The position numbers were made by a program, and so were the translations under genes. Below the pieces are notes generated by a model. The model was given only the letters and a program-made list of their open reading frames with translations, did not search any database and was not told the DNA's origin. A stretch of 64,000 nucleotides of DNA from Coriobacteriales bacterium (GTDB lineage Bacteria > Actinomycetota > Coriobacteriia > Coriobacteriales > QAMH01). Below are positions 1-64,000 of this stretch, one piece after another. Numbering within the stretch: the first letter of the stretch is position 1; every line of letters starts with the position of its first letter. Location: the NCBI GenBank assembly GCA_051876105.1, contig JBJEHN010000072.1:6282-70281 (forward strand), in the 5' to 3' direction.

Positions 1-949
1 TGTCCAGGCAGACCACGTCCACGCGCGCCAGGGTCTCCACGCAGTAGAGCTCCTGCACCAGCACCTTGTGCTGGGCCAGGCGCACCACGCTCACAGCCAG
101 CACGCTGGAGGTGAGGAGGATGAGGCCCTGCGGGATCATGCCCACCAGCGCCGCGCTGGAGTGCAGGATGGCCTCCTCGAGCGTGCCGCCGGCCCACACG
201 ACCTCCTTCACCATGAGCAGCGCGCCCAGGGGCACGATGGCAACGGTGACCCACTTCACGATGCGCCTGAGCGCGTCCATGATGTCGCTGGAGGCCTTGC
301 GGTGGACCTTGGCCTCGTTGTTGATGCGGGTGGCGTAGTTGTCTGCGCCCACGGCGGTGACCTGCGCGCGGCAGCTGCCCGCAGCGATGAAGCTGCCGGA
401 GAAGAGCTGGTCGCCGTGCGCCTTGGAGATGAGGTCGCTCTCGCCCGTGAGCAGGCTCTCGTTCACAGAGACCTTGCCCTCGACCACACGGCAGTCGCTG
501 GGGACCTGGTCGCCGCGGTTGAGGACCACGAGGTCGTCGAGCACGATGTCGTTGAGCGAGACATCAATGCTGGCGCCGTCGCGCACCACATGCGCCTTGG
601 TGGAGGTGATGACGGAGAGCTTGTCGATGGTGCGCTTGCTGCGGACCTCCTGGAAGATGCCGATGACGATGTTGCACAGGATGACGCCCATGAAGAGCAT
701 GTTGGCGTACGCGCCCGTCCAGAAGATGGCAGCGGCAATGATGACGTTGACCAGGTTGAAGAGCGTGCAGAGGTTGTCGCGGAAGATCTGCCCGATGGTC
801 TTGGTGCGCACGTCGGCGTTGGCGTTGACCTTGCCGGCGGCAACGCGCTCGCGCACCTGCTGCGAGCTGAGGCCCTGCGGCGGAGTGGCGAAGGAGAGCG
901 GTGCGGCGGCAGCGTGCAGGGGTTCGGGCGTGGGGTTGTCTTCAGTCAT
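1..949 (-). CDS. Cation-transporting P-type ATPase, N-terminal part only (gene continues beyond window start)
   Basis: Own minus-strand translation from ATG 949-947: MTEDNPTPEPLH...LTGESDLISKAHGDQLFSGS...GMIPQGLILLTS...ARVDVVCLD. This shows the actuator TGES motif and the lead-in to the DKTGT phosphorylation site at the window edge. It is not in the ORF track because no stop lies in-window. The + ORF 68..1048 is its antisense shadow. Confidence 0.85.
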   Translation of the reverse strand, partial: MTEDNPTPEPLHAAAAPLSFATPPQGLSSQQVRERVAAGKVNANADVRTKTIGQIFRDNLCTLFNLVNVIIAAAIFWTGAYANMLFMGVILCNIVIGIFQEVRSKRTIDKLSVITSTKAHVVRDGASIDVSLNDIVLDDLVVLNRGDQVPSDCRVVEGKVSVNESLLTGESDLISKAHGDQLFSGSFIAAGSCRAQVTAVGADNYATRINNEAKVHRKASSDIMDALRRIVKWVTVAIVPLGALLMVKEVVWAGGTLEEAILHSSAALVGMIPQGLILLTSSVLAVSVVRLAQHKVLVQELYCVETLARVDVVCLD

Positions 950-1076
950 TGGATCACGGCAGCTTTCGTCCAGTGTTCTTGCATGCCAGACAGGATAGTC
1001 CACCGCATGGCCCCGTGCAGCTCGCAGCGCTCTTTTACACAGCTTTGAGCTGGGCTTTTGCGCCGCTCGACCCCGG

Positions 1077-1147
1077 GCTTCACAAAAGCGGCACAGAGTT
1101 TGCGGAATGTTTGCGAGCAGGGTGCCCCGCTTCACAAAAGCCGCACA
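1077..1147. repeat. Pair of 19-bp direct repeats GCTTCACAAAAGC(G/C)GCACA (1077-1095 and 1129-1147), 52 bp apart, upstream of the P-type ATPase start
   Basis: Read directly from the sequence; 18/19 identical. The pair lies 130-200 bp upstream of ATG 949 on the transcribed side. Function unknown; it may be an operator. Confidence 0.5.
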
Positions 1148-1254
1148 TCGCTTTCAGACCGTTTTCAGATTTGCTCTTTACTATGTATGGCAGGTCGGCG
1201 GAACAATCCTCTCCTCCCCATCCCTTCCTTTCTCAGGCCGGCCACATCCCGATT

Positions 1255-1288
1255 GAGCCCCAGAGCCCTTATCCCAGCTCTGGGGCTC
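1255..1288 (-). terminator. Perfect 12-bp stem hairpin just downstream of rsmI stop (no clear U-run)
   Basis: GAGCCCCAGAGC-N10-GCTCTGGGGCTC, starting 19 nt after the rsmI stop. The lack of a T-tract lowers confidence that it is an intrinsic terminator. Confidence 0.35.
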
Positions 1289-1306
1289 TCTTGCACCTTG
1301 GGGTAC

Positions 1307-2140
1307 CTAGAGGCTGTGGATCATGTCGTAGACCTGGTTCTTGCTGATGCCCAGCTCGCGGGCCAGCTGCTTGGCCAGCGCAGACTTGGGCGTGCCGGCC
1401 TCGAGCTCGCGGCGGATGCGCTCCTGAACCTCGTCTGCACCCAGGTCGACGGCCTGCTCTTCCGGCGTTGGCGGAGCGATGACCAGGGCAATCTCTCCCT
1501 TGATGGCCTCGCGGACGGCAAGCTCTGCTGCCAGCTGGTCTGCTGGCAGGCGCAGGACCTCCTCGTGGAGCTTGGTGAGCTCGCGGCACAGCGCAACGGG
1601 GCGGCTGCCGTACTCGGCGGCGATGCCCTCGACGCTTGCCGCCACGCGGTGCGGCGACTCGTAGAACACCAGCGCCGCATCCAGCGCGCGCAGGCTCTGC
1701 AGCAGCTTGGAGCGTGCCGCCTGCTTGCGCGGCAAGAAGCCGCCGAAGTAGAAGGCGGTGCCGTTGAAGCCCGCAGCCACAAGGGCCGTGGTGACGGCGC
1801 AGGCACCGGGCAGCACCTCCACCGGCAGGCCCGCGTTGCGCGCTGCGTCCACCAGCACCAGGCCGGGGTCGCTCACGCCGGGCATGCCCGCGTCGCTGCA
1901 AAACGCCAGGACCTCGCCGGCCTCCATGCGCTGCACCAGGCCCGCCGCGCGCCGCGCGATGACGTTCTCGTCGCAGCGCTCCAGGCGCGCCTCGATGCCC
2001 AGCGCATGCAGCAGCTTGCCGGTGACGCGCGTGTCCTCCGCCAGCACGGCGTCAGCGCTCTCGAGCGCCTGCACCGCCCTGCGCGTCATGTCGCCCAGGT
2101 TCCCGATGGGCGTGCCCACTACCAGCAGCTTTCCCGGCAT
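1307..2140 (-). CDS. rsmI: 16S rRNA (cytidine1402-2'-O)-methyltransferase
   Basis: MPGKLLVVGTPIGNLGDMT...LAEDTR...SDAGMPGVSDPG...ESPHR motifs. Start re-set to ATG 2140, preceded by GGAAGGAGG. The track ORF 1307..2305 carries a spurious 55-aa extension. Confidence 0.9.
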   Translation of the reverse strand: MPGKLLVVGTPIGNLGDMTRRAVQALESADAVLAEDTRVTGKLLHALGIEARLERCDENVIARRAAGLVQRMEAGEVLAFCSDAGMPGVSDPGLVLVDAARNAGLPVEVLPGACAVTTALVAAGFNGTAFYFGGFLPRKQAARSKLLQSLRALDAALVFYESPHRVAASVEGIAAEYGSRPVALCRELTKLHEEVLRLPADQLAAELAVREAIKGEIALVIAPPTPEEQAVDLGADEVQERIRRELEAGTPKSALAKQLARELGISKNQVYDMIHSL

Positions 2141-2418
2141 AGCGCCTCCTTCCTCAAACGATTCCCCAGAGTGTAGCACCGCAGCTGCATGCCGCCCTCC
2201 CGTGTGGGGCTTGTGGGGCCCGAGCCGCTGGCCGCTGTTGGCCGCAAATGCACGGATGGCGGTGTCTAGTGGCCTCAAAAGTACGATCAACGGTAGGTCC
2301 CCCAAGTACGAACACCGTCAAGCGGCATTCCGAGGACACTCGATACCGCCGTCCGTCGTTTCGCGGCCAAGGACCCCGGGGCATCCGCGCCAAAAGCGCC
2401 CGCAGCACCCCGCAGCAG

Positions 2419-2447
2419 CAAAAGAGCCCCGGGAGGCCGGGGCTCTT
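2419..2447 (-). terminator. Rho-independent terminator after gap
   Basis: Minus strand reads AAGAGCCCCGG-CCTC-CCGGGGCTCTT followed by TTGC. This is a 10-bp GC-rich stem plus a U-run, 30 nt after the gap stop. Confidence 0.7.
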
Positions 2448-2476
2448 GGCAGCAGCGCTTGGTGCCTGTGCGGCGC

Positions 2477-3487
2477 TTAGGCCTCGCGCATCATGAACTT
2501 GGCGAGGTCGACGACGCGCTGGCTGTAGCCCCACTCGTTGTCGTACCAGGCAACGCACTTGACGAAGGTGCCCTTGCCGCCCAGGACGTTGGTGAGGCCG
2601 GCGTCGAAGACGGAGCTGTGGGGGTTACCGATGACGTCGCAGCTGACGATCGGGTCCGTGCAGTACTGCAGGATGCCCTTCATCGGGCCCTCAGCGGCCT
2701 CCTTCATGGCGGCGTTGATCTCCTCGGCGGTGACCTCGGTCCTCAGCTCGCAGACCAGGTCGACCATGGAGCCGGTGGGGGTGGGGACGCGGGTGGCCAT
2801 GCCGTCCATCTTGCCCTTGAGCTCGGGGATGACCAGGGCCACGGCCTTGGCGGCGCCGGTGGTGGTGGGGATCTGGCTCACAGCGGCGGCGCGGCTGCGG
2901 CGGAAGTCCTTGTGGTGGACGTCCAGGATCTTCTGGTCGTTGGTGTAGGAGTGGATGGTGTTGATGAAGCCCTTCTCGATGCCGAACTTGTCGTTGAGCA
3001 CCTTGGCGAAGGGGGCCAGGCAGTTGGTGGTGCAGGAGGCGTTGGAGACCACGTGCTGGGTGGCCGGGTCGTAGGTGTCGTGGTTCACGCCCATGACGAT
3101 GGTGTTGTCGACCTCCTTGCCGGGGGCGGAGATGACGACCTTCTTGGCGCCGTTGTCCAGATGGGGCTGGCAGGACTCGCCGGTCTTGAGCTTGCCGGTG
3201 GTCTCGAGGACGACGTCAGCGCCCACGCTTGCCCAGTCGAGGTTCTTGGGGTCGCGGTCCTGGAAGGCCTTGATGCGGTGGCCGTCGAAGACGAAGTAGC
3301 CGTCCTCGGCGCGGGCCTCGTCGAACGCGATGCCCTGGCAGGAGTCGTACTTGGCCAGGTAGGCTGCGCACTCCAGGTCGGAGGGGTTGTTGATTGCCAC
3401 CACCTCGATTTCCGGATCAGCCTCGGCGATGCGGAAGACCAGGCGGCCGATGCGCCCAAAACCGTTGATGCCAACCTTGATGGTCAT
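2477..3487 (-). CDS. gap: Glyceraldehyde-3-phosphate dehydrogenase (type I)
   Basis: MTIKVGINGFGRIGRLVFR...SNASCTTNCLAP...WYDNEWGYS. Start ATG 3487 follows AAAGGAG. Confidence 0.95.
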   Translation of the reverse strand: MTIKVGINGFGRIGRLVFRIAEADPEIEVVAINNPSDLECAAYLAKYDSCQGIAFDEARAEDGYFVFDGHRIKAFQDRDPKNLDWASVGADVVLETTGKLKTGESCQPHLDNGAKKVVISAPGKEVDNTIVMGVNHDTYDPATQHVVSNASCTTNCLAPFAKVLNDKFGIEKGFINTIHSYTNDQKILDVHHKDFRRSRAAAVSQIPTTTGAAKAVALVIPELKGKMDGMATRVPTPTGSMVDLVCELRTEVTAEEINAAMKEAAEGPMKGILQYCTDPIVSCDVIGNPHSSVFDAGLTNVLGGKGTFVKCVAWYDNEWGYSQRVVDLAKFMMREA

Positions 3488-3632
3488 TTGAAGAGCTCCT
3501 TTTCTGCTTGACTGCCGGCCCTGTATACGAGGGATGTTTCGGGCCGGTTTCTCCCCCACAATCCTAAACGCTTGAAAGGTCGTTCGAGCGGCTCATCGCC
3601 CACCAGCCCGCAAGCGGAAGGGCCACGCTGGG

Positions 3633-4337
3633 CTACCAGGAGACAACGCCCTTGAAACCCGCGTAACCGCACAGCTGGCGCACGTTCTCCACCGGCCCGA
3701 AATTGATGCCCGAGGGCTTGGGGACCAAGATCTTGCAGGTGCGCGGCACGCCCTTGAAGGCGGTGCAGGTCTTCCACTTCTTCTTGAGCTTGACCAGGGT
3801 CTTGGTGTTGTTGGAGCCCTTGTTGGGCCCGATGCTCTCGAGCGTATTGCCCTTGAGGGTGATTTTCGAGGCTTCGGTGCAGCCCTTGAAGGCGCGGTCG
3901 CCGATTGCAGTGACGTTGGCACCGATGACCGCGGACTTGATCTTGTGGCCCTTGGTGTTGTTGAAGGCGTCCTTGCCGATCGCCGTCACCTTGAGCGCAA
4001 CCGACCCGAACCCGCCGGCGGTGAAGCTCACGGTTGCAGGCACCTTGGCAGCTGTCCCGGAGCCCTCGAACTTGAGCAGCGCGGCCTCGCAGCTGTCCTT
4101 CTCGATGGCGGCAGAGCTGATCTTGGTGACCTTGTAGGTGTAGCCGCCAACGACAAACTCAGCGCCCTTGAAGCTCTCGGCTGCGGGCGGGGTGGGCTCG
4201 ACCTCGCCAGGCTCCCCAACCACGGGGGCGCTGCCGCCGGGGGCGGCTGCTTCTTCGGCAGATGCCAGCGGGGCGGCAGCGAGCGAGCATGCGAGGCACG
4301 CGCCGCACACGGCGGCGATCACGGTCTTCAAACGCAT
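3633..4337 (-). CDS. Secreted/surface protein with BspA-like leucine-rich repeats
   Basis: Signal-peptide-like N-terminus MRLKTVIAAVCGACLACSLAAAPLASA. Repeated ...VTAIGKDAF.../...VTAIGDRAFKGC...ITL... units are typical of LRR_5/BspA repeats. Start ATG 4337 follows GGGAGG. Confidence 0.6.
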   Translation of the reverse strand: MRLKTVIAAVCGACLACSLAAAPLASAEEAAAPGGSAPVVGEPGEVEPTPPAAESFKGAEFVVGGYTYKVTKISSAAIEKDSCEAALLKFEGSGTAAKVPATVSFTAGGFGSVALKVTAIGKDAFNNTKGHKIKSAVIGANVTAIGDRAFKGCTEASKITLKGNTLESIGPNKGSNNTKTLVKLKKKWKTCTAFKGVPRTCKILVPKPSGINFGPVENVRQLCGYAGFKGVVSW

Positions 4338-4454
4338 AGAACCTCCCAGATGAAACGCGGTGCTGACCCGAGTATAGGGGCAGCGTGCGGGATCGCCGGA
4401 TTCCCCAGCAAACCCCACAGCCCCGCAGCAGGCGGGCGGCGGGGCGGGCGCGAT

Positions 4455-5525
4455 CTAGAACACGACGAGCTGGTCGCGGTTGATGAACTCCTCGGCGCCG
4501 CGCTGGCCCAGGCACCCGCGCAGCTGGCCGGCGCCGTAGCCCGCCAGCCCGCGGCCCAGCAGGCGTCCCTGCGCGTCGACGACGTCGACCGGGTCGCCCG
4601 CCTCGAACGCGCCTTGCACCTCCACAATGCCCACGGGCAGCAGGCTCGCGCCCTTCTCCTGCAGCGCGCGCACGGCACCAGCGTCGCAGCTCACGCGGCC
4701 CTTGACCTTGCCGCCCAGCGCGATCCAGCTCTTGCGGGCGTGCATCCCCAGGCTCTCGCTGTCGAAGAAGCGGGTGCCCACGCTGCGGCCATGGCAGGCG
4801 TCCGTGACGGCATTGCGGCGGTGGCCCTCGCAGATCACCATGGGGATGCCGGCGCTCATGAGCACCTTGGCCGCTGCCACCTTGGTGAGCATGCCGCCGC
4901 TGCCGCTGGCGCTGCCCACGCCGCCGGCGCTGGCCTCGATCTCCTGCGAGAGCTTGCCCACCTGCTCGAGCAGCTCGGCGTCCTTGTCCTTGCGGGGGTC
5001 GGCCGTGTAGAGGCCGTCGATGTCGCTCAGCAGGACCACGAGGTCGGCGTCGATGGCGGTGGCGACCATGGCGGCCAGGGTGTCGTTGTCGCCAAAGCGA
5101 ATCTCGTCCACAGCAACCGTGTCGTTCTCGTTGATGACGGGCACCGCGCCCTGCTGCAGCAGCTGGTCGATGGTGGCGCGGGCGTTGAGGTAGCTTTCGC
5201 GGTTGCCAGTGGTGGCGCGGGTGAGCAGCACCTGGCCCACCGGCATGCCAAAGCAGCGGAACGTGTCAGCGTAGGCGTTGACCAGCGAGACCTGGCCAAT
5301 CGCCGCAGCCGCCTGCAGCATGCTCATCTCCGTGGGGCGCGGGCCGCTGTGGCCCATGATCTGCAGGCCCACGGCGATCGAGCCGCTGGTGACGATGACC
5401 GTCTGCCAGCCCTCGTCGCGCAGGGCGGCGGCCTCGGTGGCCAGGCGGCCGATGAAGGCGCGGTCCAGGCGCCCGTCCTCCCCCACCAGCGTGGAGGAGC
5501 CGATCTTCACAACAACGCGCTTCAC
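4455..5525 (-). CDS. proB: Glutamate 5-kinase (with C-terminal PUA-like domain)
   Basis: MKRVVVKIGSSTL...VTSGSIAVG...INENDTVAVDEIRFGDNDTLAA... Confidence 0.92.
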   Translation of the reverse strand: MKRVVVKIGSSTLVGEDGRLDRAFIGRLATEAAALRDEGWQTVIVTSGSIAVGLQIMGHSGPRPTEMSMLQAAAAIGQVSLVNAYADTFRCFGMPVGQVLLTRATTGNRESYLNARATIDQLLQQGAVPVINENDTVAVDEIRFGDNDTLAAMVATAIDADLVVLLSDIDGLYTADPRKDKDAELLEQVGKLSQEIEASAGGVGSASGSGGMLTKVAAAKVLMSAGIPMVICEGHRRNAVTDACHGRSVGTRFFDSESLGMHARKSWIALGGKVKGRVSCDAGAVRALQEKGASLLPVGIVEVQGAFEAGDPVDVVDAQGRLLGRGLAGYGAGQLRGCLGQRGAEEFINRDQLVVF

Positions 5526-5537
5526 AGGCTTGCTCCT

Positions 5538-7019
<1,482 letters not shown>

Positions 7020-8150
7020 CTAGAAGGCCTTGAACTCCTGGAGCGCCTCCAGGTAGCGGCCGTCTGTGCCCAGGACCTGGCCCGCCATGGCGAAGAGCAG
7101 GTCGACCCAGGCGCTCACGCTGCGGCCGTAGAGCACGGCGGAGCTGCCCTTTGCGCGCACGGCCTCGAGCGCCTCGTTGACTGTGGCGTCGCCGTAGGTG
7201 CCCGGGCGGTCGAGCTTGAGCATGATCTGCAGCATCTCCAGGTTGGTGGGGCTGTAGAAGATGCCCTTGAGCAGCGCCACGTAGCCCAAGAGCACGTCGA
7301 GCGGCAGGGCGTCTGCCTGGGCGAGCTCCACGACGCCGGAGAGGTCGGCGTCCATGACCATCTCGCGCAGGGGCGTGCCGTGCTCGTCGGCCAGGTCGTG
7401 CTGCAGCAGCCAGTCCGCGTAGGCGCCAAAGCCGAAGCCCTCGCTGAAGAGCCCGGGCACGGTGCCGCCCAGGCCGGGCGCGGCAGCGCGCGCGAGGCCC
7501 ATGCAGAGCACCGGGTCGGCATTGGCCTCGGCGTCGAAGACGGGGCTGTTCTCTGCGATGAAGGCGAGCACAGGGCCCAGCAGCGCGGCGATGCGCAGCT
7601 TGAGCACGGCGTCTTCTTCGCTTGCGTACTGGAAGCCCACGCGGCAGCGGCCGGAGCCCAGCAGCAGGGGCAGGGCGGGCTCGCCCAGGTGCTGCTTCAG
7701 GTGCTGGTAGGGGCTGTAGGGCACGGGTTCGATGTCCTCCACGGCGGCGCTGGGGTGGAAGCCCTTGGCCTCCAGGCGGTAGCCGGCGGGCTCGAGGACC
7801 TGCTCGATGCGGAAGAGCGCGTTGCGGTACTCGGCCTCCATCTCCGCCATGGTGAGCAGGGGGGCCAGGCTCACGACGAGCTGCCCGCCGTGGCCCAGGC
7901 TCACAGCAGAGAGCGGGCGCCCCGCCGCAATGGCAAAGCCCTCTTCGTTGCGCACGGCATCCGGCCAGAACTCGGTGAGCCTCTCCATGAGCTCCGCCAG
8001 GCCCAAGCGCCCGCGCCGCCCTTGGAAGGGCACGGCGTCGCCATCCTCGTCGAGGACGAAGTGGAACTGCGTGAGCGTGACATAGCCCATGTCGCCGCCC
8101 TTGCAGCCCTGCGTGAGGAACTCGATGACTTCTGCCTTTGGTTCTTCCAT
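7020..8150 (-). CDS. Glutamate-cysteine ligase-like protein (plant/alpha-proteobacterial GCL type) with substituted acidic ligands
   Basis: SLGHGGQLVVSLAPLLTMAEMEAEY aligns by eye to the GCL block LEPGGQFELSGAPLETL. ENSPVF...GFGFGAYADWLL resembles the GCL NSPF...Y..Y block. Family-level call only. Confidence 0.5.
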   Translation of the reverse strand: MEEPKAEVIEFLTQGCKGGDMGYVTLTQFHFVLDEDGDAVPFQGRRGRLGLAELMERLTEFWPDAVRNEEGFAIAAGRPLSAVSLGHGGQLVVSLAPLLTMAEMEAEYRNALFRIEQVLEPAGYRLEAKGFHPSAAVEDIEPVPYSPYQHLKQHLGEPALPLLLGSGRCRVGFQYASEEDAVLKLRIAALLGPVLAFIAENSPVFDAEANADPVLCMGLARAAAPGLGGTVPGLFSEGFGFGAYADWLLQHDLADEHGTPLREMVMDADLSGVVELAQADALPLDVLLGYVALLKGIFYSPTNLEMLQIMLKLDRPGTYGDATVNEALEAVRAKGSSAVLYGRSVSAWVDLLFAMAGQVLGTDGRYLEALQEFKAF

Positions 8151-8273
8151 GATCGCGCCTTACTCTCAGGTTGAATGCATCCCCAAGATTCTACCTGCAT
8201 TCAGCGCGCAGCGGCCCAACCACAAGCCAACGGCATACAACGCCCGCGGGAGCGCGGGGGGCGCCTTCTGCCC

Positions 8274-8927
8274 CTACAGCGTGCCGGCAGCGCGGGCGGC
8301 CTCGACCTCGTCGATGGCCTCCTGAGGCGTCTTGGCGCAGCTGCCCTCGCCCACCTTGAGCACGGTGATCTTGTCGCCCACCTTGATCTGGCCGCTGTCG
8401 AGCACGATGCCGAAGATGCCCTCGCGCGGGAAAATGCAGTCGCCAGCCAGGTAGTAGATGGCGCAGCGGGTGTGGCAGACCTTGCCCACCTGGCTCACCT
8501 CGATGCGCACGTCGCCAATCTGCAGCACCGTGCCGATGGGGATGAAGAAGGGCATGAAGCCGCGCGTGGTGATGTTCTCGGCAAAGTCGCCTTCCTTGAC
8601 AGTAAGGCCGCGGTTTTGCGCCTTCTTGATGGACTCCTCTGCCAGCAGCGAGATCTGGCGGTGCCAGGCGTCGCTGGCGTGGGCGTCGTCCACGCAGCCG
8701 TAGTCCTCGCGCACCTCCATGGAACCGCCCTCGATGGGCGTCTTGCGCTGGCCCTTCTTGGCGGAGATGTTCACGCTGGTAACCTCGCCCAAGACGTCGC
8801 CGGGCTGCATGGCGTCGATGACCTTCTTGGCGGCGGCGTCTGCCTCCTCCTCGGCCTGGGCCAGCGCCTCGAGCTCCGGTGTGAGCAGGGAGAACTCCTT
8901 CTCCACGTCCTTCTCGTTGCCTGCCAT
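8274..8927 (-). CDS. MOSC domain-containing protein
   Basis: ...ENITTRG...IGTVLQIGDVRIEVSQVGKVCHTRCAIY... is typical of the MOSC beta-barrel with its conserved Cys. Start re-set to ATG 8927, preceded by AGGGAGG. Confidence 0.75.
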   Translation of the reverse strand: MAGNEKDVEKEFSLLTPELEALAQAEEEADAAAKKVIDAMQPGDVLGEVTSVNISAKKGQRKTPIEGGSMEVREDYGCVDDAHASDAWHRQISLLAEESIKKAQNRGLTVKEGDFAENITTRGFMPFFIPIGTVLQIGDVRIEVSQVGKVCHTRCAIYYLAGDCIFPREGIFGIVLDSGQIKVGDKITVLKVGEGSCAKTPQEAIDEVEAARAAGTL

Positions 8928-9215
8928 GGTGGGCCTCCCTCTATGCACGCGCATGCCGCGCGATAACCTACAAACATGCTAGGTATTATACGCACAGCCT
9001 CACACATGAACAGGTACGAATCTCCCCCGCCGCAGGCCAGATGCCTCGTGCAGCACAGCCAGACTCATACCCCGAGCCCCACTGCCCCCACCGCACTCCG
9101 CAGCCCCAGCTGCCCAAAGACCTGATATGTGCGCCCTGCATGTGCAAAGCGCGAGCCACACCCCGATGGCATGGCCCGCGCTAGGTGCGGTTGTGAGGTT
9201 GCAAGCGTGCGCTCG

Positions 9216-10544
9216 CTAAGCGCCGATGCGTTCTTCAACCGTGCTGGCCAGGCGGTGCGCCAGCTCTTCGGCCTGCTCCTGGGTCTGCGCTTCGACCATG
9301 ACGCGGATGAGCGGCTCGGTACCGCTGGGGCGCACCAGCAGGCGGCCGCTGCCCTCGAGCTCGGCTTCTACCTCGCGCTGCACGGTGGCGATCACCTCGT
9401 CTGCCGCGTAGAGCGCCTTGTCGCTCACACGCACGTTGACCAGGCACTGCGGCAGCTTGCGCATGATGCCCATGAGCTCGGACAGGCTCGTGCCGCTGCG
9501 CACCACGCAACCCAGCAGCATGAGCGCGGTGGCCAGGCCGTCTCCGGTGGTGTTGAGGCTCAGGTTGATCACGTGGCCGGACTGCTCACCGCCCAGCACG
9601 GCGCCCAGCTCGAGCATGGACTCCAGCACGTAGCGGTCTCCCACCTTGGCAGAGACGACGCCGATGCCCTCGCGCTCCATGGCCTGCATAAAGCCCAGGT
9701 TGGCCATGACGGTACCCACCACGGTGTTGGCGGCAAGCTCGCCGCGGGCCTGCATGCTCTTGGCGCAGATGGCGAGGATGAAGTCGCCGTCGCAGACGGT
9801 GCCGTCCGGCGCCACGGCCAGCAGGCGGTCCGCGTCGCCGTCGTGGGCGAGCGCGACGTCAGCCCCCGTCTCGCGCATGAGCGCGGTGACGGGGCCCAAG
9901 TGGGTGGAGCCGCACTCGACGTTGATGATGGCGCCGTCCGGCTCGGTGTTGATGGCACTCACCTTCGCGCCCAGGCGCTCGAGCGCCAGCGGCGTCGCCA
10001 CGCAGGAGGCGCCGTGCGCGCAGTCGAGCGCGATGTGCAGCCCTTCGAGGCTCAGGCCCTCGCGGCGCAGCGGGGCGATGTCGTGCTCGACGAAGCGCTC
10101 CACGGCGTCTGCGACCTCCAAGCCGGGGCCGGGTTCGCCGACGGGCTGGCCCAGCAGTTCCTCGACCAACACCTGCATTTCGTCTTCCACCGCATCCGGC
10201 AGCTTGAAGCCCTTGGAGCTGAAGAACTTGATGCCGTTATAATCCGGCGGGTTGTGGCTGGCGGTGATCATGATGCCGCAGTCAAAGCCCTCCTCGACCG
10301 TGTACCACGCCAGGCCCGGCGTGGGGATGACGCCCAGCAGCGCAGGGGCCTGTCCCCCTTCTGCGGCGATGCCCGCGCGCAGGCCTTTCTCGAGCATGGG
10401 GCCGCTCACGCGGGTGTCGCGCCCGATGGCGATGCGCCCGCCCAGCTTGCGCACGGCGGCGCGGCCCAGCGCGACCGCCAGCTCGTAGCTGAGCTCCTCG
10501 CCCGCAATGCCGCGGACGCCGTCGGTTCCAAACAAGCGTGCCAT
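9216..10544 (-). CDS. glmM: Phosphoglucosamine mutase
   Basis: MARLFGTDGVRG...ITASHNPPDYNGIKFF...GDGDADR...GGEQSGH. Confidence 0.95.
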   Translation of the reverse strand: MARLFGTDGVRGIAGEELSYELAVALGRAAVRKLGGRIAIGRDTRVSGPMLEKGLRAGIAAEGGQAPALLGVIPTPGLAWYTVEEGFDCGIMITASHNPPDYNGIKFFSSKGFKLPDAVEDEMQVLVEELLGQPVGEPGPGLEVADAVERFVEHDIAPLRREGLSLEGLHIALDCAHGASCVATPLALERLGAKVSAINTEPDGAIINVECGSTHLGPVTALMRETGADVALAHDGDADRLLAVAPDGTVCDGDFILAICAKSMQARGELAANTVVGTVMANLGFMQAMEREGIGVVSAKVGDRYVLESMLELGAVLGGEQSGHVINLSLNTTGDGLATALMLLGCVVRSGTSLSELMGIMRKLPQCLVNVRVSDKALYAADEVIATVQREVEAELEGSGRLLVRPSGTEPLIRVMVEAQTQEQAEELAHRLASTVEERIGA

Positions 10545-10609
10545 GTGGTTCCTCCCTGGGGTCGTCTCAAGGGGCAGCTGTGCCGGGCGGGCGGCCCGGG
10601 CGGGTGCCG

Positions 10610-11836
10610 CTAGTACTTGTAGGGGTCGCTGATGTCCTCGCCCGCGCTGATGAGGGCGACGTCGCGCGCGATCTCCGCCTCTTCGTCGGTGGGGATGACG
10701 AGCACCTTCACGGCGCTGTCGTCCGTGGAGATGATGCGGTCCTCGCTGCCGGTGACCATGTTGCGCTCCTGGTCGATGCAGATGCCGAAGGGCTCCAGAC
10801 CACGGAAGATGAGGCGGCGCGCGTAGGGGTCGTTCTCGCCCACGCCGGCGGTGCAGACGATGCAGTCGACGCCGGCCAGCTCGAAGAGGTAGGCGCCGAT
10901 CTGGCGGCGGATCGAGGTGAGGAAGATGTCGTAGGCCAGCTCCGAGCGCTCCGCGTCCTCGCTGCCGGCGGCGATGACCTCCTTGAGCTTACGCAGGTCG
11001 CCCGTCACGCCGGAGACGCCCAGCAGGCCGCTCTCGCGGTTGAGGATGGCGTCCATCTCCACGGCGGAGAGACCCTCGCGCTCCATGATGGCGGTGATGA
11101 TGGCGGGGTCGACGCTGCCAGAGCGCGTGCCCATCATGACGCCGTCGAGGGGGGTGTAGCCCATGGTCGTGTCCATCGAAATGCCGTGGTCGATGGCGGC
11201 CAGGCTGGCGCCGCTGCCCAGGTGACAGGTGAGCATCTTGAGGTCGTGTGGGTTGCGTCCCAGGAACTGCGCGGCGCGGCGGCTCACGTACTTGTGGCTC
11301 ATGCCGTGGAACCCAAAGCGGCGGATGCCGTACTCCTCGTAGTAGCGGTACGGGATGGGGTAGATGTAGTTGCGCGCGGGCATGGTCTGGTGGAAGGCCG
11401 TGTCGAAGGCGGCAACCTGGAGGGCGCCGGGCAGCAGCTCGCGGCAGCGGGCCACCACCTCGAGCGCGCTGGGGTTGTGCAGCGGGGCCAGGTGGTTGAA
11501 GCGGCGGATCTGGGCCACGACCTCGTCGGTGATGACGGTGCTGCAACCGAAGGCGTCGCCGCCGTGGGCAACGCGGTGACCCAGGGCGTCGACCTCGTCG
11601 AGGCTCGCCAGCGGCTTGCCGGGGCCTGCGAGCTCGCCAAGCACCAGGGGCAGGGCGTCGCGGCAGCTCGAGGCTGCGGCAGGAACAGCTTGGCCGTCGT
11701 GCTTGAGGCGGCAGTGGTCCGTGCCGATGGCATCGACCATGCCGCTGGCCAGAACCTGCATGCGCTCGGCATCGGTGGCCTCGAAGAGCTTGTACTTGAG
11801 CGAGCTCGAGCCCGCGTTGAACACCAGGATCTTCAC
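10610..11836 (-). CDS. Acetate/propionate kinase family protein (paralog 1)
   Basis: (GTG)KILVFNAGSSSLKY...HRVAHGG...LAPLHNP...FDTAFHQTMP...FGFHGMSH...GTRSGSVDP. The GTG start overlaps the TAG stop of the upstream receiver gene (TAGTG). Confidence 0.8.
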   Translation of the reverse strand: MKILVFNAGSSSLKYKLFEATDAERMQVLASGMVDAIGTDHCRLKHDGQAVPAAASSCRDALPLVLGELAGPGKPLASLDEVDALGHRVAHGGDAFGCSTVITDEVVAQIRRFNHLAPLHNPSALEVVARCRELLPGALQVAAFDTAFHQTMPARNYIYPIPYRYYEEYGIRRFGFHGMSHKYVSRRAAQFLGRNPHDLKMLTCHLGSGASLAAIDHGISMDTTMGYTPLDGVMMGTRSGSVDPAIITAIMEREGLSAVEMDAILNRESGLLGVSGVTGDLRKLKEVIAAGSEDAERSELAYDIFLTSIRRQIGAYLFELAGVDCIVCTAGVGENDPYARRLIFRGLEPFGICIDQERNMVTGSEDRIISTDDSAVKVLVIPTDEEAEIARDVALISAGEDISDPYKY

Positions 11837-12225
11837 TAGTAGTCCACCTCCACCTTGCGCGCGTAGACGCGGTCGAGCAGCGCGATGACGGCGTCGAGTT
11901 TCTTGCTGTCCACGGGCTTGGTGAGGTAGGCCATGGGCTTGATGCCGAAGGGCTCGTCCATGACGTCGGTGTAGGCGGTCATGTAGATGAGGGCCGGCGT
12001 GTAGTCCATCGCGCGCAGGGCCTCAGGCAGCAGCTGGGTGCCGGCACCGGCGATGTTGTGGTCGATGAAGGCCACATCGATGCGCTTGGACTGCATCTTG
12101 GCGATGCCCTCCTGCAGGCAGACGGCCTCGTCCACCACGGTCACGCGGCCGGTGCGGGCCAGCTGGTTGATGAGCTCGACGCGGGCGGGAGCCTCGTCGT
12201 CAACGATGATCGCCTCGAAGATCAT
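11836..12225 (-). CDS. Stand-alone response-regulator receiver domain (LytTR-type receiver without output domain)
   Basis: MIFEAIIVDDE...VAFIDHNI...MTAY...YLTKP carries all canonical receiver residues (DD, D, T, K). It is 129 aa with no DNA-binding domain. Start ATG 12225 follows AAAGGA. Confidence 0.8.
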   Translation of the reverse strand: MIFEAIIVDDEAPARVELINQLARTGRVTVVDEAVCLQEGIAKMQSKRIDVAFIDHNIAGAGTQLLPEALRAMDYTPALIYMTAYTDVMDEPFGIKPMAYLTKPVDSKKLDAVIALLDRVYARKVEVDY

Positions 12226-12425
12226 GGCGGTCCTTTCACTGAGATGTGCTTTTGGGCGTCTGGTTATAGTAACACGCTGGTATCCAGGCGCTTTGCGGCC
12301 CTGCCAGGGCAAACCCCTGTGGAGTATCATGGGGCTGACGAGGAGACCGCCTCGGTGTCCTCCCCCGAACACGCCAAGCCGGGAGCAGGCCGTGGGCCGG
12401 CCCGGATGAGAGATGGGAGCGCATC

Positions 12426-12842
12426 ATGTACAGCAAGATCATGGTTGCCGTTGACGGCTCGGAGAACTCGCTCAGGGCTGTCGAGCAGGCTGCAATGCTC
12501 GCAGAGGCCAGCGGCCCGGACTGTCAGCTGAGGCTGCTCTCCGTCATCGCCATCGACGTCTACTCTGACATGGTCTACGACCCGCTGGAGGCGCACGGAG
12601 ACGCCCAGCTCGAGAAGGTGCGCCCCGCCATCGAGCTCTGCGCCAAGCGCGGCGTCCACGCAGAGGCCTTCCTGCTGCACGGCCGCCCCGCTGAAGAGAT
12701 CGTCCGCGTTGCAGAAGAAGGCAACGCAGACCTGCTCGTGGTCGGTTCCCGCGGCCTCAACGCCCTTCAGGAGCTGGCGATCGGCAGCGTGAGCCACAAG
12801 ATCATCAAGCACGCCAAGTGTCCTGTCCTCGTGGTGAAGTAG
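12426..12842 (+). CDS. Universal stress protein (UspA family)
   Basis: MYSKIMVAVDGSENS...ADLLVVGSRGLN...GSVSHKIIKHAKCPVLVVK. Confidence 0.85.
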   Translation: MYSKIMVAVDGSENSLRAVEQAAMLAEASGPDCQLRLLSVIAIDVYSDMVYDPLEAHGDAQLEKVRPAIELCAKRGVHAEAFLLHGRPAEEIVRVAEEGNADLLVVGSRGLNALQELAIGSVSHKIIKHAKCPVLVVK

Positions 12843-12912
12843 CGCACGCTGCGCCGCAGCCTTTTCGTATGGAGGCCGCCGAACAGGGGAGCGCGGCCAC
12901 GGACTTGCGCGC

Positions 12913-13527
12913 TTAGAGCTGCAGCTCCTCGCCGGGGCGCAGGACGGTCTTGCCGGGGCCGCTGAAGGCCGCGGCCTTCTCCTCATCGAAGAGCACAGCC
13001 TGGCGCACGTCGTGCACGGGCACCAGGTGCAGGGGGATGCTGTGGCGCGCCGCCACCAGCTCTGCGCAGCGCGACGCCTCCTCCACGTCCATGTTGTAGT
13101 AGCCGTCTGCCGGGAAGGTCGCGTAGTCGAGCCCCATGGCCGCCAGCCTGCCGCTGGCCATGTCCTGAGTGAGCGAGGTGTCGCCCGCTGCATAGAACCT
13201 GATGCCGTCCAGCTCGAGCACCAAGCCTACGCACTCGTCAACCGGGTGGTAGGAGTTGCAAGCCTGCACGGCCGTGATGCGCACGCCCTTGGCCTGCAGC
13301 GTGCGGTGCTGCCCGCCCTCGAGGAAGTCCGCCGCCCGCAGCACCTGGCAGCCCGGGTTGTGCGGCATCTTGCCAACCTCGTAGTGGTCCGGGTGCTCGT
13401 GGGTCACCAGCACCAGGTCGGCGGGGACGTCGTAGCCCTCGCCCAGGCTGGGGTCCACGTAGATGACGGTGCCGCAGTCGGCCGTGATGCGGTAGCTGCC
13501 GTGGCCTTGGTAGAGCATGGTGGTCAT
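12913..13527 (-). CDS. MBL-fold metallo-hydrolase
   Basis: ...VIYVDP...LVLVTHEHPDHY... (HxHxDH motif). Start set to ATG 13527, 6 nt after AAGGGGA. The track start 13533 is a GTG abutting the RBS. Confidence 0.75.
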   Translation of the reverse strand: MTTMLYQGHGSYRITADCGTVIYVDPSLGEGYDVPADLVLVTHEHPDHYEVGKMPHNPGCQVLRAADFLEGGQHRTLQAKGVRITAVQACNSYHPVDECVGLVLELDGIRFYAAGDTSLTQDMASGRLAAMGLDYATFPADGYYNMDVEEASRCAELVAARHSIPLHLVPVHDVRQAVLFDEEKAAAFSGPGKTVLRPGEELQL

Positions 13528-13554
13528 CGCCACTCCCCTTTCAACCGGCGCGCC

Positions 13555-14139
13555 CTACAGCGCGGCGATGGCGTCTGCCAGGATCGCCTCGGCATCGTTG
13601 CCCCAGATGTCGAGGCCCTCGGCGCTGATGCAGCGGCTCTCCGCGATACCGAAGTACAGCTTGCACACGGCCGCCACGTAGTCGTAGCCCATGTTGTACT
13701 CGCCCAGGTAGCCGCCCGCCGTGGTGACGTAGGTCAGCCGCTTGGCCAGGCAGTGCCCCACGGGGACGCCTTCCTCGCTGTACGAGAACGTGAGTCCGTT
13801 GACACAGAGCTGCTCGATATAGCTCTTGAGCATCGCGGGGAAGCTGAGGTCCCAGTACGGGGCCGCGATAACGACCTCGTCGGCCTCGCGGAACTGCCGC
13901 GCCGGCGCGAACATCTCGTGTGAGAAGTCCTTCTCCGCCGCCTTCTCGCCGCGGAAGGCCAGGGTCTCCTCGCTCAGGCCCTCGATGCCGGCATCCACCA
14001 GCGAGAGCTCTTCGACCTGGGCGCTCTCACCCGCCGCCGCTGCCTCCTCGAGCATCTTGTCGAGCACGGCGTCTGCCAGGCGTTGGGTGCGCGAGCTCTC
14101 CTGGTTCACGCAAGCGTTCACAAACAGGATGGTCTTCAT
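13555..14139 (-). CDS. Flavodoxin-like fold NAD(P)H-dependent oxidoreductase (azoreductase/quinone reductase-like)
   Basis: MKTILFVNACVN...ADEVVIAAPYWDLSFPAMLKSYIE... resembles the FMN-dependent NADH-azoreductase family. Start ATG 14139 follows GGAG. Confidence 0.65.
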   Translation of the reverse strand: MKTILFVNACVNQESSRTQRLADAVLDKMLEEAAAAGESAQVEELSLVDAGIEGLSEETLAFRGEKAAEKDFSHEMFAPARQFREADEVVIAAPYWDLSFPAMLKSYIEQLCVNGLTFSYSEEGVPVGHCLAKRLTYVTTAGGYLGEYNMGYDYVAAVCKLYFGIAESRCISAEGLDIWGNDAEAILADAIAAL

Positions 14140-14171
14140 TCGTACTCCGATTGCCAACCGGGCCCGTCTTG

Positions 14172-14283
14172 GCAGCAGCTCGGCTGAGTGCGAGCAGCTG
14201 CCGCGACGGGCGAAGGGAGCGGCCTTGGGGCGCCGTGGCCGGAGCCCGGAGCCGCAGATGTGCGTGCTCAGCCGAGCTGCTGC
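14172..14283 (-). repeat. Conserved 3'-end element copy 1 (after valS): 17-bp perfect inverted repeat arms flanking a 78-nt core
   Basis: Arms are GCAGCAGCTCGGCTGAG (14172-14188) and CTCAGCCGAGCTGCTGC (14267-14283, including the valS stop and last codons). By manual alignment the core 14189-14266 matches core 24246-24323 at about 69/78 positions. Confidence 0.7.
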
Positions 14284-16967
14284 TCAATCAAGGCCAGCTG
14301 CTGGCGCAGCTCCGCCTGCTGGGCGCGGGCCTTCTCCACGGCCTCCGGCGCAGCCTTGGCCACGAAGTTCTCGTTGGAGAGCTTCTTGTCGAGCTTGGCC
14401 AGCTCGCCGCGCGCCTTCTCCTGCTCCTTGAGCAGGCGCTTGCGCTCGGCCTCGAAGTCGACCAGGCCGCTCAAGACCACATGGACCTCGATGTCGCCGG
14501 CCAGGGTGACACTGCTCTCCGCGGGCTTAGGCGCGTCTGCCGCCAGGAACTCGTAGCTGGTGAGGCGCGCCATGTTGGTGATGAGCGCGGCCTCGGCCTC
14601 GATGAGCTGCTGCTGGGCGGCCGCCTGCTCGCCGGTGAGGCGGATGGCGACGGCCAGCTCCTGGCGCGGCGAGATGCCGTAGCGGGCGCGGGTGGCGCGC
14701 ACTGCGGAGATGATGCCAGTGGCGCCGGTGATGGCGGTCTCGGCGTCCTCGTCGATCCAGCGCTCCAGCGCGGCCGGGTCGGGCCAGGCGGCAACCATCA
14801 GCGCGCTGGCATCCTTGGCCACGGGCAGGTGCTCCCAGATGGCCTCCGTGACGAAGGGCATCACGGGGTGCAGCAGGCGCAGCGAGGTGTCGAGCACGAA
14901 GACCAGGTTGCGCTGGGCCTGTAGCTTGGCTGCGGCGTCGTCGCCGGCGAGCACACCCTTGCTGAGCTCGATGTACCAGTTGCAGAACTCGTTCCAGAAG
15001 AAGTCGTAGAGCTCGCGCGCGACCTCGCCAAAGCGGTACTCCTCGATGCCGTCGGTCACGAAGCGGGCCAGCTTGGCCAGGCGGCTGAACATCCAGGCAT
15101 CCGCCGCCGTGGCGGCCTGGGGCTCACCGGGCTCGAAGCCCTCGAGGTTCATCCACACAAAGCGGCTGGCGTTCCAGATCTTGGTGACGAAGGCGCGGGC
15201 TGCCTCCGTGCGGGGGCTGTCGACGAGCTGCTTGGTCTTCTTGTCGATGTTGGCGTCGAACTTGACGTCCTGGTTGCCGGTGACCAGCGTGAGCAGGTTG
15301 TAGCGCATGGCGTCTGCGCCGTACATCTCGATGAGGTCCATGGGGTCGACGCCGTTGCCCTTGGACTTGGACATGCGGCTGCCGTCCTTGGCCAGGATGG
15401 TGGCGTAGATGAAGACGTCCTCGAAGGGGATCTCCCCGGTGAAGTAGAGGCTGCTCATGACCATGCGGGCAACCCACAGGGCGATGATGTCGCGTGCGGT
15501 GACGAGCACCTTGGTGGGGTGGTGGCCCTCCATCTCCTGGGGGTTGTCGGGCCAGCCCTGGGTGGCAAAGGTCCACAGCTGGCTCGAGAACCAGGTGTCG
15601 AGCACGTCCTCTTCCTGGGTCACATGAGCGCAGCCGCACTCGGGGCAGACGCTGGCGTCCTCCATAAGGGCGTCCTCCCAGCCGCACTCAGGGCAGTGGA
15701 AGACGGGGATGCGGTGGCCCCACCACAGCTGGCGCGAGATGCACCAGTCCTTGAGGTTCTCCATCCAGGTGGTGTAGGTGCTGGTCCAGCGCTGCGGGTG
15801 GAAGGTGACGGCGCCGCTGTTGACGGCATCGAGCGCGGGGCCCTTGAGCTTGTCAACGGCCACGAACCACTGCTCGGAGAGCCAGGGCTCGAGCGTGGAG
15901 TCGCAGCGGTAGCAGTGCATGACGGAGTGGTCGTGGTCCTCCACGTGGTCGAGCAGCCCGTGCTCCTCGAACCAGGCCACCACGGCCTCGCGGCACTGCT
16001 CGCGGGTCATGCCGGAGAACTCGCCGTAACCCTCGACCACCACGGCGTGCTCGTCGAAGATGCTGATCTGGGGCAGGTCGTGCGCCTGGCCCATGGCGTA
16101 GTCGTTGGGGTCGTGGGCAGGCGTCACCTTGACGAAGCCCGAGCCAAAGCCCTTCTCCACATGCCAGTCGGTGAAGATGGGGATCTCGCGACCCACAATG
16201 GGCAGCACCACGGTGGCGCCGGCCTCTGCCAGCGCGGCCTTCTCCGGGTCGTCCGGGGAAACGGCCACGCCCGTGTCACCGAGCATGGTTTCCGGCCTGG
16301 TGGTGGCCACGACGATGTACTCCACGCCGTTGACGGGCTCCTTGAGGGGGTAGCGCAGGTGCCACAGGTGGCCGTGCTCGTCTTGGTACTCGGCCTCGTC
16401 GTCGGAAATGGCGGTGGTGCAGTGGGGGCACCAGTTCACGATGCGCTTGCCGCGGTAGATCATGTCGTCGTGGTACCAGTCCACGAAGACCTTGCGCACG
16501 GCCTTGGCGTACTCCGGGCTCATGGTGAACTTCTCGTCGTCGAAGTCGACGGAGCAGCCCATGCGCTTGATCTGCTCGACGATGATGCCGCCGTACTCTT
16601 CCTTCCACTCCTGGCAGGCCTCGAGGAACTTCTCGCGGCCGATGGCGCGGCGGTCGATGCCCTGCTCCTTGAGCTTCTTGTCGACCTTGGTCTGGGTGGC
16701 GATGCCCGCGTGGTCGGTGCCCACGATCCAGCGGGTGCTGTAGCCGCGCATGCGGGAGTAGCGGATGTAGGTGTCCTGGATGGTGTCGTCGAGGGCATGG
16801 CCCATGTGGAGCATGCCGGTGACGTTGGGCGGCGGGATGACGACGGTGCGGTCGCCCTTGCCGGGCTGGCCTTCGCTGCGGCGGTAGTAGCCGCCCTCGA
16901 GCCACTTGCCGAGGATGCGCTCCTCAGTGGCCCCGGGCTCGTAGGTCTTGGGCATCTCTTCTGCCAT
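14268..16967 (-). CDS. valS: Valine--tRNA ligase
   Basis: 899 aa with PPPNVTGMLHMGHA (HIGH) and RMSKSKGN (KMSKS) motifs and a C-terminal coiled coil. Confidence 0.97.
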   Translation of the reverse strand: MAEEMPKTYEPGATEERILGKWLEGGYYRRSEGQPGKGDRTVVIPPPNVTGMLHMGHALDDTIQDTYIRYSRMRGYSTRWIVGTDHAGIATQTKVDKKLKEQGIDRRAIGREKFLEACQEWKEEYGGIIVEQIKRMGCSVDFDDEKFTMSPEYAKAVRKVFVDWYHDDMIYRGKRIVNWCPHCTTAISDDEAEYQDEHGHLWHLRYPLKEPVNGVEYIVVATTRPETMLGDTGVAVSPDDPEKAALAEAGATVVLPIVGREIPIFTDWHVEKGFGSGFVKVTPAHDPNDYAMGQAHDLPQISIFDEHAVVVEGYGEFSGMTREQCREAVVAWFEEHGLLDHVEDHDHSVMHCYRCDSTLEPWLSEQWFVAVDKLKGPALDAVNSGAVTFHPQRWTSTYTTWMENLKDWCISRQLWWGHRIPVFHCPECGWEDALMEDASVCPECGCAHVTQEEDVLDTWFSSQLWTFATQGWPDNPQEMEGHHPTKVLVTARDIIALWVARMVMSSLYFTGEIPFEDVFIYATILAKDGSRMSKSKGNGVDPMDLIEMYGADAMRYNLLTLVTGNQDVKFDANIDKKTKQLVDSPRTEAARAFVTKIWNASRFVWMNLEGFEPGEPQAATAADAWMFSRLAKLARFVTDGIEEYRFGEVARELYDFFWNEFCNWYIELSKGVLAGDDAAAKLQAQRNLVFVLDTSLRLLHPVMPFVTEAIWEHLPVAKDASALMVAAWPDPAALERWIDEDAETAITGATGIISAVRATRARYGISPRQELAVAIRLTGEQAAAQQQLIEAEAALITNMARLTSYEFLAADAPKPAESSVTLAGDIEVHVVLSGLVDFEAERKRLLKEQEKARGELAKLDKKLSNENFVAKAAPEAVEKARAQQAELRQQLALIEQQLG

Positions 16968-17028
16968 GTGAATCTCCCCTTGGTGCCGGGTGCGGGATCA
17001 GAAACGTATGCACGCTATCTTAGCAGCA

Positions 17029-17055
17029 CGAGGGGCCGCTCACGGCGGCCCCTCG
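17029..17055 (-). terminator. GC-rich hairpin after rplT (CGAGGGGCCGC-N5-GCGGCCCCTCG)
   Basis: An 11-bp perfect stem 27 nt downstream of the rplT stop. No strong U-run, so this is tentative. Confidence 0.4.
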
Positions 17056-17081
17056 GACAGTGCTAGTTATGCGGTTGAAGC

Positions 17082-17438
17082 CTAGGCGATGGCCTTCTTG
17101 GCGATCTCGGCCAGGGCGGCGAAGCCCTGTGCGTCCTCGATGGCCATGTTGGAGAGGACCTTGCGGTCCAGGTCGATGCCGGCGACCTTCAGGCCGTGCA
17201 TGAACTTGCTGTAGGACAGGCCGTTGATGCGGGCGGCGGCGTTGATGCGGGTGATCCACAGGCGGCGGATCATGCGCTTCTTGTTGCGGCGGTCACGGTA
17301 GGCGTACTGCAGGGAGTGCTGGACCTGCTCCTTGGCAGCGCGGTAGCTGCGGGACTTGGCGCCGTAGTAACCCTTGGCACGCTTAAATACTGTCTTGCGC
17401 TTCTTCTTGGCGTTCAGTGCACGCTTCACACGAGCCAT
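17082..17438 (-). CDS. rplT: 50S ribosomal protein L20
   Basis: [39 protein letters not shown]... Confidence 0.97.
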
Positions 17439-17482
17439 TTATATCAACTCCTCGGTAGTAGGTGGGATTGCCTGGGGGGTGC

Positions 17483-17677
17483 TTAGATGCCCAGGTTCCT
17501 CTTGACGACGGTGGTGTCAGCAGCGGAAAGCTCGGTCTCCTTGCGGAAGTTGCGCTTGCGCTTCTGGGACTTCTTGGTGAGGATGTGGCTCTTGAAAGCC
17601 TTGGCACGCATGATCTTGCCGGAACCGGTGACGCGGAAGCGCTTTGCGGTGCCCTTGTGGGTCTTCATCTTAGGCAT
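17483..17677 (-). CDS. rpmI: 50S ribosomal protein L35
   Basis: [36 protein letters not shown]..., 64 aa. It is embedded in the longer track ORF 17483..17923. Its start overlaps the infC 3' end by 8 nt. Confidence 0.95.
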
Positions 17678-18239
17678 TGTTGTCTCCTTCTTTGTTGCTA
17701 GGCTTGTTGCTCTTCTTCTTGGCGTCCTTGGGGAGGGGGGCGATGAGCATGTGCATGTTGCGCCCCTCCATCTTGGGCTGCTGCTCGATGACTGCCAGCT
17801 CCTTGAGGTCGTCTGCCAGCTTCTCGAGGATCGCCAGGCCCTGCTCCGGATGGGCCATCTCGCGGCCGCGGAACATGATGGTGATCTTGACCTTGTTGCC
17901 CTTGCCCAGGAAGCGCAGCACATGGCCCTTCTTGGTCTCGTAATCGCCGACGTCGATCTTGGGACGGAACTTCATCTCCTTGATCTCGATCTTGGTCTGC
18001 TTCTTGCGAGCCTGCTTGGCCTTGACCTCCTGCTCGTACTTGTGCTTGCCGTAATCCATGATGCGGCACACAGGCGGCTCGGCGTTGGGTGCGATCTCGA
18101 CCAGGTCGAGACCCTGCTCGGAAGCGACACGCTGGGCATCCGCGTTGGCGAAGATGCCGAGCTGTGCGCCATCGACACCAATCAGGCGAACGGTGGCGGC
18201 GCGGATTGCGTCGTTGATCCTAGACTCTTGAGCGGCTAT
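17670..18239 (-). CDS. infC: Translation initiation factor IF-3, with non-canonical ATA start
   Basis: The conserved IF-3 N-domain ([24 protein letters not shown]...[22 protein letters not shown]) lies upstream of the first ATG/GTG. An in-frame TGA is at 18248-18246. ATA at 18239 sits 7 nt after GGAGGTG (18253-18247). The track ORF 17670..18071 is N-terminally truncated. Confidence 0.88.
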
Positions 18240-18256
18240 TGCTGCTCACCTCCAAT

Positions 18257-18286
18257 AAAAAAGCCCGTGAGCACAGAGCTGACGGG
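18257..18286 (-). terminator. Leader attenuator/terminator immediately upstream of the infC RBS
   Basis: Minus strand reads CCCGTCAGC-TCTGT-GCTCACGGG (8 of 9 bp paired) followed by CTTTTTTATT, running directly into GGAGGTG. Confidence 0.6.
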
Positions 18287-18395
18287 TTTCTCGGCGGCCC
18301 CAAGGCGGGGATATGTACCGTGAACCAGACAACTGAGCTGCGCTCGTCGAAAGGTGGGGATGCTGGTGACACCCCTCTTCTAAACACAAAGCGGT

Positions 18396-18424
18396 ATTTT
18401 ACAGGTGAAACGCCCCCAACGCAA
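18396..18424 (-). promoter_or_regulatory. Candidate sigma-70-type promoter of the infC-rpmI-rplT operon
   Basis: Minus strand reads TTGCGT-17 nt-TAAAAT. It predicts a leader of about 150 nt containing the attenuator hairpin. Confidence 0.45.
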
Positions 18425-18454
18425 GGGTACACAGCGCTTTTTCTTGCTGGCACA

Positions 18455-18560
18455 GAACGCGAACTTTCGCCTCTCGGGTGCGAACCCCAGCCTCCCCGGT
18501 GCGAACTCTGCCTCCCTGGTGCGAACTCTGCCTCCCTGGTGCGAACTCTGCCTCCCTGGT
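18455..18560. repeat. Tandem array of a 20-bp unit GGTGCGAACTCTGCCTCCCT (3 perfect, 1-2 degenerate copies)
   Basis: Perfect copies at 18498-18517, 18518-18537 and 18538-18557. A 21-bp variant is at 18477-18497 and a degenerate copy at about 18455-18476. Confidence 0.9.
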
Positions 18561-18564
18561 TAAG

Positions 18565-18749
18565 CAAGAGTCAGCGAGGGTTCGCTGAGTGCGTGCAGCA
18601 GGCGCGAAGCCGCAAATGCTCCGCCCCAGGTCTAACCAAATCCTCACAGGTCCAACCAAGAGTCAGCGAGGGTTCGCTGGGTGCGTGCAATGGCCCCGCG
18701 CCTAGGGCCGTAGCGTACTTCGCTACGTGAGGCCCGTAGCGCGGGGCCA
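18565..18749. repeat. Repeat-dense intergenic segment: two 33-bp direct repeats plus a nested palindrome
   Basis: CAAGAGTCAGCGAGGGTTCGCTG(A/G)GTGCGTGCA occurs at 18565-18597 and 18657-18689 (32/33 identical). The palindrome is TGGCCCCGCG...CGCGGGGCCA (18691-18749) with an inner CGTAGCG-TACTT-CGCTACG. Confidence 0.85.
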
Positions 18750-18807
18750 GTGTGCGTGCCCAGCGAAGCCGCAGCGTCGGCTCAAAGCCCGAGGAACGAG
18801 GGCTTTA

Positions 18808-20277
18808 CTAGCCCTTTGCTGTGATGTCGGCGGCGCTGCGCACGACGTTGTGGGCGATGGGCTTCCACTCGACCTTGCTGAACACGGCCACCAGCGCGAT
18901 GGGCACGTAGGTGAGCATGAACAGCGGGAAGGTGAAGACCGACTTGATCTTGGCGGCCGGCTTGGCGTGGATCTGCTTCCACTCGGTGATGACGGTGAGC
19001 CCGCCGAAGAGCAGCATGATGCCGGCGAAGGCCACGAAGCAGCCCAGGAAGCTCGTGAACGAGGCCACGATGGTGGCGCGGGCGCTGCCGTAGCTGAGGT
19101 AGGCGGCCAGGTTCTCTGTGGTGATGTAGGAGAGCACGTCGCCGCTGAAGGCCGAGCCCGTGAGCAGCGATATGACCACCACGAAGGGGTTGGCGTTGAC
19201 CGCCGCCGCCGATGCGGCGCCGCTGATGACCTCGGTCATGGCCGGTGCCATGCTGATGAGCTGCACCAGCCCCATGAGGCAAAACGCCAGGTTGGCGAAC
19301 ACGCTCGTGAGGGTGAGCAGCATGGCCGGCGCGATGGTCATGAACATGTCGAAGCAGGCCCAGCGGCCGCCCTTGCGCACGCCGATGCCCTTGAAGAGCC
19401 CGGCGCCGTAGCGCAGCAGCACCTGGTAGAAGCCCTTGGCCCAGCGCAGGCGCTGGCGCCAGGAGTCGCGGAAGGTGGTGGGCTGCTCGTCGTAGATGAT
19501 GGCGTCTTGCACGTAGGCGATGCGGTAGCCGTTGGAGATGCAGTCTGTGGAGAACTCGATGTCCTCCGTGAGCAGGTGGTGGATCCAACCCTCGTTGTCC
19601 TCGAGGATCTTGGCGCGCACCATGAAGCCCGTGCCGCCGATGGCGCAGCTGCTGCCCAGGTTGTAGCGGGCGTTGCTCAGGAACTTGGCCTCGCGCAAGA
19701 ACCACAGCGCGCTGCCGGAGGATATCCAGTTGTCGTCGTAGTTCTTGGAGTTGCGGTACGAGGTGAAGGCGCTGAACTCCGGCCTGAGCACCACCTCGCG
19801 GTTGACCGCGCGCACAAAACCCGCGTCGACCACGTTGTCTGCGTCGAAGACGAAGTAGCCCGCGTAGTCCGTGCGGCCGTCCTCGTCGCCCTCCGAGCGG
19901 CGGATCTTGTCGAGCGCGTAGTTGAGCGCGTAGCTCTTGCCCTTGCGCACCTGGTCGAAGCGCTCGAAGACGATGGCACCGGCCTCGCGAGCGACCTTGG
20001 CGGTGTTGTCGGTGCAGTTGTCTGCGATGACGTAGACGTCGATGAGCTCGGCGGGGTAGTCCTGCTGCTTGAGGCTGCGGACCAGCTCGCCGATGACCAC
20101 TTCCTCGTTGCGGCCGGAGATGAGCACCGCGTAGCGGTTGAGGGGGACGTTGCTGTCGTCCGGCTTGCGCTTGTGGTCGACCACCATCACGTACACGGCG
20201 TAGACGACCTGGTACATGTAGCACAGGCTGAAGAGGAAGAAGAGGAACATGTTGAACGCGTTGATGAAACCCGTCAT
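18808..20277 (-). CDS. Membrane-embedded family-2 glycosyltransferase (processive, PgaC/IcaA/cellulose-synthase-like)
   Basis: N-terminal TM, a GT2 core (VLISGRNEE...DADN...TEDIEFS) and QRLRWAKG (QxxRW), followed by several C-terminal TM helices. Confidence 0.8.
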   Translation of the reverse strand: MTGFINAFNMFLFFLFSLCYMYQVVYAVYVMVVDHKRKPDDSNVPLNRYAVLISGRNEEVVIGELVRSLKQQDYPAELIDVYVIADNCTDNTAKVAREAGAIVFERFDQVRKGKSYALNYALDKIRRSEGDEDGRTDYAGYFVFDADNVVDAGFVRAVNREVVLRPEFSAFTSYRNSKNYDDNWISSGSALWFLREAKFLSNARYNLGSSCAIGGTGFMVRAKILEDNEGWIHHLLTEDIEFSTDCISNGYRIAYVQDAIIYDEQPTTFRDSWRQRLRWAKGFYQVLLRYGAGLFKGIGVRKGGRWACFDMFMTIAPAMLLTLTSVFANLAFCLMGLVQLISMAPAMTEVISGAASAAAVNANPFVVVISLLTGSAFSGDVLSYITTENLAAYLSYGSARATIVASFTSFLGCFVAFAGIMLLFGGLTVITEWKQIHAKPAAKIKSVFTFPLFMLTYVPIALVAVFSKVEWKPIAHNVVRSAADITAKG

Positions 20278-20463
20278 TGCGCAGTGTCACCTTTCCTGCC
20301 GCCTGGCTGAGCGCGGCGTTTCCTTTCTGCAACCGTCACATAGTACCCCCAAACCCCTGGCGGGTGCAGCAAGCGGCCCCGCCTCTACACCGAAGGCCCA
20401 CAGGGGCCCTGCTGGAAGGCGCGCTATACTCGGGTGGAACGCAAGGCGAAGCAGGAGGTTTCT

Positions 20464-20769
20464 GTGGGACGACTCAGCACCATCGAAGACCTTGAGCAGA
20501 GGGTCGAACACGAGGCCCAGGCTGCCGCCGCTGCTGCCGCCGCACAGGCGCCGGAGCATGCGGCCCCGCAGCAGGCAACCGCGCAGGCAGCCGGCCCCCA
20601 GGCAGCGCAGCAGGCGCCCAAGTCGCGGGCCCAGCTCGAAGCCGAGTTCCACGGGCTCGGCACGCAGACCAAGCGCGACGGTGGCCACACCGCCCTCATC
20701 GTCGCAGCGGTGGTCATCGTCGTCGCAGCGGCACTCTACATCGCCAACTACTCCCTGCACTTCTTCTAG
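20464..20769 (+). CDS. Hypothetical tail-anchored membrane protein with Ala/Gln-rich low-complexity region
   Basis: GTG 20464 lies 5 nt after AGGAGG (20453-20458). C-terminal TM is ALIVAAVVIVVAAALYIANY. No family recognised. Confidence 0.4.
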   Translation: MGRLSTIEDLEQRVEHEAQAAAAAAAAQAPEHAAPQQATAQAAGPQAAQQAPKSRAQLEAEFHGLGTQTKRDGGHTALIVAAVVIVVAAALYIANYSLHFF

Positions 20770-20781
20770 GGGGCGCAAGCG

Positions 20782-21642
20782 ATGGCAAGCTACGAGAGCT
20801 ACCCGGAAAAGCCCCAGACCCCGCCCAAAGACCCCGGCAAGAGCCGCCTGCGCACCGTGCTCGCCATCCTCATCGTGGTGCTGCTGGTGGTGGCCGCCTT
20901 GGTGGGCGTCATGGTCTGGCGCAACGGCACCGTGAGCAACGCCCGCCAGCCAGACACCGAGGCCCTGGTCCAGAGCACCGCTGGCGTCTCGTCCGTGAGC
21001 TTCCAGCCCGTCGAGCTCGAGGGCATGCCGGCATGCAGCAAGCTCTACGGCAAGACGCTTGCGCAGGTCCGCGCACTCAAGGGTTCCCAGCTGGCCTTCG
21101 ATTCCAAGAAGCTCGCCCCCGCCGGCGAGCTGCCCGCCGGCCTCGGCAGCACCGCCGCGGCGCCCAAGTACAAGGCGACCGCCTCCCTGCAGGGCTGCAA
21201 GGGCGCCTACCTCACGCTCTACTTCGGCAAGGCCAAGAAGGTCGTGGGCGCGTACTACAGCTTCGACCTCGACGAGCTGGGCGTAGCAGAGGCTGAGTTC
21301 TCCGTCTACCTGGCAGACGGCACCGTCGCGTCCTCGCTGCTCTGCGGCGTAGGGCTGGACAAGGACCGCTGCTCCAAGACCGCCGTCGAGGCCAAGACAA
21401 GCGCCGCCCCCGTTCAGGAGGACAGCGGCATGCGCAGCTGCACCATCGGCGACGACACGGGCGCCAAGCTGAAGAAGACCAGCACGACCAAGAAGGTCTA
21501 CAGCAAGAAGAAGGCGGCCTACGTCAAGAAAAAGCTCACCAAGAAGGTGCAGGTCGACTTCATGAGCTGGCAGCTCACCCAAACCTACCGCTACAGCCCC
21601 GAAGGCCAGACCACCCGCACCGCCGAGCTCGCGCTCTCATAG
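20782..21642 (+). CDS. Hypothetical single-pass membrane protein (extracytoplasmic domain, Lys-rich C-terminal part)
   Basis: N-terminal TM LRTVLAILIVVLLVVAALVGVMVW. High-GC3 codon usage. No family recognised. Confidence 0.5.
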   Translation: MASYESYPEKPQTPPKDPGKSRLRTVLAILIVVLLVVAALVGVMVWRNGTVSNARQPDTEALVQSTAGVSSVSFQPVELEGMPACSKLYGKTLAQVRALKGSQLAFDSKKLAPAGELPAGLGSTAAAPKYKATASLQGCKGAYLTLYFGKAKKVVGAYYSFDLDELGVAEAEFSVYLADGTVASSLLCGVGLDKDRCSKTAVEAKTSAAPVQEDSGMRSCTIGDDTGAKLKKTSTTKKVYSKKKAAYVKKKLTKKVQVDFMSWQLTQTYRYSPEGQTTRTAELALS

Positions 21643-21645
21643 TCA

Positions 21646-21682
21646 AAATGGGACAGTGGGGACTGTCCCCACTGTCCCATTC
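21646..21682. terminator. Conserved palindromic bidirectional terminator, copy a
   Basis: AAAATGGGACAGTGGGGA-CTG-TCCCCACTGTCCCATT lies between convergent genes (the + gene stops at 21642, rsmA stops at 21691). Confidence 0.75.
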
Positions 21683-21690
21683 GGCTCCGC

Positions 21691-22572
21691 TTAGGCTGGC
21701 AGCTGCAGGAGCTCGGTGCCGAGGCGCAGGTAGTCCTCGATGTCGAGGGACTCGCCGCGGGCCTTGGGGTCGATGCCACAGCGCTCCAGCAGCTCGTCGA
21801 CCACGGCTGCGTCGAAGCGCGTCCTCATGGAGTTGCGTATGTTCTTGCGGCGCTGCGCGAAGGCGGCGTCTGCCACCTGGCAGGCCGCCTGCACCACCGC
21901 CGCGTCATCGCACAGCTGGCTGCGCTCCAGGCGGATGACTGCGCTCTCCACGCGCGGCGCGGGGTGGAAGCAGCGCGGGCTCACCTGGAAGCGCCCCGTT
22001 GTGCGCGCGTGCATGCGCAGCTTGACGGTGTAGGCGCCATAGTCCTTGCAGCCCTTCTGCGCGGCGATGCGGTCCGCGACCTCGCTTTGCACCATGACGG
22101 TCATGCTCTGCAGGAACTCGAAGCGCTCGAACCAGTCCAAGATCACCGTGGCCGCCACCGCGTAGGGCAGGTTGGCCACCAGCATGGTGGGCAGCGGCGC
22201 GCCCAGGGCGGCGTAGGCCTCCTCGAGCTGTGCGCGTTGCACCTTGAGCGCATCTGCGCTGATCACGCGGTAGCGGTCGCTGTGGAAGGCCGTGGTCTCT
22301 GCCAGAACGGGGAGCAGGTCCTCGTCGCGCTCGACCGACACGACCGTGCCGTGGTCGAGCAGTGCCACGGTGAGCGTGCCGATGCCGGGGCCGATCTCCA
22401 AGATGCTGTTGCCCGCACCCTCGTCCTCGAGCAGGCCGGCAAGCTGCAGGATGCGGCCGATGACGTTGTCTTCCACCAGGAAGTTCTGGCCCAGGGAGTA
22501 CTTGGCGGCCAGGCCGAAGCGCTCCAAGGTCCCCAGGGTGGCGCTGCGGTTGGCCAAGGGCGAGTAGCTCAT
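21691..22572 (-). CDS. rsmA: 16S rRNA (adenine1518/1519-N6)-dimethyltransferase
   Basis: MSYSPLANRS...LGQNFLVEDNVIGRI...ILEIGPGIGTLT...VANLPY... Start ATG 22572 overlaps the upstream stop (ATGA). The track ORF carries a 149-aa spurious extension. Confidence 0.92.
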   Translation of the reverse strand: MSYSPLANRSATLGTLERFGLAAKYSLGQNFLVEDNVIGRILQLAGLLEDEGAGNSILEIGPGIGTLTVALLDHGTVVSVERDEDLLPVLAETTAFHSDRYRVISADALKVQRAQLEEAYAALGAPLPTMLVANLPYAVAATVILDWFERFEFLQSMTVMVQSEVADRIAAQKGCKDYGAYTVKLRMHARTTGRFQVSPRCFHPAPRVESAVIRLERSQLCDDAAVVQAACQVADAAFAQRRKNIRNSMRTRFDAAVVDELLERCGIDPKARGESLDIEDYLRLGTELLQLPA

Positions 22573-23129
22573 CGCACCTCCTCTGCAATGGCGCGCGCCA
22601 GCTCCGGCACGCGCTCGAGCCGGTAGCTGCCGGCGGTGAAGTCGTGCACGCGCTGTGGCTCCAGGCGCAGGCCCGTGCTGTTGAGTGCGCTGGTGGCGAT
22701 GGCAACCAGCGGCTCGTAGCCGAAGGGGTCGCCGCCCTCCCCCACCGCCAGCAGGTGGGCCGGGCGCTTGGGCGGCAGAGGCCGGCCGAGCACGTAGCGG
22801 CGCGCCCAGTAGACCTGGCAGCGGTCGAGCGCGGCCTTGAGCCAGCCGCTGGGGCCGGCGAAGTAGACGGGTGCCACCACCACAGCGGCGCTGCAGGAGT
22901 CCATGTGACGGCTGAGCACGCCGAAGCCGTCCCCCGCGATCACGCACTCGCCCGTGGCAGAGCAGCTGCCGCAGCCCGTGCAGGCGGCGACGGGGTACTC
23001 GGCCAAGGGGTAGAGGCACACGCGGCAGCCCAGCTGGCGCAGCTCGCCGGCAAGCGCCTTGGCAAGGGCGGCGCTGCGGCCCTCCTTGCGCGGGGAGCCC
23101 ACCAGTATCAGGACCTCGGGTTGCGTCAC
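22569..23129 (-). CDS. Iron-sulfur flavoprotein-like (Isf / NADPH-dependent FMN reductase fold)
   Basis: VLILVGSPRKEGRS... flavodoxin-like N-terminus plus the compact Cys motif CTGCGSCSATGEC (CX2CX2CX5C). GTG start 23129 overlaps the tatD stop (GTGA) and follows GAGGAGGAG. Confidence 0.7.
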   Translation of the reverse strand: MTQPEVLILVGSPRKEGRSAALAKALAGELRQLGCRVCLYPLAEYPVAACTGCGSCSATGECVIAGDGFGVLSRHMDSCSAAVVVAPVYFAGPSGWLKAALDRCQVYWARRYVLGRPLPPKRPAHLLAVGEGGDPFGYEPLVAIATSALNSTGLRLEPQRVHDFTAGSYRLERVPELARAIAEEVR

Positions 23130-24187
23130 AGCTCCTCCTCGGGGTAGCGCGGGCGGTCGAGCAGCTCGACGGCGTTGCGGTACAGGCGCTGGCACATGCC
23201 CAGCTCGTCCAGCCCGCCCTGCAGGGCGGTAAAGCTTGGCTGCAGCAGCGGGCGAGGCTCCTCGCCTTCCGGCAGGTCCATGGGGCGCGGGCTCATCAGC
23301 TCCAGCGCGCGCTCCCGCCCCGCATAGCCCAGGCAGTCGAGCAACATGCGCAGGGTGTAGGCGGTGTGGGCCGGCTCGCAGACCACGCCGCGCAGGGGCT
23401 CGGGCGCCATGAAGGGGGCGTCTGTCTCTGTGAGCAGGCGCTCTGCGCTCACCAGGGCAACAGCGGCCCTGGTGCCGCACTCCCTCTTGAAGGTGAGCGG
23501 GCCGCCCAGTGCAACGTGGCAGCCCAGCTCGGCAAAGGGCTCCAAGTCCTGCGGGCCCAGGTTGAAGCAGTGCAGGATGCAGCCCGCTTGGGGCACACCT
23601 TCGCGCTTGAGGATCTCCAGGGCCTCGGCATGGGCCTCGCGGATGTGCAGCGAAACCGGAAGCCCCAGCTCATGGGCCATGTTCAGCTGCAGGGCGAACA
23701 CGCGGCGCTGGTCCTCGCGCGGGCTTTTGTCGTAGTGGTAGTCGAGGCCGATCTCTCCCAGGCAGCTGGTGGCGGGGTGGGCCAGCAGCTCCTCCAGTAT
23801 GGGCCGGCCGAAGTCCCAGCAGCGCGCGTTGTGCGGGTGCACGCCGCAGGCCATGCGGATGACGGGGACCTCCGCGCCCGCCATGCCCCACTCGTCGAGC
23901 AAGGTGCGCGCGGCGGCGCGCCATTCGCCCAGGCGCGCGTAGATGTCCCTCGACCAGACCTCGCCTTCGGCCTGCTCGGCTGGGTCGGTGATGCACTCGA
24001 TGAAGCCCACCCCGTGCGCAGCCGCGCGGGCGAGCGCCAGCGGCACGTCCGCCAGCATGCCCAGGTGGCAATGCGTGTCTGCAACCGGCGCACCCTGCGG
24101 CAGCACCGGCGCCGCCTTCAGCTTCCCCTTGGAGTTGCGGAAGGCGGCGTCGCACGCCTCAAAGCTCTTGAAATCACTCAAAGACAT
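23126..24187 (-). CDS. TatD-family metal-dependent hydrolase/DNase
   Basis: VADTHCHL...ACGVHPHNA...GEIGLDYHY...SLHIREAH...ILHCF...ETDAPF. Start is ambiguous (ATG 24187 after GAGAGG, or ATG 24217). Confidence 0.85.
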   Translation of the reverse strand: MSLSDFKSFEACDAAFRNSKGKLKAAPVLPQGAPVADTHCHLGMLADVPLALARAAAHGVGFIECITDPAEQAEGEVWSRDIYARLGEWRAAARTLLDEWGMAGAEVPVIRMACGVHPHNARCWDFGRPILEELLAHPATSCLGEIGLDYHYDKSPREDQRRVFALQLNMAHELGLPVSLHIREAHAEALEILKREGVPQAGCILHCFNLGPQDLEPFAELGCHVALGGPLTFKRECGTRAAVALVSAERLLTETDAPFMAPEPLRGVVCEPAHTAYTLRMLLDCLGYAGRERALELMSPRPMDLPEGEEPRPLLQPSFTALQGGLDELGMCQRLYRNAVELLDRPRYPEEEL

Positions 24188-24230
24188 GAAACCTCTCATG
24201 CAAGTCAACGTCCGCACGCCCCGGTGCCGC

Positions 24231-24338
24231 GTAGCGGTGCGAGGGTGCGTGCAGCTGCAGCGACCAGCGAAGGGAGCGGCCTTGGCGTGCCGTGACCGGA
24301 GCTGGGAGCCGCAGATGTGCGTGCCCTCGCGCCGCTAC
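24231..24338 (-). repeat. Conserved 3'-end element copy 2 (after metG): 15-bp inverted repeat arms flanking the 78-nt core
   Basis: Arms are GTAGCGGTGCGAGGG (24231-24245) and CCCTCGCGCCGCTAC (24324-24338, spanning the metG stop), with one T/G position. Core is 24246-24323. Confidence 0.7.
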
Positions 24339-25867
24339 AGCCTGGGGAAGAGGGCGTCGCCCTTAACCACTGTGTTGCCGGCGGGCAGGCCGCCCCACTG
24401 GGCAGCCTCCGCGCCGTTGCGGACCTCGGTGGCCTTGCCCAGGCCAAGGCGCGCGTAGAGCTCGTCGCTGGTGGTGGGCATGAAGGGGCACAGCAGCAGG
24501 GCGCTGATGCGGCAGGCCTCCAGGGCGTTGTAGAGCACGGCGGCCAGCTGCGGCAGGGTCTCCTCGGCCTTGGCGAGGTTCCAGGGCGCGCTCTCCTCAA
24601 CGTAGAGGTTGGCGCGGTGCACCAGCTCCATGATGGCTGCGGTCGCGCCGCCGAAGTCGACGTTGCGCAGGCAGGCGGCGTACTTGGGGTAGAGCTCGTC
24701 CGCGATCTCCTTGAGCGGGTTTTCCGCCAGCTCGGCGGGGCAGGCGGGCACCACGCCGTCAAAGTACTTGACCGTCATGTTGGAGACGCGGCTGAACAGG
24801 TTGCCATAGCTGTTGGCGAGGTCGGCGTTGTAGACCTGGGTCATGCGGTCGAGACCGATGTTGCCGTCGGAGCCGAAGGTGACGTCGCTCATGAAGTAGT
24901 AGCGGTAGGCGTCGACGCCGTAGGTCTCCATGAGCTGGCGCGGGTAGAGCGCGTTGCCCTTGGACTTGGACATCTTGGAGCCGTCTGCAGCCATGAGGAA
25001 GCCGTGGGCGAAGACGTGCTTGGGCAGGGGCAGGCCGGCGGCCATGAGCATGGCGGGCCAGATCACGCAGTGGAAGCGGATGATGTCCTTGCCCACGAAG
25101 TGGAAGTCAGCCGGCCAGCGGCGCTGGAACTCGGCCTCGTCCTCAGAGCCGTAGCCCAAGGCGGTGAGGTAGTTGATGAGGGCGTCGACCCACACGTAGG
25201 TGACGTGCTCGGAGTCGAAGGGCAGCGGCACGCCCCAGTCGAAGGTGGAGCGGCTGATGGAGAGGTCGTGCATGCCGCCCTTCACAAAGCTCATGACCTC
25301 GTTGCGGCGGATCTCCGGGCGGATGAACTCGGGGTTCTCCTCGTAGTAGGCGATGAGCTTGTCGCCGAACTCGCTCAGCTTGAAGAACCAGTTCTCCTCC
25401 TTGATGGGCTGCACGGGGCGGCCGCAGTCGGGGCAGCAGCCGTCGACGAGGTCCTCTTCGGCGAAGAAGGTCTCGCAGGGGGTGCAGTAGAGGCCCTCGT
25501 AGGAGTCCTTGTACAGGTAGCCGTTGTCATAGAGGGTCTGCAGGAACTTCTGCACGCCGGTCATGTGGCGCTCTTCGGTGGTGCGGATGAAGTCGTCATT
25601 GGTGATGTCGAGGTCGCGCCAGAGCTCCTGGAACTGCGGGAGCTGGCTGTCGCACCACTCCTGCGGGGTCATGCCGTGCTCGGCAGCGGACTGGGCGACC
25701 TTCTGGCCGTGCTCGTCGAGGCCGGTGAGGAAGTGCACGTCCTGGCCGTCGAGGCGGTTGAAGCGGGCGATGGTGTCTGCCGCAATGGTGGTGTAGGCGG
25801 TGCCGATGTGGGGCTCGCCGTTGACGTAGTAGATGGGGGTGGTGATGTAGAACGGTTGCTGGCTCAT
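24335..25867 (-). CDS. metG: Methionine--tRNA ligase
   Basis: MSQQPFYITTPIYYVNGEPHIGTAYT (HIGH-type), KMSKSKGN, and a CPDCG zinc knuckle. Start ATG 25867. Confidence 0.95.
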   Translation of the reverse strand: MSQQPFYITTPIYYVNGEPHIGTAYTTIAADTIARFNRLDGQDVHFLTGLDEHGQKVAQSAAEHGMTPQEWCDSQLPQFQELWRDLDITNDDFIRTTEERHMTGVQKFLQTLYDNGYLYKDSYEGLYCTPCETFFAEEDLVDGCCPDCGRPVQPIKEENWFFKLSEFGDKLIAYYEENPEFIRPEIRRNEVMSFVKGGMHDLSISRSTFDWGVPLPFDSEHVTYVWVDALINYLTALGYGSEDEAEFQRRWPADFHFVGKDIIRFHCVIWPAMLMAAGLPLPKHVFAHGFLMAADGSKMSKSKGNALYPRQLMETYGVDAYRYYFMSDVTFGSDGNIGLDRMTQVYNADLANSYGNLFSRVSNMTVKYFDGVVPACPAELAENPLKEIADELYPKYAACLRNVDFGGATAAIMELVHRANLYVEESAPWNLAKAEETLPQLAAVLYNALEACRISALLLCPFMPTTSDELYARLGLGKATEVRNGAEAAQWGGLPAGNTVVKGDALFPRL

Positions 25868-25954
25868 GATGCCCTCTCTTGTCGTATGCGAATGATGCAC
25901 GTAACCGAACAGTATACTCCCGCGCCCGCCCCTCCCCTCTCCAGGGCACACCGC

Positions 25955-25986
25955 AAAAGGGGCCGCCCTCGCAGGCGGCCCCTCGG
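25955..25986 (-). terminator. Rho-independent terminator after rpoC
   Basis: Minus strand reads GGGGCCGCC-TGCGAG-GGCGGCCCC followed by TTTTGCGG, about 25 nt after the rpoC stop. Confidence 0.75.
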
Positions 25987-26010
25987 GTTCAGCGCGTGTT
26001 CAGCTGGCGC

Positions 26011-30390
<4,380 letters not shown>

Positions 30391-30393
30391 GTC

Positions 30394-33891
<3,498 letters not shown>

Positions 33892-33958
33892 CTACTGTCC
33901 TCCTTCATATGTGAGCAGATTGGTTCCTACGAATGCACATTGCACCAATAGGACCTAG

Positions 33959-33987
33959 ACCATATTTATTTGACCCGCTCTCGTCAA
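33959..33987 (-). promoter_or_regulatory. Candidate rpoBC promoter
   Basis: Minus strand reads TTGACG-17 nt-TATGGT in the relatively AT-rich 33892-34110 segment. It predicts a 5' UTR of about 60 nt. Confidence 0.4.
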
Positions 33988-34112
33988 GGAAAACTTTGCC
34001 CAGCGGGCGTTTGGCTGGGCAACCATCGGCAAACGGCACAAAAAAATCGGAGATGCACATACACCTCCAACTGTCAAGCACAGAGATAAAGTTGTCTATC
34101 GCCAATCTCTCA

Positions 34113-34318
34113 AGACCGAAGGCGAGCAAGGCCGGGGAGGTCGCCTGAAGGGATATTCCCGGAGCAGAGTCCGCCTGGAGGCTTTTCGGGGCCGAGGACT
34201 GTCTGAGGGCCGAAGGCCCGAGTTCCGCAGGCGAAAAGCCGGAAGGCGGACTCGGGTGCGCAGGGCTATCCCTTCAGGCGACCTCCCCGGCCTTGCTCGC
34301 TCCCCGCAGGTTCGGTCT
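34113..34318. repeat. Long (about 206 bp) near-perfect inverted repeat/hairpin between the phosphoesterase gene and rpoB
   Basis: A perfect 34-bp arm GCGAGCAAGGCCGGGGAGGTCGCCTGAAGGGATA (34121-34154) pairs with 34267-34300. Outer AGACCGAA/TTCGGTCT and inner GAGTCCGCCTGGAGGCTTTTCG/CGAAAAGCCGGAAGGCGGACTC extend the structure. Confidence 0.9.
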
Positions 34319-34332
34319 GAGCAGGTTCACTA

Positions 34333-34788
34333 TCACAGCTCCCAGGCGCGCGTTGGCCCGACGACGCCGTCTGCGAGCTCCACGGTGAGGCACTGCCGGG
34401 CGCTGCCCTTGCGGGGCCTGCTGGCGCTGCCCGGGTTGATGATGCGGCACTCCCCCCTCACCTCGTCGCGCGGCACATGCGTGTGCCCGTGCACCACCAG
34501 CTTGTACTCGCCGCTGCGCGCCAGCGCCTCGGCGTCCTGCGGGTAGTGCGTGACCGCAAAGGGCACGCCGCCGACGATGCCGCACACCGTCTTGCGCACG
34601 GAGCTGCCGTAGTCCTGCCAGTCGTTGTTGCCCAGGCAGCAGTAGGTGGGTGCGATGGCCTCCAGCTCCCAGAGCACGCTGGGGCGCCCCATGTCGCCTG
34701 CGCAGATGATGTAGTCCACCCCTGCGAAGACGCGGTAGATGTCCTCGGAGAGGTCCCCGTGCACGTCGCTGATGATCCCCACCCTCAC
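34333..34788 (-). CDS. Metallophosphoesterase (YfcE/MJ0936 family)
   Basis: MRVGIISDVHGD...ICAGDM...GNND...VHGHTH... Confidence 0.8.
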   Translation of the reverse strand: MRVGIISDVHGDLSEDIYRVFAGVDYIICAGDMGRPSVLWELEAIAPTYCCLGNNDWQDYGSSVRKTVCGIVGGVPFAVTHYPQDAEALARSGEYKLVVHGHTHVPRDEVRGECRIINPGSASRPRKGSARQCLTVELADGVVGPTRAWEL

Positions 34789-34797
34789 GGCGCGCCC

Positions 34798-36033
34798 CTA
34801 GAACGCCCAGTTGCCGTTGCGGAACACGGGCACCGCGGTGCCGTCTGCGCGCAGGCCGTCGATGTTGAGGTCGTGAGTGCCGATCATGAAGTCGACGTGC
34901 GCGGCGCTCTCGTTGAGGCCGGCCTCCAGGAGCTGCTCGTCGCTGAGGTCGTAGCCGCCCTCGAGCACCTCCGGAAAGCCCTTCCCCAGCGCCAGGTGGC
35001 AGGAGGCGTTCTCGTCGTAGAGGGTCTCCAGGAAGAGCGTGCCCGTGTTGCGGATGGGGCTGTCAAAGGGCACCAGGGCCACCTCGCCCAGGTAGCAGGA
35101 ACCCTCGTCGGTCTGGATGATGCCGGCCAGCACGTCCTTGCCCACGCGGGCGTCCCACTCCACGGCGCGCCCCTCCTCGAAGCGGATCCAGAAGTCCTCC
35201 ACGGGGCTGCCGTTGTAGATGAGCGGCAGGGCGCTGTGGACCACGCCGCTGGTGAGCAGGCGCTGCGGCGAGGTGAAGATCTCCTCCGTGGGGATGTTGG
35301 GGAAGAAGTAGGTGCCGTCCGCGCCCTCCTGGCCCCCGCCCTCCCAGTGGCTGCCCTCGATGAGGCCCACCGTGAGGTCCGTGCCGTTGGAGGCGGTGTA
35401 GTGGAGCTGGGTGAAGCCCTGGGCGTTGAGCCAGGCCTTGCGCGCGTCGAAGCTGGCGCGGTGCTCGTCCCAGGCGGCGAAGGGGTCCTCCGTCACGCGC
35501 GAGGTGTCGAGTATGGCCTCCCACAGGGCGGCCAGGGCCTCCTCCTCGCCCAGCTCCGGGAAGACCTGCCTGGCCCAGGCGGGGCTGGCGGCGCCGGCGA
35601 TGCACCAGGCGCAGCGGCCGCGGTCGAGCGCGTCGTAGAACTCCTTGCACTGGCGGTGCCCCGCCACCACGCGCGCCATCACCTTGCGCTGGTCGACGCC
35701 CTTCATAATCTGGGGGTCGTCGCTCAGGATGGTGAGCACGGCGGCACCGTTGCGGGCCGCGCTGTTGTTGCGCAGGGCCGCCCACTCGGGCATGGTGTCG
35801 AAGACCTCCTGGGGCGCGTGGTCGTAGGTCAGGCGCTCCGTTGCCTGGTCGCCCCACTGCACGCTCACCAGCTTGGCGCCGTGCGCGTAGGCGGCGGCGA
35901 CCACCTTGCGCGTGAAGGCCGCCACCTCCAGCGGCGAGCGGACGAGCAGCTCCTGGCCCTCCTTCAGGGCGCAGCCCTTCACCACCAGCAGCTCGGCATA
36001 GCGCTCCAGGCGCTCCTCCAGGGTGCTCGGCAT
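34798..36033 (-). CDS. Aminopeptidase, M29 (AmpS/PepS/aminopeptidase T) family
   Basis: MPSTLEERLERYAELLVVKGCALKEGQELLV...YDENASCHLALG...HVDFMIG. Start ATG 36033 follows GGAGGAG inside the HK 3' end. The track ORF extension is spurious. Confidence 0.85.
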   Translation of the reverse strand: MPSTLEERLERYAELLVVKGCALKEGQELLVRSPLEVAAFTRKVVAAAYAHGAKLVSVQWGDQATERLTYDHAPQEVFDTMPEWAALRNNSAARNGAAVLTILSDDPQIMKGVDQRKVMARVVAGHRQCKEFYDALDRGRCAWCIAGAASPAWARQVFPELGEEEALAALWEAILDTSRVTEDPFAAWDEHRASFDARKAWLNAQGFTQLHYTASNGTDLTVGLIEGSHWEGGGQEGADGTYFFPNIPTEEIFTSPQRLLTSGVVHSALPLIYNGSPVEDFWIRFEEGRAVEWDARVGKDVLAGIIQTDEGSCYLGEVALVPFDSPIRNTGTLFLETLYDENASCHLALGKGFPEVLEGGYDLSDEQLLEAGLNESAAHVDFMIGTHDLNIDGLRADGTAVPVFRNGNWAF

Positions 36034-36035
36034 GG

Positions 36036-36965
36036 CTACTCCTCCCCTTCCTCGGTCTCTGCGGCGCCGTCCTCGGGCGGCAGGCTGGGCAGCGCCACGA
36101 TGAAGGCGGCGCCCGCGTTGGGCAGGTTGACGGCCTCGACCGTGCCGCTCATGGCGGTGGTGAGCGCCTTGACGATGGCCAGCCCCAGGCCGCTGTTGCC
36201 GCTGCCCTTGTGGCGCACGCGGCTCTGGTCTGCGCGGTAGAAGCGGTCGAAGAGGTGGCTGGGGTCCTCGTCGCCGAAGCCGGGGCCGTCGTCGACCACG
36301 GCGAACACGCTGTAGCCTTTGACGTAGCTGATCTCCACGCGCACGCGCTCCTTGGAGTAGCGGCTGGCGTTCTCGATGAGGTTCACCAGGATCTGGTTGA
36401 TGGCGTCTGCGTTGCCGTTGACGTCGGGCGCCTCGCCGCTGACCTCCAGGCGGCAGCCGCGCTCCTCCAGCAGCTCGCCCATGAGCAGGGCACAGTTGTC
36501 GGCCACGGCGCGCAGGTTGAGGCGGGAGAGCTCCATGTCCTGGCCCTCGGCCTTCTGGAGCGTGAGCAGGTCGTTTGCCAGGCGGGTGAGGCGGTCGCAC
36601 TCGTTGACGATCTGCGCGAGGAAGCGCCGCTGCAGCTCCTCCGGCACGCCGCCGTCGAGCAGGGTCTCAGCCGTGCCGCGGATGGCGGTCAGCGGGGTGC
36701 GGATCTCGTGGCTCACATCGCTCACGAACTGCGCCTGGCGCGCCTCCTCGGTGAGGAGCTCGTTGACGTTGTCGACGATGAAGTCCATGACCTCGCGCGG
36801 CGGGTTCTCCTTCTTGAAGTACTCGAGGACGGCGGGCGGCAGCTCGCGGGCGTAGAACTCCTCCGCAGTGGCGCAGCACTCGTCGCCGCCGCAGGCGCAG
36901 CCGTTCTCGCAGGCGCCCGCGCGGCGCGCCGCCTGGTGCTTCTTGTCGCTGTTGATGCCGGCCAT
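36036..36965 (-). CDS. Soluble sensor histidine kinase (HisKA + HATPase_c) with N-terminal Cys cluster, no TM segment
   Basis: H-box FVSDVSHEIRTPLTAI, N-box NLIENASRY, G-boxes DDGPGF and GSGLGLAIV. The N-terminus reads ...AGACENGCACGGDECCATAEEF with no hydrophobic helix. The ORF cannot extend upstream because coaX stops 10 nt away. Confidence 0.85.
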   Translation of the reverse strand: MAGINSDKKHQAARRAGACENGCACGGDECCATAEEFYARELPPAVLEYFKKENPPREVMDFIVDNVNELLTEEARQAQFVSDVSHEIRTPLTAIRGTAETLLDGGVPEELQRRFLAQIVNECDRLTRLANDLLTLQKAEGQDMELSRLNLRAVADNCALLMGELLEERGCRLEVSGEAPDVNGNADAINQILVNLIENASRYSKERVRVEISYVKGYSVFAVVDDGPGFGDEDPSHLFDRFYRADQSRVRHKGSGNSGLGLAIVKALTTAMSGTVEAVNLPNAGAAFIVALPSLPPEDGAAETEEGEE

Positions 36966-36977
36966 GGCTTCGACCTC

Positions 36978-37766
36978 CTAACTCGGGGCGCCGGCGCGGC
37001 GACCCCTGTTCTTCTCGTAGATGATGCGCAGGCCCTCGAGCGTGAGGTCCGGCTCGAAGGCGGTGATGGTGGTGGAGGCGCCCACGAGGTAGCGCCCCAG
37101 GCCGCCGCTGGCGATGACCGGTGCCTCGTAGCCCAGCTCCGCGAAGATGCGCTGCACCAGGCCGTCGATGCGCGCGACCTCGCCCAGCATGATGCCGCTG
37201 CGCATGGCGTCTGCCGTGTTGGTGCCGATGACGTGGGGCGGCACGGAGAGCCCCACCTGGGAGAGCAGCGCGCCATGCTTGAAGAGGCTGTCGGCGCCGC
37301 TGCGCAGGCCCGGGGCGATGATGCCGCCGCGGAAGGCGCCGGACTCGTCGACCACCTCGATGTTGGTGGCGGTGCCCAGGTCGACCACGACCACCGGCGC
37401 CCCGTAGCGCGCCACGGCGGCCACCGCGTCTGCCACGCGGTCCGCCCCCACCTCGGAGGGGTTGTCATAGCGCATGGGCAGGCCGCTCTTGACACCGGGG
37501 CCCACCACGACCGGCTTGCGGCCGGTGATGCGCTCGGCCACCTGCGCCCAAGTGCTCGTGAGCGAGGGCACCACGCTGGCCACCACGACGTCGCCGATGC
37601 ACTCGAGGCTGCGCCCGCCCAGCATGAGCTGGGTGTAGAGGGTCTGGTGGAGCTCGTCGGGCGTGTCCGCCCCGCGGGTGGTGACAGCCCAGCGGGCAAC
37701 CATCTCCGCGCCAAGGAAGAGGCCGGCGGTTGTCTGGGTGTTGCCGATGTCGACAGCGAGAAGCAT
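36978..37766 (-). CDS. coaX: Type III pantothenate kinase
   Basis: MLLAVDIGNTQTTAGLF...NPSEVGADR...VVVDLGTATN...TNTADAMRSG. Start ATG 37766 follows AGGAGG. Confidence 0.9.
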   Translation of the reverse strand: MLLAVDIGNTQTTAGLFLGAEMVARWAVTTRGADTPDELHQTLYTQLMLGGRSLECIGDVVVASVVPSLTSTWAQVAERITGRKPVVVGPGVKSGLPMRYDNPSEVGADRVADAVAAVARYGAPVVVVDLGTATNIEVVDESGAFRGGIIAPGLRSGADSLFKHGALLSQVGLSVPPHVIGTNTADAMRSGIMLGEVARIDGLVQRIFAELGYEAPVIASGGLGRYLVGASTTITAFEPDLTLEGLRIIYEKNRGRRAGAPS

Positions 37767-37921
37767 AGTGGTCCTCCTGTTGGAAGGTGCACTGCACGTG
37801 GATACCGATGGTACTGCAACATGGCAGCAGCACGGTAACAAAGCAGCATGCCGCAGCGGCCCGCATGACACAATGGTCTCACTCAGGAAACCCCCGGGCA
37901 CAGCCCGCTAAGGAGGCAGCC

Positions 37922-38644
37922 ATGGAAGAACTCACCGAGCAGCGCATCCTCGTGGTCGATGATGAGGAAAGCATCACAGACATCGTCAGCTTCAATCTGC
38001 TGAAGGAGGGCTACAAGGTCGATGTCGCCCACAGCGGCGACAAGGCGGTTGCCATGGCCAAGGCCAGCGAGTACGACCTCGTGATCTTGGACGTCATGCT
38101 CCCCGGCATCGACGGCTACGAGGTCTGCCGCCGCATCCGCAGCGCCTCCAATGTCCCCGTCCTCTTCCTCTCCGCGCGCGACACAGAGCTCGACAAGGTC
38201 GTGGGCCTGGAGCTCGGCGGCGACGACTACCTCGCCAAGCCCTTCGGCATCCGCGAGCTGCTGGCCCGCGTGCACGCGCTCCTGCGCCGCGCTCCCCAGC
38301 AGGGCAACTCCATGGAAGAGGGCGTGCGCGTGCTCGACGTCAGCGGCGTGCACCTGGACGAGGCCGGCCACCGCGCCACCTACAACGGGACGGAAATCGA
38401 GCTCACCCCGCGCGAGTTCGAGCTGCTGGCCACGCTCATGGCCCATGCGGGCACCGTCCTCGGCCGCGAGCAGCTGCTCAAGGAGGCCTGGGACTGGCAG
38501 TACGTGGTGGAGACCAAGACGGTCGACACCCACATCAAGCGCCTGCGCGACAAGCTCTCCAGCGTCGGGCTGAGCCCCAGCGTCATCGAGACCGTCCGCG
38601 GCTACGGCTACCGCTTCGTCAAGAACTTCGTGAACCCCGCCTAG
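37922..38644 (+). CDS. OmpR/PhoB-family response regulator
   Basis: RILVVDDEESI...LVILDVMLPGIDG...DDYLAKPF plus a winged-helix ...TVDTHIKRLRDKL...VRGYGYRF. ATG 37922 follows AAGGAGG. Confidence 0.92.
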   Translation: MEELTEQRILVVDDEESITDIVSFNLLKEGYKVDVAHSGDKAVAMAKASEYDLVILDVMLPGIDGYEVCRRIRSASNVPVLFLSARDTELDKVVGLELGGDDYLAKPFGIRELLARVHALLRRAPQQGNSMEEGVRVLDVSGVHLDEAGHRATYNGTEIELTPREFELLATLMAHAGTVLGREQLLKEAWDWQYVVETKTVDTHIKRLRDKLSSVGLSPSVIETVRGYGYRFVKNFVNPA

Positions 38645-38660
38645 GCCAAGCAACACACAC

Positions 38661-38707
38661 AAAAAAAAATGGGACAGTGGGGACGTACCCCACTGTCCCA
38701 TTTTTTT
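38661..38707. terminator. Conserved palindromic bidirectional terminator, copy b
   Basis: A9-TGGGACAGTGGGG-ACGTA-CCCCACTGTCCCA-T7 lies between the convergent RR (stop 38644) and htrA-like gene (stop 38721). Confidence 0.8.
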
Positions 38708-38720
38708 GGCCGGACGGAGC

Positions 38721-40256
38721 TTACTCCCAGAAGCCGCCGTTGCCGCTGTCGCCGCCCTGCATGCTCTCGAGGAAGTCCTCCAGGCTGTAGCCGTAGCCGC
38801 CGTAGCCGTAGCCTTGCTGGCCCTGGCTCTGGCTCTGGCTCTGGCTCTGGCTGCCGCCGCTGTTGCTGTCGAGCTGGCTGGAGAACTGCGTCTGGTCGAG
38901 CTCGCTGCCGGTGGTGAGGGTAGCGGTGGCGCTCATGGCCTTGCCGTCACGCGTGTACTCGAGGTCCACCTTGTCGCCGGCCTTGAGCGGAGCCATGGCG
39001 GCCTTGAGGTCGCTGTAGGAGTTGACGCTGGTGCTGCCCACCTTGGTGAGCTTGTCGCCCGCCTTCAAGCCCGCCTTGTCGGCCGCGGAGCCCTTGATGA
39101 CGCCGGTGACGGTGAGGCCGTCGCTGCCGGTGCTGGCGTTGCCGGTGGTGACGCCCAGGAAGGCGGACTCCACGTTGCCGCCCTTCTCGATGATCTCCTC
39201 CACCAGGGACTGCGCGGTGCTCTGCGGGATCGCAAAGCCCAGGCCGGCGTTGCTCTCCGAGTACGAGGCGAGGTACTCGACGATGCCGATGAGCTTGCCG
39301 TCGGCGTCGACGAGCGCGCCGCCGGAGTTGCCTGGATTGATGGCGGCGTCGGTCTGGATGACGTCTGAGTTGTAGTAGGTGTTGTTGCCGTCCTGAACGG
39401 CGGCGTTGCGGCCCAGGGCAGAGACGATGCCCACGGTGCAGGTGCTCTCATAGCCTAGCGGCGAGCCGATGGCCATGCACCACTCGCCCACGGTGAGGCT
39501 GGCGGAGTCGCCCCACTCGGCAACGCTCAGGCCGCCCACGGGGATGGTGACCACCGCGAGGTCTGCCTCGGAGTCGTAGCCCACGGCGGTGCAGTCGTAG
39601 GTCTGGCCGTTGACGGTGACGGTGGCCTTGGAGCAGTCCTCAAGCACGTGGTAGTTGGTGACGATGTAGCTCTTGTCAGCGTCGCTGCGGATGATCACGC
39701 CGGAGCCCAGGCCGTTGGGGCTGGTGGAAGACGAGGAGCTGCCGCCGAAGTACTGGCTCCAGCTGCTGTTGGCGGAGTACACGTAGATGGTGACCACGGA
39801 GTCGAGGCACTTGGCGCTCACGGCCTGCGCAAGCGTGGGGTCCTCTGCGTGCTCGACCGTGATGGTGCCGCTTGCGCCGCTGCCGCCGCGGAAGATGTTG
39901 CCCGCCGGCGTCAGCCCGAAGACGAGCCCCGCGGCCACCACCACGCACAGGGCGCCTGCCGCGCCGCCGCCGAAGGCCTTCCAGAAGCCGCCGCCCTTGG
40001 AGGCCTTGCCCTTCTCGGCACGCTGCTGCTCGCGGGCTTGGCGGCGCTCTTCCTTGTTGGCGGCGCGCTCCGCTGCCTCTGCTTCCTTGCGCAGGCGACG
40101 GGCCTCGGCCTCTGCGTCACGCGCGCGGCTGGCGTCCATGCCGGCCTGCGCAGCTGCGCTCTGGGCACGCCCGTAAGCAGCGTCTGCCGCTTCCTGGCGC
40201 TGGTCTTGGCTCATGCCCTCGGGCGGGACGGGCGCACCGTTGGGGTACTCGCTCAT
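38721..40256 (-). CDS. HtrA/DegP-like trypsin-fold serine protease with PDZ domain, membrane-anchored
   Basis: Charged N-terminal region plus a TM (AAGALCVVVAAGLVFGL). Catalytic-triad context is TNYHV...D...GNSGGALV. PDZ-like LGV...GSAADKAGLKAGD. C-terminal SQSQSQ/GYGYGGYGY low-complexity tail. Confidence 0.85.
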   Translation of the reverse strand: MSEYPNGAPVPPEGMSQDQRQEAADAAYGRAQSAAAQAGMDASRARDAEAEARRLRKEAEAAERAANKEERRQAREQQRAEKGKASKGGGFWKAFGGGAAGALCVVVAAGLVFGLTPAGNIFRGGSGASGTITVEHAEDPTLAQAVSAKCLDSVVTIYVYSANSSWSQYFGGSSSSSTSPNGLGSGVIIRSDADKSYIVTNYHVLEDCSKATVTVNGQTYDCTAVGYDSEADLAVVTIPVGGLSVAEWGDSASLTVGEWCMAIGSPLGYESTCTVGIVSALGRNAAVQDGNNTYYNSDVIQTDAAINPGNSGGALVDADGKLIGIVEYLASYSESNAGLGFAIPQSTAQSLVEEIIEKGGNVESAFLGVTTGNASTGSDGLTVTGVIKGSAADKAGLKAGDKLTKVGSTSVNSYSDLKAAMAPLKAGDKVDLEYTRDGKAMSATATLTTGSELDQTQFSSQLDSNSGGSQSQSQSQSQGQQGYGYGGYGYSLEDFLESMQGGDSGNGGFWE

Positions 40257-40405
40257 GGTGGTCTCCTTTCACAACGTGAGACGCTGCTCACAGTGGTCTC
40301 TTTAGCCTGATAAGAGAGTACGCGGAAAACCTGAAAAGCCCCTGAATGGTCACCCTCCCGCAAGGTAGCGCTACGGAAACGAAACGACAGCCGCGCACGC
40401 CAGCG

Positions 40406-40443
40406 AAAATGGGACAGTGGGGACGTACCCCACTGTCCCATTT
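40406..40443. terminator. Conserved palindromic terminator, copy c
   Basis: AAAATGGGACAGTGGGG-ACGTA-CCCCACTGTCCCATTT, 9 nt after the permease stop (40452). Confidence 0.75.
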
Positions 40444-40451
40444 CTGTGCTG

Positions 40452-41495
40452 CTAGAGGATGCCGAGGAGCTCGGTGACGAGGCCGAAGGCGATGCCCACC
40501 GCGACCATGATGCCGCAGATGCGCAGGTTCTCACGTGAGTCGTTGTTGGTGCGCATCAAGACGATGAGACCCACGCCGGCGTTGACGAGCAGACCGCTCA
40601 TCATGGCGCCGCCCGCCAGCGCGCCGTCCAGGTAGAGCTGGGTGAGCGCCACGGAGACGGCGCAGTTGGGGATGAGGCCCAGCACCGCGGCGACGGCGGC
40701 TCCGGCCAGGGGCATCTCGGCCATGTGGGCGATGGCGCCCTCGAGGCCCGCCTCGACCACCAGGTTGAGCAGCAGGCAGATGATGAAGACGAAGACCGTG
40801 ATGTGCAGGCTGTGGCGCAGCGCGGCGAAGGCCAGGTGGCCCCACTTGAGCTGGCCGTGGTCGTGGCCGTGGTCGCAGCAGCCGTGCTCGTGCGCATGCT
40901 CGTGGGCACCCCCATGCTCGTGCTCATGCTCGTGCTCGTGCGCATGCGCGTGCCTCTGGGGCTCCAGGTAACGCTCGCAGCTGGAGCAGTCGCACCCGTC
41001 CGCGCAGTCGCAGCCCTCCTGGGCGCAGAGCTCGCGGATGTCGTTGCCGCTGTGGCCTTGGTGCAGGTGCACGCTGCCCAAGCCCACGTGCTCGCGCCCG
41101 GCGGCGCGCAGGGCGGCATCCAGGCAAAAGCCCACCAGCACGCCCACAACCAGCTTGATGCCCAGCACCTTGGCGATGACGAGCGGGTCTGCCTGCTGCG
41201 AGATCATGACGGGCAGCATCTCGTCCGATGTGACGAGGAAGACGGAGACCAGCGTGCCCAGAGTGATGACGCGCCCGGCGTAGAGCGTGGCCGCCGCCCC
41301 GCTGAAGCCGCACTGGGGCACGATGCCCAGGATGCCGCCGATGACGGGGCCCGCCTTGCCGGCCTTGGCTATCGCCCGCTCAAAGCGCTCGGCCGCGCCG
41401 TGCTCCAGCCATTCCATGAGGAGGTAGGTGAGAAAGAGGAAGGGCAGCAGCTTGAGGCTGTCGAGCCCGGCGTCGATCAAGGCGTCAAGAAACAA
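40452..41495 (-). CDS. Multi-pass membrane protein resembling the putative 10-TM heavy-metal exporter family (ArsP_2-like) with central Cys/His-rich loop
   Basis: The hydrophobic halves flank the loop ...CAQEGCDCADGCDCSSCERYLEPQRHAHAHEHEHEHEHGGAHEHAHEHGCCDHGHDHG... The family name is from memory of the general architecture and has not been searched. Confidence 0.6.
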   Translation of the reverse strand: MFLDALIDAGLDSLKLLPFLFLTYLLMEWLEHGAAERFERAIAKAGKAGPVIGGILGIVPQCGFSGAAATLYAGRVITLGTLVSVFLVTSDEMLPVMISQQADPLVIAKVLGIKLVVGVLVGFCLDAALRAAGREHVGLGSVHLHQGHSGNDIRELCAQEGCDCADGCDCSSCERYLEPQRHAHAHEHEHEHEHGGAHEHAHEHGCCDHGHDHGQLKWGHLAFAALRHSLHITVFVFIICLLLNLVVEAGLEGAIAHMAEMPLAGAAVAAVLGLIPNCAVSVALTQLYLDGALAGGAMMSGLLVNAGVGLIVLMRTNNDSRENLRICGIMVAVGIAFGLVTELLGIL

Positions 41496-42147
41496 AGGAC
41501 TCCCTCTCTTTGATGCCGCCCTCGACGATCTTGCGCTCGATCGCTGCCAGCTCCTCCGGAGTGTTGGTGTTGATGAAGCAGCCTCCGCGGGGCTCGATCT
41601 CTGCGATCATCTCGGGCGTGAACTCGGTCACCTTCATAGTATCGAACCACGAGGTGGCCCGGGTCTCGCCCTTTTGCAACGCTTCGAGAACGGCTGGGAG
41701 GCAGGTCTTGCGGCGATAGACGCCGTGGAAGGGCTCGTAGCCGAACTGCGTCTTGGGCACCGCGATGTCCGTGCCCTCGCGCTTGAGCGCGGTGAGCTCG
41801 GCGCTGATGAGGTTGCGGCTGGGGAAGATCATGTCGCAGGCGACCAGCGCCACATAGGGGTTGCTCGCCGCGTTGAGCGCCGTGTTGACGCCGTGGAGCG
41901 CACCGCGGGTGTCGCTTATGTCGGTCACCAGGCGGATGCGGCCGCTGTCTACCCAATCGTCCAAGAAGCCCAGGTTCTGGGGCTCGTTGGTGGTGATGAT
42001 GAACTCGTCTGCCAGCGGGAGCAGGCGGTTGACGCCCCTCAGCAGCAGGGGCTCGCCCAGGAAAGGCACGGTGGCCTTGGAGCGGCCCATGCGGCGCGAC
42101 TCGCCGCCTGCCTGGATGACGATGGTGAGGTTGCCTCGCTTGCTCAA
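41485..42147 (-). CDS. mobA: Molybdenum cofactor guanylyltransferase-like nucleotidyltransferase (MobA family)
   Basis: LTIVIQAGGESRRMG-SKATVPFLGEPLL... (NTP_transf_3 signature). TTG start 42147 lies 5 nt after GGGAGGA. It overlaps the permease start by 11 nt. Confidence 0.7.
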   Translation of the reverse strand: MSKRGNLTIVIQAGGESRRMGRSKATVPFLGEPLLLRGVNRLLPLADEFIITTNEPQNLGFLDDWVDSGRIRLVTDISDTRGALHGVNTALNAASNPYVALVACDMIFPSRNLISAELTALKREGTDIAVPKTQFGYEPFHGVYRRKTCLPAVLEALQKGETRATSWFDTMKVTEFTPEMIAEIEPRGGCFINTNTPEELAAIERKIVEGGIKERESFVS

Positions 42148-42244
42148 ATTATTCCTCCCTCAAGTTAAACGCTCCGCGGAAGTATAGCCCAAGGTAGGGA
42201 AACATACAGCCCCTTGCATGCGGGCGCAGGCTGCGGGGCGCCCA

Positions 42245-42781
42245 TCAGCTGGCAGGGCGCGTGAAGGCAGCGAGGGGGTCGTCTGCCTGCCACAGCACCA
42301 CCCTGCCGGCAGCGAGCGAGGCGGGCACATCGATGACGCGCTGGTTGGAGCTGCCGCGCCAGTGCGCGTCATAGGAGCTGAGCGCCTCCACGTAGGGGCC
42401 GTCGACCAGCACGTCGCACAGGGCCAGCAACTCGGCCGCCCCGGCGGGCGCATCTGGGCCCGTGAGCTGCTCGAAGGTGTAACCGCTGTAGGCCCACAGC
42501 CCCTCCCCCTCCTCCCTGACCATGCGGGCGAAGGGCAGCAGCTCCTCGGCCTGGCAGAAGGGCTCGCCACCAGAGAGCGTCACGCCCTTGTTGAGCGGTG
42601 AGCTGTGCAGCGCCTCCATCAGCTCCTGCGGCTCCACCATGCGCCCGCCCTCGAAGGGGTGGGTCTGGGGGTTGTGGCAGCCCAGGCAGGCGTGCGGGCA
42701 GCCCTGGGTGTAGACCGCAAAGCGGAAGCCCGGCCCGTCGACGATCGACTCGCTCTCGATGCCTGCTATGCGCAGCGCCAT
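42245..42781 (-). CDS. nrdG: Anaerobic ribonucleoside-triphosphate reductase activating protein (radical SAM)
   Basis: ESIVDGPGFRFAVYTQGCPHACLGCHNP... (CxxxCxxC-type cluster region), ...TLSGGEP. Confidence 0.9.
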   Translation of the reverse strand: MALRIAGIESESIVDGPGFRFAVYTQGCPHACLGCHNPQTHPFEGGRMVEPQELMEALHSSPLNKGVTLSGGEPFCQAEELLPFARMVREEGEGLWAYSGYTFEQLTGPDAPAGAAELLALCDVLVDGPYVEALSSYDAHWRGSSNQRVIDVPASLAAGRVVLWQADDPLAAFTRPAS

Positions 42782-42893
42782 ATGTGCTCCTCTCCTCGTG
42801 CTGCCTTACGTCCGCCCAATGCAGAGGGGGCGGGCACGAGCCCACCCCCTTGCAGTTCGCGCAGGCCAGAAGGCCAGTGAATGTGCAGATCCC

Positions 42894-45227
42894 CTAGGCG
42901 GGCTCGCCTGCGGCGCTCACGTCGTGCTTGACGCGGTCGCGCTCCTCGGCGCGCTTGCCGTTGTTGAAGCGGTCCAGCGTGCCCACCAGGTAGCCGGTGA
43001 TGCGGCGGATGCGCTCGAACTTGACGTCGTCTTCCGTGCGGCCGCAGCCGGGGCAGCGGTCGCCGATGATGCCGTTGAAGCCGCAGACCGGGTCGCGGTC
43101 GACGGGGTGGTTGATGGAGCCGTAGCCGATGCCGGCCTCCTTCATGTGGCGGATCACAGCCTCGAAGGCGTCGAGGTTCTCCGTGGGGTCGCCGTCGAGC
43201 TCGATGTAGCTGATGTGGCCGCCGTTGGTGAGGGCGTGGTAGGGCGCCTCGATGTTGATCTTCTCGAACGCGCTGATGGGGTAGTACACCGGCACGTGGA
43301 AGCTGTTGGTGTAGTAGTCGCGGTCGGTCACGCCGGGGATGGAGCCGTAGCGCTCGCGGTCGATGCGCACGAAGCGGCCGGAGAGCCCTTCAGCCGGGGT
43401 GGCGATGAGCGAGTAGTTGAGGTGGTCCTCCTGGGCCTTGTGGTCCATGAAGCGGCGCATGAAGCCCACGATCTCGAGGCCGAGGTTCTGGGCGCGCTCG
43501 GATTCTCCCTGATGCTCGCCGATGAGGGCCTTGAGGCACTCGGCCAGGCCGATGAAGCCGGCGGTGAGGGTGCCGTGCTTGAGGACCTCGCGCTGCTCGT
43601 CATCCCAAGAGAGGGTGTCGGAATCGAGCCACACGCCCTGGCCCATCAGGAAGGGCGCGTTGTAGACCTTCTTGCGGCACTGCACCTCGAAGCGCTCGTT
43701 GAGCTGGTCATACACCAGATTGAGCATGTTCTCCAGCAGCTCGAAGAAGAGGTCGATGTCGCCCTTGGCCTTGATGGCCAGGCGCGGCAGGTTGATGGAG
43801 GTGAAGCTCAGGTTGCCGCGGCCGTTGGAGATGGACTTCTCCGGGCAGTACACGTTGGTTGCCACGCGGGTGCGGCAGCCCATGTACGCGACCTCGGTTT
43901 CAGGCGTGCCCTGGTAGAACTCCTTGTTGAACGGGGCGTCCAGGAACGAGAAGTTCGGGAAGAGGCGCTTGGCAGAGCAGCGGCAGGCCAGCTTGAAGAG
44001 GTCGTAGTTGGGCTCGCCGGGGTTGAAGTTGATGCCCTCGGCCACGCGGAAGATCTGGATGGGGAAGATGGGGGTCTCGCCGTGGCCCAGGCCGTCTTCG
44101 GTGGCGAGCAGGAGGTTCTTCATGACCATGCGGCCCTCGGGGCTGGTGTCCATGCCGTAGTTGATGGAGGAGAACGGCGTCTGCGCGCCGGCGCGGGAGT
44201 GCATGGTGTTGAGGTTGTGGATGAAGCCCTCCATGGCCTGGAAGGTGGCGCGGTCCGTGTCCCTCTCCGCGGCCTTGTGGGCGTAGGCCTGGACGCGCTC
44301 GACAAGCGCTGCGTTCACGCCGAAGGCCTCCTGGAACTCCTTGGACTCGGCCCCGTAGTAGGCCGGGTCGGTGACGAGGCGGGCGATCATGCCGCTGGCC
44401 TGCTCGGCGCGCAGGATGGCGGCCTTGACGGCCTCTGCATCCGTGATGTCTGCCAGCAGCTCGAAGGCGGTGCACACGGCCTTGCGGTACAGGCTGCGGA
44501 AGCTCTTCTCCACACCCTTTGCCATGCCGTAGTCGAAGTTCACGATGGACTGGCCGCCGTGCTGGTCGTTCTGGTTGGCCTGGATGGCAATGGCGGCCAG
44601 GGCGCCGTAGGAGGCGATGGAGTTGGGCTCGCGCAGCACGCCGTGGCCGGTGGAGAAGCCGCCCTCGAAGAGCTTGACGATGTCGATCTGGCAACAGGTG
44701 GTGGTGAGGGTGTAGAAGTCGAGGTCGTGGATGTGGATGTCGCCTTCGGCATGGGCCTTGGCGTGCTCCGGCTTGAGGACGCACATCTCGTAGAACTGCT
44801 TGGCGCTCTCGGAGCCGTACTTGAGCATGGTGCCCATGGCGGTGTCTGCGTCGATGTTGGCGTTCTCGCGCTTGACGTCGGACTCGGAGGCCTTGGAGAA
44901 GGTGATATCGTTGAGGGTCTTCATCAGGCGGGAGTTGACCTCGCGCGAGCGGGAGCGCTCGGCGCGGTAGAGGATGTAGCTCTTGGAGGTGCGGACGAAG
45001 CCGTTCTCGATGAGGGACTCCTCGACCAGGTCCTGCACGCCCTCAACGGTGGGCTCGGTGCCCTTTGCCTCGAGCTTGGCAAGCACCTGATCCGTGATGT
45101 CCTCCGCGACGTTGCGGCGCTGCATTGCGCCGGATGCGGCAAAGGCCTTGGAGATGGCTGCCGTGATCTTCTCCTTGTCGAAGGGAACGGAGCGGCCGTC
45201 TCGCTTGCGGATGCTGGTGATTGCCAT
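42894..45227 (-). CDS. nrdD: Anaerobic ribonucleoside-triphosphate reductase (class III) with N-terminal ATP-cone
   Basis: ATP-cone IRKRDGRSVPFDKEKI. C-terminal Zn site CPGCG and glycyl-radical tail RITGYL. Confidence 0.95.
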   Translation of the reverse strand: MAITSIRKRDGRSVPFDKEKITAAISKAFAASGAMQRRNVAEDITDQVLAKLEAKGTEPTVEGVQDLVEESLIENGFVRTSKSYILYRAERSRSREVNSRLMKTLNDITFSKASESDVKRENANIDADTAMGTMLKYGSESAKQFYEMCVLKPEHAKAHAEGDIHIHDLDFYTLTTTCCQIDIVKLFEGGFSTGHGVLREPNSIASYGALAAIAIQANQNDQHGGQSIVNFDYGMAKGVEKSFRSLYRKAVCTAFELLADITDAEAVKAAILRAEQASGMIARLVTDPAYYGAESKEFQEAFGVNAALVERVQAYAHKAAERDTDRATFQAMEGFIHNLNTMHSRAGAQTPFSSINYGMDTSPEGRMVMKNLLLATEDGLGHGETPIFPIQIFRVAEGINFNPGEPNYDLFKLACRCSAKRLFPNFSFLDAPFNKEFYQGTPETEVAYMGCRTRVATNVYCPEKSISNGRGNLSFTSINLPRLAIKAKGDIDLFFELLENMLNLVYDQLNERFEVQCRKKVYNAPFLMGQGVWLDSDTLSWDDEQREVLKHGTLTAGFIGLAECLKALIGEHQGESERAQNLGLEIVGFMRRFMDHKAQEDHLNYSLIATPAEGLSGRFVRIDRERYGSIPGVTDRDYYTNSFHVPVYYPISAFEKINIEAPYHALTNGGHISYIELDGDPTENLDAFEAVIRHMKEAGIGYGSINHPVDRDPVCGFNGIIGDRCPGCGRTEDDVKFERIRRITGYLVGTLDRFNNGKRAEERDRVKHDVSAAGEPA

Positions 45228-45270
45228 GTTGTGCCTACCTCTTCTGTTTCCTCTGATTTACCCTAACCAA

Positions 45271-45317
45271 CCACAATATCTTGTGTTTTAATATCTATCT
45301 CACACATAGATATAGGG
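45271..45317 (-). promoter_or_regulatory. NrdR-box-like operator(s) upstream of nrdD
   Basis: 45271-45286 CCACAATATCTTGTGT matches the published NrdR-box consensus acaCwAtATaTwgtgt at 14/16 positions by my count. A weak second site, ACACATAGATATAGGG, starts 31 bp away (45302). An 8-bp inverted repeat ATATCTAT-N7-ATAGATAT is at 45291-45313. Confidence 0.55.
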
Positions 45318-45407
45318 GTTTTGCGTCTGGGGTAGTATAGGGCCACAGAGCCCGTTTTGGAGCGAGGATTTTGTGCTTTTTGCGCCCTTTCGGGCTCGGG
45401 GTTGGGA

Positions 45408-46382
45408 CTAGAAGCGCTTTTGGTCTTTGAACTCGCTGAGGGCCAGGTAGGCGTCCAGGCGCAGGCGAGGGACGTGGGGGCTCACGTTGCAGCCGGGCTC
45501 GTGGGTGTGGCTGCAGTCCGAGAAGCGGCAGCCGACAGCGAGCTCCATGACGTCTGGGAAGGCCGCCTCCAGCGCCTGCTCCAGGTCCATGATCTGCAGG
45601 GTGCGCAGGCCGGGGGCGTCGATGATGAGGCCGCCGCCCGGGACCTTCCAGATGCGGCGGGCCACCGTGGTGTGGCGGCCGCGGTCGTCGCTTTCGCGCA
45701 CGGCGCTCGTGGCCATGTACTCGGCGCCGAGCAGGGCGTTGACGAGCGTCGACTTGCCCACGCCGCTCTCGCCCAGCAGCAGCGCCGTGACGCCGGGGGC
45801 TATGAGCGCGCGGACCTCCTCGACGCCTTGGTCGAGCTTGGAGGCTATCGCCAGGCAGCGCGTGTCGGGCGCGAGCTCGGCCAGCTGGGCAGCGGCCTGC
45901 TCCACCCGCTGCGGCTCCACGCAGTCCGCCTTCGTCAGCACGAAGACCGGCTCTGCCCCGCAGCCGCGGGTGGCGGTCATCTGGCGGGCGGCCAGGCGGA
46001 TGTCGAGGCCCTCGCCCGTGAGGCTCTGGCACAGGAAGACGAGGTCGGCGTTGGCGGCGAGCACCTGGCGGCGGACCTGCTTCTCGCGGCCCACGCGCTT
46101 GACGCGCGCGATCTCCATGCAGCGCGGCATGATCTGGGCGATGATGGCCTTCTCGTGCCCCTCCGGGATGCGCAGGGCCACCCAGTCGCCCACGGCCACG
46201 ATGCTGTCGTCGCTCTTCTTGATCTCTGTGGCCAGCTCTGCGCGCAGCTCCTCGGCGGCGGTGTTCACCAGGGGGTAGCCCCTGTCGAGCGAGGTCACGC
46301 GCCCCGGCTCCAAGCCCGGCTCGAGCCCTTGCGCCCATGCGCGCACCGCGTCTGTGTACCCCAGGTCCTCGAATGCGATCAT
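45408..46382 (-). CDS. rsgA: Ribosome small-subunit-dependent GTPase A
   Basis: Circularly permuted GTPase: LTKADC..., GESGVGKSTLVNAL, and a Zn-finger CRFSDCSHTHEPGC. Confidence 0.9.
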   Translation of the reverse strand: MIAFEDLGYTDAVRAWAQGLEPGLEPGRVTSLDRGYPLVNTAAEELRAELATEIKKSDDSIVAVGDWVALRIPEGHEKAIIAQIMPRCMEIARVKRVGREKQVRRQVLAANADLVFLCQSLTGEGLDIRLAARQMTATRGCGAEPVFVLTKADCVEPQRVEQAAAQLAELAPDTRCLAIASKLDQGVEEVRALIAPGVTALLLGESGVGKSTLVNALLGAEYMATSAVRESDDRGRHTTVARRIWKVPGGGLIIDAPGLRTLQIMDLEQALEAAFPDVMELAVGCRFSDCSHTHEPGCNVSPHVPRLRLDAYLALSEFKDQKRF

Positions 46383-46415
46383 CTGCCGTTCCTCTCCCGC
46401 GTAGGCGCCGCGCGC

Positions 46416-47045
46416 CTAGCGGCTCTCCTTCTCGGCGCGGCGGTCCTCGCGCCAGCGCAGTATGCCGAACACCAACAAGAGCATGAAGGCCACAGCGCAC
46501 AGCTGCAGGCCCGTCGTAATGTCCTGGTCGTCCGCGTAGTGGGTGATGGCGCCGCCGGGGTCGAGCACGCGGATGGTGAGGGCGTGCACGTCGAGCTCGC
46601 CTTGGTGGTCTTCGCAGTCGAGCGAGTAGATGCCGCGCACCTGGATGGTGGTGCCCGCCGTGGAGTAGCTGCCCACGTTGGAGATGCGCGCGGCCATGTC
46701 GTCGTCGACCCACACGCCGATGCAGCTGCCGTCCGCGCCGAGCACGTTGAGCCACTTGTGGCCGCTGCCGCCCCTCATGATGTCTCCCACGACCTCGCCC
46801 GTGAAGCTCACCGTGGCCTCGTTGAGCGCGCGGTTAGCCGCGGTGAGGACGCCCACGCGAGTGGGGACCACCACGTTGTCGGTGTCGTCGACCTCGGGCT
46901 CGCCCTCCTCGAGCGCCTCGTAGCGGTTTGAGAGCGTGCCGATGTCGAGCAGCGGCTCGTCGGCCAGCGCGGCCGCAGGCACCAGCGCGGCAACGGCGAG
47001 CAGCGCGGCGGCGGCGTAGCGCAGCATGCGGGCAGGCAGCCTCAT
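46416..47045 (-). CDS. Hypothetical bitopic protein: signal/anchor helix, beta-rich (OB-fold-like?) domain, C-terminal TM; paralogous to the C-terminal module of the second TrkH protein
   Basis: MRLPARMLRYAAAALLAVAALVPAAALA... ...GEVVGDIMRGGSGHKWLNVLGADGSCIGVWV...HQGELDVHALTIRVLD... ...LQLCAVAFMLLLVFGIL. ATG 47045 overlaps the trkH stop (ATGA). The track ORF 46416..48584 is an artefactual extension. Confidence 0.55.
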   Translation of the reverse strand: MRLPARMLRYAAAALLAVAALVPAAALADEPLLDIGTLSNRYEALEEGEPEVDDTDNVVVPTRVGVLTAANRALNEATVSFTGEVVGDIMRGGSGHKWLNVLGADGSCIGVWVDDDMAARISNVGSYSTAGTTIQVRGIYSLDCEDHQGELDVHALTIRVLDPGGAITHYADDQDITTGLQLCAVAFMLLLVFGILRWREDRRAEKESR

Positions 47046-48577
47046 CGGCGCTCCCTCCCCCACCTGAAGCCGTCCTTGGGCGCCAGGCTCAGCGCGATCT
47101 GCAGCACCATGGCGAACACCGCCACGAACTCTAGGCGGCCCAGCAGCATCTCGACGATGTACACGAACTCCAAAAACGGCGGCATGCCCGGCGCCACGAT
47201 GCCGGCGGAAAGCCCGCCGTTCGACGCGGCAGAGATCGACTCGAAGATCGCCGGCAGGGCGTCGTAGCCGCAGATGATCCCCGCGATCGCCCCCAGGGCG
47301 AAGGTGAGCACGTACATCAGGAAGATGGTCATGGCGTTGGAGGCGAGGTCGGCCGTGAGCAGCTTGCGGCCCAGGTGGTAGTAGAAGGTGCGCGGCATGA
47401 CGCGGTCTGGCACCAGCGCCTCGCGCAGGGTCTGCACCACCGTCGTGGCGCAGATGCCGATGCGGAAGGCCTTGATGCCGCCCGTGGTCGAAGACGACGA
47501 GCCGCCGATGATCATCCCGACGCCGATCATGAACAGCGCGCCGGAGCCCATGGCGTAGATGAGCTGCCCCGAGTACACCGTGGAGAAGCCCACGTTCGTG
47601 GCAGCCGAGATGACAAGAAAGACCACGCGGCGCAGCAGCGCAGTGAAGCTGTTGAAATAGTCGCCGGACATCACCACGATGGTCAAGATCAGCACCAGGC
47701 CGAAGATCCAGATGGCCATGGTGTGGACCTCGATGTCCTTCAGGAGGTTCTTGATGCGGCCCTTCCAGATGTCGCCGTAGAGCGTGAAGTTGATGATCCC
47801 GAAGAACATCAGGCACACGGCGATGATCTCCAGCGGCCAGGAATGGTAGGCCATGATGCCCATGGACTGCCCCGTCATGCCGCCGGTGGCGAAGGCGGAG
47901 ATGGTGATCCACAGCGAACTGAAGGCAGCGCGCAGCGGCGCCTGGCCGCCCAGCAGCAGCGGGATGGCGCAGACCGCCGTGCCCACCACGATGATGATGG
48001 CCGTGACCTTGAAGATGAAGCGCGCCATCTGGCGGATCTCCGGCATGACGCGGCCCTCGCGGGCCTCGGCGTTGTAGATGGAGGCTGCGCCCGAGCCCGT
48101 GCCGAAGATGCCCAGCGCCAGGGCGATGACCAGGACGCCCACACCGCCCATCAGGTGCAGGATGAAGCGCCAGGTGATCATGGAGAGCGCCATGTGGTCG
48201 AGGTCGATGGCGATGGAGAGGCCGGTTGCCGTGATGCCGGAGACGCCCTCGAGCAGGGCGTCTTGGAAAGTAGCGTAGTGCCCGGAGAACCACAGCGGCA
48301 GCGAGCCGAAGAACGCCAGCACGCCCCACGAGAGCGCCGTGACCACCAGCGCCTGGTGGCGCAGCATGGTGCCGCGCTTGACCTGGGCCAGCGTGAGCAG
48401 CGCGCCCACGATGCCGGTGAGGCCTATGCACTTGAGGAAGATGGCGGCCTGGTCGAGCTCGTCGAGCGCCAGGGCCAGGGCGAAGGGCACGCACATGACG
48501 GCGGCCATCAGGAGGATGAGCGCCCCCAGGTAGTGGCAGATGATCCGCCAGTCCTCCAGATGCAGCCGGGTGACCAA
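47042..48577 (-). CDS. trkH: TrkH/KtrB-family cation (K+) transporter, paralog 1
   Basis: Four pore-loop glycine motifs (SGITATGLS, SAFATGGM, SAATNVGFS, AASNGGLSAG) and an SSSTTGGIKAFR gating-loop motif. TTG start 48577. Confidence 0.85.
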   Translation of the reverse strand: MVTRLHLEDWRIICHYLGALILLMAAVMCVPFALALALDELDQAAIFLKCIGLTGIVGALLTLAQVKRGTMLRHQALVVTALSWGVLAFFGSLPLWFSGHYATFQDALLEGVSGITATGLSIAIDLDHMALSMITWRFILHLMGGVGVLVIALALGIFGTGSGAASIYNAEAREGRVMPEIRQMARFIFKVTAIIIVVGTAVCAIPLLLGGQAPLRAAFSSLWITISAFATGGMTGQSMGIMAYHSWPLEIIAVCLMFFGIINFTLYGDIWKGRIKNLLKDIEVHTMAIWIFGLVLILTIVVMSGDYFNSFTALLRRVVFLVISAATNVGFSTVYSGQLIYAMGSGALFMIGVGMIIGGSSSSTTGGIKAFRIGICATTVVQTLREALVPDRVMPRTFYYHLGRKLLTADLASNAMTIFLMYVLTFALGAIAGIICGYDALPAIFESISAASNGGLSAGIVAPGMPPFLEFVYIVEMLLGRLEFVAVFAMVLQIALSLAPKDGFRWGRERR

Positions 48578-48583
48578 GGCGCA

Positions 48584-48775
48584 CTACTCCATGATGAAGC
48601 TGACCAAGAAGGTGGCGGCCGTCAGCACCAGCAGGAAGCAGACCACCATCAGCAGCACCAGAGCCAGGCCCTTGGCGGGGCCCTTGGCCTTGTTCTGGGT
48701 CTCCTCGATCTTGTCTCTCACAGGGCCTCCCTTCGCAGCGCTGCCCGTGCTCGCCTTAGCATCGCGGTGAGACAC
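48584..48775 (-). CDS. Possible small (63-aa) membrane protein between the two trkH genes
   Basis: GTG start, high GC3, and one C-terminal TM (GLALVLLMVVCFLLVLTAATFLVSFIM). Its 3' end supplies a GGAG 9 nt before the trkH TTG start. No clear RBS of its own, so this is speculative. Confidence 0.3.
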   Translation of the reverse strand: MSHRDAKASTGSAAKGGPVRDKIEETQNKAKGPAKGLALVLLMVVCFLLVLTAATFLVSFIME

Positions 48776-48799
48776 CCGCGAGAAGGCCTATTGTACGCC

Positions 48800-50995
48800 C
48801 TAGAGCCTCAAGCCCAGGAAGCGGATGCGCGACCTGCCCCGCAGGAGGCGCTCGACCACCAGGACGGCCGCAGCCAGCCCCAGCAGGCACACGCCGGCGA
48901 TGCCGAGGCCGGTGTTGGCCTCGTGGGCCACAGGGTAGCCCGCCACCCTCACGGCAAGCGTGACGGCGTGGACCTCGAGCTCGCCAGAATGCATGGAGCA
49001 GGCCTGGTGGTAGGTGCCCTCCACCACGACCTTGTCGCCCTGCACGCCGTACTTGCCGAAGGTGCCCACGCGCTCGGCCAGGCTGTTGCGCACGTAGACG
49101 GAGATGACCTTGCCCTCCTGGTCCTGGATGTTGAGCCAGCTGTGGCCTGTGCCGGCCTTGACGGCGTAGCCCACCACCTCGCCTGAGATGCGCACCTTGT
49201 CGCCGTCCATGCGGCTGCTGGCGCCGAGCAGCTCCGAGATGCTCGAGCTGCGGTAGCTCTGTGTGAACGCGAGCTCCATGCTGGGCTCTTCTGCCACAGC
49301 CGCGCGCGGGGCGCTGGCGGCCAGCAGCCCACCGGCCAGGGCGAGGCTCAGCAGCAAGGGCAGCAGGGCCTTGGGGCTGTTGCCCTCCAGGAAGAGCACC
49401 CTGCGCAGGCGGCGCAGGCGGGCGCGGCGGTTGTCGCGGCGCTGAGACTTGCGGCTGCTGCTCACGCCCTCGGGGATGACGTTGCGGTGGGGGCGCAGGC
49501 TGGCAACCAGGCTGGCGAAGGCGGCGATGAGCGCCACAAACTCCAAGCGGCCGGCCCACATCATGAGCATGGCCATGAGCAGCAGGCTCGACGGCATGGT
49601 GGAAGCGGCCTGCCCCACGCAGATGCCGGTGTTGGTGACATAGGAGATGCTCTCGCAGATGGCGTCGACGGCGCCGTAGCCGTGCGCGATGAACACCGCC
49701 GCGCCGATGGCCGCGGCCATGATGAAGAGCGTGGTGACGACCATGGCCAGCTGGGCGCCCTCGGAGCTCGCGCGCCGCGGCCCGAAGTGCTCGTACGTGG
49801 CGGTAACGCGCACGCTGTCTGGGAAGAGGCTGCGCTTCACGCTGATGCCGAACCATCGCAGCACCTGCAGCCCGCGGAAGACCTTGAGGCCGCCAGCCGT
49901 AGAGCACGAGCAACCGCCCATGAACATGGCCGCCATGATGAGCATCAGCGCCCCGTCTGGGAAGCTCGCGCCCATCTGCCCGGGGTAGACGGTCTGCATG
50001 CCGGAGGTCGTAGCAGCGCTCACCACCATGAAGGTGCTGTGGTTGAACAGGCCGGTGAGGCTCGTGAAGATGCCCTCGCGGCAGAGTATGATGCTCACGA
50101 TCACCACCAGCAGGAACAGCCACACCGCGTAGGCGCGCAGCTCGGAGTTGCGCAGGATGGTCTGGCGGGCGTCGTCGCTGGCGCTGCGGCTGATGGAGAG
50201 CGCGAAGATCGCGAAGTTGAGCGAGCCCAGGATCATCAGCACCGCCACGAAGCCGTTGAGCACGGTGGAGTGGTAGAAGATCAGGCTCGAGTTGTGCGGG
50301 ACGAAGCTGCCCGTGCTGAAGGCGTTGCCGCTGAGCCACAGCCCGTTCATGAGCGCGTCTGGCAGGGACATGCCGCCCAAGGCCAGCACCACGGCGAGCG
50401 CTGCCATACCCAAGACCACCATGCCGGCCATGACGGTCCAGATGAGCTGGCCGGTGCTGCGCAGCGCTGCGGTGAGGGCATCGCGGCGGCTGCGGGCGCT
50501 GTCGCGCGCGGAGTAGCCCCCATCGCCAAAGAAGCCCAGGTACAGGGCAGAGACGATGATGGCCTGTCCGCCCGCCAGCGAAAGCAGCGTGCGCCAGGTG
50601 GACTGCGCGTAGGAGAGGTGCTCCACATCCTCCAGGCAGGTGACGCCGGTGGAGGTGAGGGCGGAGACGCTGTCGAAGAACGCTCCCAGGAAGCCGTCGA
50701 AGCAGCCCGAGAGGTACAGGGGGATGGCGGCGAAGAAGCCCACCAGCACCCAGCCGAAGCCGCACAGCAGCAGCGAGCGGCGACGGTCCAGGCGCCCGGC
50801 CTTGAGCAGCGACAGCAGCGCGCCCGCAAAAGCGGTGAAGCCCGAGGAGAACACGTAGACCATGCCCTCCGAGGTCTCGCCAAAGCACGCGGCGATGGCA
50901 GCCGGCATCAGCATCAGGGCGCCGCTGATAACCAGGATGACCCCCAGGTAGTGGCCTACCGTGCAGACGTCCTTGAGATGGAAGCGCAACAACAT
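48800..50995 (-). CDS. trkH: TrkH/KtrB-family transporter, paralog 2, fused in-frame to a C-terminal anchor/beta-rich/TM module
   Basis: MLLRFHLKDVCTVGHYLGVILV... parallels the paralog-1 N-terminus. Pore motifs and CSCSTAGGLKVFR are present. A basic linker is followed by ...GEVVGYAVKAGTGHSWLNIQDQEGKVISVYV...HSGELEVHAVTLAVRV... and a TM. Start set to ATG 50995. Confidence 0.8.
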   Translation of the reverse strand: MLLRFHLKDVCTVGHYLGVILVISGALMLMPAAIAACFGETSEGMVYVFSSGFTAFAGALLSLLKAGRLDRRRSLLLCGFGWVLVGFFAAIPLYLSGCFDGFLGAFFDSVSALTSTGVTCLEDVEHLSYAQSTWRTLLSLAGGQAIIVSALYLGFFGDGGYSARDSARSRRDALTAALRSTGQLIWTVMAGMVVLGMAALAVVLALGGMSLPDALMNGLWLSGNAFSTGSFVPHNSSLIFYHSTVLNGFVAVLMILGSLNFAIFALSISRSASDDARQTILRNSELRAYAVWLFLLVVIVSIILCREGIFTSLTGLFNHSTFMVVSAATTSGMQTVYPGQMGASFPDGALMLIMAAMFMGGCSCSTAGGLKVFRGLQVLRWFGISVKRSLFPDSVRVTATYEHFGPRRASSEGAQLAMVVTTLFIMAAAIGAAVFIAHGYGAVDAICESISYVTNTGICVGQAASTMPSSLLLMAMLMMWAGRLEFVALIAAFASLVASLRPHRNVIPEGVSSSRKSQRRDNRRARLRRLRRVLFLEGNSPKALLPLLLSLALAGGLLAASAPRAAVAEEPSMELAFTQSYRSSSISELLGASSRMDGDKVRISGEVVGYAVKAGTGHSWLNIQDQEGKVISVYVRNSLAERVGTFGKYGVQGDKVVVEGTYHQACSMHSGELEVHAVTLAVRVAGYPVAHEANTGLGIAGVCLLGLAAAVLVVERLLRGRSRIRFLGLRL

Positions 50996-51004
50996 AATGC
51001 GGGG

Positions 51005-51010
51005 ATTATA
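51005..51010 (-). promoter_or_regulatory. TATAAT -10 box 9 nt upstream of the trkH-2 ATG (possible leaderless transcript)
   Basis: Minus strand reads GCGCTATAATCCCCGCATTATG. There is no SD-like sequence before the ATG, and the -35 match is poor. Confidence 0.35.
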
Positions 51011-51029
51011 GCGCGCAGCCGCAGAGGGC

Positions 51030-51069
51030 AAAAATGGGACAGTGGGCTACGTCCCCACTGTCCCATTTT
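51030..51069. terminator. Conserved palindromic terminator, copy d
   Basis: AAAAATGGGACAGTGGG-CTACGT-CCCCACTGTCCCATTTT, 14 nt after the argG stop (51083). Confidence 0.75.
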
Positions 51070-51082
51070 CGCGTGCAGGTGC

Positions 51083-52318
<1,236 letters not shown>

Positions 52319-52421
52319 TGTTGTCTTTCCTTTCTTCCGTGCGGGGGCTTCCACACCCCCGGGATTACCGTAGGATAGCCGCCTGCCGCGGCAGCGGGGC
52401 GGCCAATGCGCGAGCGGTGCG

Positions 52422-52847
52422 CTAGAGCAGCTGCTCGACGCGGTCTTGGAAGCGCTCCCCCGCGCCGTCGTCGCTCGTGATCACCAAGATGGTGTCGTCG
52501 CCGGCGATGGTACCCAGCACGCCCTCCGGCATGGCGGCGTCGATCGCGGCGGCCACGCCCTGGGCCGCCCCCGGCCTGCACAGCACGATGACCTGGTTGC
52601 CGGCGCGGCGCGTCTCCCTCACCTGGGCCTTGAGCACCGTACGCAAGTGCAGCAGCTCGGGGAGCACGTAGATGCCGCTGGCGTCCTTCTCGAGGCCCAG
52701 ATCGGCCATGTCGCGGCTCACGGTGGCCTGGGTCACCTCGAAGCCCTCCCCCGCGAGCAGGTCCATCAGCTCGCGCTGGGTGCGGACTTCGTTCCCTTGT
52801 ATCAGGGCCGTGATGACGGCCTTGCGGTCTTGGCGCACAGCGGACAT
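52422..52847 (-). CDS. argR: Arginine repressor
   Basis: ...TQRELMDLLAGEGFEVTQATVSRDMADLGL... (winged-helix) plus C-terminal ...GTIAGDDTILVI... The start abuts the upstream stop (TAGATG). Confidence 0.9.
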   Translation of the reverse strand: MSAVRQDRKAVITALIQGNEVRTQRELMDLLAGEGFEVTQATVSRDMADLGLEKDASGIYVLPELLHLRTVLKAQVRETRRAGNQVIVLCRPGAAQGVAAAIDAAMPEGVLGTIAGDDTILVITSDDGAGERFQDRVEQLL

Positions 52848-53807
52848 CTAGGCACCTCCCATCAGCAGGCTCAAAACAGCGGTTTGGATGTGGAGCAGGT
52901 TCTCCACCTGCTCGGCTGCGGTGCAGCAGGGGTCCTGGGCGAGCTCGGCGTCGACCTCGGTGCCGCGCGCCGCCGGGTGCGACCACAGCAGCAGGGCGCC
53001 GGGGGCCGCCTGGCCCATGAGCGCGGCGTCGACGAGCGGCGCGCCCGGGCCGACCGTCACAGCTGCAGCTCCCTGCAGGGCCTCTGCCACGCTGGCCGCC
53101 ATGCGGATGGCACCGCCGGTGCGCTGGGCCGTCTGACGGCACTCGTCAAGCAGCTCCTGCTCGGGCTGGCCGCCCTGCGGGTCCCACACGGCAAGCTCCG
53201 CACCCGCGAGCGCCGCCATGGCCAGGTAGCTCGCCGCCAGAGGGCCCTGCGCGCTGCCCAGGTAGGCGATGGGCGCACCCTCCAAGCCGCCCAGGTTCTC
53301 CGCCAGGGTCATGGCGTCTGCCAGGGCCTGCAGGGGCTGGGCGTCCGGGCCGCCGGCGTTGACCACGGGGGCCTGCGCCCACTCCGCCAGCTCCTCGAGC
53401 AGCGCGCCCGGCGCCCCGTCGGCCACGATGCACGAGCAGCAGAGGTCGAGCAGCAGCGCCGCGTCTTGCGGCGCGTCCTCGCCCTGGAGCACATCCGCGC
53501 CCTCCGGCACGGCCAGGCAGCTGCCGCCCAAGCGCGCCACAGAGGCCTCCATCGCCGTGCGGCGCGGCCACGCGGGCGCGGCCATGAGCAGGGCGGCGGT
53601 GCTGCCCTCCATCACCAGGTCCGGGGCCACCACGCCCTGCTCCTCCTTGAGCACAGCGGCAGTGTTGAGCACGAGGTCGAACTCGTCAGGCGTGAGCTCG
53701 GCCAGGCGCAGCAGGTCACGCCCCGCGAGCTTGGGGCCGCCGTGGCAGGCGCTGCGCATGGCCTCCTCGATGGCGCTCAGGTCGATGTCGAAGTCGAAGT
53801 CGGGCAC
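52848..53807 (-). CDS. Ornithine carbamoyltransferase-like protein at the argF position, with non-canonical catalytic motifs
   Basis: It aligns along its length with the OTCase fold (RDLLRLAELTPDEF..., ...APVVNAGG..QPLQALAD..TL..., ...AEQVENLLHIQTAVL...). However STRTR, HPxQ, SMG and HCLP are replaced. Start is GTG 53807 (after GAGAGGAG) or ATG 53759. Confidence 0.6.
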   Translation of the reverse strand: MPDFDFDIDLSAIEEAMRSACHGGPKLAGRDLLRLAELTPDEFDLVLNTAAVLKEEQGVVAPDLVMEGSTAALLMAAPAWPRRTAMEASVARLGGSCLAVPEGADVLQGEDAPQDAALLLDLCCSCIVADGAPGALLEELAEWAQAPVVNAGGPDAQPLQALADAMTLAENLGGLEGAPIAYLGSAQGPLAASYLAMAALAGAELAVWDPQGGQPEQELLDECRQTAQRTGGAIRMAASVAEALQGAAAVTVGPGAPLVDAALMGQAAPGALLLWSHPAARGTEVDAELAQDPCCTAAEQVENLLHIQTAVLSLLMGGA

Positions 53808-53824
53808 AGGGGCTCCTCTCTGCG

Positions 53825-55045
53825 CTAGGCCAGGGCCTCTTCGTAGCACGCGGGCAGCTTGGCCACCAGCACGTCCACGTCTTCCTTGGTGCAGACCAGC
53901 GGCGGCAAGAAGCGCATGATGTCTGCGGCGGGGTTGTTGAGCACCAGGCCGTGCCCCTGGCCGGCGAGCACCACCTTGCCGGCCACCGGCTGCTCCAGGC
54001 TGATGCCGCACATCAGGCCCTTGCCGCGCACCTGCGTGACGAAGGGCAGCTCGCCCAGCTTCTCGCGCAGGTAGGCACCCGTCTCGTTGACGTTTTCCGC
54101 AAAGCCGGGGGCGGACATGAGCGCGGTGACGGCCTCGCTCGCGGCGCAGGCCAGGGGGCTGCCGCCGAAGGTGGTCCCGTGCATGCCGGGCCTCATCACC
54201 TGGGCCACGCCCTCGCGCGCGGCAAAGGCGCCCATGGGAACGCCGCCGGCGATGCCCTTTGCCATGCTCACGATGTCCGGCTGCACCCCGTAGGTCTGGA
54301 AGGCGAAGGGTGCCCCGCAGCGGAAGAAGCCCGTCTGGACCTCGTCGAAGATGAGCAGCATGTTGTGCTCGTCGCAGATGCGGCGCGCTGCCTCCAGGTA
54401 CTCCTGGGTGCAGGGCCACACGCCGCTCTCGCCCTGGACGGGCTCGAGCATCACGGCAACGGGCATGGTGCCGTCGACGGGCGTGACCGCGGCGGCCTCC
54501 AGGGCGGCGACGTCGTTGAGGGGCACGTGCGCAAAGCCCTGCGGCAGCGGCGCGAAGGGGTCTTGCTTGGCGTCCTGCGCGGTGGCGGCCAGGGTGGCGT
54601 AGGTGCGCCCGTGGAACGACTTGTTCGCCGTGATGATGCCGTAGTTGCCGCCGGCGTTCTCCTTGCCCCAGCGGCGCGCCGTCTTGATGGCGCCCTCGTT
54701 GGCCTCGGCGCCGCTGTTGGCGAAGAACACGCGCCAGGGCTCGGCGCTGCCCCCCTGCAGCCAGGAGGTGATGCGCTCGGCCACGGTGCCGCGGTGCTCC
54801 ACGTAGTAGTAGTTGCTCACGTGCAGCAGCTTGGCGGCCTGCTCCTGGATGGCGGCCACCAGGCTGGGCTCGCTGTGCCCCACGCTCACCACGCCGATGC
54901 CGCTGAGGAAGTCCAGGTACTCGCGGCCCTCGTCGTCGTAGAGGTGCATGCCCTCGCCGCGGACGAACTCCACCGGCTTGCGGGCGAAGGTCTGCATCAC
55001 GTGGAGCTCGTCGAGCTCCCTCTCCTTCTCGAACTGAATGCCCAT
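53825..55045 (-). CDS. argD: Acetylornithine aminotransferase
   Basis: Class-III PLP aminotransferase: ...FANSGAEANEGAIK...DEVQTGF-R-G...SMAKGIAGG...TFGGSPLA. Confidence 0.9.
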   Translation of the reverse strand: MGIQFEKERELDELHVMQTFARKPVEFVRGEGMHLYDDEGREYLDFLSGIGVVSVGHSEPSLVAAIQEQAAKLLHVSNYYYVEHRGTVAERITSWLQGGSAEPWRVFFANSGAEANEGAIKTARRWGKENAGGNYGIITANKSFHGRTYATLAATAQDAKQDPFAPLPQGFAHVPLNDVAALEAAAVTPVDGTMPVAVMLEPVQGESGVWPCTQEYLEAARRICDEHNMLLIFDEVQTGFFRCGAPFAFQTYGVQPDIVSMAKGIAGGVPMGAFAAREGVAQVMRPGMHGTTFGGSPLACAASEAVTALMSAPGFAENVNETGAYLREKLGELPFVTQVRGKGLMCGISLEQPVAGKVVLAGQGHGLVLNNPAADIMRFLPPLVCTKEDVDVLVAKLPACYEEALA

Positions 55046-55084
55046 CGGGGCCTCCTTCTCTCTTCTCGTGCGCGCCGGCAGCCG

Positions 55085-56086
55085 CTAGAGGACGGCGCTG
55101 CCGCAGGGGGTCTGGACGCTGCTCTCGAGCTTGGCGGCGAAGTTGCTCACCGGCGCCTCGACGAAGGTCGGGTCCATGCGGTCGTCCAATGAGCGGACGA
55201 TGAGAGTGCCCACGCCGTCGTCGGTGAAGATCTCGAGCACCAGGGAGTGCAGGATGGTGCCGTTGATGATGTGCGCCTTCTGCACGCCGGCGGAAAGCGC
55301 GGTGACGCAGGCGTTGATCTTGGGGATCATCCCCTTGGAAAGCGTCCCGCTCTCTGCCAGCTCCACCGCCTCCTGCAGCGCCATGCGCAGCACCAGGGTC
55401 GACTTGTCGCTGAAGTCCGTGTAGAGGCCGTCGACGTCTGTCATGAAGACGATCTTCTGCGCGCCCAGGGCCGCGGCGATCTCTCCGGCGGCGGTGTCAG
55501 CGTTGATGTTGAAGTCGCCGTCCTTGCCGTAGCCCACGGTGGCGATGACGGGGATGTAGTCGGCGCTGATGAGGTCCTCGATGAGGCGGGTGTCGACGGT
55601 GTCGACCTTGCCCACGCGCCCCAGCTCCGGGCTGAGCTGGGAGGCCTGGATGATCTTGGCGTCCGCGCCGTTGAGACCCACGGCGATGGCGCCGTGGGAG
55701 TTGATGGAGCGCACCAGCTCCTGGTTGACCTTGCCCACCAGCGTCATCTTGGCCACCTCCATGGTGGCCTCGTCTGTCACGCGCTGGCCGTTGCTCCAGT
55801 GCACGGGGATGTCCATGCGGCCCATCATCTCGGTGATGGCCGGGCCGCCGCCGTGCACGATCACGGGGTTGGCGCCCATGAGCTTGAGCATGATGAGGTC
55901 GTTGACCACGGCTTCGCGCAGGTCCTCCTGGACCATGGCCGCGCCGCCGTACTTGATGACGACTGTCTTGCCGGTGATGTCCTCGATCCAGGGCATCATC
56001 TCCATCAGGGCCTGGGCGCGCGCCGCGTGGGGCAGCTCGCCCAGCTCCTTGATGCTCACTTCCTGGTACTGCTTGCGATAAATCAT
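55085..56086 (-). CDS. argB: Acetylglutamate kinase
   Basis: ...GKTVVIKYGGAAM...PVIVHGGGP...GQRVTD...NINADTAAG... Confidence 0.93.
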   Translation of the reverse strand: MIYRKQYQEVSIKELGELPHAARAQALMEMMPWIEDITGKTVVIKYGGAAMVQEDLREAVVNDLIMLKLMGANPVIVHGGGPAITEMMGRMDIPVHWSNGQRVTDEATMEVAKMTLVGKVNQELVRSINSHGAIAVGLNGADAKIIQASQLSPELGRVGKVDTVDTRLIEDLISADYIPVIATVGYGKDGDFNINADTAAGEIAAALGAQKIVFMTDVDGLYTDFSDKSTLVLRMALQEAVELAESGTLSKGMIPKINACVTALSAGVQKAHIINGTILHSLVLEIFTDDGVGTLIVRSLDDRMDPTFVEAPVSNFAAKLESSVQTPCGSAVL

Positions 56087-56137
56087 GGCTTCCTTCTCGT
56101 CCTCGGGTCCCTCCGCTTGCCGGCTGCCGCGCGGCGC

Positions 56138-57367
56138 CTAGGTGCGGTAGTCCCCGTTGATGGTGATGTAGTCGTGCGTGAAGTCGCAGGTCCACATGCG
56201 GGTGGAGTGCTCGCCTGCGCCCATCCTCACGTCGATGGTGATCTCCGGTTGCTCGAAGCGACGCAGGGCCTCGTCCTCGTCGAAGCCGCAGGGCAGGCCG
56301 GCGCGCATCACGGGCATGCCCATGATGTCGATGTCCACGTCCTCCTGCCTGAAGGCGGCTCCGCTGCGGCCCAGGGCGGCAGCGATGCGGCCCCAGTTGC
56401 AGTCGTGGCCGGCGATGGCGGTCTTCACTAGCGGCGAGTTGGCGATGGTGCGCGCCGCCTTGTCCGCGTCCTGCTCGCTGGCCGCCCCGCTCACGGTGAC
56501 GGTCACGAGCTTCGAGGCGCCCTCTCCGTCTGCAGCCATCTTGCGCGCGAGGCTCTCGCACAGGGCGCCCAGCGCCTGGCAGAAGGCCTCGTAGCCCTCG
56601 GTGCCCGGCTGCAGCAGCGGGCCGCCTGCAGCGCCGTTTGCCAGGCAGAAGCAGGAGTCGTTGGTGGAGGTGTCGCTGTCTACGGTGACCTTGTTGAACG
56701 AGCGGTCCACCGCTGCCTTGAGCGCCTGGCGCAGCGCAGCGGGCTCGAGCGCGGCATCCGTGGTGATGACGGCGAGCATGGTGGCCATGTTGGGCATGAT
56801 CATGCCGGAACCCTTTGCCATGCCGCCTATCCTGTAGCGCACGCCTTGCGCCTCGAAGGCCACGGCGCACTCCTTGGCAACCGTGTCCGTGGTCATGATG
56901 GCCTGGGCGGCTGCGGCTGCGGCCTGCGGGGTGCTGCCCAGCTCGGCCACCAGCAGGGGCAGGCCGCTGCGGTAGGGCTCGAGCGGCAGCTGCACGCCGA
57001 TAACGCCGGTGGAGGCCACGAAGACCTCGCCCTGGGGCACGCCGAGCGCCTCGGCCGCAAGGCGCTGGGACTCGAGCGCCACCTCGTCGCCGGGCTTGCC
57101 GGTTGCCGCGTTGGCGTTGCCGGAGTTGAGGATGACGGCGCGTGCGCGCCCGCCCTGGGCAACCGCGCGCGAGAGCTTGACCGGCGCCGCGCAGAACACG
57201 TTGCAGGTGAAGGTGCCGGCAGCCGCCGTGCCCTCCACTTCGGAATAGACCAAGGCGGCGTCCCTGCGCTGCGGGTTGGCCCTGAAGCCCGCGTGCACGC
57301 CCGCGGCCTTGAAGCCCGCCGGCGCAGTCACCCCGCCCTCTGTGAACTCGAACTCAATGGCGCTCAT
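56138..57367 (-). CDS. argJ: Bifunctional glutamate N-acetyltransferase/amino-acid acetyltransferase
   Basis: ...GVTAPAGFKAAG...LNSGNANA-TG...GMAKGSGMIMPNMATML (autoprocessing ATML site)...TNDS... Start ATG 57367. Confidence 0.93.
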   Translation of the reverse strand: MSAIEFEFTEGGVTAPAGFKAAGVHAGFRANPQRRDAALVYSEVEGTAAAGTFTCNVFCAAPVKLSRAVAQGGRARAVILNSGNANAATGKPGDEVALESQRLAAEALGVPQGEVFVASTGVIGVQLPLEPYRSGLPLLVAELGSTPQAAAAAAQAIMTTDTVAKECAVAFEAQGVRYRIGGMAKGSGMIMPNMATMLAVITTDAALEPAALRQALKAAVDRSFNKVTVDSDTSTNDSCFCLANGAAGGPLLQPGTEGYEAFCQALGALCESLARKMAADGEGASKLVTVTVSGAASEQDADKAARTIANSPLVKTAIAGHDCNWGRIAAALGRSGAAFRQEDVDIDIMGMPVMRAGLPCGFDEDEALRRFEQPEITIDVRMGAGEHSTRMWTCDFTHDYITINGDYRT

Positions 57368-57419
57368 CTCGCGCCCCCCTCTCTCAAAGCGCCTGCCGCG
57401 CGGCAGGCGGTGCTCTCTC

Positions 57420-58469
57420 TTACACAACCGGGCAGCTGCCGTCGAGGCCGGCTGCCTCTGCAAAGCCGAAGGCGATGTTAGCCGCCTGGACCGCCTGGCC
57501 GGCGGCGCCCTTCACCAGGTTGTCGATGGCGCAGCTGGCGATGAGCATGTCCCCCTGGGGGCTCACCTTGACGCCCACCTGGGCCCTGTTGCTGCCCTCG
57601 ACCCAAGCCGTCTGGGGCATCATGCCCTGCGGCAGCGCGGTGACGAAGGGCTCGCCCTCGTAGCGCGCGGCGTAGAGCGCGTGCGCCTGCTCGTCGGTGA
57701 GGGGCTGGGCCAACGGCAGGTAGGCGGTGGCCAGCAGGCCGCGCACCATGGGCACCAGGTGCGGGGTGAAGAGCACCTCGACGCTGCGGCCAGCGCCGCG
57801 GCTCAGGGTCTGGGCGATCTCCGGCGTGTGGCGGTGCGGCAGGCCGTAGAGGCCCACGGACTCGTCCGCGTTGCAGAAGTGCGTCTTGGCGCTGGCCTTG
57901 CGCCCGGCCCCGCTCACGCCGGAAAGCGCGGCGATGACCACGGGGCCCTGCCCCAGCAGGCCGGCCTCTGCCAGCGGCAGGCAGGCGAGCGCGGAGGCTG
58001 TGGGGTAGCAGCCCGGGCAGGAGAGCACGGGCGGCTTGGCGGCGATCTGCGCGCGGGCCGCCTCCGGCAGGGCATAGACCGCCTGGGCCAGCAGCTCGGT
58101 GCTGGTGTGCGGGGCGCCGTACCAGGCCTCGTAGACGGCCGGGTCTGCGATGCGGTAGTCAGCGGAGAGGTCCACCACCTGCACGCCGGCCGCCACCAGC
58201 TGGGGCGTCATGGCCAGCGAGGCGGTGTGCGGCACCGCCAGGAAGGCGACGTCTGCCTGGGCGGCCACGGCCGCGGCGTCATGCGGCTGGAACTCCAGGT
58301 CGCAGATGCCCAGCAGCGCGGGGTAGAGCTCGCTCATGCGCTTGCCGGCGTCTCCGGTCGAGGTGATGCAGGTGAGCTCGAAGCCCGGGTGCCCGCACAG
58401 GATGCGGACGGCCTCCGCCCCTGCGTAGCCCGCTGCCCCGACAACCGCTGCCCTCACCATCTCGACCAT
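57420..58469 (-). CDS. argC: N-acetyl-gamma-glutamyl-phosphate reductase
   Basis: ...VRAAVVGAAGYAGAE..., active-site region SCPGCYPTA. Start is ambiguous among ATGs at 58460, 58469 and 58484. Confidence 0.9.
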   Translation of the reverse strand: MVEMVRAAVVGAAGYAGAEAVRILCGHPGFELTCITSTGDAGKRMSELYPALLGICDLEFQPHDAAAVAAQADVAFLAVPHTASLAMTPQLVAAGVQVVDLSADYRIADPAVYEAWYGAPHTSTELLAQAVYALPEAARAQIAAKPPVLSCPGCYPTASALACLPLAEAGLLGQGPVVIAALSGVSGAGRKASAKTHFCNADESVGLYGLPHRHTPEIAQTLSRGAGRSVEVLFTPHLVPMVRGLLATAYLPLAQPLTDEQAHALYAARYEGEPFVTALPQGMMPQTAWVEGSNRAQVGVKVSPQGDMLIASCAIDNLVKGAAGQAVQAANIAFGFAEAAGLDGSCPVV

Positions 58470-58547
58470 CGTCCTCTCATTCATCGCACGGGCCCTCGCC
58501 CGATTTCTCACAACGTAAAGGACCCGCGGTAACGGGTCCGGTTGGTC

Positions 58548-58632
58548 ATTATGTACTTGTTTGGCACGTTCTGCAATTATTCAGCGGAAATATGCAGAAA
58601 ATTTGCAATATGGCTGCAAAAAATGCAGTTCA
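58548..58632 (-). promoter_or_regulatory. arg operon promoter (TTGCAG-17-CATAAT) overlapped by A/T-rich TGCA-N-TGCA ARG-box-like repeats
   Basis: -10 at 58548-58553 and -35 at 58571-58576 (minus strand). ARG-box-like sites are CTGCAATTATTCAG (58571-84), TATGCAGAAAATTTGCAA (58591-608) and CTGCAAAAAATGCAG (58614-28). An argR gene lies in the same operon. Confidence 0.55.
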
Positions 58633-58636
58633 GAGC

Positions 58637-59830
58637 TTAATCGAGCTCCTCACCATCCACCAGCTTGCGGGTGTCGCGCGCAATCATGAGCTCCTCGTTG
58701 GTGGGCACGATGAGCACTTTCACCTTGGAGCGCGGGTCGCTGATGACGCTCTCGACGCTCTCTGCGCGGTTGGCCTTGTGGTCGAGGATGATGCCCAGCG
58801 GCTCCAAGCCGGAGAGGATCATGCGGCGCATGCGCTCGCAGTGCTCGCCCACTCCGCCGGCAAACGAGATGGCGTCCACGCCGCCCATGACGGCGATGTA
58901 GGAGCCGATCATCTTCTTCACGCTGTTGGAGTACATGTCGTAGGCCAGGGTGGCGCGCTTGTGGCCGGCCAGGGTGGCTGCCTTGACCACGCGCAGGTCG
59001 TTGGAGAGGCCGGAGATGCCCGCCAGGCCCGACTCGCGGTTCATCAGGTTGTTGACCTCGCTGGGGGTGTAGCCCTCCTGCTCCATGAGGAAGGTGACGA
59101 TGGCGGGGTCGATGTCTCCGCAGCGGGTGCCCATCATGACGCCGCCCAGGGGCGTGAAGCCCATGGAGGTGTCTGCAGAGCGGCCATGGTCGACCGCGGT
59201 GAGCGAGCAGCCGTTGCCCAGGTGGCAGGTGATGATCTTGAGGTCCTGCAGGGGGCGCTCGAGCAGCTCGGCCGTGCGGGCCGCGATGTAGCGGTGGCTG
59301 GTGCCGTGGGCGCCGTACTTGCGGATGCCGTAGCGCTCGTAGAACTCGTAGGGCAGGGCGTACATGTAGTTGCGCGGGGCCAGGGTCTGGTGGAACGCGG
59401 TGTCGAAGACGACGGCGTTGGGCACGCCGGGCATGAGCTCCTGGCAGGCGTTGATGCACTTGAGAGCGGGAGGGTTGTGCAGCGGGGCGAGCTCCGAGAG
59501 AGCCTCGATGTCTGCCAGGACCTGCTCGTCGACGAGCACGCTCTTGTCGAACTTCTCGCCGCCGTGGACGACGCGGTGGCCGATGGCGTCGATCATGTCC
59601 AGGCTGCCGAGGTCGTTGACGAGGGTGTCGATGACGACCTCCATGGCCTCGAGGTGGTTCTTCATGGGCTTGGTGATGACCTTGTTGTCATCGCTGTACC
59701 ACTGCTTGCAGAAGGCGTCGTCGCAGCCGACCTTCTCGCAAAGGCCCTTGGCAATGACGCTCTCGTCGTCCATGTTGATGACCTGGTACTTCAGGGAAGA
59801 GCTGCCTGCGTTGATTACGAGTACGTTCAT
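58637..59830 (-). CDS. ackA: Acetate kinase (paralog 2)
   Basis: MNVLVINAGSSSLKYQV...HRVVHGGEKF...LAPLHNP...FDTAFHQTL...YGAHGTSH...GTRCGDIDP. Start ATG 59830; the track extension is spurious. Confidence 0.9.
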   Translation of the reverse strand: MNVLVINAGSSSLKYQVINMDDESVIAKGLCEKVGCDDAFCKQWYSDDNKVITKPMKNHLEAMEVVIDTLVNDLGSLDMIDAIGHRVVHGGEKFDKSVLVDEQVLADIEALSELAPLHNPPALKCINACQELMPGVPNAVVFDTAFHQTLAPRNYMYALPYEFYERYGIRKYGAHGTSHRYIAARTAELLERPLQDLKIITCHLGNGCSLTAVDHGRSADTSMGFTPLGGVMMGTRCGDIDPAIVTFLMEQEGYTPSEVNNLMNRESGLAGISGLSNDLRVVKAATLAGHKRATLAYDMYSNSVKKMIGSYIAVMGGVDAISFAGGVGEHCERMRRMILSGLEPLGIILDHKANRAESVESVISDPRSKVKVLIVPTNEELMIARDTRKLVDGEELD

Positions 59831-59962
59831 GCTCTCTCTTTCGGAGTAATGGCGCCGTGCCGGCATGTGATTATCTGCGGACTCCGGCCATTCTCTCACA
59901 CGGGCCCCGCGCTTCACACTCCCTTGCCTGCCAGTGGCTTGCACCCGCTGCCCAGGAGGCGC

Positions 59963-60208
59963 CTAGCTCAGCCTGGTGTCCACCTCGTCACCCTCGTCCG
60001 GCTGGAGCTCGCCCATGAGCACGGTGACCTTCTGCTGGGCGGTGTCGAGCTTCTTCTTCAGGGCGCCCAGCAGCTCCACGCCGCGCTCGTAGCTCTCGAT
60101 GCTCTGCTCCAGCTCCAGCTGGTTGGACTCCAGTGCCTTGACGATGGAGTCGAGCTCCATCAGACCGTCCTTGAAGCTCAGCTCCTCGATGTTGCTGCTC
60201 ATCTTCAT
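59963..60208 (-). CDS. xseB: Exodeoxyribonuclease VII small subunit
   Basis: 81 aa: ...LSFKDGLMELDSIVKALESNQLELEQSIESYERGVELL... Confidence 0.9.
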   Translation of the reverse strand: MKMSSNIEELSFKDGLMELDSIVKALESNQLELEQSIESYERGVELLGALKKKLDTAQQKVTVLMGELQPDEGDEVDTRLS

Positions 60209-60260
60209 GCTCCTCGTCTCGTGTTGAAGGCTTGCTTGCTCAGTGGGCCCGTGCGCGCTG

Positions 60261-61613
60261 CTAGCCCGCCGGGGTGACGCTGTTGACCGTGCAGCCCAGG
60301 CTGCCGTCCTCCACGCGCAGGGTGATGGTGCTGCCGGGGGCGACGCCCTCCACGCTCTTCACTATGCCCGGGCCCTCGCCGCTGTAGGCGATCGAGTACC
60401 CGCGCGAAAGCGTCTTCAAGGGCGAGAGCGCGTCCAGCCGCGCAGCCGCCAGCGCCAGCTGCCTGCCCTGCTGTTGTGCAAGGCTGCCGCCTATGCCCTG
60501 CAGCGCCTGCTGCATGCGGCCCAGCTGAGCAGTGCGGGCCGCCAGGGCGTTGGGGATGGCCCGCCGCAGGCGCAGCTCTGCCATGCCGAGTTGGGCGCTG
60601 TTCTCCCTGACCAGCGCGGGCAGGGCGCGGCCCAGGCGCTCGCTGGCCATGTCCAGGCCCTGGGCCCAAGAGCCCAGCAGGTAGTTCTGGTCGTGCCAGA
60701 GGGGGCGGTCCTGCAGGCGGGCGAGCCGGTGCTGCAAGCCCTCTATGCGCTGGGCGTAGGCGCTGTTGAGCGCGCGGGTGGCGTTGTCAACCTTGCGGGC
60801 GAGCTCCTCCACAGAGGGCGCGATGGCCTCTGCGGCGGCTGTGGGGGTCGAGCAGCGGCGGTCTGCCACCATGTCTGCGATGGAGTTGTCTGGCTCGTGG
60901 CCGATGCCGGTGACCACGGGGATGCTGCAGGCCGCGACCGCGCGGGCCAGCGCCTCGTCGTTGAAGGGCATGAGGTCCTCGTAGGAGCCGCCGCCGCGCA
61001 CCAGCAAGACGACATCTGGCGCCGGCACCGTGGCTTGGGCGGCAGCCAGGGCCTCGCACATGTAGCGCGGGGCCTCTGCGCCCTCAACCGGCACGCCGTA
61101 GACCATGAGCTCCCCCAGGGGGTAGCGGCGGCGCAGGGTGCGCATGACGTCCTTGATGGCCTTGCCACGCGGGGAGGTGATGACGGCGATGCGCTTGGGC
61201 AGGGCGGGGGTGCGGCGCTTGCGGGCCGGGTCCATGAGGCCCTCGCGCTGCAGGCGCTGGGCAAGCTGGGCCACGCGCATGCGCAGGCTGCCCTCTCCCG
61301 CCACCTGGATCTTGCGGACGGAGAACTGCATCCTGCCCTTGGCCGGGTAGCAGCTGAAGTTGCCTGTGAGCTGCACCATCATGCCCTGGGCGAGTTCCAC
61401 GCCGGCGGCGGAGTAGACGTTGCGCCACATGAGGCAGGGCATGGCGCAGTTGTCGTCGCGTATGGTGAAGTAGATGGCCTTGTAACCCGGCTTGTCGCTG
61501 AACTCGGATATCTCCCCCACCACGGTGAGGAAGATGGACTCGAGCCCGCGCTTGGCGATCTCCATCGCCTGGCTGACCGTGCAGGCCTCCCGGCCCTGCT
61601 GCTCCTCGCTCAC
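60261..61613 (-). CDS. xseA: Exodeoxyribonuclease VII large subunit
   Basis: OB-fold N-terminus (VVGEISEFSDKPGYKAIYFTIRD), ...IAVITSPRGKAIKD...RGGGSYEDL...IGHEPD... The start is probably GTG 61613, 7 nt after AAGGAGG. The track start 61619 abuts the RBS. Confidence 0.9.
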   Translation of the reverse strand: MSEEQQGREACTVSQAMEIAKRGLESIFLTVVGEISEFSDKPGYKAIYFTIRDDNCAMPCLMWRNVYSAAGVELAQGMMVQLTGNFSCYPAKGRMQFSVRKIQVAGEGSLRMRVAQLAQRLQREGLMDPARKRRTPALPKRIAVITSPRGKAIKDVMRTLRRRYPLGELMVYGVPVEGAEAPRYMCEALAAAQATVPAPDVVLLVRGGGSYEDLMPFNDEALARAVAACSIPVVTGIGHEPDNSIADMVADRRCSTPTAAAEAIAPSVEELARKVDNATRALNSAYAQRIEGLQHRLARLQDRPLWHDQNYLLGSWAQGLDMASERLGRALPALVRENSAQLGMAELRLRRAIPNALAARTAQLGRMQQALQGIGGSLAQQQGRQLALAAARLDALSPLKTLSRGYSIAYSGEGPGIVKSVEGVAPGSTITLRVEDGSLGCTVNSVTPAG

Positions 61614-61692
61614 GCACACCTCCTTGCTCGCCGCGCTGCTTGCGCTGTGGTTCCACAGTCTACCAAGGGGGTGTGACAGAAGCTCAGCGCGC

Positions 61693-62844
61693 TCAGCGCG
61701 GCGCTACGCAGAGCTTGCCGCGCTCGACGTAGACGGCCAGGCGGCCCTCCATGATGGCCTCGAGCTCGCGGCCCACCATCTCGTAGCGCCAGCCGTGCAG
61801 CACCTCGCACTCCTCCTTGTGGCCGTGCACCAGGCGGGCGAGGTCGTCACGCGATGCCAAGACGGGCACGGCGACGCCGTTCTCCTTGGAGCGCACCTCG
61901 ACCACGGAGGCCAGCAGGTCGACGGCACCGTCGACCTCCGGCGTGCCGCTGGGGCGCTTGGGCAGGCTGGGGTAGTCCTTGGGGTCGCGCTCGCGGCCCT
62001 TCTTCACGGCCTCGAGCACCTGGCGGGCCGTCTTGGTAGTGAGCTTGGTGTTCAGGCCACGCACCTCCATGAGCCGATCGATGCTCTTGGGGCTCTTTCG
62101 GGCGATCTCGACCACCGCCTCGTCCGGGATGACCCACTTGCGGGGGATGTTGCGCTCCATGGCCTCGCGCTCGCGCCAAGCCGCCAGCTCCTGGGCAACC
62201 GCCAGCTGCCCGCGGCTGAGCGATGCCACGCGCTTGACCTTGCGCCACATCTCCATGGGCTCGCTGTTGTAGCGCACCGGGTCCGCCAGCTTGGCGAAGT
62301 CGGCGTCGAGCCAGCTGCCGCGGCCCTGCTTTTCCAGGGCCTGGACCATGTGGCGGTACATCTGGGGCAGGTAGACAACGTCGTCCAGGGCGTACTTGAG
62401 CTGGTGGGTGGTGAGCGGGCGGCGCGACCAGTCCGTGTAGCTGTCCGCCTTGGCCAGGCGCACGTCGCACAGGGCCTGCACCAGCGGCCCGTAACCCACC
62501 TGCAGCGGGAAGCCCATCAGCGCAGCCGCCATCTGCGTGTCGAACAGCGGTGTGGGCATGGCGCCCAGCTCGTGGAAGAGGATGTCGATGTCCTGCGAGC
62601 CGGAGTGGAAGATCTTCACGCAGCCCTGGTCGGTCATGATCGGCGCCAGGGGCGAGAGGTCGTGCACAGCCAGCGGGTCGACGATGGCCTGGATGCTCTC
62701 GTTGTTGAGCTGGATGAGGCAGAGCTTGGGGTAGTAGGTCTTCTCGCGCAGGAACTCGGTGTCGACCGCAAGGAGCTCGGAGCCCTCGAGGTCTGCCGCG
62801 AGCTCGATGAGGCCCGCCTGGGTGTCGATGTACCTACTGTCCAT
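61693..62844 (-). CDS. rnd: Ribonuclease D (DEDD 3'-5' exonuclease + HRDC)
   Basis: LAVDTEF...KIFHSGSQDIDIL...YALDDVVYL plus an HRDC-like ...LAVAQELAAWREREAMERNIPRKWVIPD... Start ATG 62844. Confidence 0.85.
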   Translation of the reverse strand: MDSRYIDTQAGLIELAADLEGSELLAVDTEFLREKTYYPKLCLIQLNNESIQAIVDPLAVHDLSPLAPIMTDQGCVKIFHSGSQDIDILFHELGAMPTPLFDTQMAAALMGFPLQVGYGPLVQALCDVRLAKADSYTDWSRRPLTTHQLKYALDDVVYLPQMYRHMVQALEKQGRGSWLDADFAKLADPVRYNSEPMEMWRKVKRVASLSRGQLAVAQELAAWREREAMERNIPRKWVIPDEAVVEIARKSPKSIDRLMEVRGLNTKLTTKTARQVLEAVKKGRERDPKDYPSLPKRPSGTPEVDGAVDLLASVVEVRSKENGVAVPVLASRDDLARLVHGHKEECEVLHGWRYEMVGRELEAIMEGRLAVYVERGKLCVAPR

Positions 62845-62902
62845 CTGCAGTCTTCCCACTCTTTCTCGCAAGGAGGGCGGCACGGCGCGCGCCCGCACAT
62901 AC

Positions 62903-62928
62903 AAAAAGAGAGCCTCGGAGGGCTCTCT
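62903..62928 (-). terminator. Rho-independent terminator after tRNA-Val
   Basis: Minus strand reads AGAGAGCC-CTCCGA-GGCTCTCT followed by TTTTTGT, 12 nt after the tRNA 3' end. Confidence 0.7.
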
Positions 62929-62939
62929 GGAAAAGTCGA

Positions 62940-63015
62940 TGGTGGGCGTTACAAGATTTGAACTTGTGACCTCTTCCGTGTCAGGGAAGCGCTCGTCCCC
63001 CTGAGCTAAACGCCC
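62940..63015 (-). tRNA. tRNA-Val (anticodon GAC), CCA encoded
   Basis: Hand-folded cloverleaf: acceptor GGGCGTT/AACGCCC, anticodon arm CTTCC-CTGACAC-GGAAG, T-arm ACAAG-TTCAAAT-CTTGT; 76 nt. Confidence 0.95.
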
Positions 63016-63043
63016 ATCGGCCGCGTTTCATCGGCAAGGAGAT

Positions 63044-63071
63044 ACTATACAGCATCCTCAGAATTGCACAA
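63044..63071 (-). promoter_or_regulatory. Candidate promoter for tRNA-Val
   Basis: Minus strand reads TTGTGC-16 nt-TATAGT, about 28 nt upstream of the tRNA 5' end. Confidence 0.45.
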
Positions 63072-63143
63072 GCCCCTAATTTCAAAGAATCGCAATTCTT
63101 ATCGCGATACGCAGCAACAGCGGCAATTTTTTTGATTTTTTGC

Positions 63144-63172
63144 TTGCCTGACCCTGCTTCTTCCAGTATAGT
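63144..63172 (+). promoter_or_regulatory. Candidate promoter for the tRNA-Gly/Cys/Gly cluster
   Basis: TTGCCT-17 nt-TATAGT, with the -10 ending 14 nt before the first tRNA-Gly. Confidence 0.5.
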
Positions 63173-63186
63173 ATCGGCTTGCGCAC

Positions 63187-63262
63187 GCGGAAGTGGCTCA
63201 GTTGGTAGAGCACAACCTTGCCAAGGTTGGGGTCGCGGGTTCGAGCCCCGTCTTCCGCTCCA
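63187..63262 (+). tRNA. tRNA-Gly (anticodon GCC), CCA encoded
   Basis: Acceptor GCGGAAG/CTTCCGC, anticodon arm CAACC-TTGCCAA-GGTTG, T-loop TTCGAGC; 76 nt. A hairpin plus TTTT follows at about 63273-63300. Confidence 0.95.
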
Positions 63263-63321
63263 TTGATTGATCGGGAGCCGGCTTTCCAAGTCGGCTCTTT
63301 TCGACAAAGGGCGCATGGGTT

Positions 63322-63395
63322 GGCGACGTGGCCAAGCGGTAAGGCAGAGGCCTGCAAAGCCTTTATCACCGGTTCGATTCCGGTCGTCGCCTCCA
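63322..63395 (+). tRNA. tRNA-Cys (anticodon GCA), CCA encoded
   Basis: Acceptor GGCGACG/CGTCGCC, anticodon arm GAGGC-CTGCAAA-GCCTT, A13-A22 mismatch in the D-stem, T-loop TTCGATT; 74 nt. Confidence 0.93.
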
Positions 63396-63400
63396 CTTTT

Positions 63401-63476
63401 GCGGAAGTGGCTCAGTTGGTAGAGCACAACCTTGCCAAGGTTGGGGTCGCGGGTTCGAGCCCCGTCTTCCGCTCCA
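63401..63476 (+). tRNA. tRNA-Gly (anticodon GCC), identical second copy
   Basis: The 76-nt sequence is identical to 63187-63262. It is followed by the hairpin GGGTCGCC-TCAAC-GGCGGCCC plus TTTTT (about 63485-63512). Confidence 0.95.
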
Positions 63477-63546
63477 CAATCCCCGGGTCGCCTCAACGGC
63501 GGCCCTTTTTCCGAGGCTTCGGTAGTTTGTGTGGTAGGGGTCTAGC

Positions 63547-64000
63547 CTAGGCGGCAGCGCTCCTCGCCCCCTCCCTGCTCTTCTTGGCCTTCTTCTTCAC
63601 CTTCGCCGGGCGGCCCGGGAGCTGGGGCTGGCAGTCGCCGCACCTGAGCATGAGCAGCGCCACGAGGTTGTCGGTGTTGCGGAAGCCGTAGCCCATCCTC
63701 ACCGTCACCTTGATCTTGTTGTTGATGGCCTCGACCCTCCCGTTGCTGATGCCGAGCTCGACTGCGGCGACGATGTCGTCGCGGCGGCGGCGCACCTTCT
63801 TCTCCACGGCCACGACCTTGGCGATCTTGCAGTAGGCGGCCCTGTGCATCCAGTCGTCGAGCAGCTCGGCGGCCTCCGCGGCGTCTGCGGCCTGGAAGAC
63901 GGCGCGCAGGTCCTCCTTGAGCTCCCATGCCCTGATCAGCCTCGAGCCGGCCCTCTTCTTGAGCGCCTCGAGCCTGGCCCTCTGGTTGTCGGTGAGGTCC
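63547..64000 (-). mobile_element. ISL3-family transposase gene, C-terminal part only (5' part beyond window end)
   Basis: Own translation: ...DLTDNQRARLEALKKR...WELKEDLRAVFQA...LLDDWMHRAAYCKIAKV...ISNGRVEAINNKIKVTVRMGYGFRNTDNLVALLMLRCG. This shows the characteristic SNG-VEG/AiNNKIK...YGFRN block of ISL3 transposases. IS ends not determined. Confidence 0.8.

Follow-up and report, generated by a model that had tools for sequence, protein, structure and literature searches.

Bracketed hairpin repeats at gene ends in an uncultured Coriobacteriales lineage

The 3' end of valS in this Coriobacteriales genome raises a question: what is the long hairpin whose foot is formed by the last codons of a ValRS gene, and is its second copy, at the end of metG, a sign of a function tied to aminoacyl-tRNA synthetases? 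The window, which is the name used here for the whole 64-kb stretch of DNA analysed, has a G+C content of 67%, and its minus strand carries 44 of about 50 genes. In the initial annotation, equal 78-nt cores matching at about 69 of 78 positions were reported at the valS and metG stop codons, and a conserved helix was taken as a hint of an RNA-level function. The genes at the two sites are the following.

14268..16967, minus strand: valS, encoding ValRS of 899 aa (Pfam tRNA-synt_1, Anticodon_1 and Val_tRNA-synt_C)
13555..14139, minus strand: gene of a flavodoxin-like NAD(P)H oxidoreductase, co-directional and directly downstream of copy A1 (Pfam; the exact protein is NCBI MGN0038413.1)
24335..25867, minus strand: metG, encoding MetRS of 510 aa from MSQQPFY... 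(Pfam tRNA-synt_1g and Anticodon_3; start set after homologues P0121-P0128)
23126..24187, minus strand: tatD-family hydrolase gene, co-directional and downstream of copy A2 (Pfam; the exact protein is NCBI MGN0038423.1)

The copies at valS (A1) and metG (A2) each consist of a core between two outer arms, with the parts listed below.

14172..14187, plus strand: distal outer arm of A1, a non-coding reverse-complement copy of the valS 3' end, pairing at 16 of 16 positions with 14268-14283; absent in element-less relatives
14188..14267, plus strand: core of A1, made of bracket GTGCGAGC (14188-14195), a 64-nt imperfect inner hairpin and bracket GTGCGTGC (14260-14267); covariance model score 100.3 bits
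14268..14283, minus strand: gene-side outer arm of A1, the last five valS codons (Q, Q, L, G and part of E) plus the stop TGA at 14268-14270 (ORF, Pfam)
24190..24230, minus strand: spacer of 41 nt between A2 and the tatD ATG, with a GAGAGG Shine-Dalgarno sequence; absent from the empty site
24231..24244, plus strand: distal outer arm of A2, pairing with 24325-24338; absent from the empty site in the relative L149
24245..24324, plus strand: core of A2, with a GTGCGTGC bracket at each end; 107.1 bits; found in L155 and L156 with one change
24325..24338, minus strand: gene-side outer arm of A2, with 10 nt of 3' UTR, the metG stop TAG (24335-24337) and the last base of a Leu codon

With the brackets counted, the two cores are identical at 71 of 80 positions (89%), and in the narrower frame the match is exactly the 69 of 78 first described. 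Two conserved blocks within the core occur exactly twice each in the window, against 0.13-0.20 occurrences expected by chance. The 8-nt brackets are direct repeats with the consensus KTGCGYGC across lineages; the right one reads GTGCGTGC, while the left one reads GTGCGAGC in A1 and GTGCGCGC in the valS copy of L045, a GTDB representative metagenome-assembled genome (MAG) of the same lineage.

Outside the brackets, the sequence is specific to each site. The valS outer stem has 16 of 16 pairs, or 17 with the terminal G-C pair of the brackets, and the stop codon directly adjoins the core. The metG outer stem has 13 Watson-Crick pairs and one U.G, 14 in all, or 15 with the bracket pair. In other words, the inverted repeats of 17 and 15 bp that had been reported are confirmed when the bracket pairs are counted, the metG repeat including one U.G. 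Both stop codons (14268-14270 and 24335-24337) lie within stems. The further claim, that one arm is made of the last codons plus the stop in both cases, stands for valS, where five codons and TGA are involved, and falls for metG, where the gene supplies only G plus TAG and the remaining 10 nt lie 3' of the stop. The C-terminus encoded by valS (...IEQQLG*) is normal for the ValRS family, and the protein is 76% identical to the ValRS of Slackia. Since the gene-side arm encodes a normal family C-terminus, it is the distal valS arm that is the copy.

The two cores are not isolated. A covariance model was built from four A-type cores, and its specificity was controlled with 842 kb of IMG/VR sequence chosen only for the bracket pair, which gave no match at E<=0.1. 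The initial annotation had pointed to relatives of the core at 18565-18800, and this region does contain a full diverged hairpin (18681-18759) and an internally deleted copy.

18670..18770, plus strand: copy B, a diverged homologue with GTGCGTGC brackets at 18681-18688 and 18752-18759 and a 63-nt inner hairpin; 32.8 bits, E 2.5e-5
18589..18619, plus strand: internally deleted A-type copy beside copy B, in which the left bracket with 11 nt runs directly into the right 11 nt, about 41 apical nt being gone

Copy B lies 48 nt past the stop of a glycosyltransferase gene and upstream of the infC promoter. It has an outer stem of 11 bp (18670-18680 with 18760-18770) with one mismatch, and its alignment to the model has AGG..AGCG..CUU..CGUGA..CCG.AGC in common with the A-type copies, in addition to the brackets. 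The deleted copy, upstream of the infC-rpmI-rplT-valS cluster, was recognised by gapped local alignment to A2, with a score reached by 0 of 500 shuffles. A related species, L151 (MetRS 90% identical), carries a decayed homologue that starts 1 nt past the stop of an ABC-ATPase gene (23 bits); its apical domain is identical to A1 at 25 of 31 positions, and again 0 of 500 shuffles reach the score. The 64 kb therefore hold two intact copies, one diverged and one deleted, and the element is a family with several loci and more than two copies. No further full copy was found by blastn-short of the cores against the window and its relatives. The five sites are distributed over four intergenic loci; each is flanked by co-directional genes, and the orientation is uniform, with the G-rich strand antisense. 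A separate repeat-type hairpin family, D8, is also found at gene ends within the window.

Searches beyond these loci covered several collections. The GTDB scan, across 185,579 representative genomes, used the two-anchor pattern AGGGAGCGGCC-N15-35-GGAGCCGCAG, which misses diverged copies; the second anchor, for example, would not match the version in L059. It returned 53 matches, of which the valS element of L045 is a true copy (106 of 112 positions identical to A1) and the other 52 are chance. The representative MAG of the lineage thus gave one match to the pattern, in a setting where assemblies break at the element and diverged copies escape the anchors. An 18-mer scan of JGI metagenomes gave 83 matches, all of them chance (<=47/80 identity), while IMG/VR (three patterns) and PLSDB (blastn) held nothing related. 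When the concatenated six-frame translation of both cores was compared with 5.8 billion proteins, there was no match at E<=10. The family appears to be confined to an uncultured Coriobacteriales lineage. Comparison with Rfam, as the initial annotation had proposed, matched no family to the element: across the whole window only four tRNAs were found at gathering threshold, with no T-box or other family, and permissive scans of three loci gave only weak look-alikes of microRNA precursors, far below threshold. Among the window ORFs tested with Pfam, there was no HUH or RAYT protein and no integrase. A fragment of an ISL3-family transposase lies at the right end of the window (63547-64000).

The history of the element can be read from filled and empty alleles in relatives. 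At metG, L149 (MetRS 96% identical) has an empty site, CTG TAA CGTTC ATG-tatD, in which the spacer measures 5 nt versus 147 nt in the window. The latter is composed of 10 nt, the 80-nt core, 14 nt and the 41-nt stretch. The empty site has no GCACGCAC, no hairpin and no bracket 8-mer. In L150 (MetRS 91%) the metG spacer is 2 nt long, and L151-L153 (MetRS 90%) have an unrelated small hairpin there. The filled metG allele recurs in L155 and L156, which come from other samples, and differs there by one change, located at a mismatch. No source for the 41-nt right flank or for the inner 9 nt of the metG outer stem was found within the window, and both are absent from the empty site.

At valS, the element is complete in L045, which shares 93% DNA identity with the window over 5.5 kb. 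In L059 (ValRS 87% identical, same C-terminus), the first ~24 nt of a diverged copy follow directly after TGA, and the contig ends there. In L056 (ValRS 95%), L057 and L060, with ValRS identities in the range of 83-95%, valS ends in TAG and is followed by an ordinary terminator, a GC hairpin of the form GCGGCCCCGATCCGGGGCCGC-TTTTTT; in L154 the genes overlap at this site. The two genes downstream of valS are inverted in L056, L057 and L060 relative to the window. No inverted repeats that would explain this flavodoxin/lactamase inversion were found, and a candidate element remnant at its other junction (12842-12915) was rejected as non-significant, with 116-184 of 300 shuffles as good. Taken together, the data fit a non-autonomous repeat that reached new spacers by copying on at least a few occasions, with a metG site that was filled recently, an older valS site, and decaying sites behind the glycosyltransferase and ABC-ATPase genes.

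The presence of the same elements in independent assemblies (L054, L055, L045, L155 and L156) means that they are no assembly artefact. Assemblies do tend to break at the element, as shown by the contig ends of L059 at valS and of a 63.7-kb contig of an NCBI MAG, which stops four codons before the metG stop.

These alleles bear directly on the proposed link to synthetase genes. If the element were a cis-regulatory RNA dedicated to class I aminoacyl-tRNA synthetase genes, acting as a 3' operator, a tRNA mimic or a stop-codon context element, this would explain why the two intact copies stand behind the two synthetase genes, the only ones among about 50 genes of the window, a coincidence with a chance of roughly 1e-3 when calculated post hoc. 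Such a role would also suit the stop codon inside the stem at both genes and the deleted copy upstream of the cluster that contains valS. However, family members stand behind glycosyltransferase and ABC-ATPase genes, the element is absent from relatives whose ValRS or MetRS is 95-96% identical, a single core would have to do for Val and Met alike, the mRNA strand folds less well, and neither a T-box nor another Rfam family was matched. Such a regulator is very improbable. A specific link to synthetases is not supported, and the position behind the two genes is most likely incidental. A role as tRNA-anticodon mimic or a SECIS-like role at the stop was also rejected, as the stops differ (TGA, TAG and TAA) and one core is found at two synthetases.

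Pairing within the element is conserved. A1 and A2 differ at nine core positions; four of them form two adjacent compensatory pairs (CGGGC/GCCCG versus CCAGC/GCTGG), which makes the reported co-variation real, and the remaining five fall in loops, in bulges or at already mismatched positions, so that no pair is broken. Within the core, L045 departs from A1 only in loops and at the bracket position that varies. At the end of valS, L045 has GAG (Glu) versus CAG (Gln) in the window, with its distal arm altered complementarily; GAG is the state common to element-less relatives. In the four-sequence alignment, 99.4% of pair cells pair, compared with 18-47% in controls with slid partners, and six pairs change on both sides. 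Four of these six lie in the outer stems, and they count for pairing only, not for descent, because the outer stems of valS and metG are non-homologous. Compensatory changes alone do not imply RNA function, since template switching at the DNA level gives the same pattern (PMC8794818).

A second reservation concerns the strand. The plus strand, which is antisense to the genes, folds at -85.2 kcal/mol in A1 and -80.2 in A2, versus -71.1 and -59.8 on the minus strand; each of the four folds is 5.9-8.5 standard deviations lower than shuffles. The better structure of the antisense strand does not fit a simple role in the 3' UTR. Of the earlier suggestion of an RNA-level function, the helix with its compensatory change is therefore retained, while the step from helix to mRNA function is weakened both by template switching and by this asymmetry.

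One possibility, which we consider rather doubtful, is that the element is a structured nucleic acid of the plus strand, antisense to the genes: either a small RNA or a single-stranded DNA hairpin that a structure-specific protein (for example, an HUH-type transposase or another nuclease) would recognise. Brackets and purine-rich loops would then serve as recognition features. In its favour, the plus-strand fold is better by 13-20 kcal/mol in all three bracketed hairpins, and other long hairpins of the window (2238-2370, 34122-34300 and the D8 family) have no such asymmetry. On the plus strand only, the brackets pair mutually through alternating G-C and tandem U.G/G.U, and the internal loops are all purine (G.A; GA/AG; GAA/GGA; GA/GR), with one G.U in the apical stem; on the minus strand, the same positions become C.A and pyrimidine mismatches. 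Fourteen non-Watson-Crick positions (5 G.U, 8 G.A and 1 A.C or C.C) are conserved between copies while Watson-Crick pairs co-vary, and all but one favour the antisense strand, a bias that suggests selection on the strand other than the mRNA. The conservation of apical loop nucleotides into another species and the uniform orientation point the same way.

Several observations stand against this plus-strand structure. No sigma-70-like promoter or terminator for it was seen in scans around three loci; on either strand, these scans gave nothing except two small terminator-like hairpins adjoining copy B, and the simple terminator scan detected no U-tail. There is neither a match in Rfam nor an HUH or RAYT gene among the ORFs tested. 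On the assumption that genes and replication run in the same direction, the plus strand would be the template of the leading strand, which is not the strand used by IS200/IS605-type elements. Moreover, the asymmetry amounts to only 6 versus 1 when it is counted as independent motifs. A riboswitch-like alternative, in which the distal arm pairs with a segment further downstream, was considered separately and rejected as not conserved, being strong in L045 and absent in the window.

The direct brackets invite yet another interpretation, in which the 64-nt inner part is a DDE-type MITE, GTGCGTGC is its 8-bp target-site duplication, and the insertions took place into loops of pre-existing hairpins formed by the outer stems. 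The 8-nt direct repeats do flank an inner sequence whose ends are inverted-complementary at 12 of 16 positions, the window contains an ISL3-family transposase, the ISL3 family makes 8-bp duplications, and IS1397-type elements are known to target REP loops. Nevertheless, one and the same 8-mer flanks every copy, including the diverged copy B, unlike duplications of arbitrary targets; the empty metG site of L149 has neither GCACGCAC nor a hairpin; element-less valS alleles have a different terminator; the gene-side valS arm is coding sequence with a normal C-terminus; and the ISL3 end GGCCCTTTTTCCGAGG is unrelated to the ends of the element. An 8-mer that does not vary from site to site, and that the empty metG site lacks, is unlikely to be a target-site duplication, and this MITE is improbable. 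The terminal inverted repeats that a DDE-type MITE shares with its parent IS are likewise lacking: the repeats here are site-specific, and ISL3, the only IS in the window, has unrelated ends. The element is not a remnant of any identifiable IS or MITE.

The explanation that we prefer, with about even confidence, is that the element is a lineage-restricted, low-copy, non-autonomous hairpin repeat that is duplicated to new places just 3' of stop codons. The family itself, its empty sites, its conserved pairing, its constant orientation and its site-specific arms are shown by the comparisons above; the copying mechanism, the template-switch origin of the arms and any RNA effect we infer as follows. 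The duplicated unit would comprise the 64-nt imperfect hairpin and the direct 8-mer GTGCGTGC on either side of it, and it would land in a short spacer just 3' of a stop codon, with a co-directional gene next and in constant orientation. The base of the hairpin would then be lengthened by a reverse-complement copy of the adjoining sequence, which at valS consists of the last codons and the stop. Template switching during replication (fold-back copying) is probably the source of these site-specific arms, and later switches would keep both arms complementary. In the mRNA, the result would be a stem-loop of -60 to -71 kcal/mol that contains the stop codon and would probably stabilise the transcript, as a 3'-end or intercistronic structure, or partly terminate it. 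Such a 3'-end or intercistronic role is plausible, given the predicted fold, the like position of the mycobacterial TRIT motif (PMC3152330) and the presence of D8 hairpins at gene ends in the window.

Three observations are compatible with template switching, namely the perfect 16-bp valS stem with its ordinary coding arm, the co-variation of Q and E, and a third copy of the arm motif near the element in L045. The last is as expected from repeated template switches. Template switching leaves the constant direct 8-mer and the fixed G.U and G.A positions unaccounted for. In addition, frequent switching should also erase conserved mismatches, yet they persist. Against the preferred explanation also stand the low apparent copy number, the absence of a candidate mobilising enzyme from the ORFs tested, the metG flank sequences for which the window offers no source, and the place of both intact copies behind synthetase genes. 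A self-propagating hairpin of another kind than MITEs or REPINs is also conceivable but unlikely. Its G-rich single strand, marked by constant tandem G.U brackets and sheared G.A loops, would either be recognised by a structure-specific enzyme or prime its own copying, and each insertion would fold back to copy its upstream flank. If this were true, the stem would extend outward layer by layer, forcing the final codons of essential genes to conform to its pairing, as in the Q/E change of ValRS.

Among the small hairpin repeats of bacteria, the element is closest to TRIT and REPIN. TRIT (Tuberculosis Rho-independent terminator) is a conserved repeated hairpin of Mycobacterium that overlaps stop codons (Gardner et al. 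2011, PMC3152330). Both are actinobacterial, conserved and repeated stem-loops tied to gene termini, restricted to a genus or lineage and devoid of a canonical U-tail, and in both the hairpin starts in the coding sequence with the stop inside (at about -8 in TRIT and -16 in the valS copy). However, TRIT has 147 copies against the few seen here, its conserved sequence itself overlaps the gene end whereas the overlapping part is site-specific in the present element, and it is largely palindromic and bidirectional, in contrast to a structure that is strand-asymmetric by 13-20 kcal/mol and lies in one orientation between co-directional genes. The two were compared by description; Rfam gave no match.

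REPINs are mobile hairpin repeats, and REP/REPIN sequences are mobilised by RAYT transposases (Bertels and Rainey 2011, PMC3116915; PMC3337134). Like them, the element is short (~80-110 nt), non-coding, extragenic, hairpin-forming and lineage-specific, with compensatory change that keeps pairing and a presence or absence that differs between close relatives. A REPIN is made of two inverted REPs with a 5' GTAG-type motif, reaches tens to hundreds of copies and has a cognate RAYT, none of which is shown here. The present element is a long imperfect hairpin, but its arms differ at 14 fixed non-Watson-Crick positions and its 8-mer is direct, not inverted. In place of the conserved 5' GTAG-type tetranucleotide of REPs, the feet of A1, A2 and B all differ, and the GTAG in A2 is the context of the metG stop codon. 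We know of no REPINs with direct 8-nt brackets or flank-derived outer stems.

Template switching is known to create perfect stems and multibase compensatory changes in one event (Monttinen and Loytynoja 2022, PMC8794818). By copying adjacent sequence in reverse complement, it expands and homogenises the arms of inverted repeats (PMC8794818; PMC8604942; PMC13100816). The likeness lies in the one-step reverse-complement copy, in the homogenisation and expansion of arms, in compensatory changes without selection and in the occasional involvement of coding sequence. The difference is that template switching is a mutational process and not an element, and it leaves the spread of the core to new loci, the kept mismatches and the direct brackets unexplained.

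Bacterial MITEs and mosaic repeats, including Correia, ERIC, BIME and NIME, have been reviewed (PMC2229807). As small non-autonomous repeats in or near transcription units, foldable as RNA and able to supply stop codons or affect mRNA stability, MITEs resemble the present element. They differ in the arrangement of repeats: MITEs have conserved terminal inverted repeats and variable direct duplications, whereas here the outermost inverted repeats vary and the direct repeat is constant. In NIMEs, conserved short bracket repeats surround variable inserts. An integron attC site was rejected as an identity: the boundaries GTGCGWGC ... GTGCGTGC do not correspond to RYYYAAC ... GTTRRRY, the flanking genes are essential housekeeping genes, and there is no integrase among the ORFs tested. 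The unusual features of the element are its flank-derived outer stems, its constant direct bracket and its strand-asymmetric structure.

Proteobacteria (REP, REPIN, ERIC and Correia) and Mycobacterium (TRIT and MIRU) have well-described small hairpin repeats; to our knowledge, none has been described in Coriobacteriia. For this lineage, the element has practical consequences, as it breaks metagenome assemblies at valS and metG and separates formerly coupled cistrons, the metG-tatD spacer having grown from 5 nt to 147 nt and acquired a new Shine-Dalgarno sequence. Should the antisense-strand signal stem from a genuine recognition structure, the family would point to a new mobilising or binding protein. 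Moreover, the family offers one compact natural case with filled and empty alleles, an arm made of coding sequence, and compensatory change that includes an amino-acid replacement. Because these features come together in one family, it is a useful test of template switching versus RNA selection as the source of hairpin stems at gene ends.

The flavodoxin-like and metallo-beta-lactamase gene pair beside valS is inverted in orientation relative to three close relatives, the pair at 12913-14139 in the window corresponding to L056:3496-4729 and L057:12714-13947, two genomes in which valS lacks the element. One junction of this inversion lies at the exact position of copy A1, the bracketed hairpin element at the 3' end of valS. 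At the other junction, neither inverted repeats nor a remnant of the element were found. In L045, a related GTDB representative MAG that carries the element at valS, an additional 1.9 kb is present between the Usp and lactamase genes (L045:641-2538), where the window has only 70 nt. This extra stretch includes a PAS-GGDEF gene and, at 2410-2474, a perfect palindrome of 65 nt.

At window positions 24187-24338, tatD is in the same reading frame as metG, and the two genes are separated only by a TAG stop and the open frame across the element. At the valS site, the same core frame (..THICGS..) is likewise in frame with the downstream gene.

In the window, the glycosyltransferase gene is separated from infC by an unusually long spacer, which far exceeds the approximately 215 nt of L151, a relative with a 90% identical MetRS. 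Within this spacer, a tandem array of about four copies of the 20-nt unit ctgcctccctggtgcgaact (18463-18560) adjoins the bracketed hairpins. A further module, CCAAGAGTCAGCGAGGGTTCGCTG[A/G], is duplicated at 18565-18588 and 18657-18680, and it directly adjoins the GTGCGTGC bracket, the direct 8-mer at both ends of each element core, both at the deleted A copy and at the diverged copy B. On the gene strand, this module reads as a small hairpin resembling a terminator, with CTCTTG after it.

The right end of the window (63501-64000) contains an ISL3-family transposase gene on the minus strand, of which only the 3' part is included because the gene runs past the window end. The IS terminus near 63501, read inward as GGCCCTTTTTCCGAGG, is adjoined by the tRNA gene at 63401-63473. 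Four tRNA genes are clustered at 62943-63473, including two identical copies (63187-63259 and 63401-63473).

Two other long hairpins were observed. The first, of 179 nt at 34122-34300, combines a perfect 34-bp outer stem with an imperfect inner hairpin and is located between the start of rpoB (33891) and the metallophosphoesterase gene stop (34333). This hairpin shows no strand asymmetry and lacks GTGCGTGC brackets. The second, at 2238-2370, is an imperfect hairpin of 133 nt downstream of the GAPDH gene, with 57-nt arms of 72% complementarity.

A second hairpin family, AAAATGGGACAGTGGGG-loop-CCCCACTGTCCCATTTT, is conserved in four copies in the window, located at gene 3' ends:

21647-21681, strand-symmetric, hairpin copy
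38663-38707, strand-symmetric, hairpin copy
40408-40442, strand-symmetric, hairpin copy
51028-51072, strand-symmetric, hairpin copy

The hairpin is flanked by an A-run and a T-run, and these copies look like a bidirectional terminator family of repeat type.

Follow-up and report, generated by a model that had tools for sequence, protein, structure and literature searches.

The window analysed here, i.e. the whole stretch of 64,000 nucleotides, encodes a soluble HisKA-class histidine kinase (36036..36965, minus strand) within a run of four genes. The 309-residue open reading frame has an RBS and an ATG start and is identical to NCBI MGN0038429.1, a protein from a MAG labelled Coriobacteriales bacterium. 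Pfam recognizes HisKA (residues 77-141, E=6.3e-21) and HATPase_c (residues 185-294, E=2.5e-20) and no other domain, and there are zero Pfam domains in residues 1-76. The 19-residue Kyte-Doolittle mean peaks at 1.22, in the catalytic domain, compared to 2.4-2.9 in membrane-bound homologues and, therefore, the kinase has no transmembrane (TM) segment. Thus, open reading frame, Pfam and hydropathy agree with the preliminary description of a 309-residue kinase without a hydrophobic segment and without a PAS, GAF or HAMP domain. Family alignment, core match and codon check identify His86 (36708..36710, minus strand) in the H-box SHEIRTPLT as the phospho-acceptor, and with this His and an E-x-x-T phosphatase motif the protein is a class I HisKA kinase. 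The N, G1, F and G2 ATP-binding boxes (NLIENASRY, DDGPGFG, FDRFYRAD and GNSGLGLAIV), which are invariant in the family, are intact. The stretch in front of the H-box is longer than the approximately 70 residues originally given, with 85 residues preceding His86 and the HisKA match starting at residue 77. In the AF2 model, the DHp-CA core resembles HK853, WalK and CusS, and a fold search with this model returned generic DHp-CA kinases only.

The first gene of the operon is coaX, encoding a type III pantothenate kinase (36978..37766, minus strand; Pfam Pan_kinase 1.8e-59; NCBIfam NF009855, 248 bits at a cutoff of 233). Upstream of the kinase ATG at 36965 lies a strong RBS, TAGGAGGT, which shares nucleotides with the coaX stop codon and has a GGAGG core ending 8 nt 5' of the ATG; the distance from the coaX stop codon to this ATG is 12 nt and not 10 nt. 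The start of the leader is fixed by the strong RBS together with conservation of the leader in homologues. A wrong start codon, which would leave the Cys-rich leader untranslated, is ruled out by the RBS spacing, the end of coaX 12 nt upstream and the protein-level conservation of the leader. Downstream, the final codons of the kinase gene (GGG GAG GAG TAG) form the RBS of the third gene, as initially proposed, and its ATG (36031-36033) lies 2 nt past the stop codon. This gene encodes a 411-residue M29 aminopeptidase of the AmpS/PepS type (34798..36033, minus strand; Pfam Peptidase_M29 7.8e-154) and is followed after 9 nt by the fourth gene, for a YfcE-family metallophosphoesterase (34333..34788, minus strand; Pfam Metallophos_2 3.2e-31; TIGR00040, 71 bits at a cutoff of 56). 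There are no terminator-like sites on the minus strand inside the four-gene run; only two weak 5-bp stems were found, both on the plus strand. Among the nine other soluble-lineage loci, the M29 gene is 3' of the kinase gene in six (L081, L084, L085, L087, L088 and L090), and a YfcE-type gene is at the equivalent position in L081, L082 and L087. The gene 5' of the kinase is coaX at most loci and YfhO at L089; at every locus, the kinase is translationally coupled to the upstream gene, including YfhO in L089.

Response regulator and gene neighbourhood

An OmpR-family response regulator (RR) of 240 residues with Response_reg and Trans_reg_C domains is encoded divergently from coaX (37922..38644, plus strand). 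A tblastn search over the 64 kb gave one RR and one histidine kinase and, thus, this is the sole nearby RR, in agreement with the preliminary description. It shares 83-94% identity with the RRs of soluble-lineage loci and 62-69% with the operonic RRs of TM-containing orthologues, and an RR adjoins the kinase locus in 8/9 soluble-lineage contexts that have the upstream flank on the contig. From this RR orthology and synteny, we infer that the divergent RR is almost certainly the cognate partner of the kinase. Its best NCBIfam matches (CreB, YycF and PhoB) are all below cutoff, with PhoB scoring 226 versus 296.

A conserved box at the RR promoter, TGTTAC-CGTGC-TGCTGC (37824..37840, minus strand), is a candidate autoregulatory RR site. 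It lies 28 nt upstream of the -10-like CACAAT of the RR gene (37869-37874, plus strand), has the family consensus YGTWAY-N5-YGY and sits at the same place with respect to the RR gene in each of the nine soluble-lineage upstream regions examined (the window and eight loci); it is kept even in L087, where coaX is not divergent. The candidate box resembles the WalR-type TGTWAH-N5-TGTWAH and, in the direction of the RR gene, PhoP-type TTHACA repeats. Elsewhere in the window, there was no enrichment of the box with either the WalR consensus or the family consensus, and no copy was found upstream of htrA. A regulon prediction based on the box was dropped because of this lack of enrichment and of an htrA copy.

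Convergent with the RR gene is a gene for an HtrA/DegP-like serine protease with Trypsin_2 and one PDZ domain (38721..40256, minus strand), flanked on both sides by a repeated hairpin, and beyond it lies a gene for an ArsP_2/"arsenic efflux" permease (40452..41495, minus strand; PF11449; NF037962, 297 bits at a cutoff of 100) with an expanded Cys/His-rich cytoplasmic loop. A GCxC motif of this permease is conserved; the His-rich expansion occurs in the window copy alone. The protease and the permease had been proposed to take part in the same response as the kinase. As neighbours, they recur: HtrA adjoins the RR in 5/9 contexts (window, L083, L084, L085 and L090) and ArsP_2 is beside HtrA in 3/9 (window, L084 and L090). 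The presence of the permease, however, does not follow the Cys content of the leader. In L088 and L089, there are TarI/TarJ-like, MurJ-like and amidase genes. Together, HtrA, YfhO, the teichoic acid genes and the WalR/PhoP-like RR box point to a role in the cell envelope. The neighbourhoods of the loci examined hold no conserved candidate partner gene for the kinase, and pst/phoU genes are absent from all 12 contexts examined. We rejected the idea that the kinase is split and its TM/HAMP part encoded by a separate gene, as the N-termini of orthologues, used as tblastn queries, had no match in the window.

The N-terminal leader and the origin of the soluble kinase

The leader of the kinase contains the Cys-rich segment C19-x3-C23-x-C25-x4-C30-C31 (36873..36911, minus strand). 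Codon verification confirmed the cluster of five Cys as described initially, all encoded by TGC (C19 36909-36911, C23 36897-36899, C25 36891-36893, C30 36876-36878 and C31 36873-36875). Beyond the leader, the kinase has 3 Cys in 278 residues, and we put the chance of five Cys in 13 residues at no more than approximately 1e-4 per protein. A comparable Cys density is found, within the real genes of the window, only in the kinase leader, in the ArsP_2 permease loop and possibly in an ORF near 22988. The Cys-bearing part of the leader comprises approximately 30 residues and is predicted to be disordered, with AF2 pLDDT below 50 across residues about 1-30 (1-15 and 17-28). With the N-terminal 72 residues as query, the best Pfam match at E<=10 was WBP-1 with 13.8 bits (E 0.097; cutoff 28.1), i.e. 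noise, and PDB at E<=10 gave nothing; searched as an independent domain against 1.84 billion representatives, the same segment matched only a fragment of the family, a spurious translation of repeats and a protein with saposin repeats. The sequence, Pfam and PDB searches gave no similarity of the leader to any known metal-binding domain.

Among homologues, the Cys pattern is not kept across orthologues but only in the clade at >=80% identity. In this clade, all 16 relatives have at least four leader Cys (4-7) with variable spacing, while nearly all non-Cys leader residues vary and there are indels in addition to substitutions. The window's own 90% cluster has three leader variants with 5, 5 and 4 Cys, one of which lacks C30 but carries a Cys at position 6. 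Family-wide, the C31 position is a Cys in 42 of 86 distinct leaders, on both major branches; CxC is present in 23/86, and 38/86 have Cys at neither ancestral position. In the lineages most closely related to the Cys-rich clade, the segment before the ELPP helix contains 0-2 Cys; in the close sister lineages P0017, P0018 and P0020 there is none before this helix, and P0018 has one later, at position 72. Because so many leaders lack the ancestral Cys and the sister lineages have so few, the kinase family works without the Cys cluster, and because the pattern is not conserved across orthologues, sensing by these Cys would be at most a clade-specific or repeatedly lost input. As judged from the sequences, the leader cluster is thus not how the family as a whole senses, and a clade-specific metal, Fe-S or thiol input in the leader is plausible. 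Of the proposal of a minimal redox- or metal-sensing kinase, what stands is a minimal, soluble protein with all catalytic boxes; conservation of the Cys pattern across orthologues does not. The length of the leader before the ELPP helix differs between clades from 16 to >90 residues, and each clade holds its own leader pattern of a basic stretch and then Cys, which in the window's clade is a putative basic helix (KHQAARRAG) followed by at least four Cys. The unfixed Cys positions in this clade fit a loose metal knot and fit relaxed constraint, too.

A helical linker specific to the family (residues 33-72; 36750..36869, minus strand) joins the leader to DHp helix 1, as seen from family conservation and the AF2 model. 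Its pattern, AEEFY-x2-ELPP-x-V-x-EYF-x4-PP-x-EV-x-DFI-x-D-x2-NEL, is conserved throughout the soluble family with P43, P56 and V59 invariant. AF2 places helices at residues 34-41, 44-53 and 57-104, the last being the long DHp helix, and the block-mean pLDDT of residues 31-70 is 70-87. No relatives of the linker beyond the soluble family were found among the 1.84 billion representatives with the 72-residue query. In hhalign, residues 40-72 align, with low per-column confidence, to the AS2-to-DHp segment of TM/HAMP orthologues, and the linker is possibly what is left of the HAMP AS2/signalling helix. Two Cys in the core are far more constant than those of the leader. Cys123 in DHp helix 2 (NECDRL; 36597..36599, minus strand) is a Cys in 98/99 soluble members and 15/21 TM homologues; Cys158 (DNCALL; 36492..36494, minus strand), on the catalytic domain's first helix, is a Cys in 97/99 soluble members and in 1/21 TM homologues. 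Because C158 is fixed in the soluble lineage alone, its distribution suggests that thiol chemistry gained relevance once membrane input was lost.

The soluble family comprises approximately 95 clusters, found only in MAGs labelled Coriobacteriales, Coriobacteriaceae or Coriobacteriia. It is characterized by the lack of TM helices, by C123 and C158 and by the ELPP-x-V...PP-x-EV-x-DFI linker directly before EEARQAQFVSDVSHE, and the window kinase has all of these. Farther orthologues, from Eggerthellaceae and other groups, possess HAMP and a pair of TM helices joined by a minimal loop and are encoded in an RR-HK operon beside coaX; these orthologues, and not the window kinase, have the two TM helices and the loop of less than about 25 residues that define intramembrane sensing. 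The window kinase has no Pfam HAMP domain, and its similarity to the HAMP region of the orthologues is limited to a weak alignment of residues 40-72 with the AS2/linker part. In the core, by contrast, it is 56% identical to the TM and HAMP orthologues, with an hhalign probability of 100% and near-identical DHp specificity regions. For instance, P0098 and the Raoultibacter timonensis protein (L003) share 51-57% identity over the DHp-CA core, near-identical H-box and DHp helix 2, an orthologous OmpR-type RR and an adjacent coaX, and differ by having two TM helices, HAMP and the RR-HK gene order and by lacking the Cys-rich leader and C158. coaX adjacency is present in both lineages, as coaX-RR-HK in L086 and with coaX divergent from RR-HK in L002 and L003. 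Core identity, DHp specificity regions, RR orthology and coaX adjacency, therefore, establish orthology to the TM and HAMP kinases. From these comparisons, the two-component system is a conserved feature of Coriobacteriia that is, as a rule, linked to coaX, and the window kinase derives from an intramembrane-sensing HAMP kinase; by the same sequence comparisons, this lineage swapped the TM helices and most of HAMP for a leader of approximately 75 residues that is found nowhere else.

Comparison with characterized kinases

The best matches to the kinase core in sequence and structure are Firmicutes kinases of the WalK/VicK and PhoR/PnpS types (NCBIfam PnpS, WalK and PhoR; PDB VicK 4i5s and YycG 4u7o/4zki). 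The NCBIfam scores are below the cutoffs (PnpS 189 versus 400; WalK (NF033092) 152 versus 725, core only; PhoR 149 versus 334). In contrast to WalK/PhoR-class kinases, the window kinase lacks TM, extracellular, HAMP and PAS regions, and there are no yycHIJ genes. Membership in WalK/VicK was rejected based on the score far under the cutoff and the lack of TM, HAMP and PAS, and membership in PhoR/PnpS based on the scores under the cutoffs and the lack of pst/phoU in the contexts. In B. subtilis, htrC/yyxA adjoins walRK, and here, too, an HtrA-type protease adjoins the system. The top PDB sequence match to the core is SrrB of S. aureus (6PAJ). SrrB uses a redox-sensitive Cys pair in the catalytic domain, a possible analogy for C123 and C158; it differs in being membrane-bound with PAS and HAMP, and C158 and C171 of the window kinase align with non-Cys residues in SrrB.

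Thiolate motifs as in CopY and metallothioneins (CxC, CC and CxCx4CxC) form Cu(I)/Zn(II) knots. The C-x-C-x4-C-C of the window kinase and the C-x-C-x4-C-C-x3-C-C of relatives, set among Gly, Asp and Glu, are similar in pattern only, with no detectable homology and with spacing that varies among close relatives. The staphylococcal kinases NreB and AirS pair with NarL-type regulators via HisKA_3-type cores. Both are set by a Cys-ligated Fe-S cofactor (PMC8774646, PMC13478379), and the cluster sits in a PAS domain in NreB (PMC13478379) and in an N-terminal sensor domain in AirS (PMC8774646). By contrast, the window kinase has no PAS or GAF fold but an unstructured leader, a HisKA core and an OmpR-type RR; with searches at E<=10 giving neither a PAS nor a GAF match, membership in the NreB/AirS type was rejected. 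PdtaS of Mycobacterium tuberculosis is, like the window kinase, actinobacterial and cytoplasmic. It is inhibited directly by Cu and NO via a dicysteine motif, which lies within an N-terminal GAF domain that the window kinase does not have, and signals to an RNA-binding RR (PMC8131098). In the literature on Coriobacteriia two-component systems and on soluble kinases with a Cys-rich N-terminus, our searches turned up no directly relevant work.

A model for input and output

We suggest, with a probability of about 0.45, a joint reading in which TM and HAMP have been replaced, the Cys knot of the leader is the input and the RR output is envelope homeostasis. The short leader and the two small helices run straight into DHp helix 1; in the model, a metallothionein-like knot of at least four Cys would most likely form disulfides or serve as the ligand of a metal ion or Fe-S cluster. 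Occupancy or oxidation state of the knot would alter the packing of the N-terminal helices and, in turn, the kinase/phosphatase balance at His86. At the C31 position, the Cys would go back to a CxC that the first soluble ancestor probably already had, and in a kinase dimer two CxC motifs would offer four thiolates. Low AF2 confidence, as in this leader, is typical of metal-dependent loops. For an input ligated by Cys in a cytoplasmic kinase, NreB and AirS (PMC8774646, PMC13478379) and PdtaS (PMC8131098) are precedents. The RR would be autoregulated with WalR/PhoP-like DNA specificity, and its output would probably be cell-envelope homeostasis (HtrA and wall-polymer genes) rather than a dedicated metal-resistance regulon.

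The same leader can be read as a structural element, in which the knot, as a site of the Zn(Cys)4 type or as a staple of the dimer, would do no more than stabilise the short N-terminal cap left once the TM/HAMP module was lost, and the signal would come from a partner protein docked on the conserved helices 33-56. Segment 33-72 is far better conserved in the family than the Cys, at least four Cys is the number for one tetrahedral site, and members without Cys evidently still function. Intramembrane-sensing kinases such as BceS, LiaS and GraS typically depend on accessory proteins, and the ancestor here was a kinase of this class with a minimal loop. However, no conserved candidate partner gene is nearby (mostly coaX, or YfhO in L089), the window encodes no split-off TM/HAMP fragment, and a purely structural site usually has fixed spacing; we consider this reading rather unlikely. 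A further reading is a fast-evolving, largely dispensable, disordered tail on a default-on kinase/phosphatase set by expression or by C123/C158 and not by the leader cluster, and the high variability of the leader in length and sequence, the 44% of leaders without Cys at both ancestral positions, the pLDDT below 50 in residues 1-30, the near-invariance of C123 and the lineage-specific C158, and the tight coupling to the upstream gene at every locus are all in line with it. Expression control would then lie with the coaX operon and an autoregulated RR promoter. Drift, however, is very unlikely to give five Cys in 13 residues, the Cys count of the clade survives indels and substitutions with apparent compensation (C30 lost, C6 present), and each clade has a conserved leader pattern of a basic stretch and then Cys, such that we regard a dispensable tail as unlikely.

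Highly improbable, in our view, is a phosphate-regulon kinase (PhoR/PnpS/SenX3-like) with incidental Cys. The signal from PhoU/PstB would reach the kinase in the cytoplasm and, therefore, a membrane sensor would be dispensable; PnpS is the best NCBIfam match of the kinase (189 bits) and PhoR the third, the RR scores well with PhoB models, and the box at its promoter resembles PhoP-type repeats. Yet these scores are far under the cutoffs (PnpS 189/400, PhoR 149/334 and PhoB 226/296), and the 12 contexts have no pst/phoU genes, the kinase has no PAS domain and the neighbours are envelope genes. Finally, the whole soluble family could be a cytoplasmic sensor of thiol status with an envelope-stress output, which is a speculative and quite doubtful extension. 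In the DHp-CA core, a switch operated by redox state or S-thiolation would consist of C158 and the evolutionarily older C123; this switch might depend on CoA, as the kinase gene is translationally coupled to the pantothenate kinase gene. The leader Cys (the ancestral CxC, and the knot of 4-7 Cys here) would capture a metal or an Fe-S cluster, and C72 and the C-terminal APCAHL cysteines of sister clades would likewise be interchangeable antennae. If true, this would tie thiol, metal or CoA homeostasis in strictly anaerobic gut Actinobacteria to a regulon for envelope stress, by an input without PAS, GAF or any folded sensor domain.

To our knowledge, almost all sensor kinases studied sense via a folded domain, be it periplasmic, TM, PAS, GAF or HAMP. 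By contrast, these abundant gut Coriobacteriales have a conserved two-component system without a membrane module and with approximately 75 residues left before DHp. Should the Cys knot function as an input, it would rank among the smallest known sensory modules of histidine kinases, easily transplanted and engineered, and a handle on metal and oxidative-stress sensing by strictly anaerobic gut Actinobacteria. If it does not, the family would still be a natural experiment on the rewiring of a kinase after loss of its membrane sensor. C158, near-fixed in the soluble lineage alone, is a concrete lead.

Architecture and origin of the kinase

The histidine kinase (HK) is encoded by an ORF of 309 aa at 36036..36965 on the minus strand, and the same protein has been deposited as MGN0038429.1 for a MAG labelled Coriobacteriales bacterium. 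The length of the ORF and the five leader cysteine codons (19, 23, 25, 30 and 31; 36873-36911) are as the preliminary description had them; the remaining cysteines are C123, C158 and C171. The ATG is preceded by TAGGAGGT, which places the stop codon of coaX within a strong Shine-Dalgarno sequence; the coaX stop and the HK start are 12 nt apart, rather than the 10 nt originally reported. At the other end of the gene, the last HK codons indeed include the ribosome-binding site for an M29 aminopeptidase gene (34798-36033, minus strand), and a gene for a YfcE-family metallophosphoesterase (34333-34788, minus strand) begins 9 nt past the M29 gene. No terminator-like site was found inside coaX-HK-M29-phosphoesterase on the operon's own (minus) strand. 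Relatives of 82% identity (loci L081, 11999-13999, and L082, 11896-13896) have two further genes between that of the phosphoesterase and rpoB, one for a subtilisin-like S8 peptidase and one for a hybrid kinase of 666 aa (HisKA-HATPase-REC). The window has neither, and its operon directly abuts the rpoB leader.

The claim that HK lacks a hydrophobic segment and any additional domain holds. Pfam domains are limited to HisKA (residues 77-141) and HATPase_c (185-294), and the highest 19-residue Kyte-Doolittle score is 1.22, within the catalytic domain, as opposed to 2.4-2.9 in membrane-bound homologues, which indicates that HK is soluble. The H-box had been placed slightly differently; the phospho-acceptor is His86. 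Residues 1-72 gave nothing above noise against Pfam at E<=10 (only WBP-1, 13.8 bits, E 0.097) and no match among PDB sequences at the same threshold. Among 1.84 billion representatives, no relatives of these 72 residues were found outside the soluble family; apart from the family, only a junk repeat translation and a saposin-repeat protein matched. In an AlphaFold2 model based on a 27-sequence alignment (mean pLDDT 77.8), residues 1-30 have low confidence and are followed by helices at 34-41 and 44-53 and by an unbroken helix at 57-104 that contains His86; the predicted core superposes on HK853, YycG/WalK, CusS and HprS.

Searching 5.8 billion proteins yielded ~95 clusters (90% identity) of short kinases that are 61-93% identical and 262-345 aa long, most of them 274-315 aa. 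The core of this family is exceptionally conserved, with a mean column identity of 69% (27 diverse members), and the short kinases have in common the linker AEEFY-x2-ELPP-x-V-x-EYF-x4-PP-x-EV-x-DFI-x-D-x2-NEL, which runs into EEARQAQFVSDVSHE. Next in the ranking are homologues of 340-365 aa (51-64% identical) with two TM helices, a minimal loop between them and then HAMP, which is the architecture of intramembrane-sensing kinases. In a profile-profile alignment, residues 40-299 of the soluble family match residues 104-364 of the TM family with 100% probability and 56% identity, and residues 40-72 are placed over the AS2-to-DHp segment with low per-column confidence. No separately encoded TM/HAMP piece was found in the window. 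HK retains all catalytic motifs of a HisKA kinase, is soluble and descends from an intramembrane-sensing kinase with HAMP. Its fold, the RR and Cys-based sensing as a concept were already known; new is an uncharacterised family, which, as judged from its sequence matches, is confined to MAGs of Coriobacteriia (labelled Coriobacteriales, Coriobacteriaceae or Coriobacteriia). In these kinases, the membrane/HAMP input of a conserved two-component system has been replaced by a unique leader of ~75 residues that, in the window's clade, carries a metallothionein-like knot.

Partner regulator and gene neighbourhood

The window encodes one HK and one RR, and the latter (37922-38644, plus strand) is divergent from coaX, as had been noted. 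The same arrangement, RR divergent from coaX-HK, is present in L001, L081/82, L083, L084, L085 and L090. In L087, the RR gene is co-directional and a symporter gene is inserted; in L089, coaX is replaced by the gene for a 929-aa YfhO membrane protein, the stop codon of which overlaps the HK start. TM-lineage loci have the layouts coaX-RR-HK (L086) or coaX divergent from RR-HK (L002, Eggerthellaceae; L003, Raoultibacter). The RRs of the soluble lineage share 83-94% identity with that of the window and the operonic RRs of the TM orthologues share 62-69%, and the DHp surfaces of soluble and TM kinases are nearly the same. Based on this orthology, we infer that the divergent RR is the cognate partner of HK. 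By locus comparison, HK belongs to a conserved two-component system with an adjacent OmpR-type RR. The nearest NCBIfam models are PnpS, WalK, PhoR and MtrB for HK and CreB, YycF, PhoB and MtrA for the RR, all below cutoff, placing the system outside every named equivalog. CoaX, of the Baf family first described as a Bvg accessory factor, is kept beside the system through several rearrangements in the soluble (L081-L085, L087, L090) and the TM lineage (L086, L002, L003).

A box, TGTTAC-CGTGC-TGCTGC, is present at 37824-37840, 28 nt 5' of the -10-like element of the RR gene (37869-37874). The family consensus, YGTWAY-N5-YGY, is found 5' of a -10-like TACAAT/CACAAT in 9/9 soluble-lineage RR upstream regions (window, L001, L081, L083-L085, L087, L089 and L090), and is kept in L087 although coaX is not opposite. 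The box is a plausible candidate for an RR autoregulatory site; it resembles the consensus sequences of WalR (TGTWAH-N5-TGTWAH) and PhoP. Within the window, the box is not enriched elsewhere, no copy was found upstream of htrA, and no regulon could be derived.

The M29 gene is 3' of HK in 6/9 other soluble-lineage loci. The HtrA gene adjoins the RR gene in the window, L083, L084, L085 and L090, and ArsP_2 adjoins HtrA in the window, L084 and L090. Further neighbours across the soluble-lineage loci include YfhO, TarI/TarJ-like, MurJ-like, glycosyltransferase and amidase genes. HtrA, YfhO and the wall-polymer-type neighbours give the locus a cell-envelope flavour, and this gene content argues for an envelope system over a dedicated metal or redox regulon.

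Cysteines and proposed signalling mechanism

Among real genes in the window, only the loop of the ArsP_2 permease has a Cys density clearly comparable to that of the leader; an ORF near 22988 also passed the density filter. In the clade with >=80% identity (16 sequences, 11 distinct leaders), the segment from KHxAA(R/K)xAG to TAEEF always contains 4-7 Cys, and spacing and nearly all other residues vary (CENGCACGGDECC, CENGGCACDGKERC, CECQDDECCAQGCC, CECEGGSCEGGTC, CNCSKDCCDDGTC). The leader variants in the window's own 90% cluster have 5, 5 and 4 Cys; in one of them C30 is lost and position 6 is Cys instead. Their minimal pattern, C-x3-4-C-x-C-x4-5-C, is the outcome expected from selection for a thiolate knot with four or more ligands. 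By contrast, the immediate sister lineages (P0015-18, P0020, P0021) have 0-2 Cys before the ELPP helix of the linker. Other clades have a simple CxC at -10 and -8 from this helix, with -10 being homologous to C31, and in some clades leader cysteines are absent altogether. Of 86 distinct leaders, 42 have Cys at the C31 position and 23 have CxC, while 38 have Cys at neither position. Conservation of the Cys pattern, suggested earlier as a check, is therefore found in the >=80% identity clade, with at least four Cys throughout, and not in the family as a whole. Because CxC is found on both sides of the attachment point of the TM outgroup, it probably goes back to the ancestor of the soluble family, with several later losses.

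CxC often co-occurs with Cys at position 72 and a C-terminal tail, W-x2-TAPCAHLD (all three in 17/94). This tail of ~25 residues, W-x2-TAPCAHLD-x-(T/S)-(I/L), has a conserved Cys-x-His and is present in many family members, including the sister-clade proteins P0026, P0027, P0032, P0047, P0058, P0063, P0065, P0070 and P0083. In the window's clade, tail and C72 are absent and the expanded leader knot is present, a pattern that could reflect relocation of ligands. Within the core, C158 (36492-36494, minus strand) is Cys in 97/99 soluble members vs 1/21 TM homologues, and C123 (36597-36599, minus strand) in 98/99 and 15/21, respectively; the two may act as a thiol switch in the core.

We favour a model, to which we assign a probability of roughly 0.45, in which the Cys knot provides the input and the RR an envelope output. 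In this model, the knot would bind a metal ion or an Fe-S cluster, or form disulfides, and, through helices 34-53, would bias the DHp helix and thereby the kinase/phosphatase balance; the output would be envelope homeostasis (HtrA, wall polymers) together with RR autoregulation. Architecture and orthology, as parts of this explanation, we hold with high confidence. Cys-based inputs to cytoplasmic kinases have precedents in NreB, AirS and PdtaS (PMC8774646, PMC13478379, PMC8131098). In NreB the cysteines are inside a folded PAS sensor domain (PMC13478379) and in PdtaS inside a folded GAF sensor domain (PMC8131098).

Alternatively, the knot could be a purely structural Zn site, with the signal arriving by docking of a partner on the conserved helices of the linker, which we consider unlikely. 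It is quite unlikely that the leader is dispensable and that HK is on by default, with C123 and C158 or the level of expression perhaps in control. That HK is a Pho-type kinase which takes its signal from PhoU/PstB is very improbable. Of the minimal cytoplasmic redox/metal-sensing kinase proposed in the preliminary description, the soluble minimal kinase stands, while leader cysteines that are not family-wide and an envelope-type neighbourhood narrow the sensory part. A redox or metal role is still kept in play by C158, which is specific to the soluble lineage, and by the maintenance of at least four leader Cys.

Repeated hairpin and permease near htrA

A 29-nt hairpin, GGGACAGTGGGG-N5-CCCCACTGTCCC, occurs at 21650-21678, 38671-38699, 40411-40439 and 51036-51064 in the window, with three perfect copies, one copy with a single mismatch and 0 expected by chance. 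Two copies bracket htrA, insulating it from RR and ArsP_2; because these copies are flanked by A- and T-runs, the hairpin looks like a REP-like bidirectional terminator. In spurious ORFs it is translated as MGQWGTSPLSHF.

The ArsP_2/arsenic-efflux family permease (40452-41495, minus strand) has the conserved motif LH-x-GH-x-G-x-DI...GCxC, the GCxC of which echoes NGCAC in the kinase leader. Its loop near 40870-41040 is greatly expanded and Cys/His-rich in the window (GCDCADGCDCSSC...HAHAHEHEHEHEH...HGCCDHGHDHG), and the homologues in L084 and L090 lack this expansion.

Follow-up and report, generated by a model that had tools for sequence, protein, structure and literature searches.

Candidate three-part TrkH-type K+ uptake channel with a predicted extracytoplasmic OB-fold subunit in Coriobacteriia

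The window, by which we mean the whole 64-kb stretch of a Coriobacteriales MAG that was analysed, carries a minus-strand gene set encoding proteins of 731, 45, 511 and 209 aa (Table 1). Two of these, TrkH-2 and TrkH-1, are TrkH paralogs with 34% mutual identity (E=1e-82), each matching the Pfam TrkH family, in agreement with the first-pass annotation that had described them as a tandem pair. The overlap it reported between the TGA of TrkH-1 and the ATG of the 209-aa gene was verified in the sequence (...gagcgccgATGAggctg), and the module it saw fused to TrkH-2 is homologous to the 209-aa protein, which aligns with TrkH-2 residues 569-725 at 34% identity (E=2e-23), the fusion being in frame. 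Read from its N-terminus, TrkH-2 begins with the TrkH pore domain, continues through a basic linker and a signal-like helix into an OB ectodomain, and ends in a C-terminal membrane helix. Every sequence statement of that annotation proved correct on checking; it missed a conserved third part, the gene for a 45-aa membrane peptide. The entire 731/45/511/209-aa layout was assembled independently in four Logan runs, the peptide gene being called in all four. The TATAAT box, 9 nt before the TrkH-2 ATG, suggests a near-leaderless transcript; no full sigma-70-type promoter was called in the promoter scan at the operon, and an Rfam search around it returned no riboswitch, including no c-di-AMP element.

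Table 1. Features of the TrkH locus, in coordinates of the 64-kb window
Feature	Coordinates	Strand	Basis
Terminator hairpin 3' of argG	51036-51055	(-)	Terminator scan
TATAAT box	51005-51010	(-)	Read from sequence; 9 nt upstream of TrkH-2 ATG
TrkH-2, fused, one 731-aa ORF	48800-50995	(-)	Pfam TrkH and weak tRNA_anti_2 matches
TrkH pore domain of fused protein, residues 1-504	49484-50995	(-)	34% identity to TrkH-1
Basic cytoplasmic linker (RKSQRRDNRRARLRRLRR) and signal-peptide-like helix, residues 505-568, AVA before EEP	49292-49483	(-)	Sequence; pLDDT 44-69
OB-fold ectodomain of fused protein, residues 569-694	48914-49291	(-)	34% identity to 209-aa protein
C-terminal membrane helix and basic cytoplasmic tail of fused protein, residues 695-731	48803-48913	(-)	AlphaFold
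45-aa single-span membrane peptide gene	48584-48721	(-)	GTG start, basic N-terminus, one membrane helix
TrkH-1, 511 aa, unfused	47042-48577	(-)	TTG start; Pfam TrkH E=8.6e-33
OB-fold module gene, 209 aa	46416-47045	(-)	ORF; ATG overlaps TrkH-1 stop (ATGA)
Predicted signal peptide of module, residues 1-28, ...AALA before DEP	46962-47045	(-)	Sequence; AxA enrichment; cleavage inferred
Acidic ectodomain of module with OB core, residues 29-172	46530-46961	(-)	Conservation, 194 family members
C-terminal membrane helix and basic tail of module, residues 173-209	46419-46529	(-)	AlphaFold, conservation

Both pore subunits score well above the Pfam TrkH (PF02386) gathering cut-off of 27 bits, TrkH-1 at 114 bits and TrkH-2 at 79 bits (E=2.7e-22, residues 82-495), and four membrane-pore-membrane repeats were found with a filter glycine in each. 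TrkH-1 aligns over its full length to Vibrio TrkH, its segments TATGL, ATGGM, TNVGF and SNGGL falling on the Vibrio filter segments; all four filter glycines are retained by both copies. The intramembrane loop and the GRLE arginine are likewise kept, with IIGGSSSSTTGGIKAFR aligning to the Vibrio intramembrane loop (D3M2) and LLGRLEF to the GRLE Arg (D4M2). Among 45 homologs of TrkH-2 the invariant columns are G117, G332, N455/G457, G360/G368/K371 and R483, and the second-repeat consensus is TGG. The fused TrkH-2 was modelled by AlphaFold with a pTM of 0.81, and Foldseek placed the predicted TrkH fold on 3PJZ, 4J9U and 6V4K (TMt 0.85-0.87, E ~1e-17), with KtrB, HKT and KdpA ranked next. As modelled, the pore subunit has a canonical SKT-family fold, and a role in K+ transport is predicted. 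Against the curated NCBIfam model for TrkH (TIGR00933), whose cut-off is 331 bits, the two proteins score 213 and 142, and judged by sequence they form a divergent TrkH subfamily.

An acidic OB-fold domain makes up the middle of the module, preceded by a signal-like helix and followed by a membrane helix at the C-terminus. AlphaFold modelled the 209-aa protein with a mean pLDDT of 82.8 and a core above 90, in which five strands (78-91, 96-102, 108-114, 133-141 and 152-162) form a barrel with a helix (115-119) between strands 3 and 4 (core pLDDT 89-97). The fused ectodomain shows the same arrangement, five strands of which the third is followed by a helix (pLDDT 84-96), and after it comes a confidently modelled helix at 695-730 (pLDDT 91-96); the signal-like helix reaches only 44-69. 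The best Foldseek matches of the module are the OB domains of Asn/Lys/Asp-tRNA synthetases and ExoVII (E ~1e-6), so that what had been offered as a guess at an OB fold is borne out by both barrel and matches. Weak, sub-threshold Pfam OB matches (tRNA_anti, tRNA_anti_2) occur in 3 of 27 members, the best of them in the fused tail only (tRNA_anti_2 on TrkH-2 residues 585-662, E=8.6e-5, 23.1 bits against a gathering cut-off of 27), the Pfam BOF and CusF families match none of these members, and no family in Pfam or NCBIfam covers the module. A profile search with the module collected 1231 representative clusters.

Across this family, seven OB-domain residues, all polar or aromatic, are near-invariant. 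Glu84, Trp98, Tyr127, Cys144, His147 and His154 are each present in at least 95% of 194 diverse members, and position 152 is Asp or Glu in 97% (Asp152 in the 209-aa protein). The domain is also acidic, with 24 Asp/Glu against 8 Lys/Arg in residues 29-172 of the 209-aa protein and a negative net charge of the OB core in all 189 members measured (median -10). A Cys-His-Asp catalytic triad of the peptidase or sortase kind and a CcmE-like haem site were considered and rejected, neither having a fold or motif match.

The OB domain is flanked on one side by the signal-like helix and on the other, only ~10 residues away, by a membrane helix that is followed by a basic tail; in that C-terminal helix G179, G186, L182 and L189 recur at heptad spacing. 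An AxA motif follows the N-terminal helix in 141 of 179 family members (79%, against a background of 23%) and in 11 of 11 fused proteins examined, although some members, such as the one at locus L109, lack a clear AxA site. The positive-inside rule and this motif together predict an extracytoplasmic OB domain, and the AxA motif suggests that the signal peptide is cleaved. The earlier proposal that the module is tethered at both ends is doubtful for this reason, since the helix preceding the OB domain resembles a cleavable signal peptide; it is also modelled with much less confidence than the C-terminal helix.

Wherever the gene order could be read, the module accompanies TrkH. It lies directly downstream of TrkH or is fused to it in 28/28 loci (18 from species-representative genomes and 10 found via homologous proteins) and again in 70/70 metagenome loci of a second subfamily that had enough upstream sequence, giving 98/98 testable loci. 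The 70 include L049, which holds only a C-terminal fragment of TrkH; its reading as a module without upstream TrkH was rejected, as that fragment is present and unrelated sequence lies beyond it. The genome scan used a 14-sequence alignment and peptide patterns so narrow that only MAGs of one subfamily were recovered. Start and stop codons of TrkH and module overlap in the window and at L005, L109 and L111, and Eggerthellaceae share the gene order peptide, TrkH, module, rsgA. The third part is almost as constant: a gene for a single-span peptide of ~45 aa precedes unfused TrkH in 87 of 88 cases, its homologs aligning without gaps at a near-constant length of 45 aa, and neither Pfam nor NCBIfam has a family for it.

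Full-length fused proteins form ~50 clusters of 700-930 aa, down to 38% identity. A whole clade is fused, and fused members also occur within unfused clades (P0054 next to TrkH-1, P0102 with L026, P0174 and P0161), a pattern that, on a rough tree, points to four or five separate fusion events. The argument that a split/fused pair reflects coupling holds up, and these loci make it far stronger than a single genome could; the proposed survey of related genomes for co-occurrence has been answered in the same sense: the association of TrkH with the module is strongly supported, and the cassette looks characteristic of Coriobacteriia.

To our knowledge, all described Trk/Ktr regulation acts via cytoplasmic RCK rings and nucleotides. 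The first-pass annotation had noted that no TrkA/KtrA is encoded in the window, and this held when ~40 ORFs were searched with Pfam and the 64 kb with tblastn using a validated RCK probe, neither of which detected an RCK/TrkA/KtrA gene. Among ~110 related loci, RCK genes were likewise absent within 4-10 kb of the cassette, except at L027, a distant, Omnitrophota-labelled locus where two KtrA-like genes stand beside it. As observed there, the module does not exclude RCK partners, and a cytoplasmic TrkA/KtrA protein may be encoded elsewhere in the genome.

We consider it fairly probable that the cassette encodes a three-part TrkH-type K+ uptake channel with an extracytoplasmic subunit, typical of Coriobacteriia and comparable in layout to KdpA-KdpC-KdpF. 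Its parts would be the TrkH pore, with four glycine-bearing pore loops, an intramembrane gating loop and a conserved Arg; the single-span peptide of ~45 residues encoded just upstream; and the single-span OB protein, translationally coupled or fused downstream. We infer that the module physically contacts TrkH and has an effect on transport. The C-terminal helix of the module and the small peptide may pack against the TrkH membrane domain, so that the OB domain would rest on the outer side of TrkH close to the mouth of the pore; there the near-invariant Glu, Trp, Tyr, Cys, His, Asp and His may form a binding site for a cation or proton. Such a site could tune the access or affinity of external K+, as KdpC has been proposed to do for KdpA, a role that may also be likened to that of the beta subunits of P-type pumps. 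Where the two are fused, the helix that follows the TrkH C-terminus would serve as an internal signal sequence, probably cut at AxA, and the mature products would be the same whether the genes are split or fused. Since pore and module show equal divergence (34% each), the tandem pair in the window probably goes back to duplication of TrkH and module together as one unit.

The closest rival to this explanation is that the module serves the folding, insertion or stability of the TrkH subfamily, with its Cys, His and Asp residues holding a structural metal such as Zn2+ and without any part in regulation or ion handling. The conserved residues of the module resemble the classic ligand set of structural zinc sites, one Cys, two His and an Asp/Glu. 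An obligate assembly partner would account just as well for the strict co-occurrence and fusion, and KdpC itself is static through the Kdp cycle (PMC6255902). However, the invariant Trp98, Tyr127 and Glu84 and the uniformly acidic surface exceed what a structural metal site needs, and we regard this reading as unlikely, although the present observations are compatible with either. We give similarly limited credence to a bolder proposal, in which the OB ectodomain, through its invariant Cys, His, His, Asp, Glu, Trp and Tyr, would sense a transition metal or protons outside the cell, gating K+ entry or sharpening it, would together with the peptide replace the RCK ring, and would be released by signal peptidase from the fused form to yield the same two chains.

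A reading centred on that replacement, in which the OB subunit and peptide stand in for the TrkA/KtrA ring in Coriobacteriia and control gating from the external side on sensing a ligand there, such as a metal ion or pH, appears improbable. The lack of an RCK domain in the window and around the cassette elsewhere, L027 excepted, the divergence of the TrkH proteins from TIGR00933 and the invariance of the OB-domain histidines are in its favour. Yet in other bacteria trkA commonly lies apart from trkH, and with two RCK genes adjoining the same cassette at L027 the module is not simply a replacement for the RCK ring. Less probable by far is that the module is a surface protein in its own right, such as one that binds nucleic acid or a cell-wall polymer, and is merely co-transcribed with TrkH. 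Its closest folds are indeed nucleic-acid-binding OB domains, and in some members (P0099 and P0071) the N-terminal linker is long and of low complexity; but 98/98 adjacency over deep divergence, start/stop overlaps and repeated in-frame fusions are hard to reconcile with independence, the OB domain is held close to its membrane helix, and nucleic acids or teichoic acids are poor ligands for an acidic surface. Judged by its net charge and predicted topology, the module has neither the basic face nor the cytoplasmic location of a nucleic-acid-binding domain. Finally, that the split or fused state stems from assembly or frameshift error, a check called for at the outset, is already refuted and carries practically no probability, since the gene layout is identical in four independent assemblies and the ~50 fused clusters and hundreds of split loci come from many projects, showing both states to be real.

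Trk and Ktr systems are major bacterial K+ uptake routes, and Coriobacteriia include human gut members such as Eggerthellaceae. The evidence points to an external accessory subunit new to the TrkH family: the first-pass annotation knew of no described extracytoplasmic partner of TrkH/KtrB, and a literature search that paired TrkH with OB folds, Coriobacteriia, accessory subunits or small membrane proteins turned up no such paper and nothing else relevant. If the favoured three-part channel is correct, SKT-channel architecture would gain a further level in the form of a conserved extracytoplasmic subunit and a small peptide, which would constitute an independent counterpart to KdpC; a protein family of more than 1000 clusters without a Pfam or NCBIfam model would be defined as well. 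Thanks to the recurrent gene fusions, the proposed interaction can be put to a direct test.

Among known systems, the pore subunit is closest to Vibrio parahaemolyticus TrkH (3PJZ, 4J9U), with which it shares the full-length alignment including the N-terminal D0 helices, the four pore-loop glycines, the loop GGxxSTxGG(I/L/M)K, the Arg of GRLE and the fold (TMt 0.85-0.87). It differs from TrkH/TrkG in falling below the TIGR00933 cut-off, in having no trkA nearby and in being paired with a predicted extracytoplasmic OB subunit and a 45-aa peptide, the former borne by one window paralog as a C-terminal fusion. The module's best structural matches, the anticodon OB domains of class IIb aminoacyl-tRNA synthetases and the large subunit of ExoVII, are cytoplasmic, basic and nucleic-acid-binding, whereas the module is acidic and predicted to be extracytoplasmic. 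The BOF family (YgiW/YdeI) and CusF have, as is predicted for the module, a signal peptide followed by a small OB domain outside the cytoplasm. CusF binds a metal cation via His and Met ligands and a Trp, and the module's invariant Trp, His and Cys recall these metal ligands; BOF proteins and CusF are, however, soluble and without linkage to a TrkH gene, unlike the module with its C-terminal membrane helix.

The Kdp system offers the nearest parallel in organization. KdpA is a member of the SKT family, KdpF a single spanner, and both share one operon with KdpC, a single-span, periplasmically oriented subunit near the selectivity filter that has been proposed to raise K+ affinity and shows no conformational change across the Kdp cycle (PMC6255902). 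At the level of gene layout only, the cassette likewise combines an SKT pore, a single-span subunit whose soluble domain is predicted to face outward, and a tiny single-span peptide. The module is nonetheless an OB fold without sequence or fold relation to KdpC (PF02669), which it does not match in Pfam at E<=1 or E<=0.1, and its anchor is C-terminal where that of KdpC is N-terminal. The cassette also lacks a KdpB P-type ATPase, the only E1-E2 ATPase in the window (2-1153) lying ~45 kb away.

Four consecutive minus-strand genes in the window (GC ~67%; from a Coriobacteriales MAG) encode two TrkH paralogs, a 45-aa peptide and a 209-aa protein, with the tandem paralogs, ATGA overlap and fused homologous module all present in the sequence as the first-pass annotation had described them. 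TrkH-1, the unfused paralog, shares 34% identity with the fused TrkH-2 (E=1e-82), and the 209-aa protein aligns to TrkH-2 residues 569–725 with 34% identity (E=2e-23); we refer to this protein and the TrkH-2 tail as the module. This equal divergence of pore and module (34% each) fits a duplication of the entire TrkH-plus-module unit. The split/fused arrangement is not the frameshift artefact considered in the first-pass annotation: the 731/45/511/209 aa layout was recovered in four independently assembled sequencing runs, and full-length homologs that are likewise fused fill ~50 clusters (700–930 aa, identity down to 38%) when the fused protein serves as query.

Features of the TrkH-module operon and its flanks (window coordinates)
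Feature	Position	Strand	Description
Hairpin terminator	51036-51055	-	after argG; near-perfect hairpin + T-run
TATAAT box	within 51005-51055	-	9 nt before TrkH-2 ATG
TrkH-2	48800-50995	-	731 aa; Pfam TrkH E=2.7e-22
45-aa ORF	48584-48721	-	between both TrkH paralogs; basic N-terminus + single membrane helix
TrkH-1	47042-48577	-	511 aa; Pfam TrkH E=8.6e-33
209-aa module gene	46416-47045	-	ATG overlaps TrkH-1 stop as ATGA
rsgA	45408-46382	-	ribosome small-subunit GTPase; 33 nt after module gene

Upstream of the operon lies an arginine cluster of argJ, argB and argD (Pfam-confirmed), then argR and argG. The short distance between the TATAAT box and the TrkH-2 start codon suggests a near-leaderless mRNA; a promoter scan called none at 51005–51055, and Rfam placed no element around the operon, c-di-AMP riboswitch included. 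Downstream are rsgA and nrdD/nrdG. The position of rsgA after the module is kept across Coriobacteriia (also in related loci L003, L006, L008, L009, L026, L109 and L111), and it may be co-transcribed with the module gene, with no functional link evident. Elsewhere in the window, the rpoC ORF (26011–30393, minus strand, ~1460 aa) bears a C-terminal extension matching the RNA polymerase alpha C-terminal domain family PF03118 (residues 1320–1371, E=3e-9), and an ISL3-family transposase fragment sits at the window end (63547–63999, minus strand). Two adjacent plus-strand ORFs of 141 and 290 aa (20344–21642), with coding-like GC3 and no Pfam match, are surrounded by an almost entirely minus-strand region. 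In two minus-strand stop-to-stop ORFs the recognised domain begins late (RrnaAD methyltransferase at residue 263 of 21691–23292; Peptidase_M29 at residue 217 of 34798–36666), reflecting either internal true starts or long N-terminal extensions.

In sequence and predicted fold, the TrkH parts follow the canonical plan. TrkH-1 residues 10 to 489 align with residues 3–476 of Vibrio parahaemolyticus TrkH, preserving its GRLE arginine, its intramembrane loop and the glycines of the four pore loops; the corresponding columns are invariant among 45 TrkH-2 homologs. The model of the fused protein has its best structural matches in 3PJZ, 4J9U and 6V4K (TMt 0.85–0.87), with KtrB, HKT and KdpA next. Both paralogs score under the curated TIGR00933 cut-off, marking a divergent subfamily. 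As the first-pass annotation had noted, the window lacks a cytoplasmic TrkA/KtrA-type (RCK) partner: Pfam scans of ~40 window ORFs gave no TrkA_N domain, and an RCK probe validated on PDB TrkA and KtrA matched nothing in the window or in related loci, L027 excepted. This locus (L027 2934–6393), on a MAG that bears the label Candidatus Omnitrophota, carries a pair of KtrA-like RCK genes (221 and 227 aa) immediately followed by a small peptide ORF, then TrkH and the module; no other locus combines RCK genes with this gene set.

Searching 1.84 billion representative proteins with a module profile gave 1231 clusters at E<=1e-3, of which 329 reach E<=1e-30; they are mostly of 200–300 aa, with fusions of 710–784 aa making up 10 of the best 150. 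Named members are nearly all Coriobacteriales, Coriobacteriaceae, Coriobacteriia or Eggerthellaceae MAGs; a few distant matches carry Actinomycetes or Omnitrophota labels, two of them probably mis-binned. The module lies directly downstream of TrkH or is fused to it in 18/18 species-representative loci and in 10/10 loci reached via homologous proteins. With a second, more remote subfamily as seed, a scan of metagenomes yielded 80 loci, with TrkH directly upstream in 69 and insufficient upstream sequence in 10; the remaining one, L049, has a TrkH C-terminal fragment beside an assembly break. Upstream of this fragment, L049 (1–1400) is unrelated to L050, to which it is 99.6% identical elsewhere, pointing to either a chimeric assembly or a TrkH-truncating rearrangement. 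Overall, the association that the first-pass annotation proposed to survey holds in 98/98 testable loci. In a rough neighbour-joining tree built on the TrkH parts, one old clade that includes TrkH-2 is wholly fused, and other fused proteins are scattered in unfused groups (P0054 beside TrkH-1, P0102 with L026, P0174 and P0161), suggesting that fusion or fission occurred independently four or five times. In one Coriobacteriia clade (L018–L022, ~1–1960), the fused TrkH is preceded by the gene of a large membrane protein that carries a P-type-ATPase-like LTGE motif and stops ~55 nt upstream, an arrangement absent in the window.

A comparable peptide ORF ends <=70 nt upstream of 87 of the 88 unfused TrkH genes in this family, while fused TrkH-2-type genes are without one. 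Peptide representatives from both subfamilies and distant loci align gap-free over a nearly constant 45 residues, with conserved positions that include a Pro, a Gly and FL..L, plus VR..G near the end in the second subfamily. The conserved cassette thus consists of peptide, TrkH and module, an order found also in Eggerthellaceae, where rsgA follows, and we now treat the peptide as part of the system.

Pfam and NCBIfam hold no family covering the module, the sole match being a sub-threshold tRNA_anti_2 in 3/27 members. In an AlphaFold model built with a 27-sequence alignment (mean pLDDT 82.8; core 89–97), a helix at the N-terminus leads through a poorly ordered linker into a barrel of five strands, with a short helix inserted behind strand 3, and the chain finishes in a long C-terminal helix. 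Foldseek against the PDB relates the model to OB domains of Asn-, Lys- and Asp-tRNA synthetases and ExoVII (E ~1e-6), so the OB fold guessed at in the first-pass annotation was correct. Nucleic-acid binding is disfavoured, since the OB core is acidic in all 189 members examined (median net charge -10 over ~113 residues). The module flanks obey the positive-inside rule, in that arginines precede the N-terminal helix and the chain closes with a basic tail behind the C-terminal one; the linker following the TrkH C-terminus in the fused protein is RKSQRRDNRRARLRRLRR. TrkH ends in the cytoplasm in solved structures (3PJZ), which together with these charged flanks predicts a location of the OB domain outside the membrane, as first proposed. 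Of the proposed tether at both ends, probably only the C-terminal anchor remains. An AxA motif follows the hydrophobic pre-OB helix in 141/179 members, including 11/11 fused proteins, against a background of 23% in random 18-residue windows, and in the fused model (overall pTM 0.81) this helix has a pLDDT of 44–69 compared to 91–96 for the C-terminal helix. The first helix is thus probably a signal peptide, internal in fusions and likely to be removed, which would leave the mature module anchored only by its C-terminal helix. Only ~10 residues separate barrel and C-terminal helix; the N-terminal-side linker spans 24 to 202.

Residues E84, W98, Y127, C144, H147, D/E152 and H154 (209-aa protein numbering), and several glycines, each occur in at least 95% of 194 diverse members. 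The near-invariant residues fall on strands 1 and 2, the strand 4–5 loop and the start of strand 5, a region that in OB folds is next to the face where ligands usually bind. Cys, His, His and Asp/Glu form a typical, here candidate, metal-ligand set, and the histidines could titrate with pH. In the C-terminal helix, heptad spacing of G179, G186, L182 and L189 suggests packing against another helix.

The reading with the best support is a TrkH complex of three parts: the pore subunit would carry the OB ectodomain on its outer face, with the two additional membrane helices packed against this subunit. Physical association is very likely; from the split/fused pair, the first-pass annotation had argued for physical or functional coupling. 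The module may work by attracting ions, by tuning affinity, or by sensing metal or pH on the outside. The literature searched describes no such Trk or Ktr partner, in agreement with the earlier annotation. Among known systems, KdpA-KdpC-KdpF comes closest: an SKT relative of TrkH (KdpA) is joined there by KdpC, an outward-facing single-span subunit near the selectivity filter that is proposed to increase K+ affinity, and by KdpF, a tiny single spanner (PMC6255902). The module is no KdpC homolog, given its different fold, its anchor at the opposite end and the absent Pfam match; the likeness to Kdp may lie in a way of working rather than in family membership.

Follow-up and report, generated by a model that had tools for sequence, protein, structure and literature searches.

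A probable pseudoenzyme in the ornithine carbamoyltransferase slot of an arginine operon from uncultured gut Coriobacteriales

The window analyzed here, a 64,000-nucleotide stretch of a Coriobacteriales contig, carries on its minus strand an arginine operon of the order argC-argJ-argB-argD-X-argR-argG, and Pfam assignments for its genes bear this order out. Upstream of X, the genes argC-argJ-argB-argD occupy 53825-58484 (dN/dS 0.08-0.20), with argC at 57420-58484 and argD at 53825-55045. X itself (52848-53807) encodes a 319-residue protein and occupies the ornithine carbamoyltransferase (OTCase) slot between argD and argR of an argCJBD-F-R-G operon. It starts with GTG at 53807, 17 nt beyond the argD stop codon, and the ribosome-binding site AGAGAGGAG lies upstream of this start. 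The TAG stop codon of X (52848-52850) abuts the ATG of argR, which lies in frame with X, giving a TAGATG junction at 52845-52850, and this stop-start abutment recurs at orthologous loci. The argR gene (52422-52847) encodes 141 amino acids with both ArgR domains (PF01316, PF02863) and retains the arginine-site motif GTIAGDDT, while argG lies downstream at 51083-52318 (dN/dS about 0.044-0.05). A search for ARG boxes with an E. coli-type pattern returned zero matches. GC3 of X is 0.92, like that of its neighbor genes, and its overall GC content of 0.74 lies above their 0.66-0.73; alanine accounts for 21% of the protein and lysine for two residues (0.6%). The location and length of X, the operon order, the TAGATG abutment and the GC3 bias all agree with an earlier, sequence-only reading of the locus.

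Inspection of domain and structure scores indicates that X belongs to the OTCase superfamily by fold. OTCace_N (PF02729) is detected at 72 bits (gathering threshold 29.9, 7e-20) and OTCace (PF00185) at 66.6 bits (threshold 29.4, 3e-18). The AlphaFold2 model (pLDDT 93, pTM 0.89) matches P. furiosus OTCase 1a1s in Foldseek with a TM score of 0.87 and an rmsd of 2.0 Å, and M. tuberculosis ArgF with TM scores of 0.82-0.84, such that the OTCase fold of X is predicted to be intact. The sequence-only reading had X aligning with OTCases along its length, which holds for both domains but not for the first 29 residues, as these are unalignable to textbook OTCases. Against the OTCase equivalog model TIGR00658 (cutoff 280.85), X scores 133 bits and its ortholog P0005 128, and against NF001986 (cutoff 306) X scores 145, placing X below half of both NCBIfam OTCase cutoffs. 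Canonical controls pass both models, with 388 and 408 bits for P0190 and 384 and 417 for P0213. Models of other transcarbamylases fit no better, as X scores 70 for AOTCase (NF003384, cutoff 288), 68 for PTCase (cutoff 500) and 18-19 for YgeW (cutoffs 453-500). The features of knotted transcarbamylases, namely a proline-rich loop and an extended 120s loop, are absent from X, whose alignments contain a deletion and zero insertions.

Residues were mapped by HMMER alignment to P. furiosus OTCase 1pvv/1a1s and by an 88-sequence MAFFT alignment, in which 6 X-family sequences were compared column by column with 82 other OTCases; the two mappings agree. The phosphate-binding S-T-R-T-R slot is occupied by A79-W80-P81-R82-R83 (53559-53573), where the commonest residues in the other OTCases are S (71), T (41, with L in 27), R (69), T (68) and R (71); W80, P81 and R83 are invariant in the six X orthologs. 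At the position of the carbamoyl-phosphate ligand Arg106, an arginine in 73/82, X has D130 (53418-53420) and its orthologs have glycine. The carbamoyl-binding H-P-x-Q slot reads Q157-P-L-Q160 (53328-53339), with Q157 invariant in the X family at a column that is histidine in 69 of the 82. Likewise, the H-C-L-P slot, histidine in 79/82, reads W275-S-H-P278 (52974-52985), in which W275 and S276 are invariant and residue 277 is His or Tyr across orthologs (W275-S-H/Y-P). The Arg319 position of ENRxH/ENRLH (arginine in 67/82) holds L304 (52896-52898), a leucine throughout the X family. The mobile ornithine-binding 240s loop, D-x-x-x-S-M-G, has lost 17 residues and persists as the remnant V-G-P-G-A-P-L (residues 252-258, 53034-53054), with both the deletion and GPGAP invariant throughout the family, and the ornithine-site asparagines of GDGNN are absent from X, which reads SAQGPL. 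The residues fixed in the X family at these sites are W80, P81, R83, Q157, W275, S276 and L304. SxRT, HPxQ and HxLP, the last with a cis Leu-Pro, characterize all known transcarbamylases (review PMC4581275), and X lacks all three carbamoyl-phosphate motifs. The sequence-only reading had called the textbook motifs lost from a hand alignment; that alignment was not shifted, as both computed alignments reproduce every replacement it listed. The Arg106 equivalent, the Arg319 equivalent and the GDGNN asparagines are losses beyond those it listed.

These replacements could in principle have been produced by alignment or assembly error in an ordinary OTCase, a reading in line with the NCBI name 'ornithine carbamoyltransferase' for members in two MAGs, but it is effectively refuted by three agreeing independent alignments, by an equivalog score below half of the cutoff where the controls pass, by recurrence of the X sequence in NCBI, ENA and Logan assemblies, and by the name 'hypothetical protein' that NCBI gives to members in two other MAGs.

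Orthologs of X are few and closely related. A search of 5.8 billion proteins yielded seven clusters at 90% identity, with orthologs at 76-98% identity, of which five are full-length and intact; the other two (P0006, P0007) are shorter and lie on short contigs. When 1.84 billion representatives were searched exhaustively with HMMER, X formed one 50%-identity cluster, with the next match at 35% identity. One cluster counts 110 members, and X is carried by independent assemblies. Two GTDB species representatives have X, both uncultured Coriobacteriales/Coriobacteriaceae MAGs, and Ugandan cattle gut metagenomes are the source of one X clade. The distribution of X is narrow and confined to a small group of uncultured gut Coriobacteriales. 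All full-length orthologs retain the frame, the deletion, the replacement residues and the operon order, with zero frameshifts or stops.

Nei-Gojobori dN/dS for X is 0.155, 0.27 and 0.25 when the window is compared with the loci L004, L009 and L013, respectively. For the same genome pairs, argD gives 0.16-0.19, argR 0.12-0.22, argB 0.12-0.16 and argG about 0.05, and the canonical ArgF of two other Coriobacteriales (L019 vs L021) gives 0.18. The values for X are close to those of argD, argR and genuine ArgF. X is under purifying selection and is not a decaying pseudogene, as the sequence-only reading had supposed from the intact frame, the GC3 bias and the abutment with argR; three dN/dS comparisons and the fixation of the replacements in six orthologs agree on this point. 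Site-level inference on X is weak, given a single 50%-identity cluster whose orthologs are at least 76% identical. X also has seven cysteines that are invariant and either X-specific or located in the N-terminal extension (C21, C97, C123-x-x-C126, C223 and C294-C295). A metal site built from these cysteines was considered and set aside, since such invariance is expected by chance with a probability of ~0.15 at 76% overall identity and is not significant; their secondary-structure positions further suggest that they do not all belong to one site.

Comparison with relatives bears on how X came to occupy the argF slot. In the sister lineage L024, a canonical 335-aa ArgF (P0190) lies between argD and argR, and synteny with the window extends over ~20 kb, including an RNase D-like gene, xseAB, ackA, argCJBD, the argF slot, argR and argG, followed in both by trkH, trkH, a 210-aa gene, rsgA and nrdD. 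More distant relatives (L019, L021, L026, L027) likewise carry a canonical argF between argD and argR. X shares with the Coriobacteriales ArgFs (P0190, P0213; TIGR00658/NF001986) the two-domain fold, the slot and these flanks. Whereas the flanking proteins of the window and L024 are 64-93% identical (argD 80, argB 80, argG 84, argR 75), X and P0190 are only 40% identical, with the motifs, Arg106, Arg319 and GDGNN replaced and the SMG loop shortened by 17 residues in X. The best matches of X are Coriobacteriales ArgFs, at 118-234 bits (median 151), versus at most 123 bits for the best OTCases outside these ArgFs and the X family in the 1.84-billion-protein library. Three-taxon branch lengths for X amount to 4.5 times the neighbor median on the stem and 2.7 times that median inside the clade. 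This indicates a burst of change, after which constraint returned at somewhat lower strength. A neighbor-joining tree instead groups X with other degenerate high-GC OTCase-like proteins (84/100 bootstrap) and places it with Coriobacteriales ArgF in 1/100 replicates. We attribute this placement to long-branch and compositional attraction, as it disagrees with the bit scores, the common N-terminal extension and the synteny, all of which point to the local argF as the source of X.

Conservation between X and P0190 is distributed very unevenly. The best conserved part comprises residues 7-56 (53640-53789), that is, the N-terminal extension IDLSAIEEAMRSACHGGP and helix H1, where 39/50 residues (78%) are identical, compared with about 33% elsewhere. 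Within this module, identity is 87% for the extension (residues 7-29) and 70% for H1 (residues 30-56). The C-terminal helix follows at 60% and the H4-H5 segment at 49%, and the remaining regions range from 15% to 44%; across the trimer interface (residues 77-133), identity is low at 24-44%. AlphaFold2 predicts a helix at residues 10-21 of the extension (pLDDT 70-77). Its motif, IDLSAIEEAMRxACHGGP, occurs in 8/138 sampled Coriobacteriales ArgFs, the P0190 subgroup; these eight are identical with the eight best matches of X, and all have intact catalytic motifs. Being common to eight canonical ArgFs, the extension did not originate with X, and its presence in catalytic relatives suggests a candidate interaction surface that X has retained. 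H1 and the C-terminal helix of OTCases pack against each other on the outer side of the carbamoyl-phosphate domain, and in the dodecameric OTCases of P. furiosus and P. aeruginosa, which are active enzymes and of which P. furiosus 1a1s is the best structural match to X, trimer-trimer contacts are made via H1. Neither the in-place origin of X nor the finding that its best conserved part is an extension common to catalytic relatives had been foreseen by the sequence-only reading.

The remainder of the pathway is maintained in the lineages that carry X. In the X clade, omega is 0.044 for argG, 0.145 for argB, 0.198 for argD and 0.185 for argJ, and constraint on argC, argJ, argB, argD and above all argG is no weaker than in a clade with canonical argF. 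This constraint implies that ornithine synthesis and citrulline use continue. Among all six-frame ORFs of the window, X was the only match to six canonical OTCases, and Pfam domains elsewhere in the window revealed no arg, arc or car genes, argH included. Comparison of accession numbers placed the only canonical ArgF it turned up (MGN0059958.1) in another MAG from the same study. P0206 and P0191, the canonical ArgFs nearest to P0190 (80-81% identity), were considered as second copies and rejected, as each is an argF flanked by argD and argR homologs in other lineages and samples. The ornithine-to-citrulline step must have its source in an OTCase elsewhere or in imported citrulline, X itself being an improbable source. 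Catabolic ArcB is a possible candidate by analogy with S. aureus, where a catabolic OTCase can serve arginine synthesis (PMC9239276). The gene order 3' of argG, two trkH genes and then rsgA and nrdD, does not include argH. The sequence-only reading had listed this absence together with X, and the absence itself is borne out; since relatives with a normal argF also lack argH there, it is unrelated to X and ancestral to the group.

Taken as a whole, X is probably a non-catalytic pseudoenzyme that descended in place from the argF of its own lineage and is maintained, as a folded protein, by purifying selection. The working definition of a pseudoenzyme used here combines loss of catalytic and substrate-binding residues with purifying selection and an intact frame, all of which are seen in X; the frameshifts or stops and the dN/dS near 1 that define a pseudogene are not. 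The sequence-only reading had offered two options, a divergent but active enzyme and a non-catalytic pseudoenzyme, and the sequence evidence favors the second, because the changes go beyond the acceptor-specificity loops to remove all carbamoyl-phosphate ligands along with the ornithine loop. We propose that argF was altered in place and that carbamoyltransferase chemistry was lost in the process. The ancestral ArgF may have had a second, catalysis-independent function, such as assembly or partner binding, tied to the face formed by H1 and the C-terminal helix. Selection on X would now see the face composed of the N-terminal extension, H1 and the C-terminal helix, and X would most plausibly have a role in assembly or regulation: it may form a trimer that docks onto another arginine-metabolism protein or the regulator of such a protein, or it may join a genuine OTCase as a partner subunit. 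Citrulline would then be made by an OTCase whose gene lies outside the window, or be taken up. Two observations sit less comfortably with this proposal. The trimer-interface region 77-133 is poorly conserved relative to P0190, and the invariant W80, W275, Q157, S276, R83 and R281, with several cysteines, might just as well indicate a new site for ligand binding or catalysis.

The latter observation raises the alternative that X is an active enzyme with new chemistry, in which a remodeled cleft lined by W80, R82/R83, Q157, Q160, W275, S276, H/Y277 and R281 binds another substrate or another carbamoyl or acyl donor, perhaps for non-canonical citrulline synthesis. Invariance of the replacements at the former active site is what a new functional site would lead one to expect, and dN/dS of X is almost as low as that of genuine ArgF. 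The strong constraint on argG and argCJBD means that the step is still needed, and the window holds no other OTCase. We nevertheless consider new chemistry unlikely. Known transcarbamylases, including AOTCase, SOTCase, PTCase, YgeW and UGTCase, keep the three motifs of which X keeps none; P, G/D, Q and L stand in place of four positive or polar carbamoyl-phosphate ligands; X lacks the mobile 240s loop by which the site is closed; and the strongest conservation lies outside the cleft.

X might instead be a regulatory or poison subunit that enters mixed trimers, its partner being a canonical OTCase from another locus such as a catabolic arcB. E. coli ArgF and ArgI form trimers of this mixed kind. 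Because the active sites of OTCases are situated between subunits (PMC4581275), a dead subunit would alter activity, and the predicted fold of X is intact. The S. aureus precedent of a catabolic OTCase that can serve arginine synthesis also speaks for this reading. Nonetheless, a second OTCase was not found in the window, and few regions of X have diverged more from canonical ArgF than the one that forms the interface, leaving mixed trimers a distinctly unlikely explanation.

A functionless relic, with the frame held open only for translational coupling of argR through TAGATG or against polarity, would account for the stop-start abutment of X and argR, for a rate of evolution 2.7-fold that of the neighbors, and for the drift of X to 74% GC, 21% Ala and 0.6% Lys. 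If selection acted only to keep the frame open, dN/dS should approach 1, and the observed 0.155-0.27 in three comparisons, a fold predicted intact with high confidence, and an N-terminal stretch of 50 residues that is 78% identical to a catalytic relative against about 33% for the rest render this relic very improbable. We assign the same low standing to the idea that the X lineage has no other OTCase and that X itself links argCJBD to argG, whether by a rebuilt active site or by regulation through its N-terminal module. In the former case, Trp80, Trp275, His277, Arg82/83 and Arg281 may make citrulline or an equivalent without a canonical carbamoyl-phosphate site; in the latter, the conserved N-terminal module may act in an unprecedented manner.

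AOTCase, SOTCase, PTCase, YgeW and UGTCase resemble X in being divergent OTCase/ATCase homologs that were first mis-annotated and lack DxxxSMG. In these acceptor variants all three carbamoyl-phosphate motifs persist (PMC4581275), as opposed to none in X, and where X has a shortened 240s loop, the knotted group has an extended 120s loop or a proline-rich loop. On this basis, X differs in kind from AOTCase, SOTCase, PTCase and YgeW. A model for how X might work is PyrC', the inactive dihydroorotase-like subunit of Pseudomonas ATCase and a pseudoenzyme of a neighboring pathway, which is likewise a dead homolog and has been retained for its part in assembling a transcarbamylase complex (PMC4581275); its fold differs (amidohydrolase), and its structural role has been demonstrated. 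No description of a pseudo-OTCase, an inactive OTCase paralog or a transcarbamylase pseudoenzyme was found in the searchable literature. If X is a pseudoenzyme, it would be the first of the transcarbamylase family, whose described members all keep the three motifs. It would also be an unusually clean case of in-place conversion of an enzyme gene, as the catalytic form persists in sister lineages with the same gene order. The N-terminal extension of Coriobacteriales ArgF is itself unstudied and appears to function independently of catalysis.

Public annotation of the X family is inconsistent, and where X is annotated as 'ornithine carbamoyltransferase', metabolic reconstructions of these gut bacteria may wrongly score arginine biosynthesis as complete. 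Eroded SxRT, HPxQ or HxLP motifs (in part) and an Ala-rich composition are shared with X by four OTCase-like proteins of high-GC Actinomycetota (P0012, P0015, P0016, P0017), which, unlike X, have a full-length 240s loop. Their grouping with X in the neighbor-joining tree is ascribed solely to long-branch and compositional attraction. The loci of P0012 and P0017 are not arg operons; their neighbors are Usp, Rv2632c-like, Pyridox_ox_2 and GAF-kinase genes.

Inspection of X, the 319-residue OTCase-fold protein that occupies the argF slot (window 52848-53807, minus strand), reveals seven invariant cysteines, including C123-x-x-C126 and a vicinal pair, C294-C295. This contrasts with canonical OTCases, which have no cysteine at any of the corresponding columns. 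The seven could conceivably contribute to a metal or redox site. Public naming of the X family (MGN0038444.1, MGN0078321.1, MGN0072617.1 and MDD6769009.1) is inconsistent, where two MAG records in NCBI read "ornithine carbamoyltransferase" and two read "hypothetical protein". The former label is likely to mislead pathway reconstructions.

Partly degenerate OTCase-like proteins were also found in high-GC Actinomycetota, namely P0017 (L017, 527-1540) and P0012 (L018, 7385-8347). Their genes neighbor those for a universal stress protein, an Rv2632c-like protein, Pyridox_ox_2, CBS/BON and GAF sensor-kinase proteins, surroundings that look like a dormancy or stress neighborhood rather than an arg operon. 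Because these two proteins are partly degenerate as well, and lie in such a neighborhood, motif erosion may be recurrent in the OTCase fold.

Among Coriobacteriales ArgFs, one fully canonical subgroup shares a conserved N-terminal extension of 20-30 residues, described by the pattern [ILV]D[LV]S[AP][IV]xEA[ML]...C[HG], which falls outside the Pfam and NCBIfam OTCase models. The extension was located at the N-termini of P0190 (the ArgF of L024, a sister lineage with the same synteny), P0181, P0182, P0185, P0186, P0187, P0206 and P0233, and at window 53721-53789.

The region 5' of argC contains an AT-rich stretch (window 58570-58640, minus strand) in a genome of 67% GC. Within it lie the TGCA-based palindromes CTGCATTTTTTGCAG, TTGCAAATTTTCTGCAT and TGAATAATTGCAG, plausible operators for ArgR. 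Nowhere in the window is there a match to an ARG-box of the E. coli type. Two acetate kinase genes are present on the minus strand, one directly upstream of the arg operon in conserved synteny (about 58637-59962) and the other 47 kb away (10613-12022). At L021 (335-2949; GCA_051876145.1, JBJEHP010000199.1), argJ directly follows ackA and the usual place of argC holds no argC. L021 is a relative with a canonical argF.

Each of the two trkH genes that follow the operon is itself followed by a homologous module of ~160 residues (33% identity, E 2e-25; genes at window 46416-47045, 47042-48577 and 48800-51031, minus strand), to which Pfam gives no match. The first TrkH carries its copy as a fusion; the second copy is a separate gene that overlaps the second trkH and encodes a hydrophobic leader ahead of the shared region. 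A hydrophobic tail terminates each copy, and the arrangement is kept in L004 (an X-bearing relative), L023 and L024. At the window edge, just past the end of the stretch compared for synteny with related contigs, lies an ISL3-family transposase fragment (window 63547-63999).
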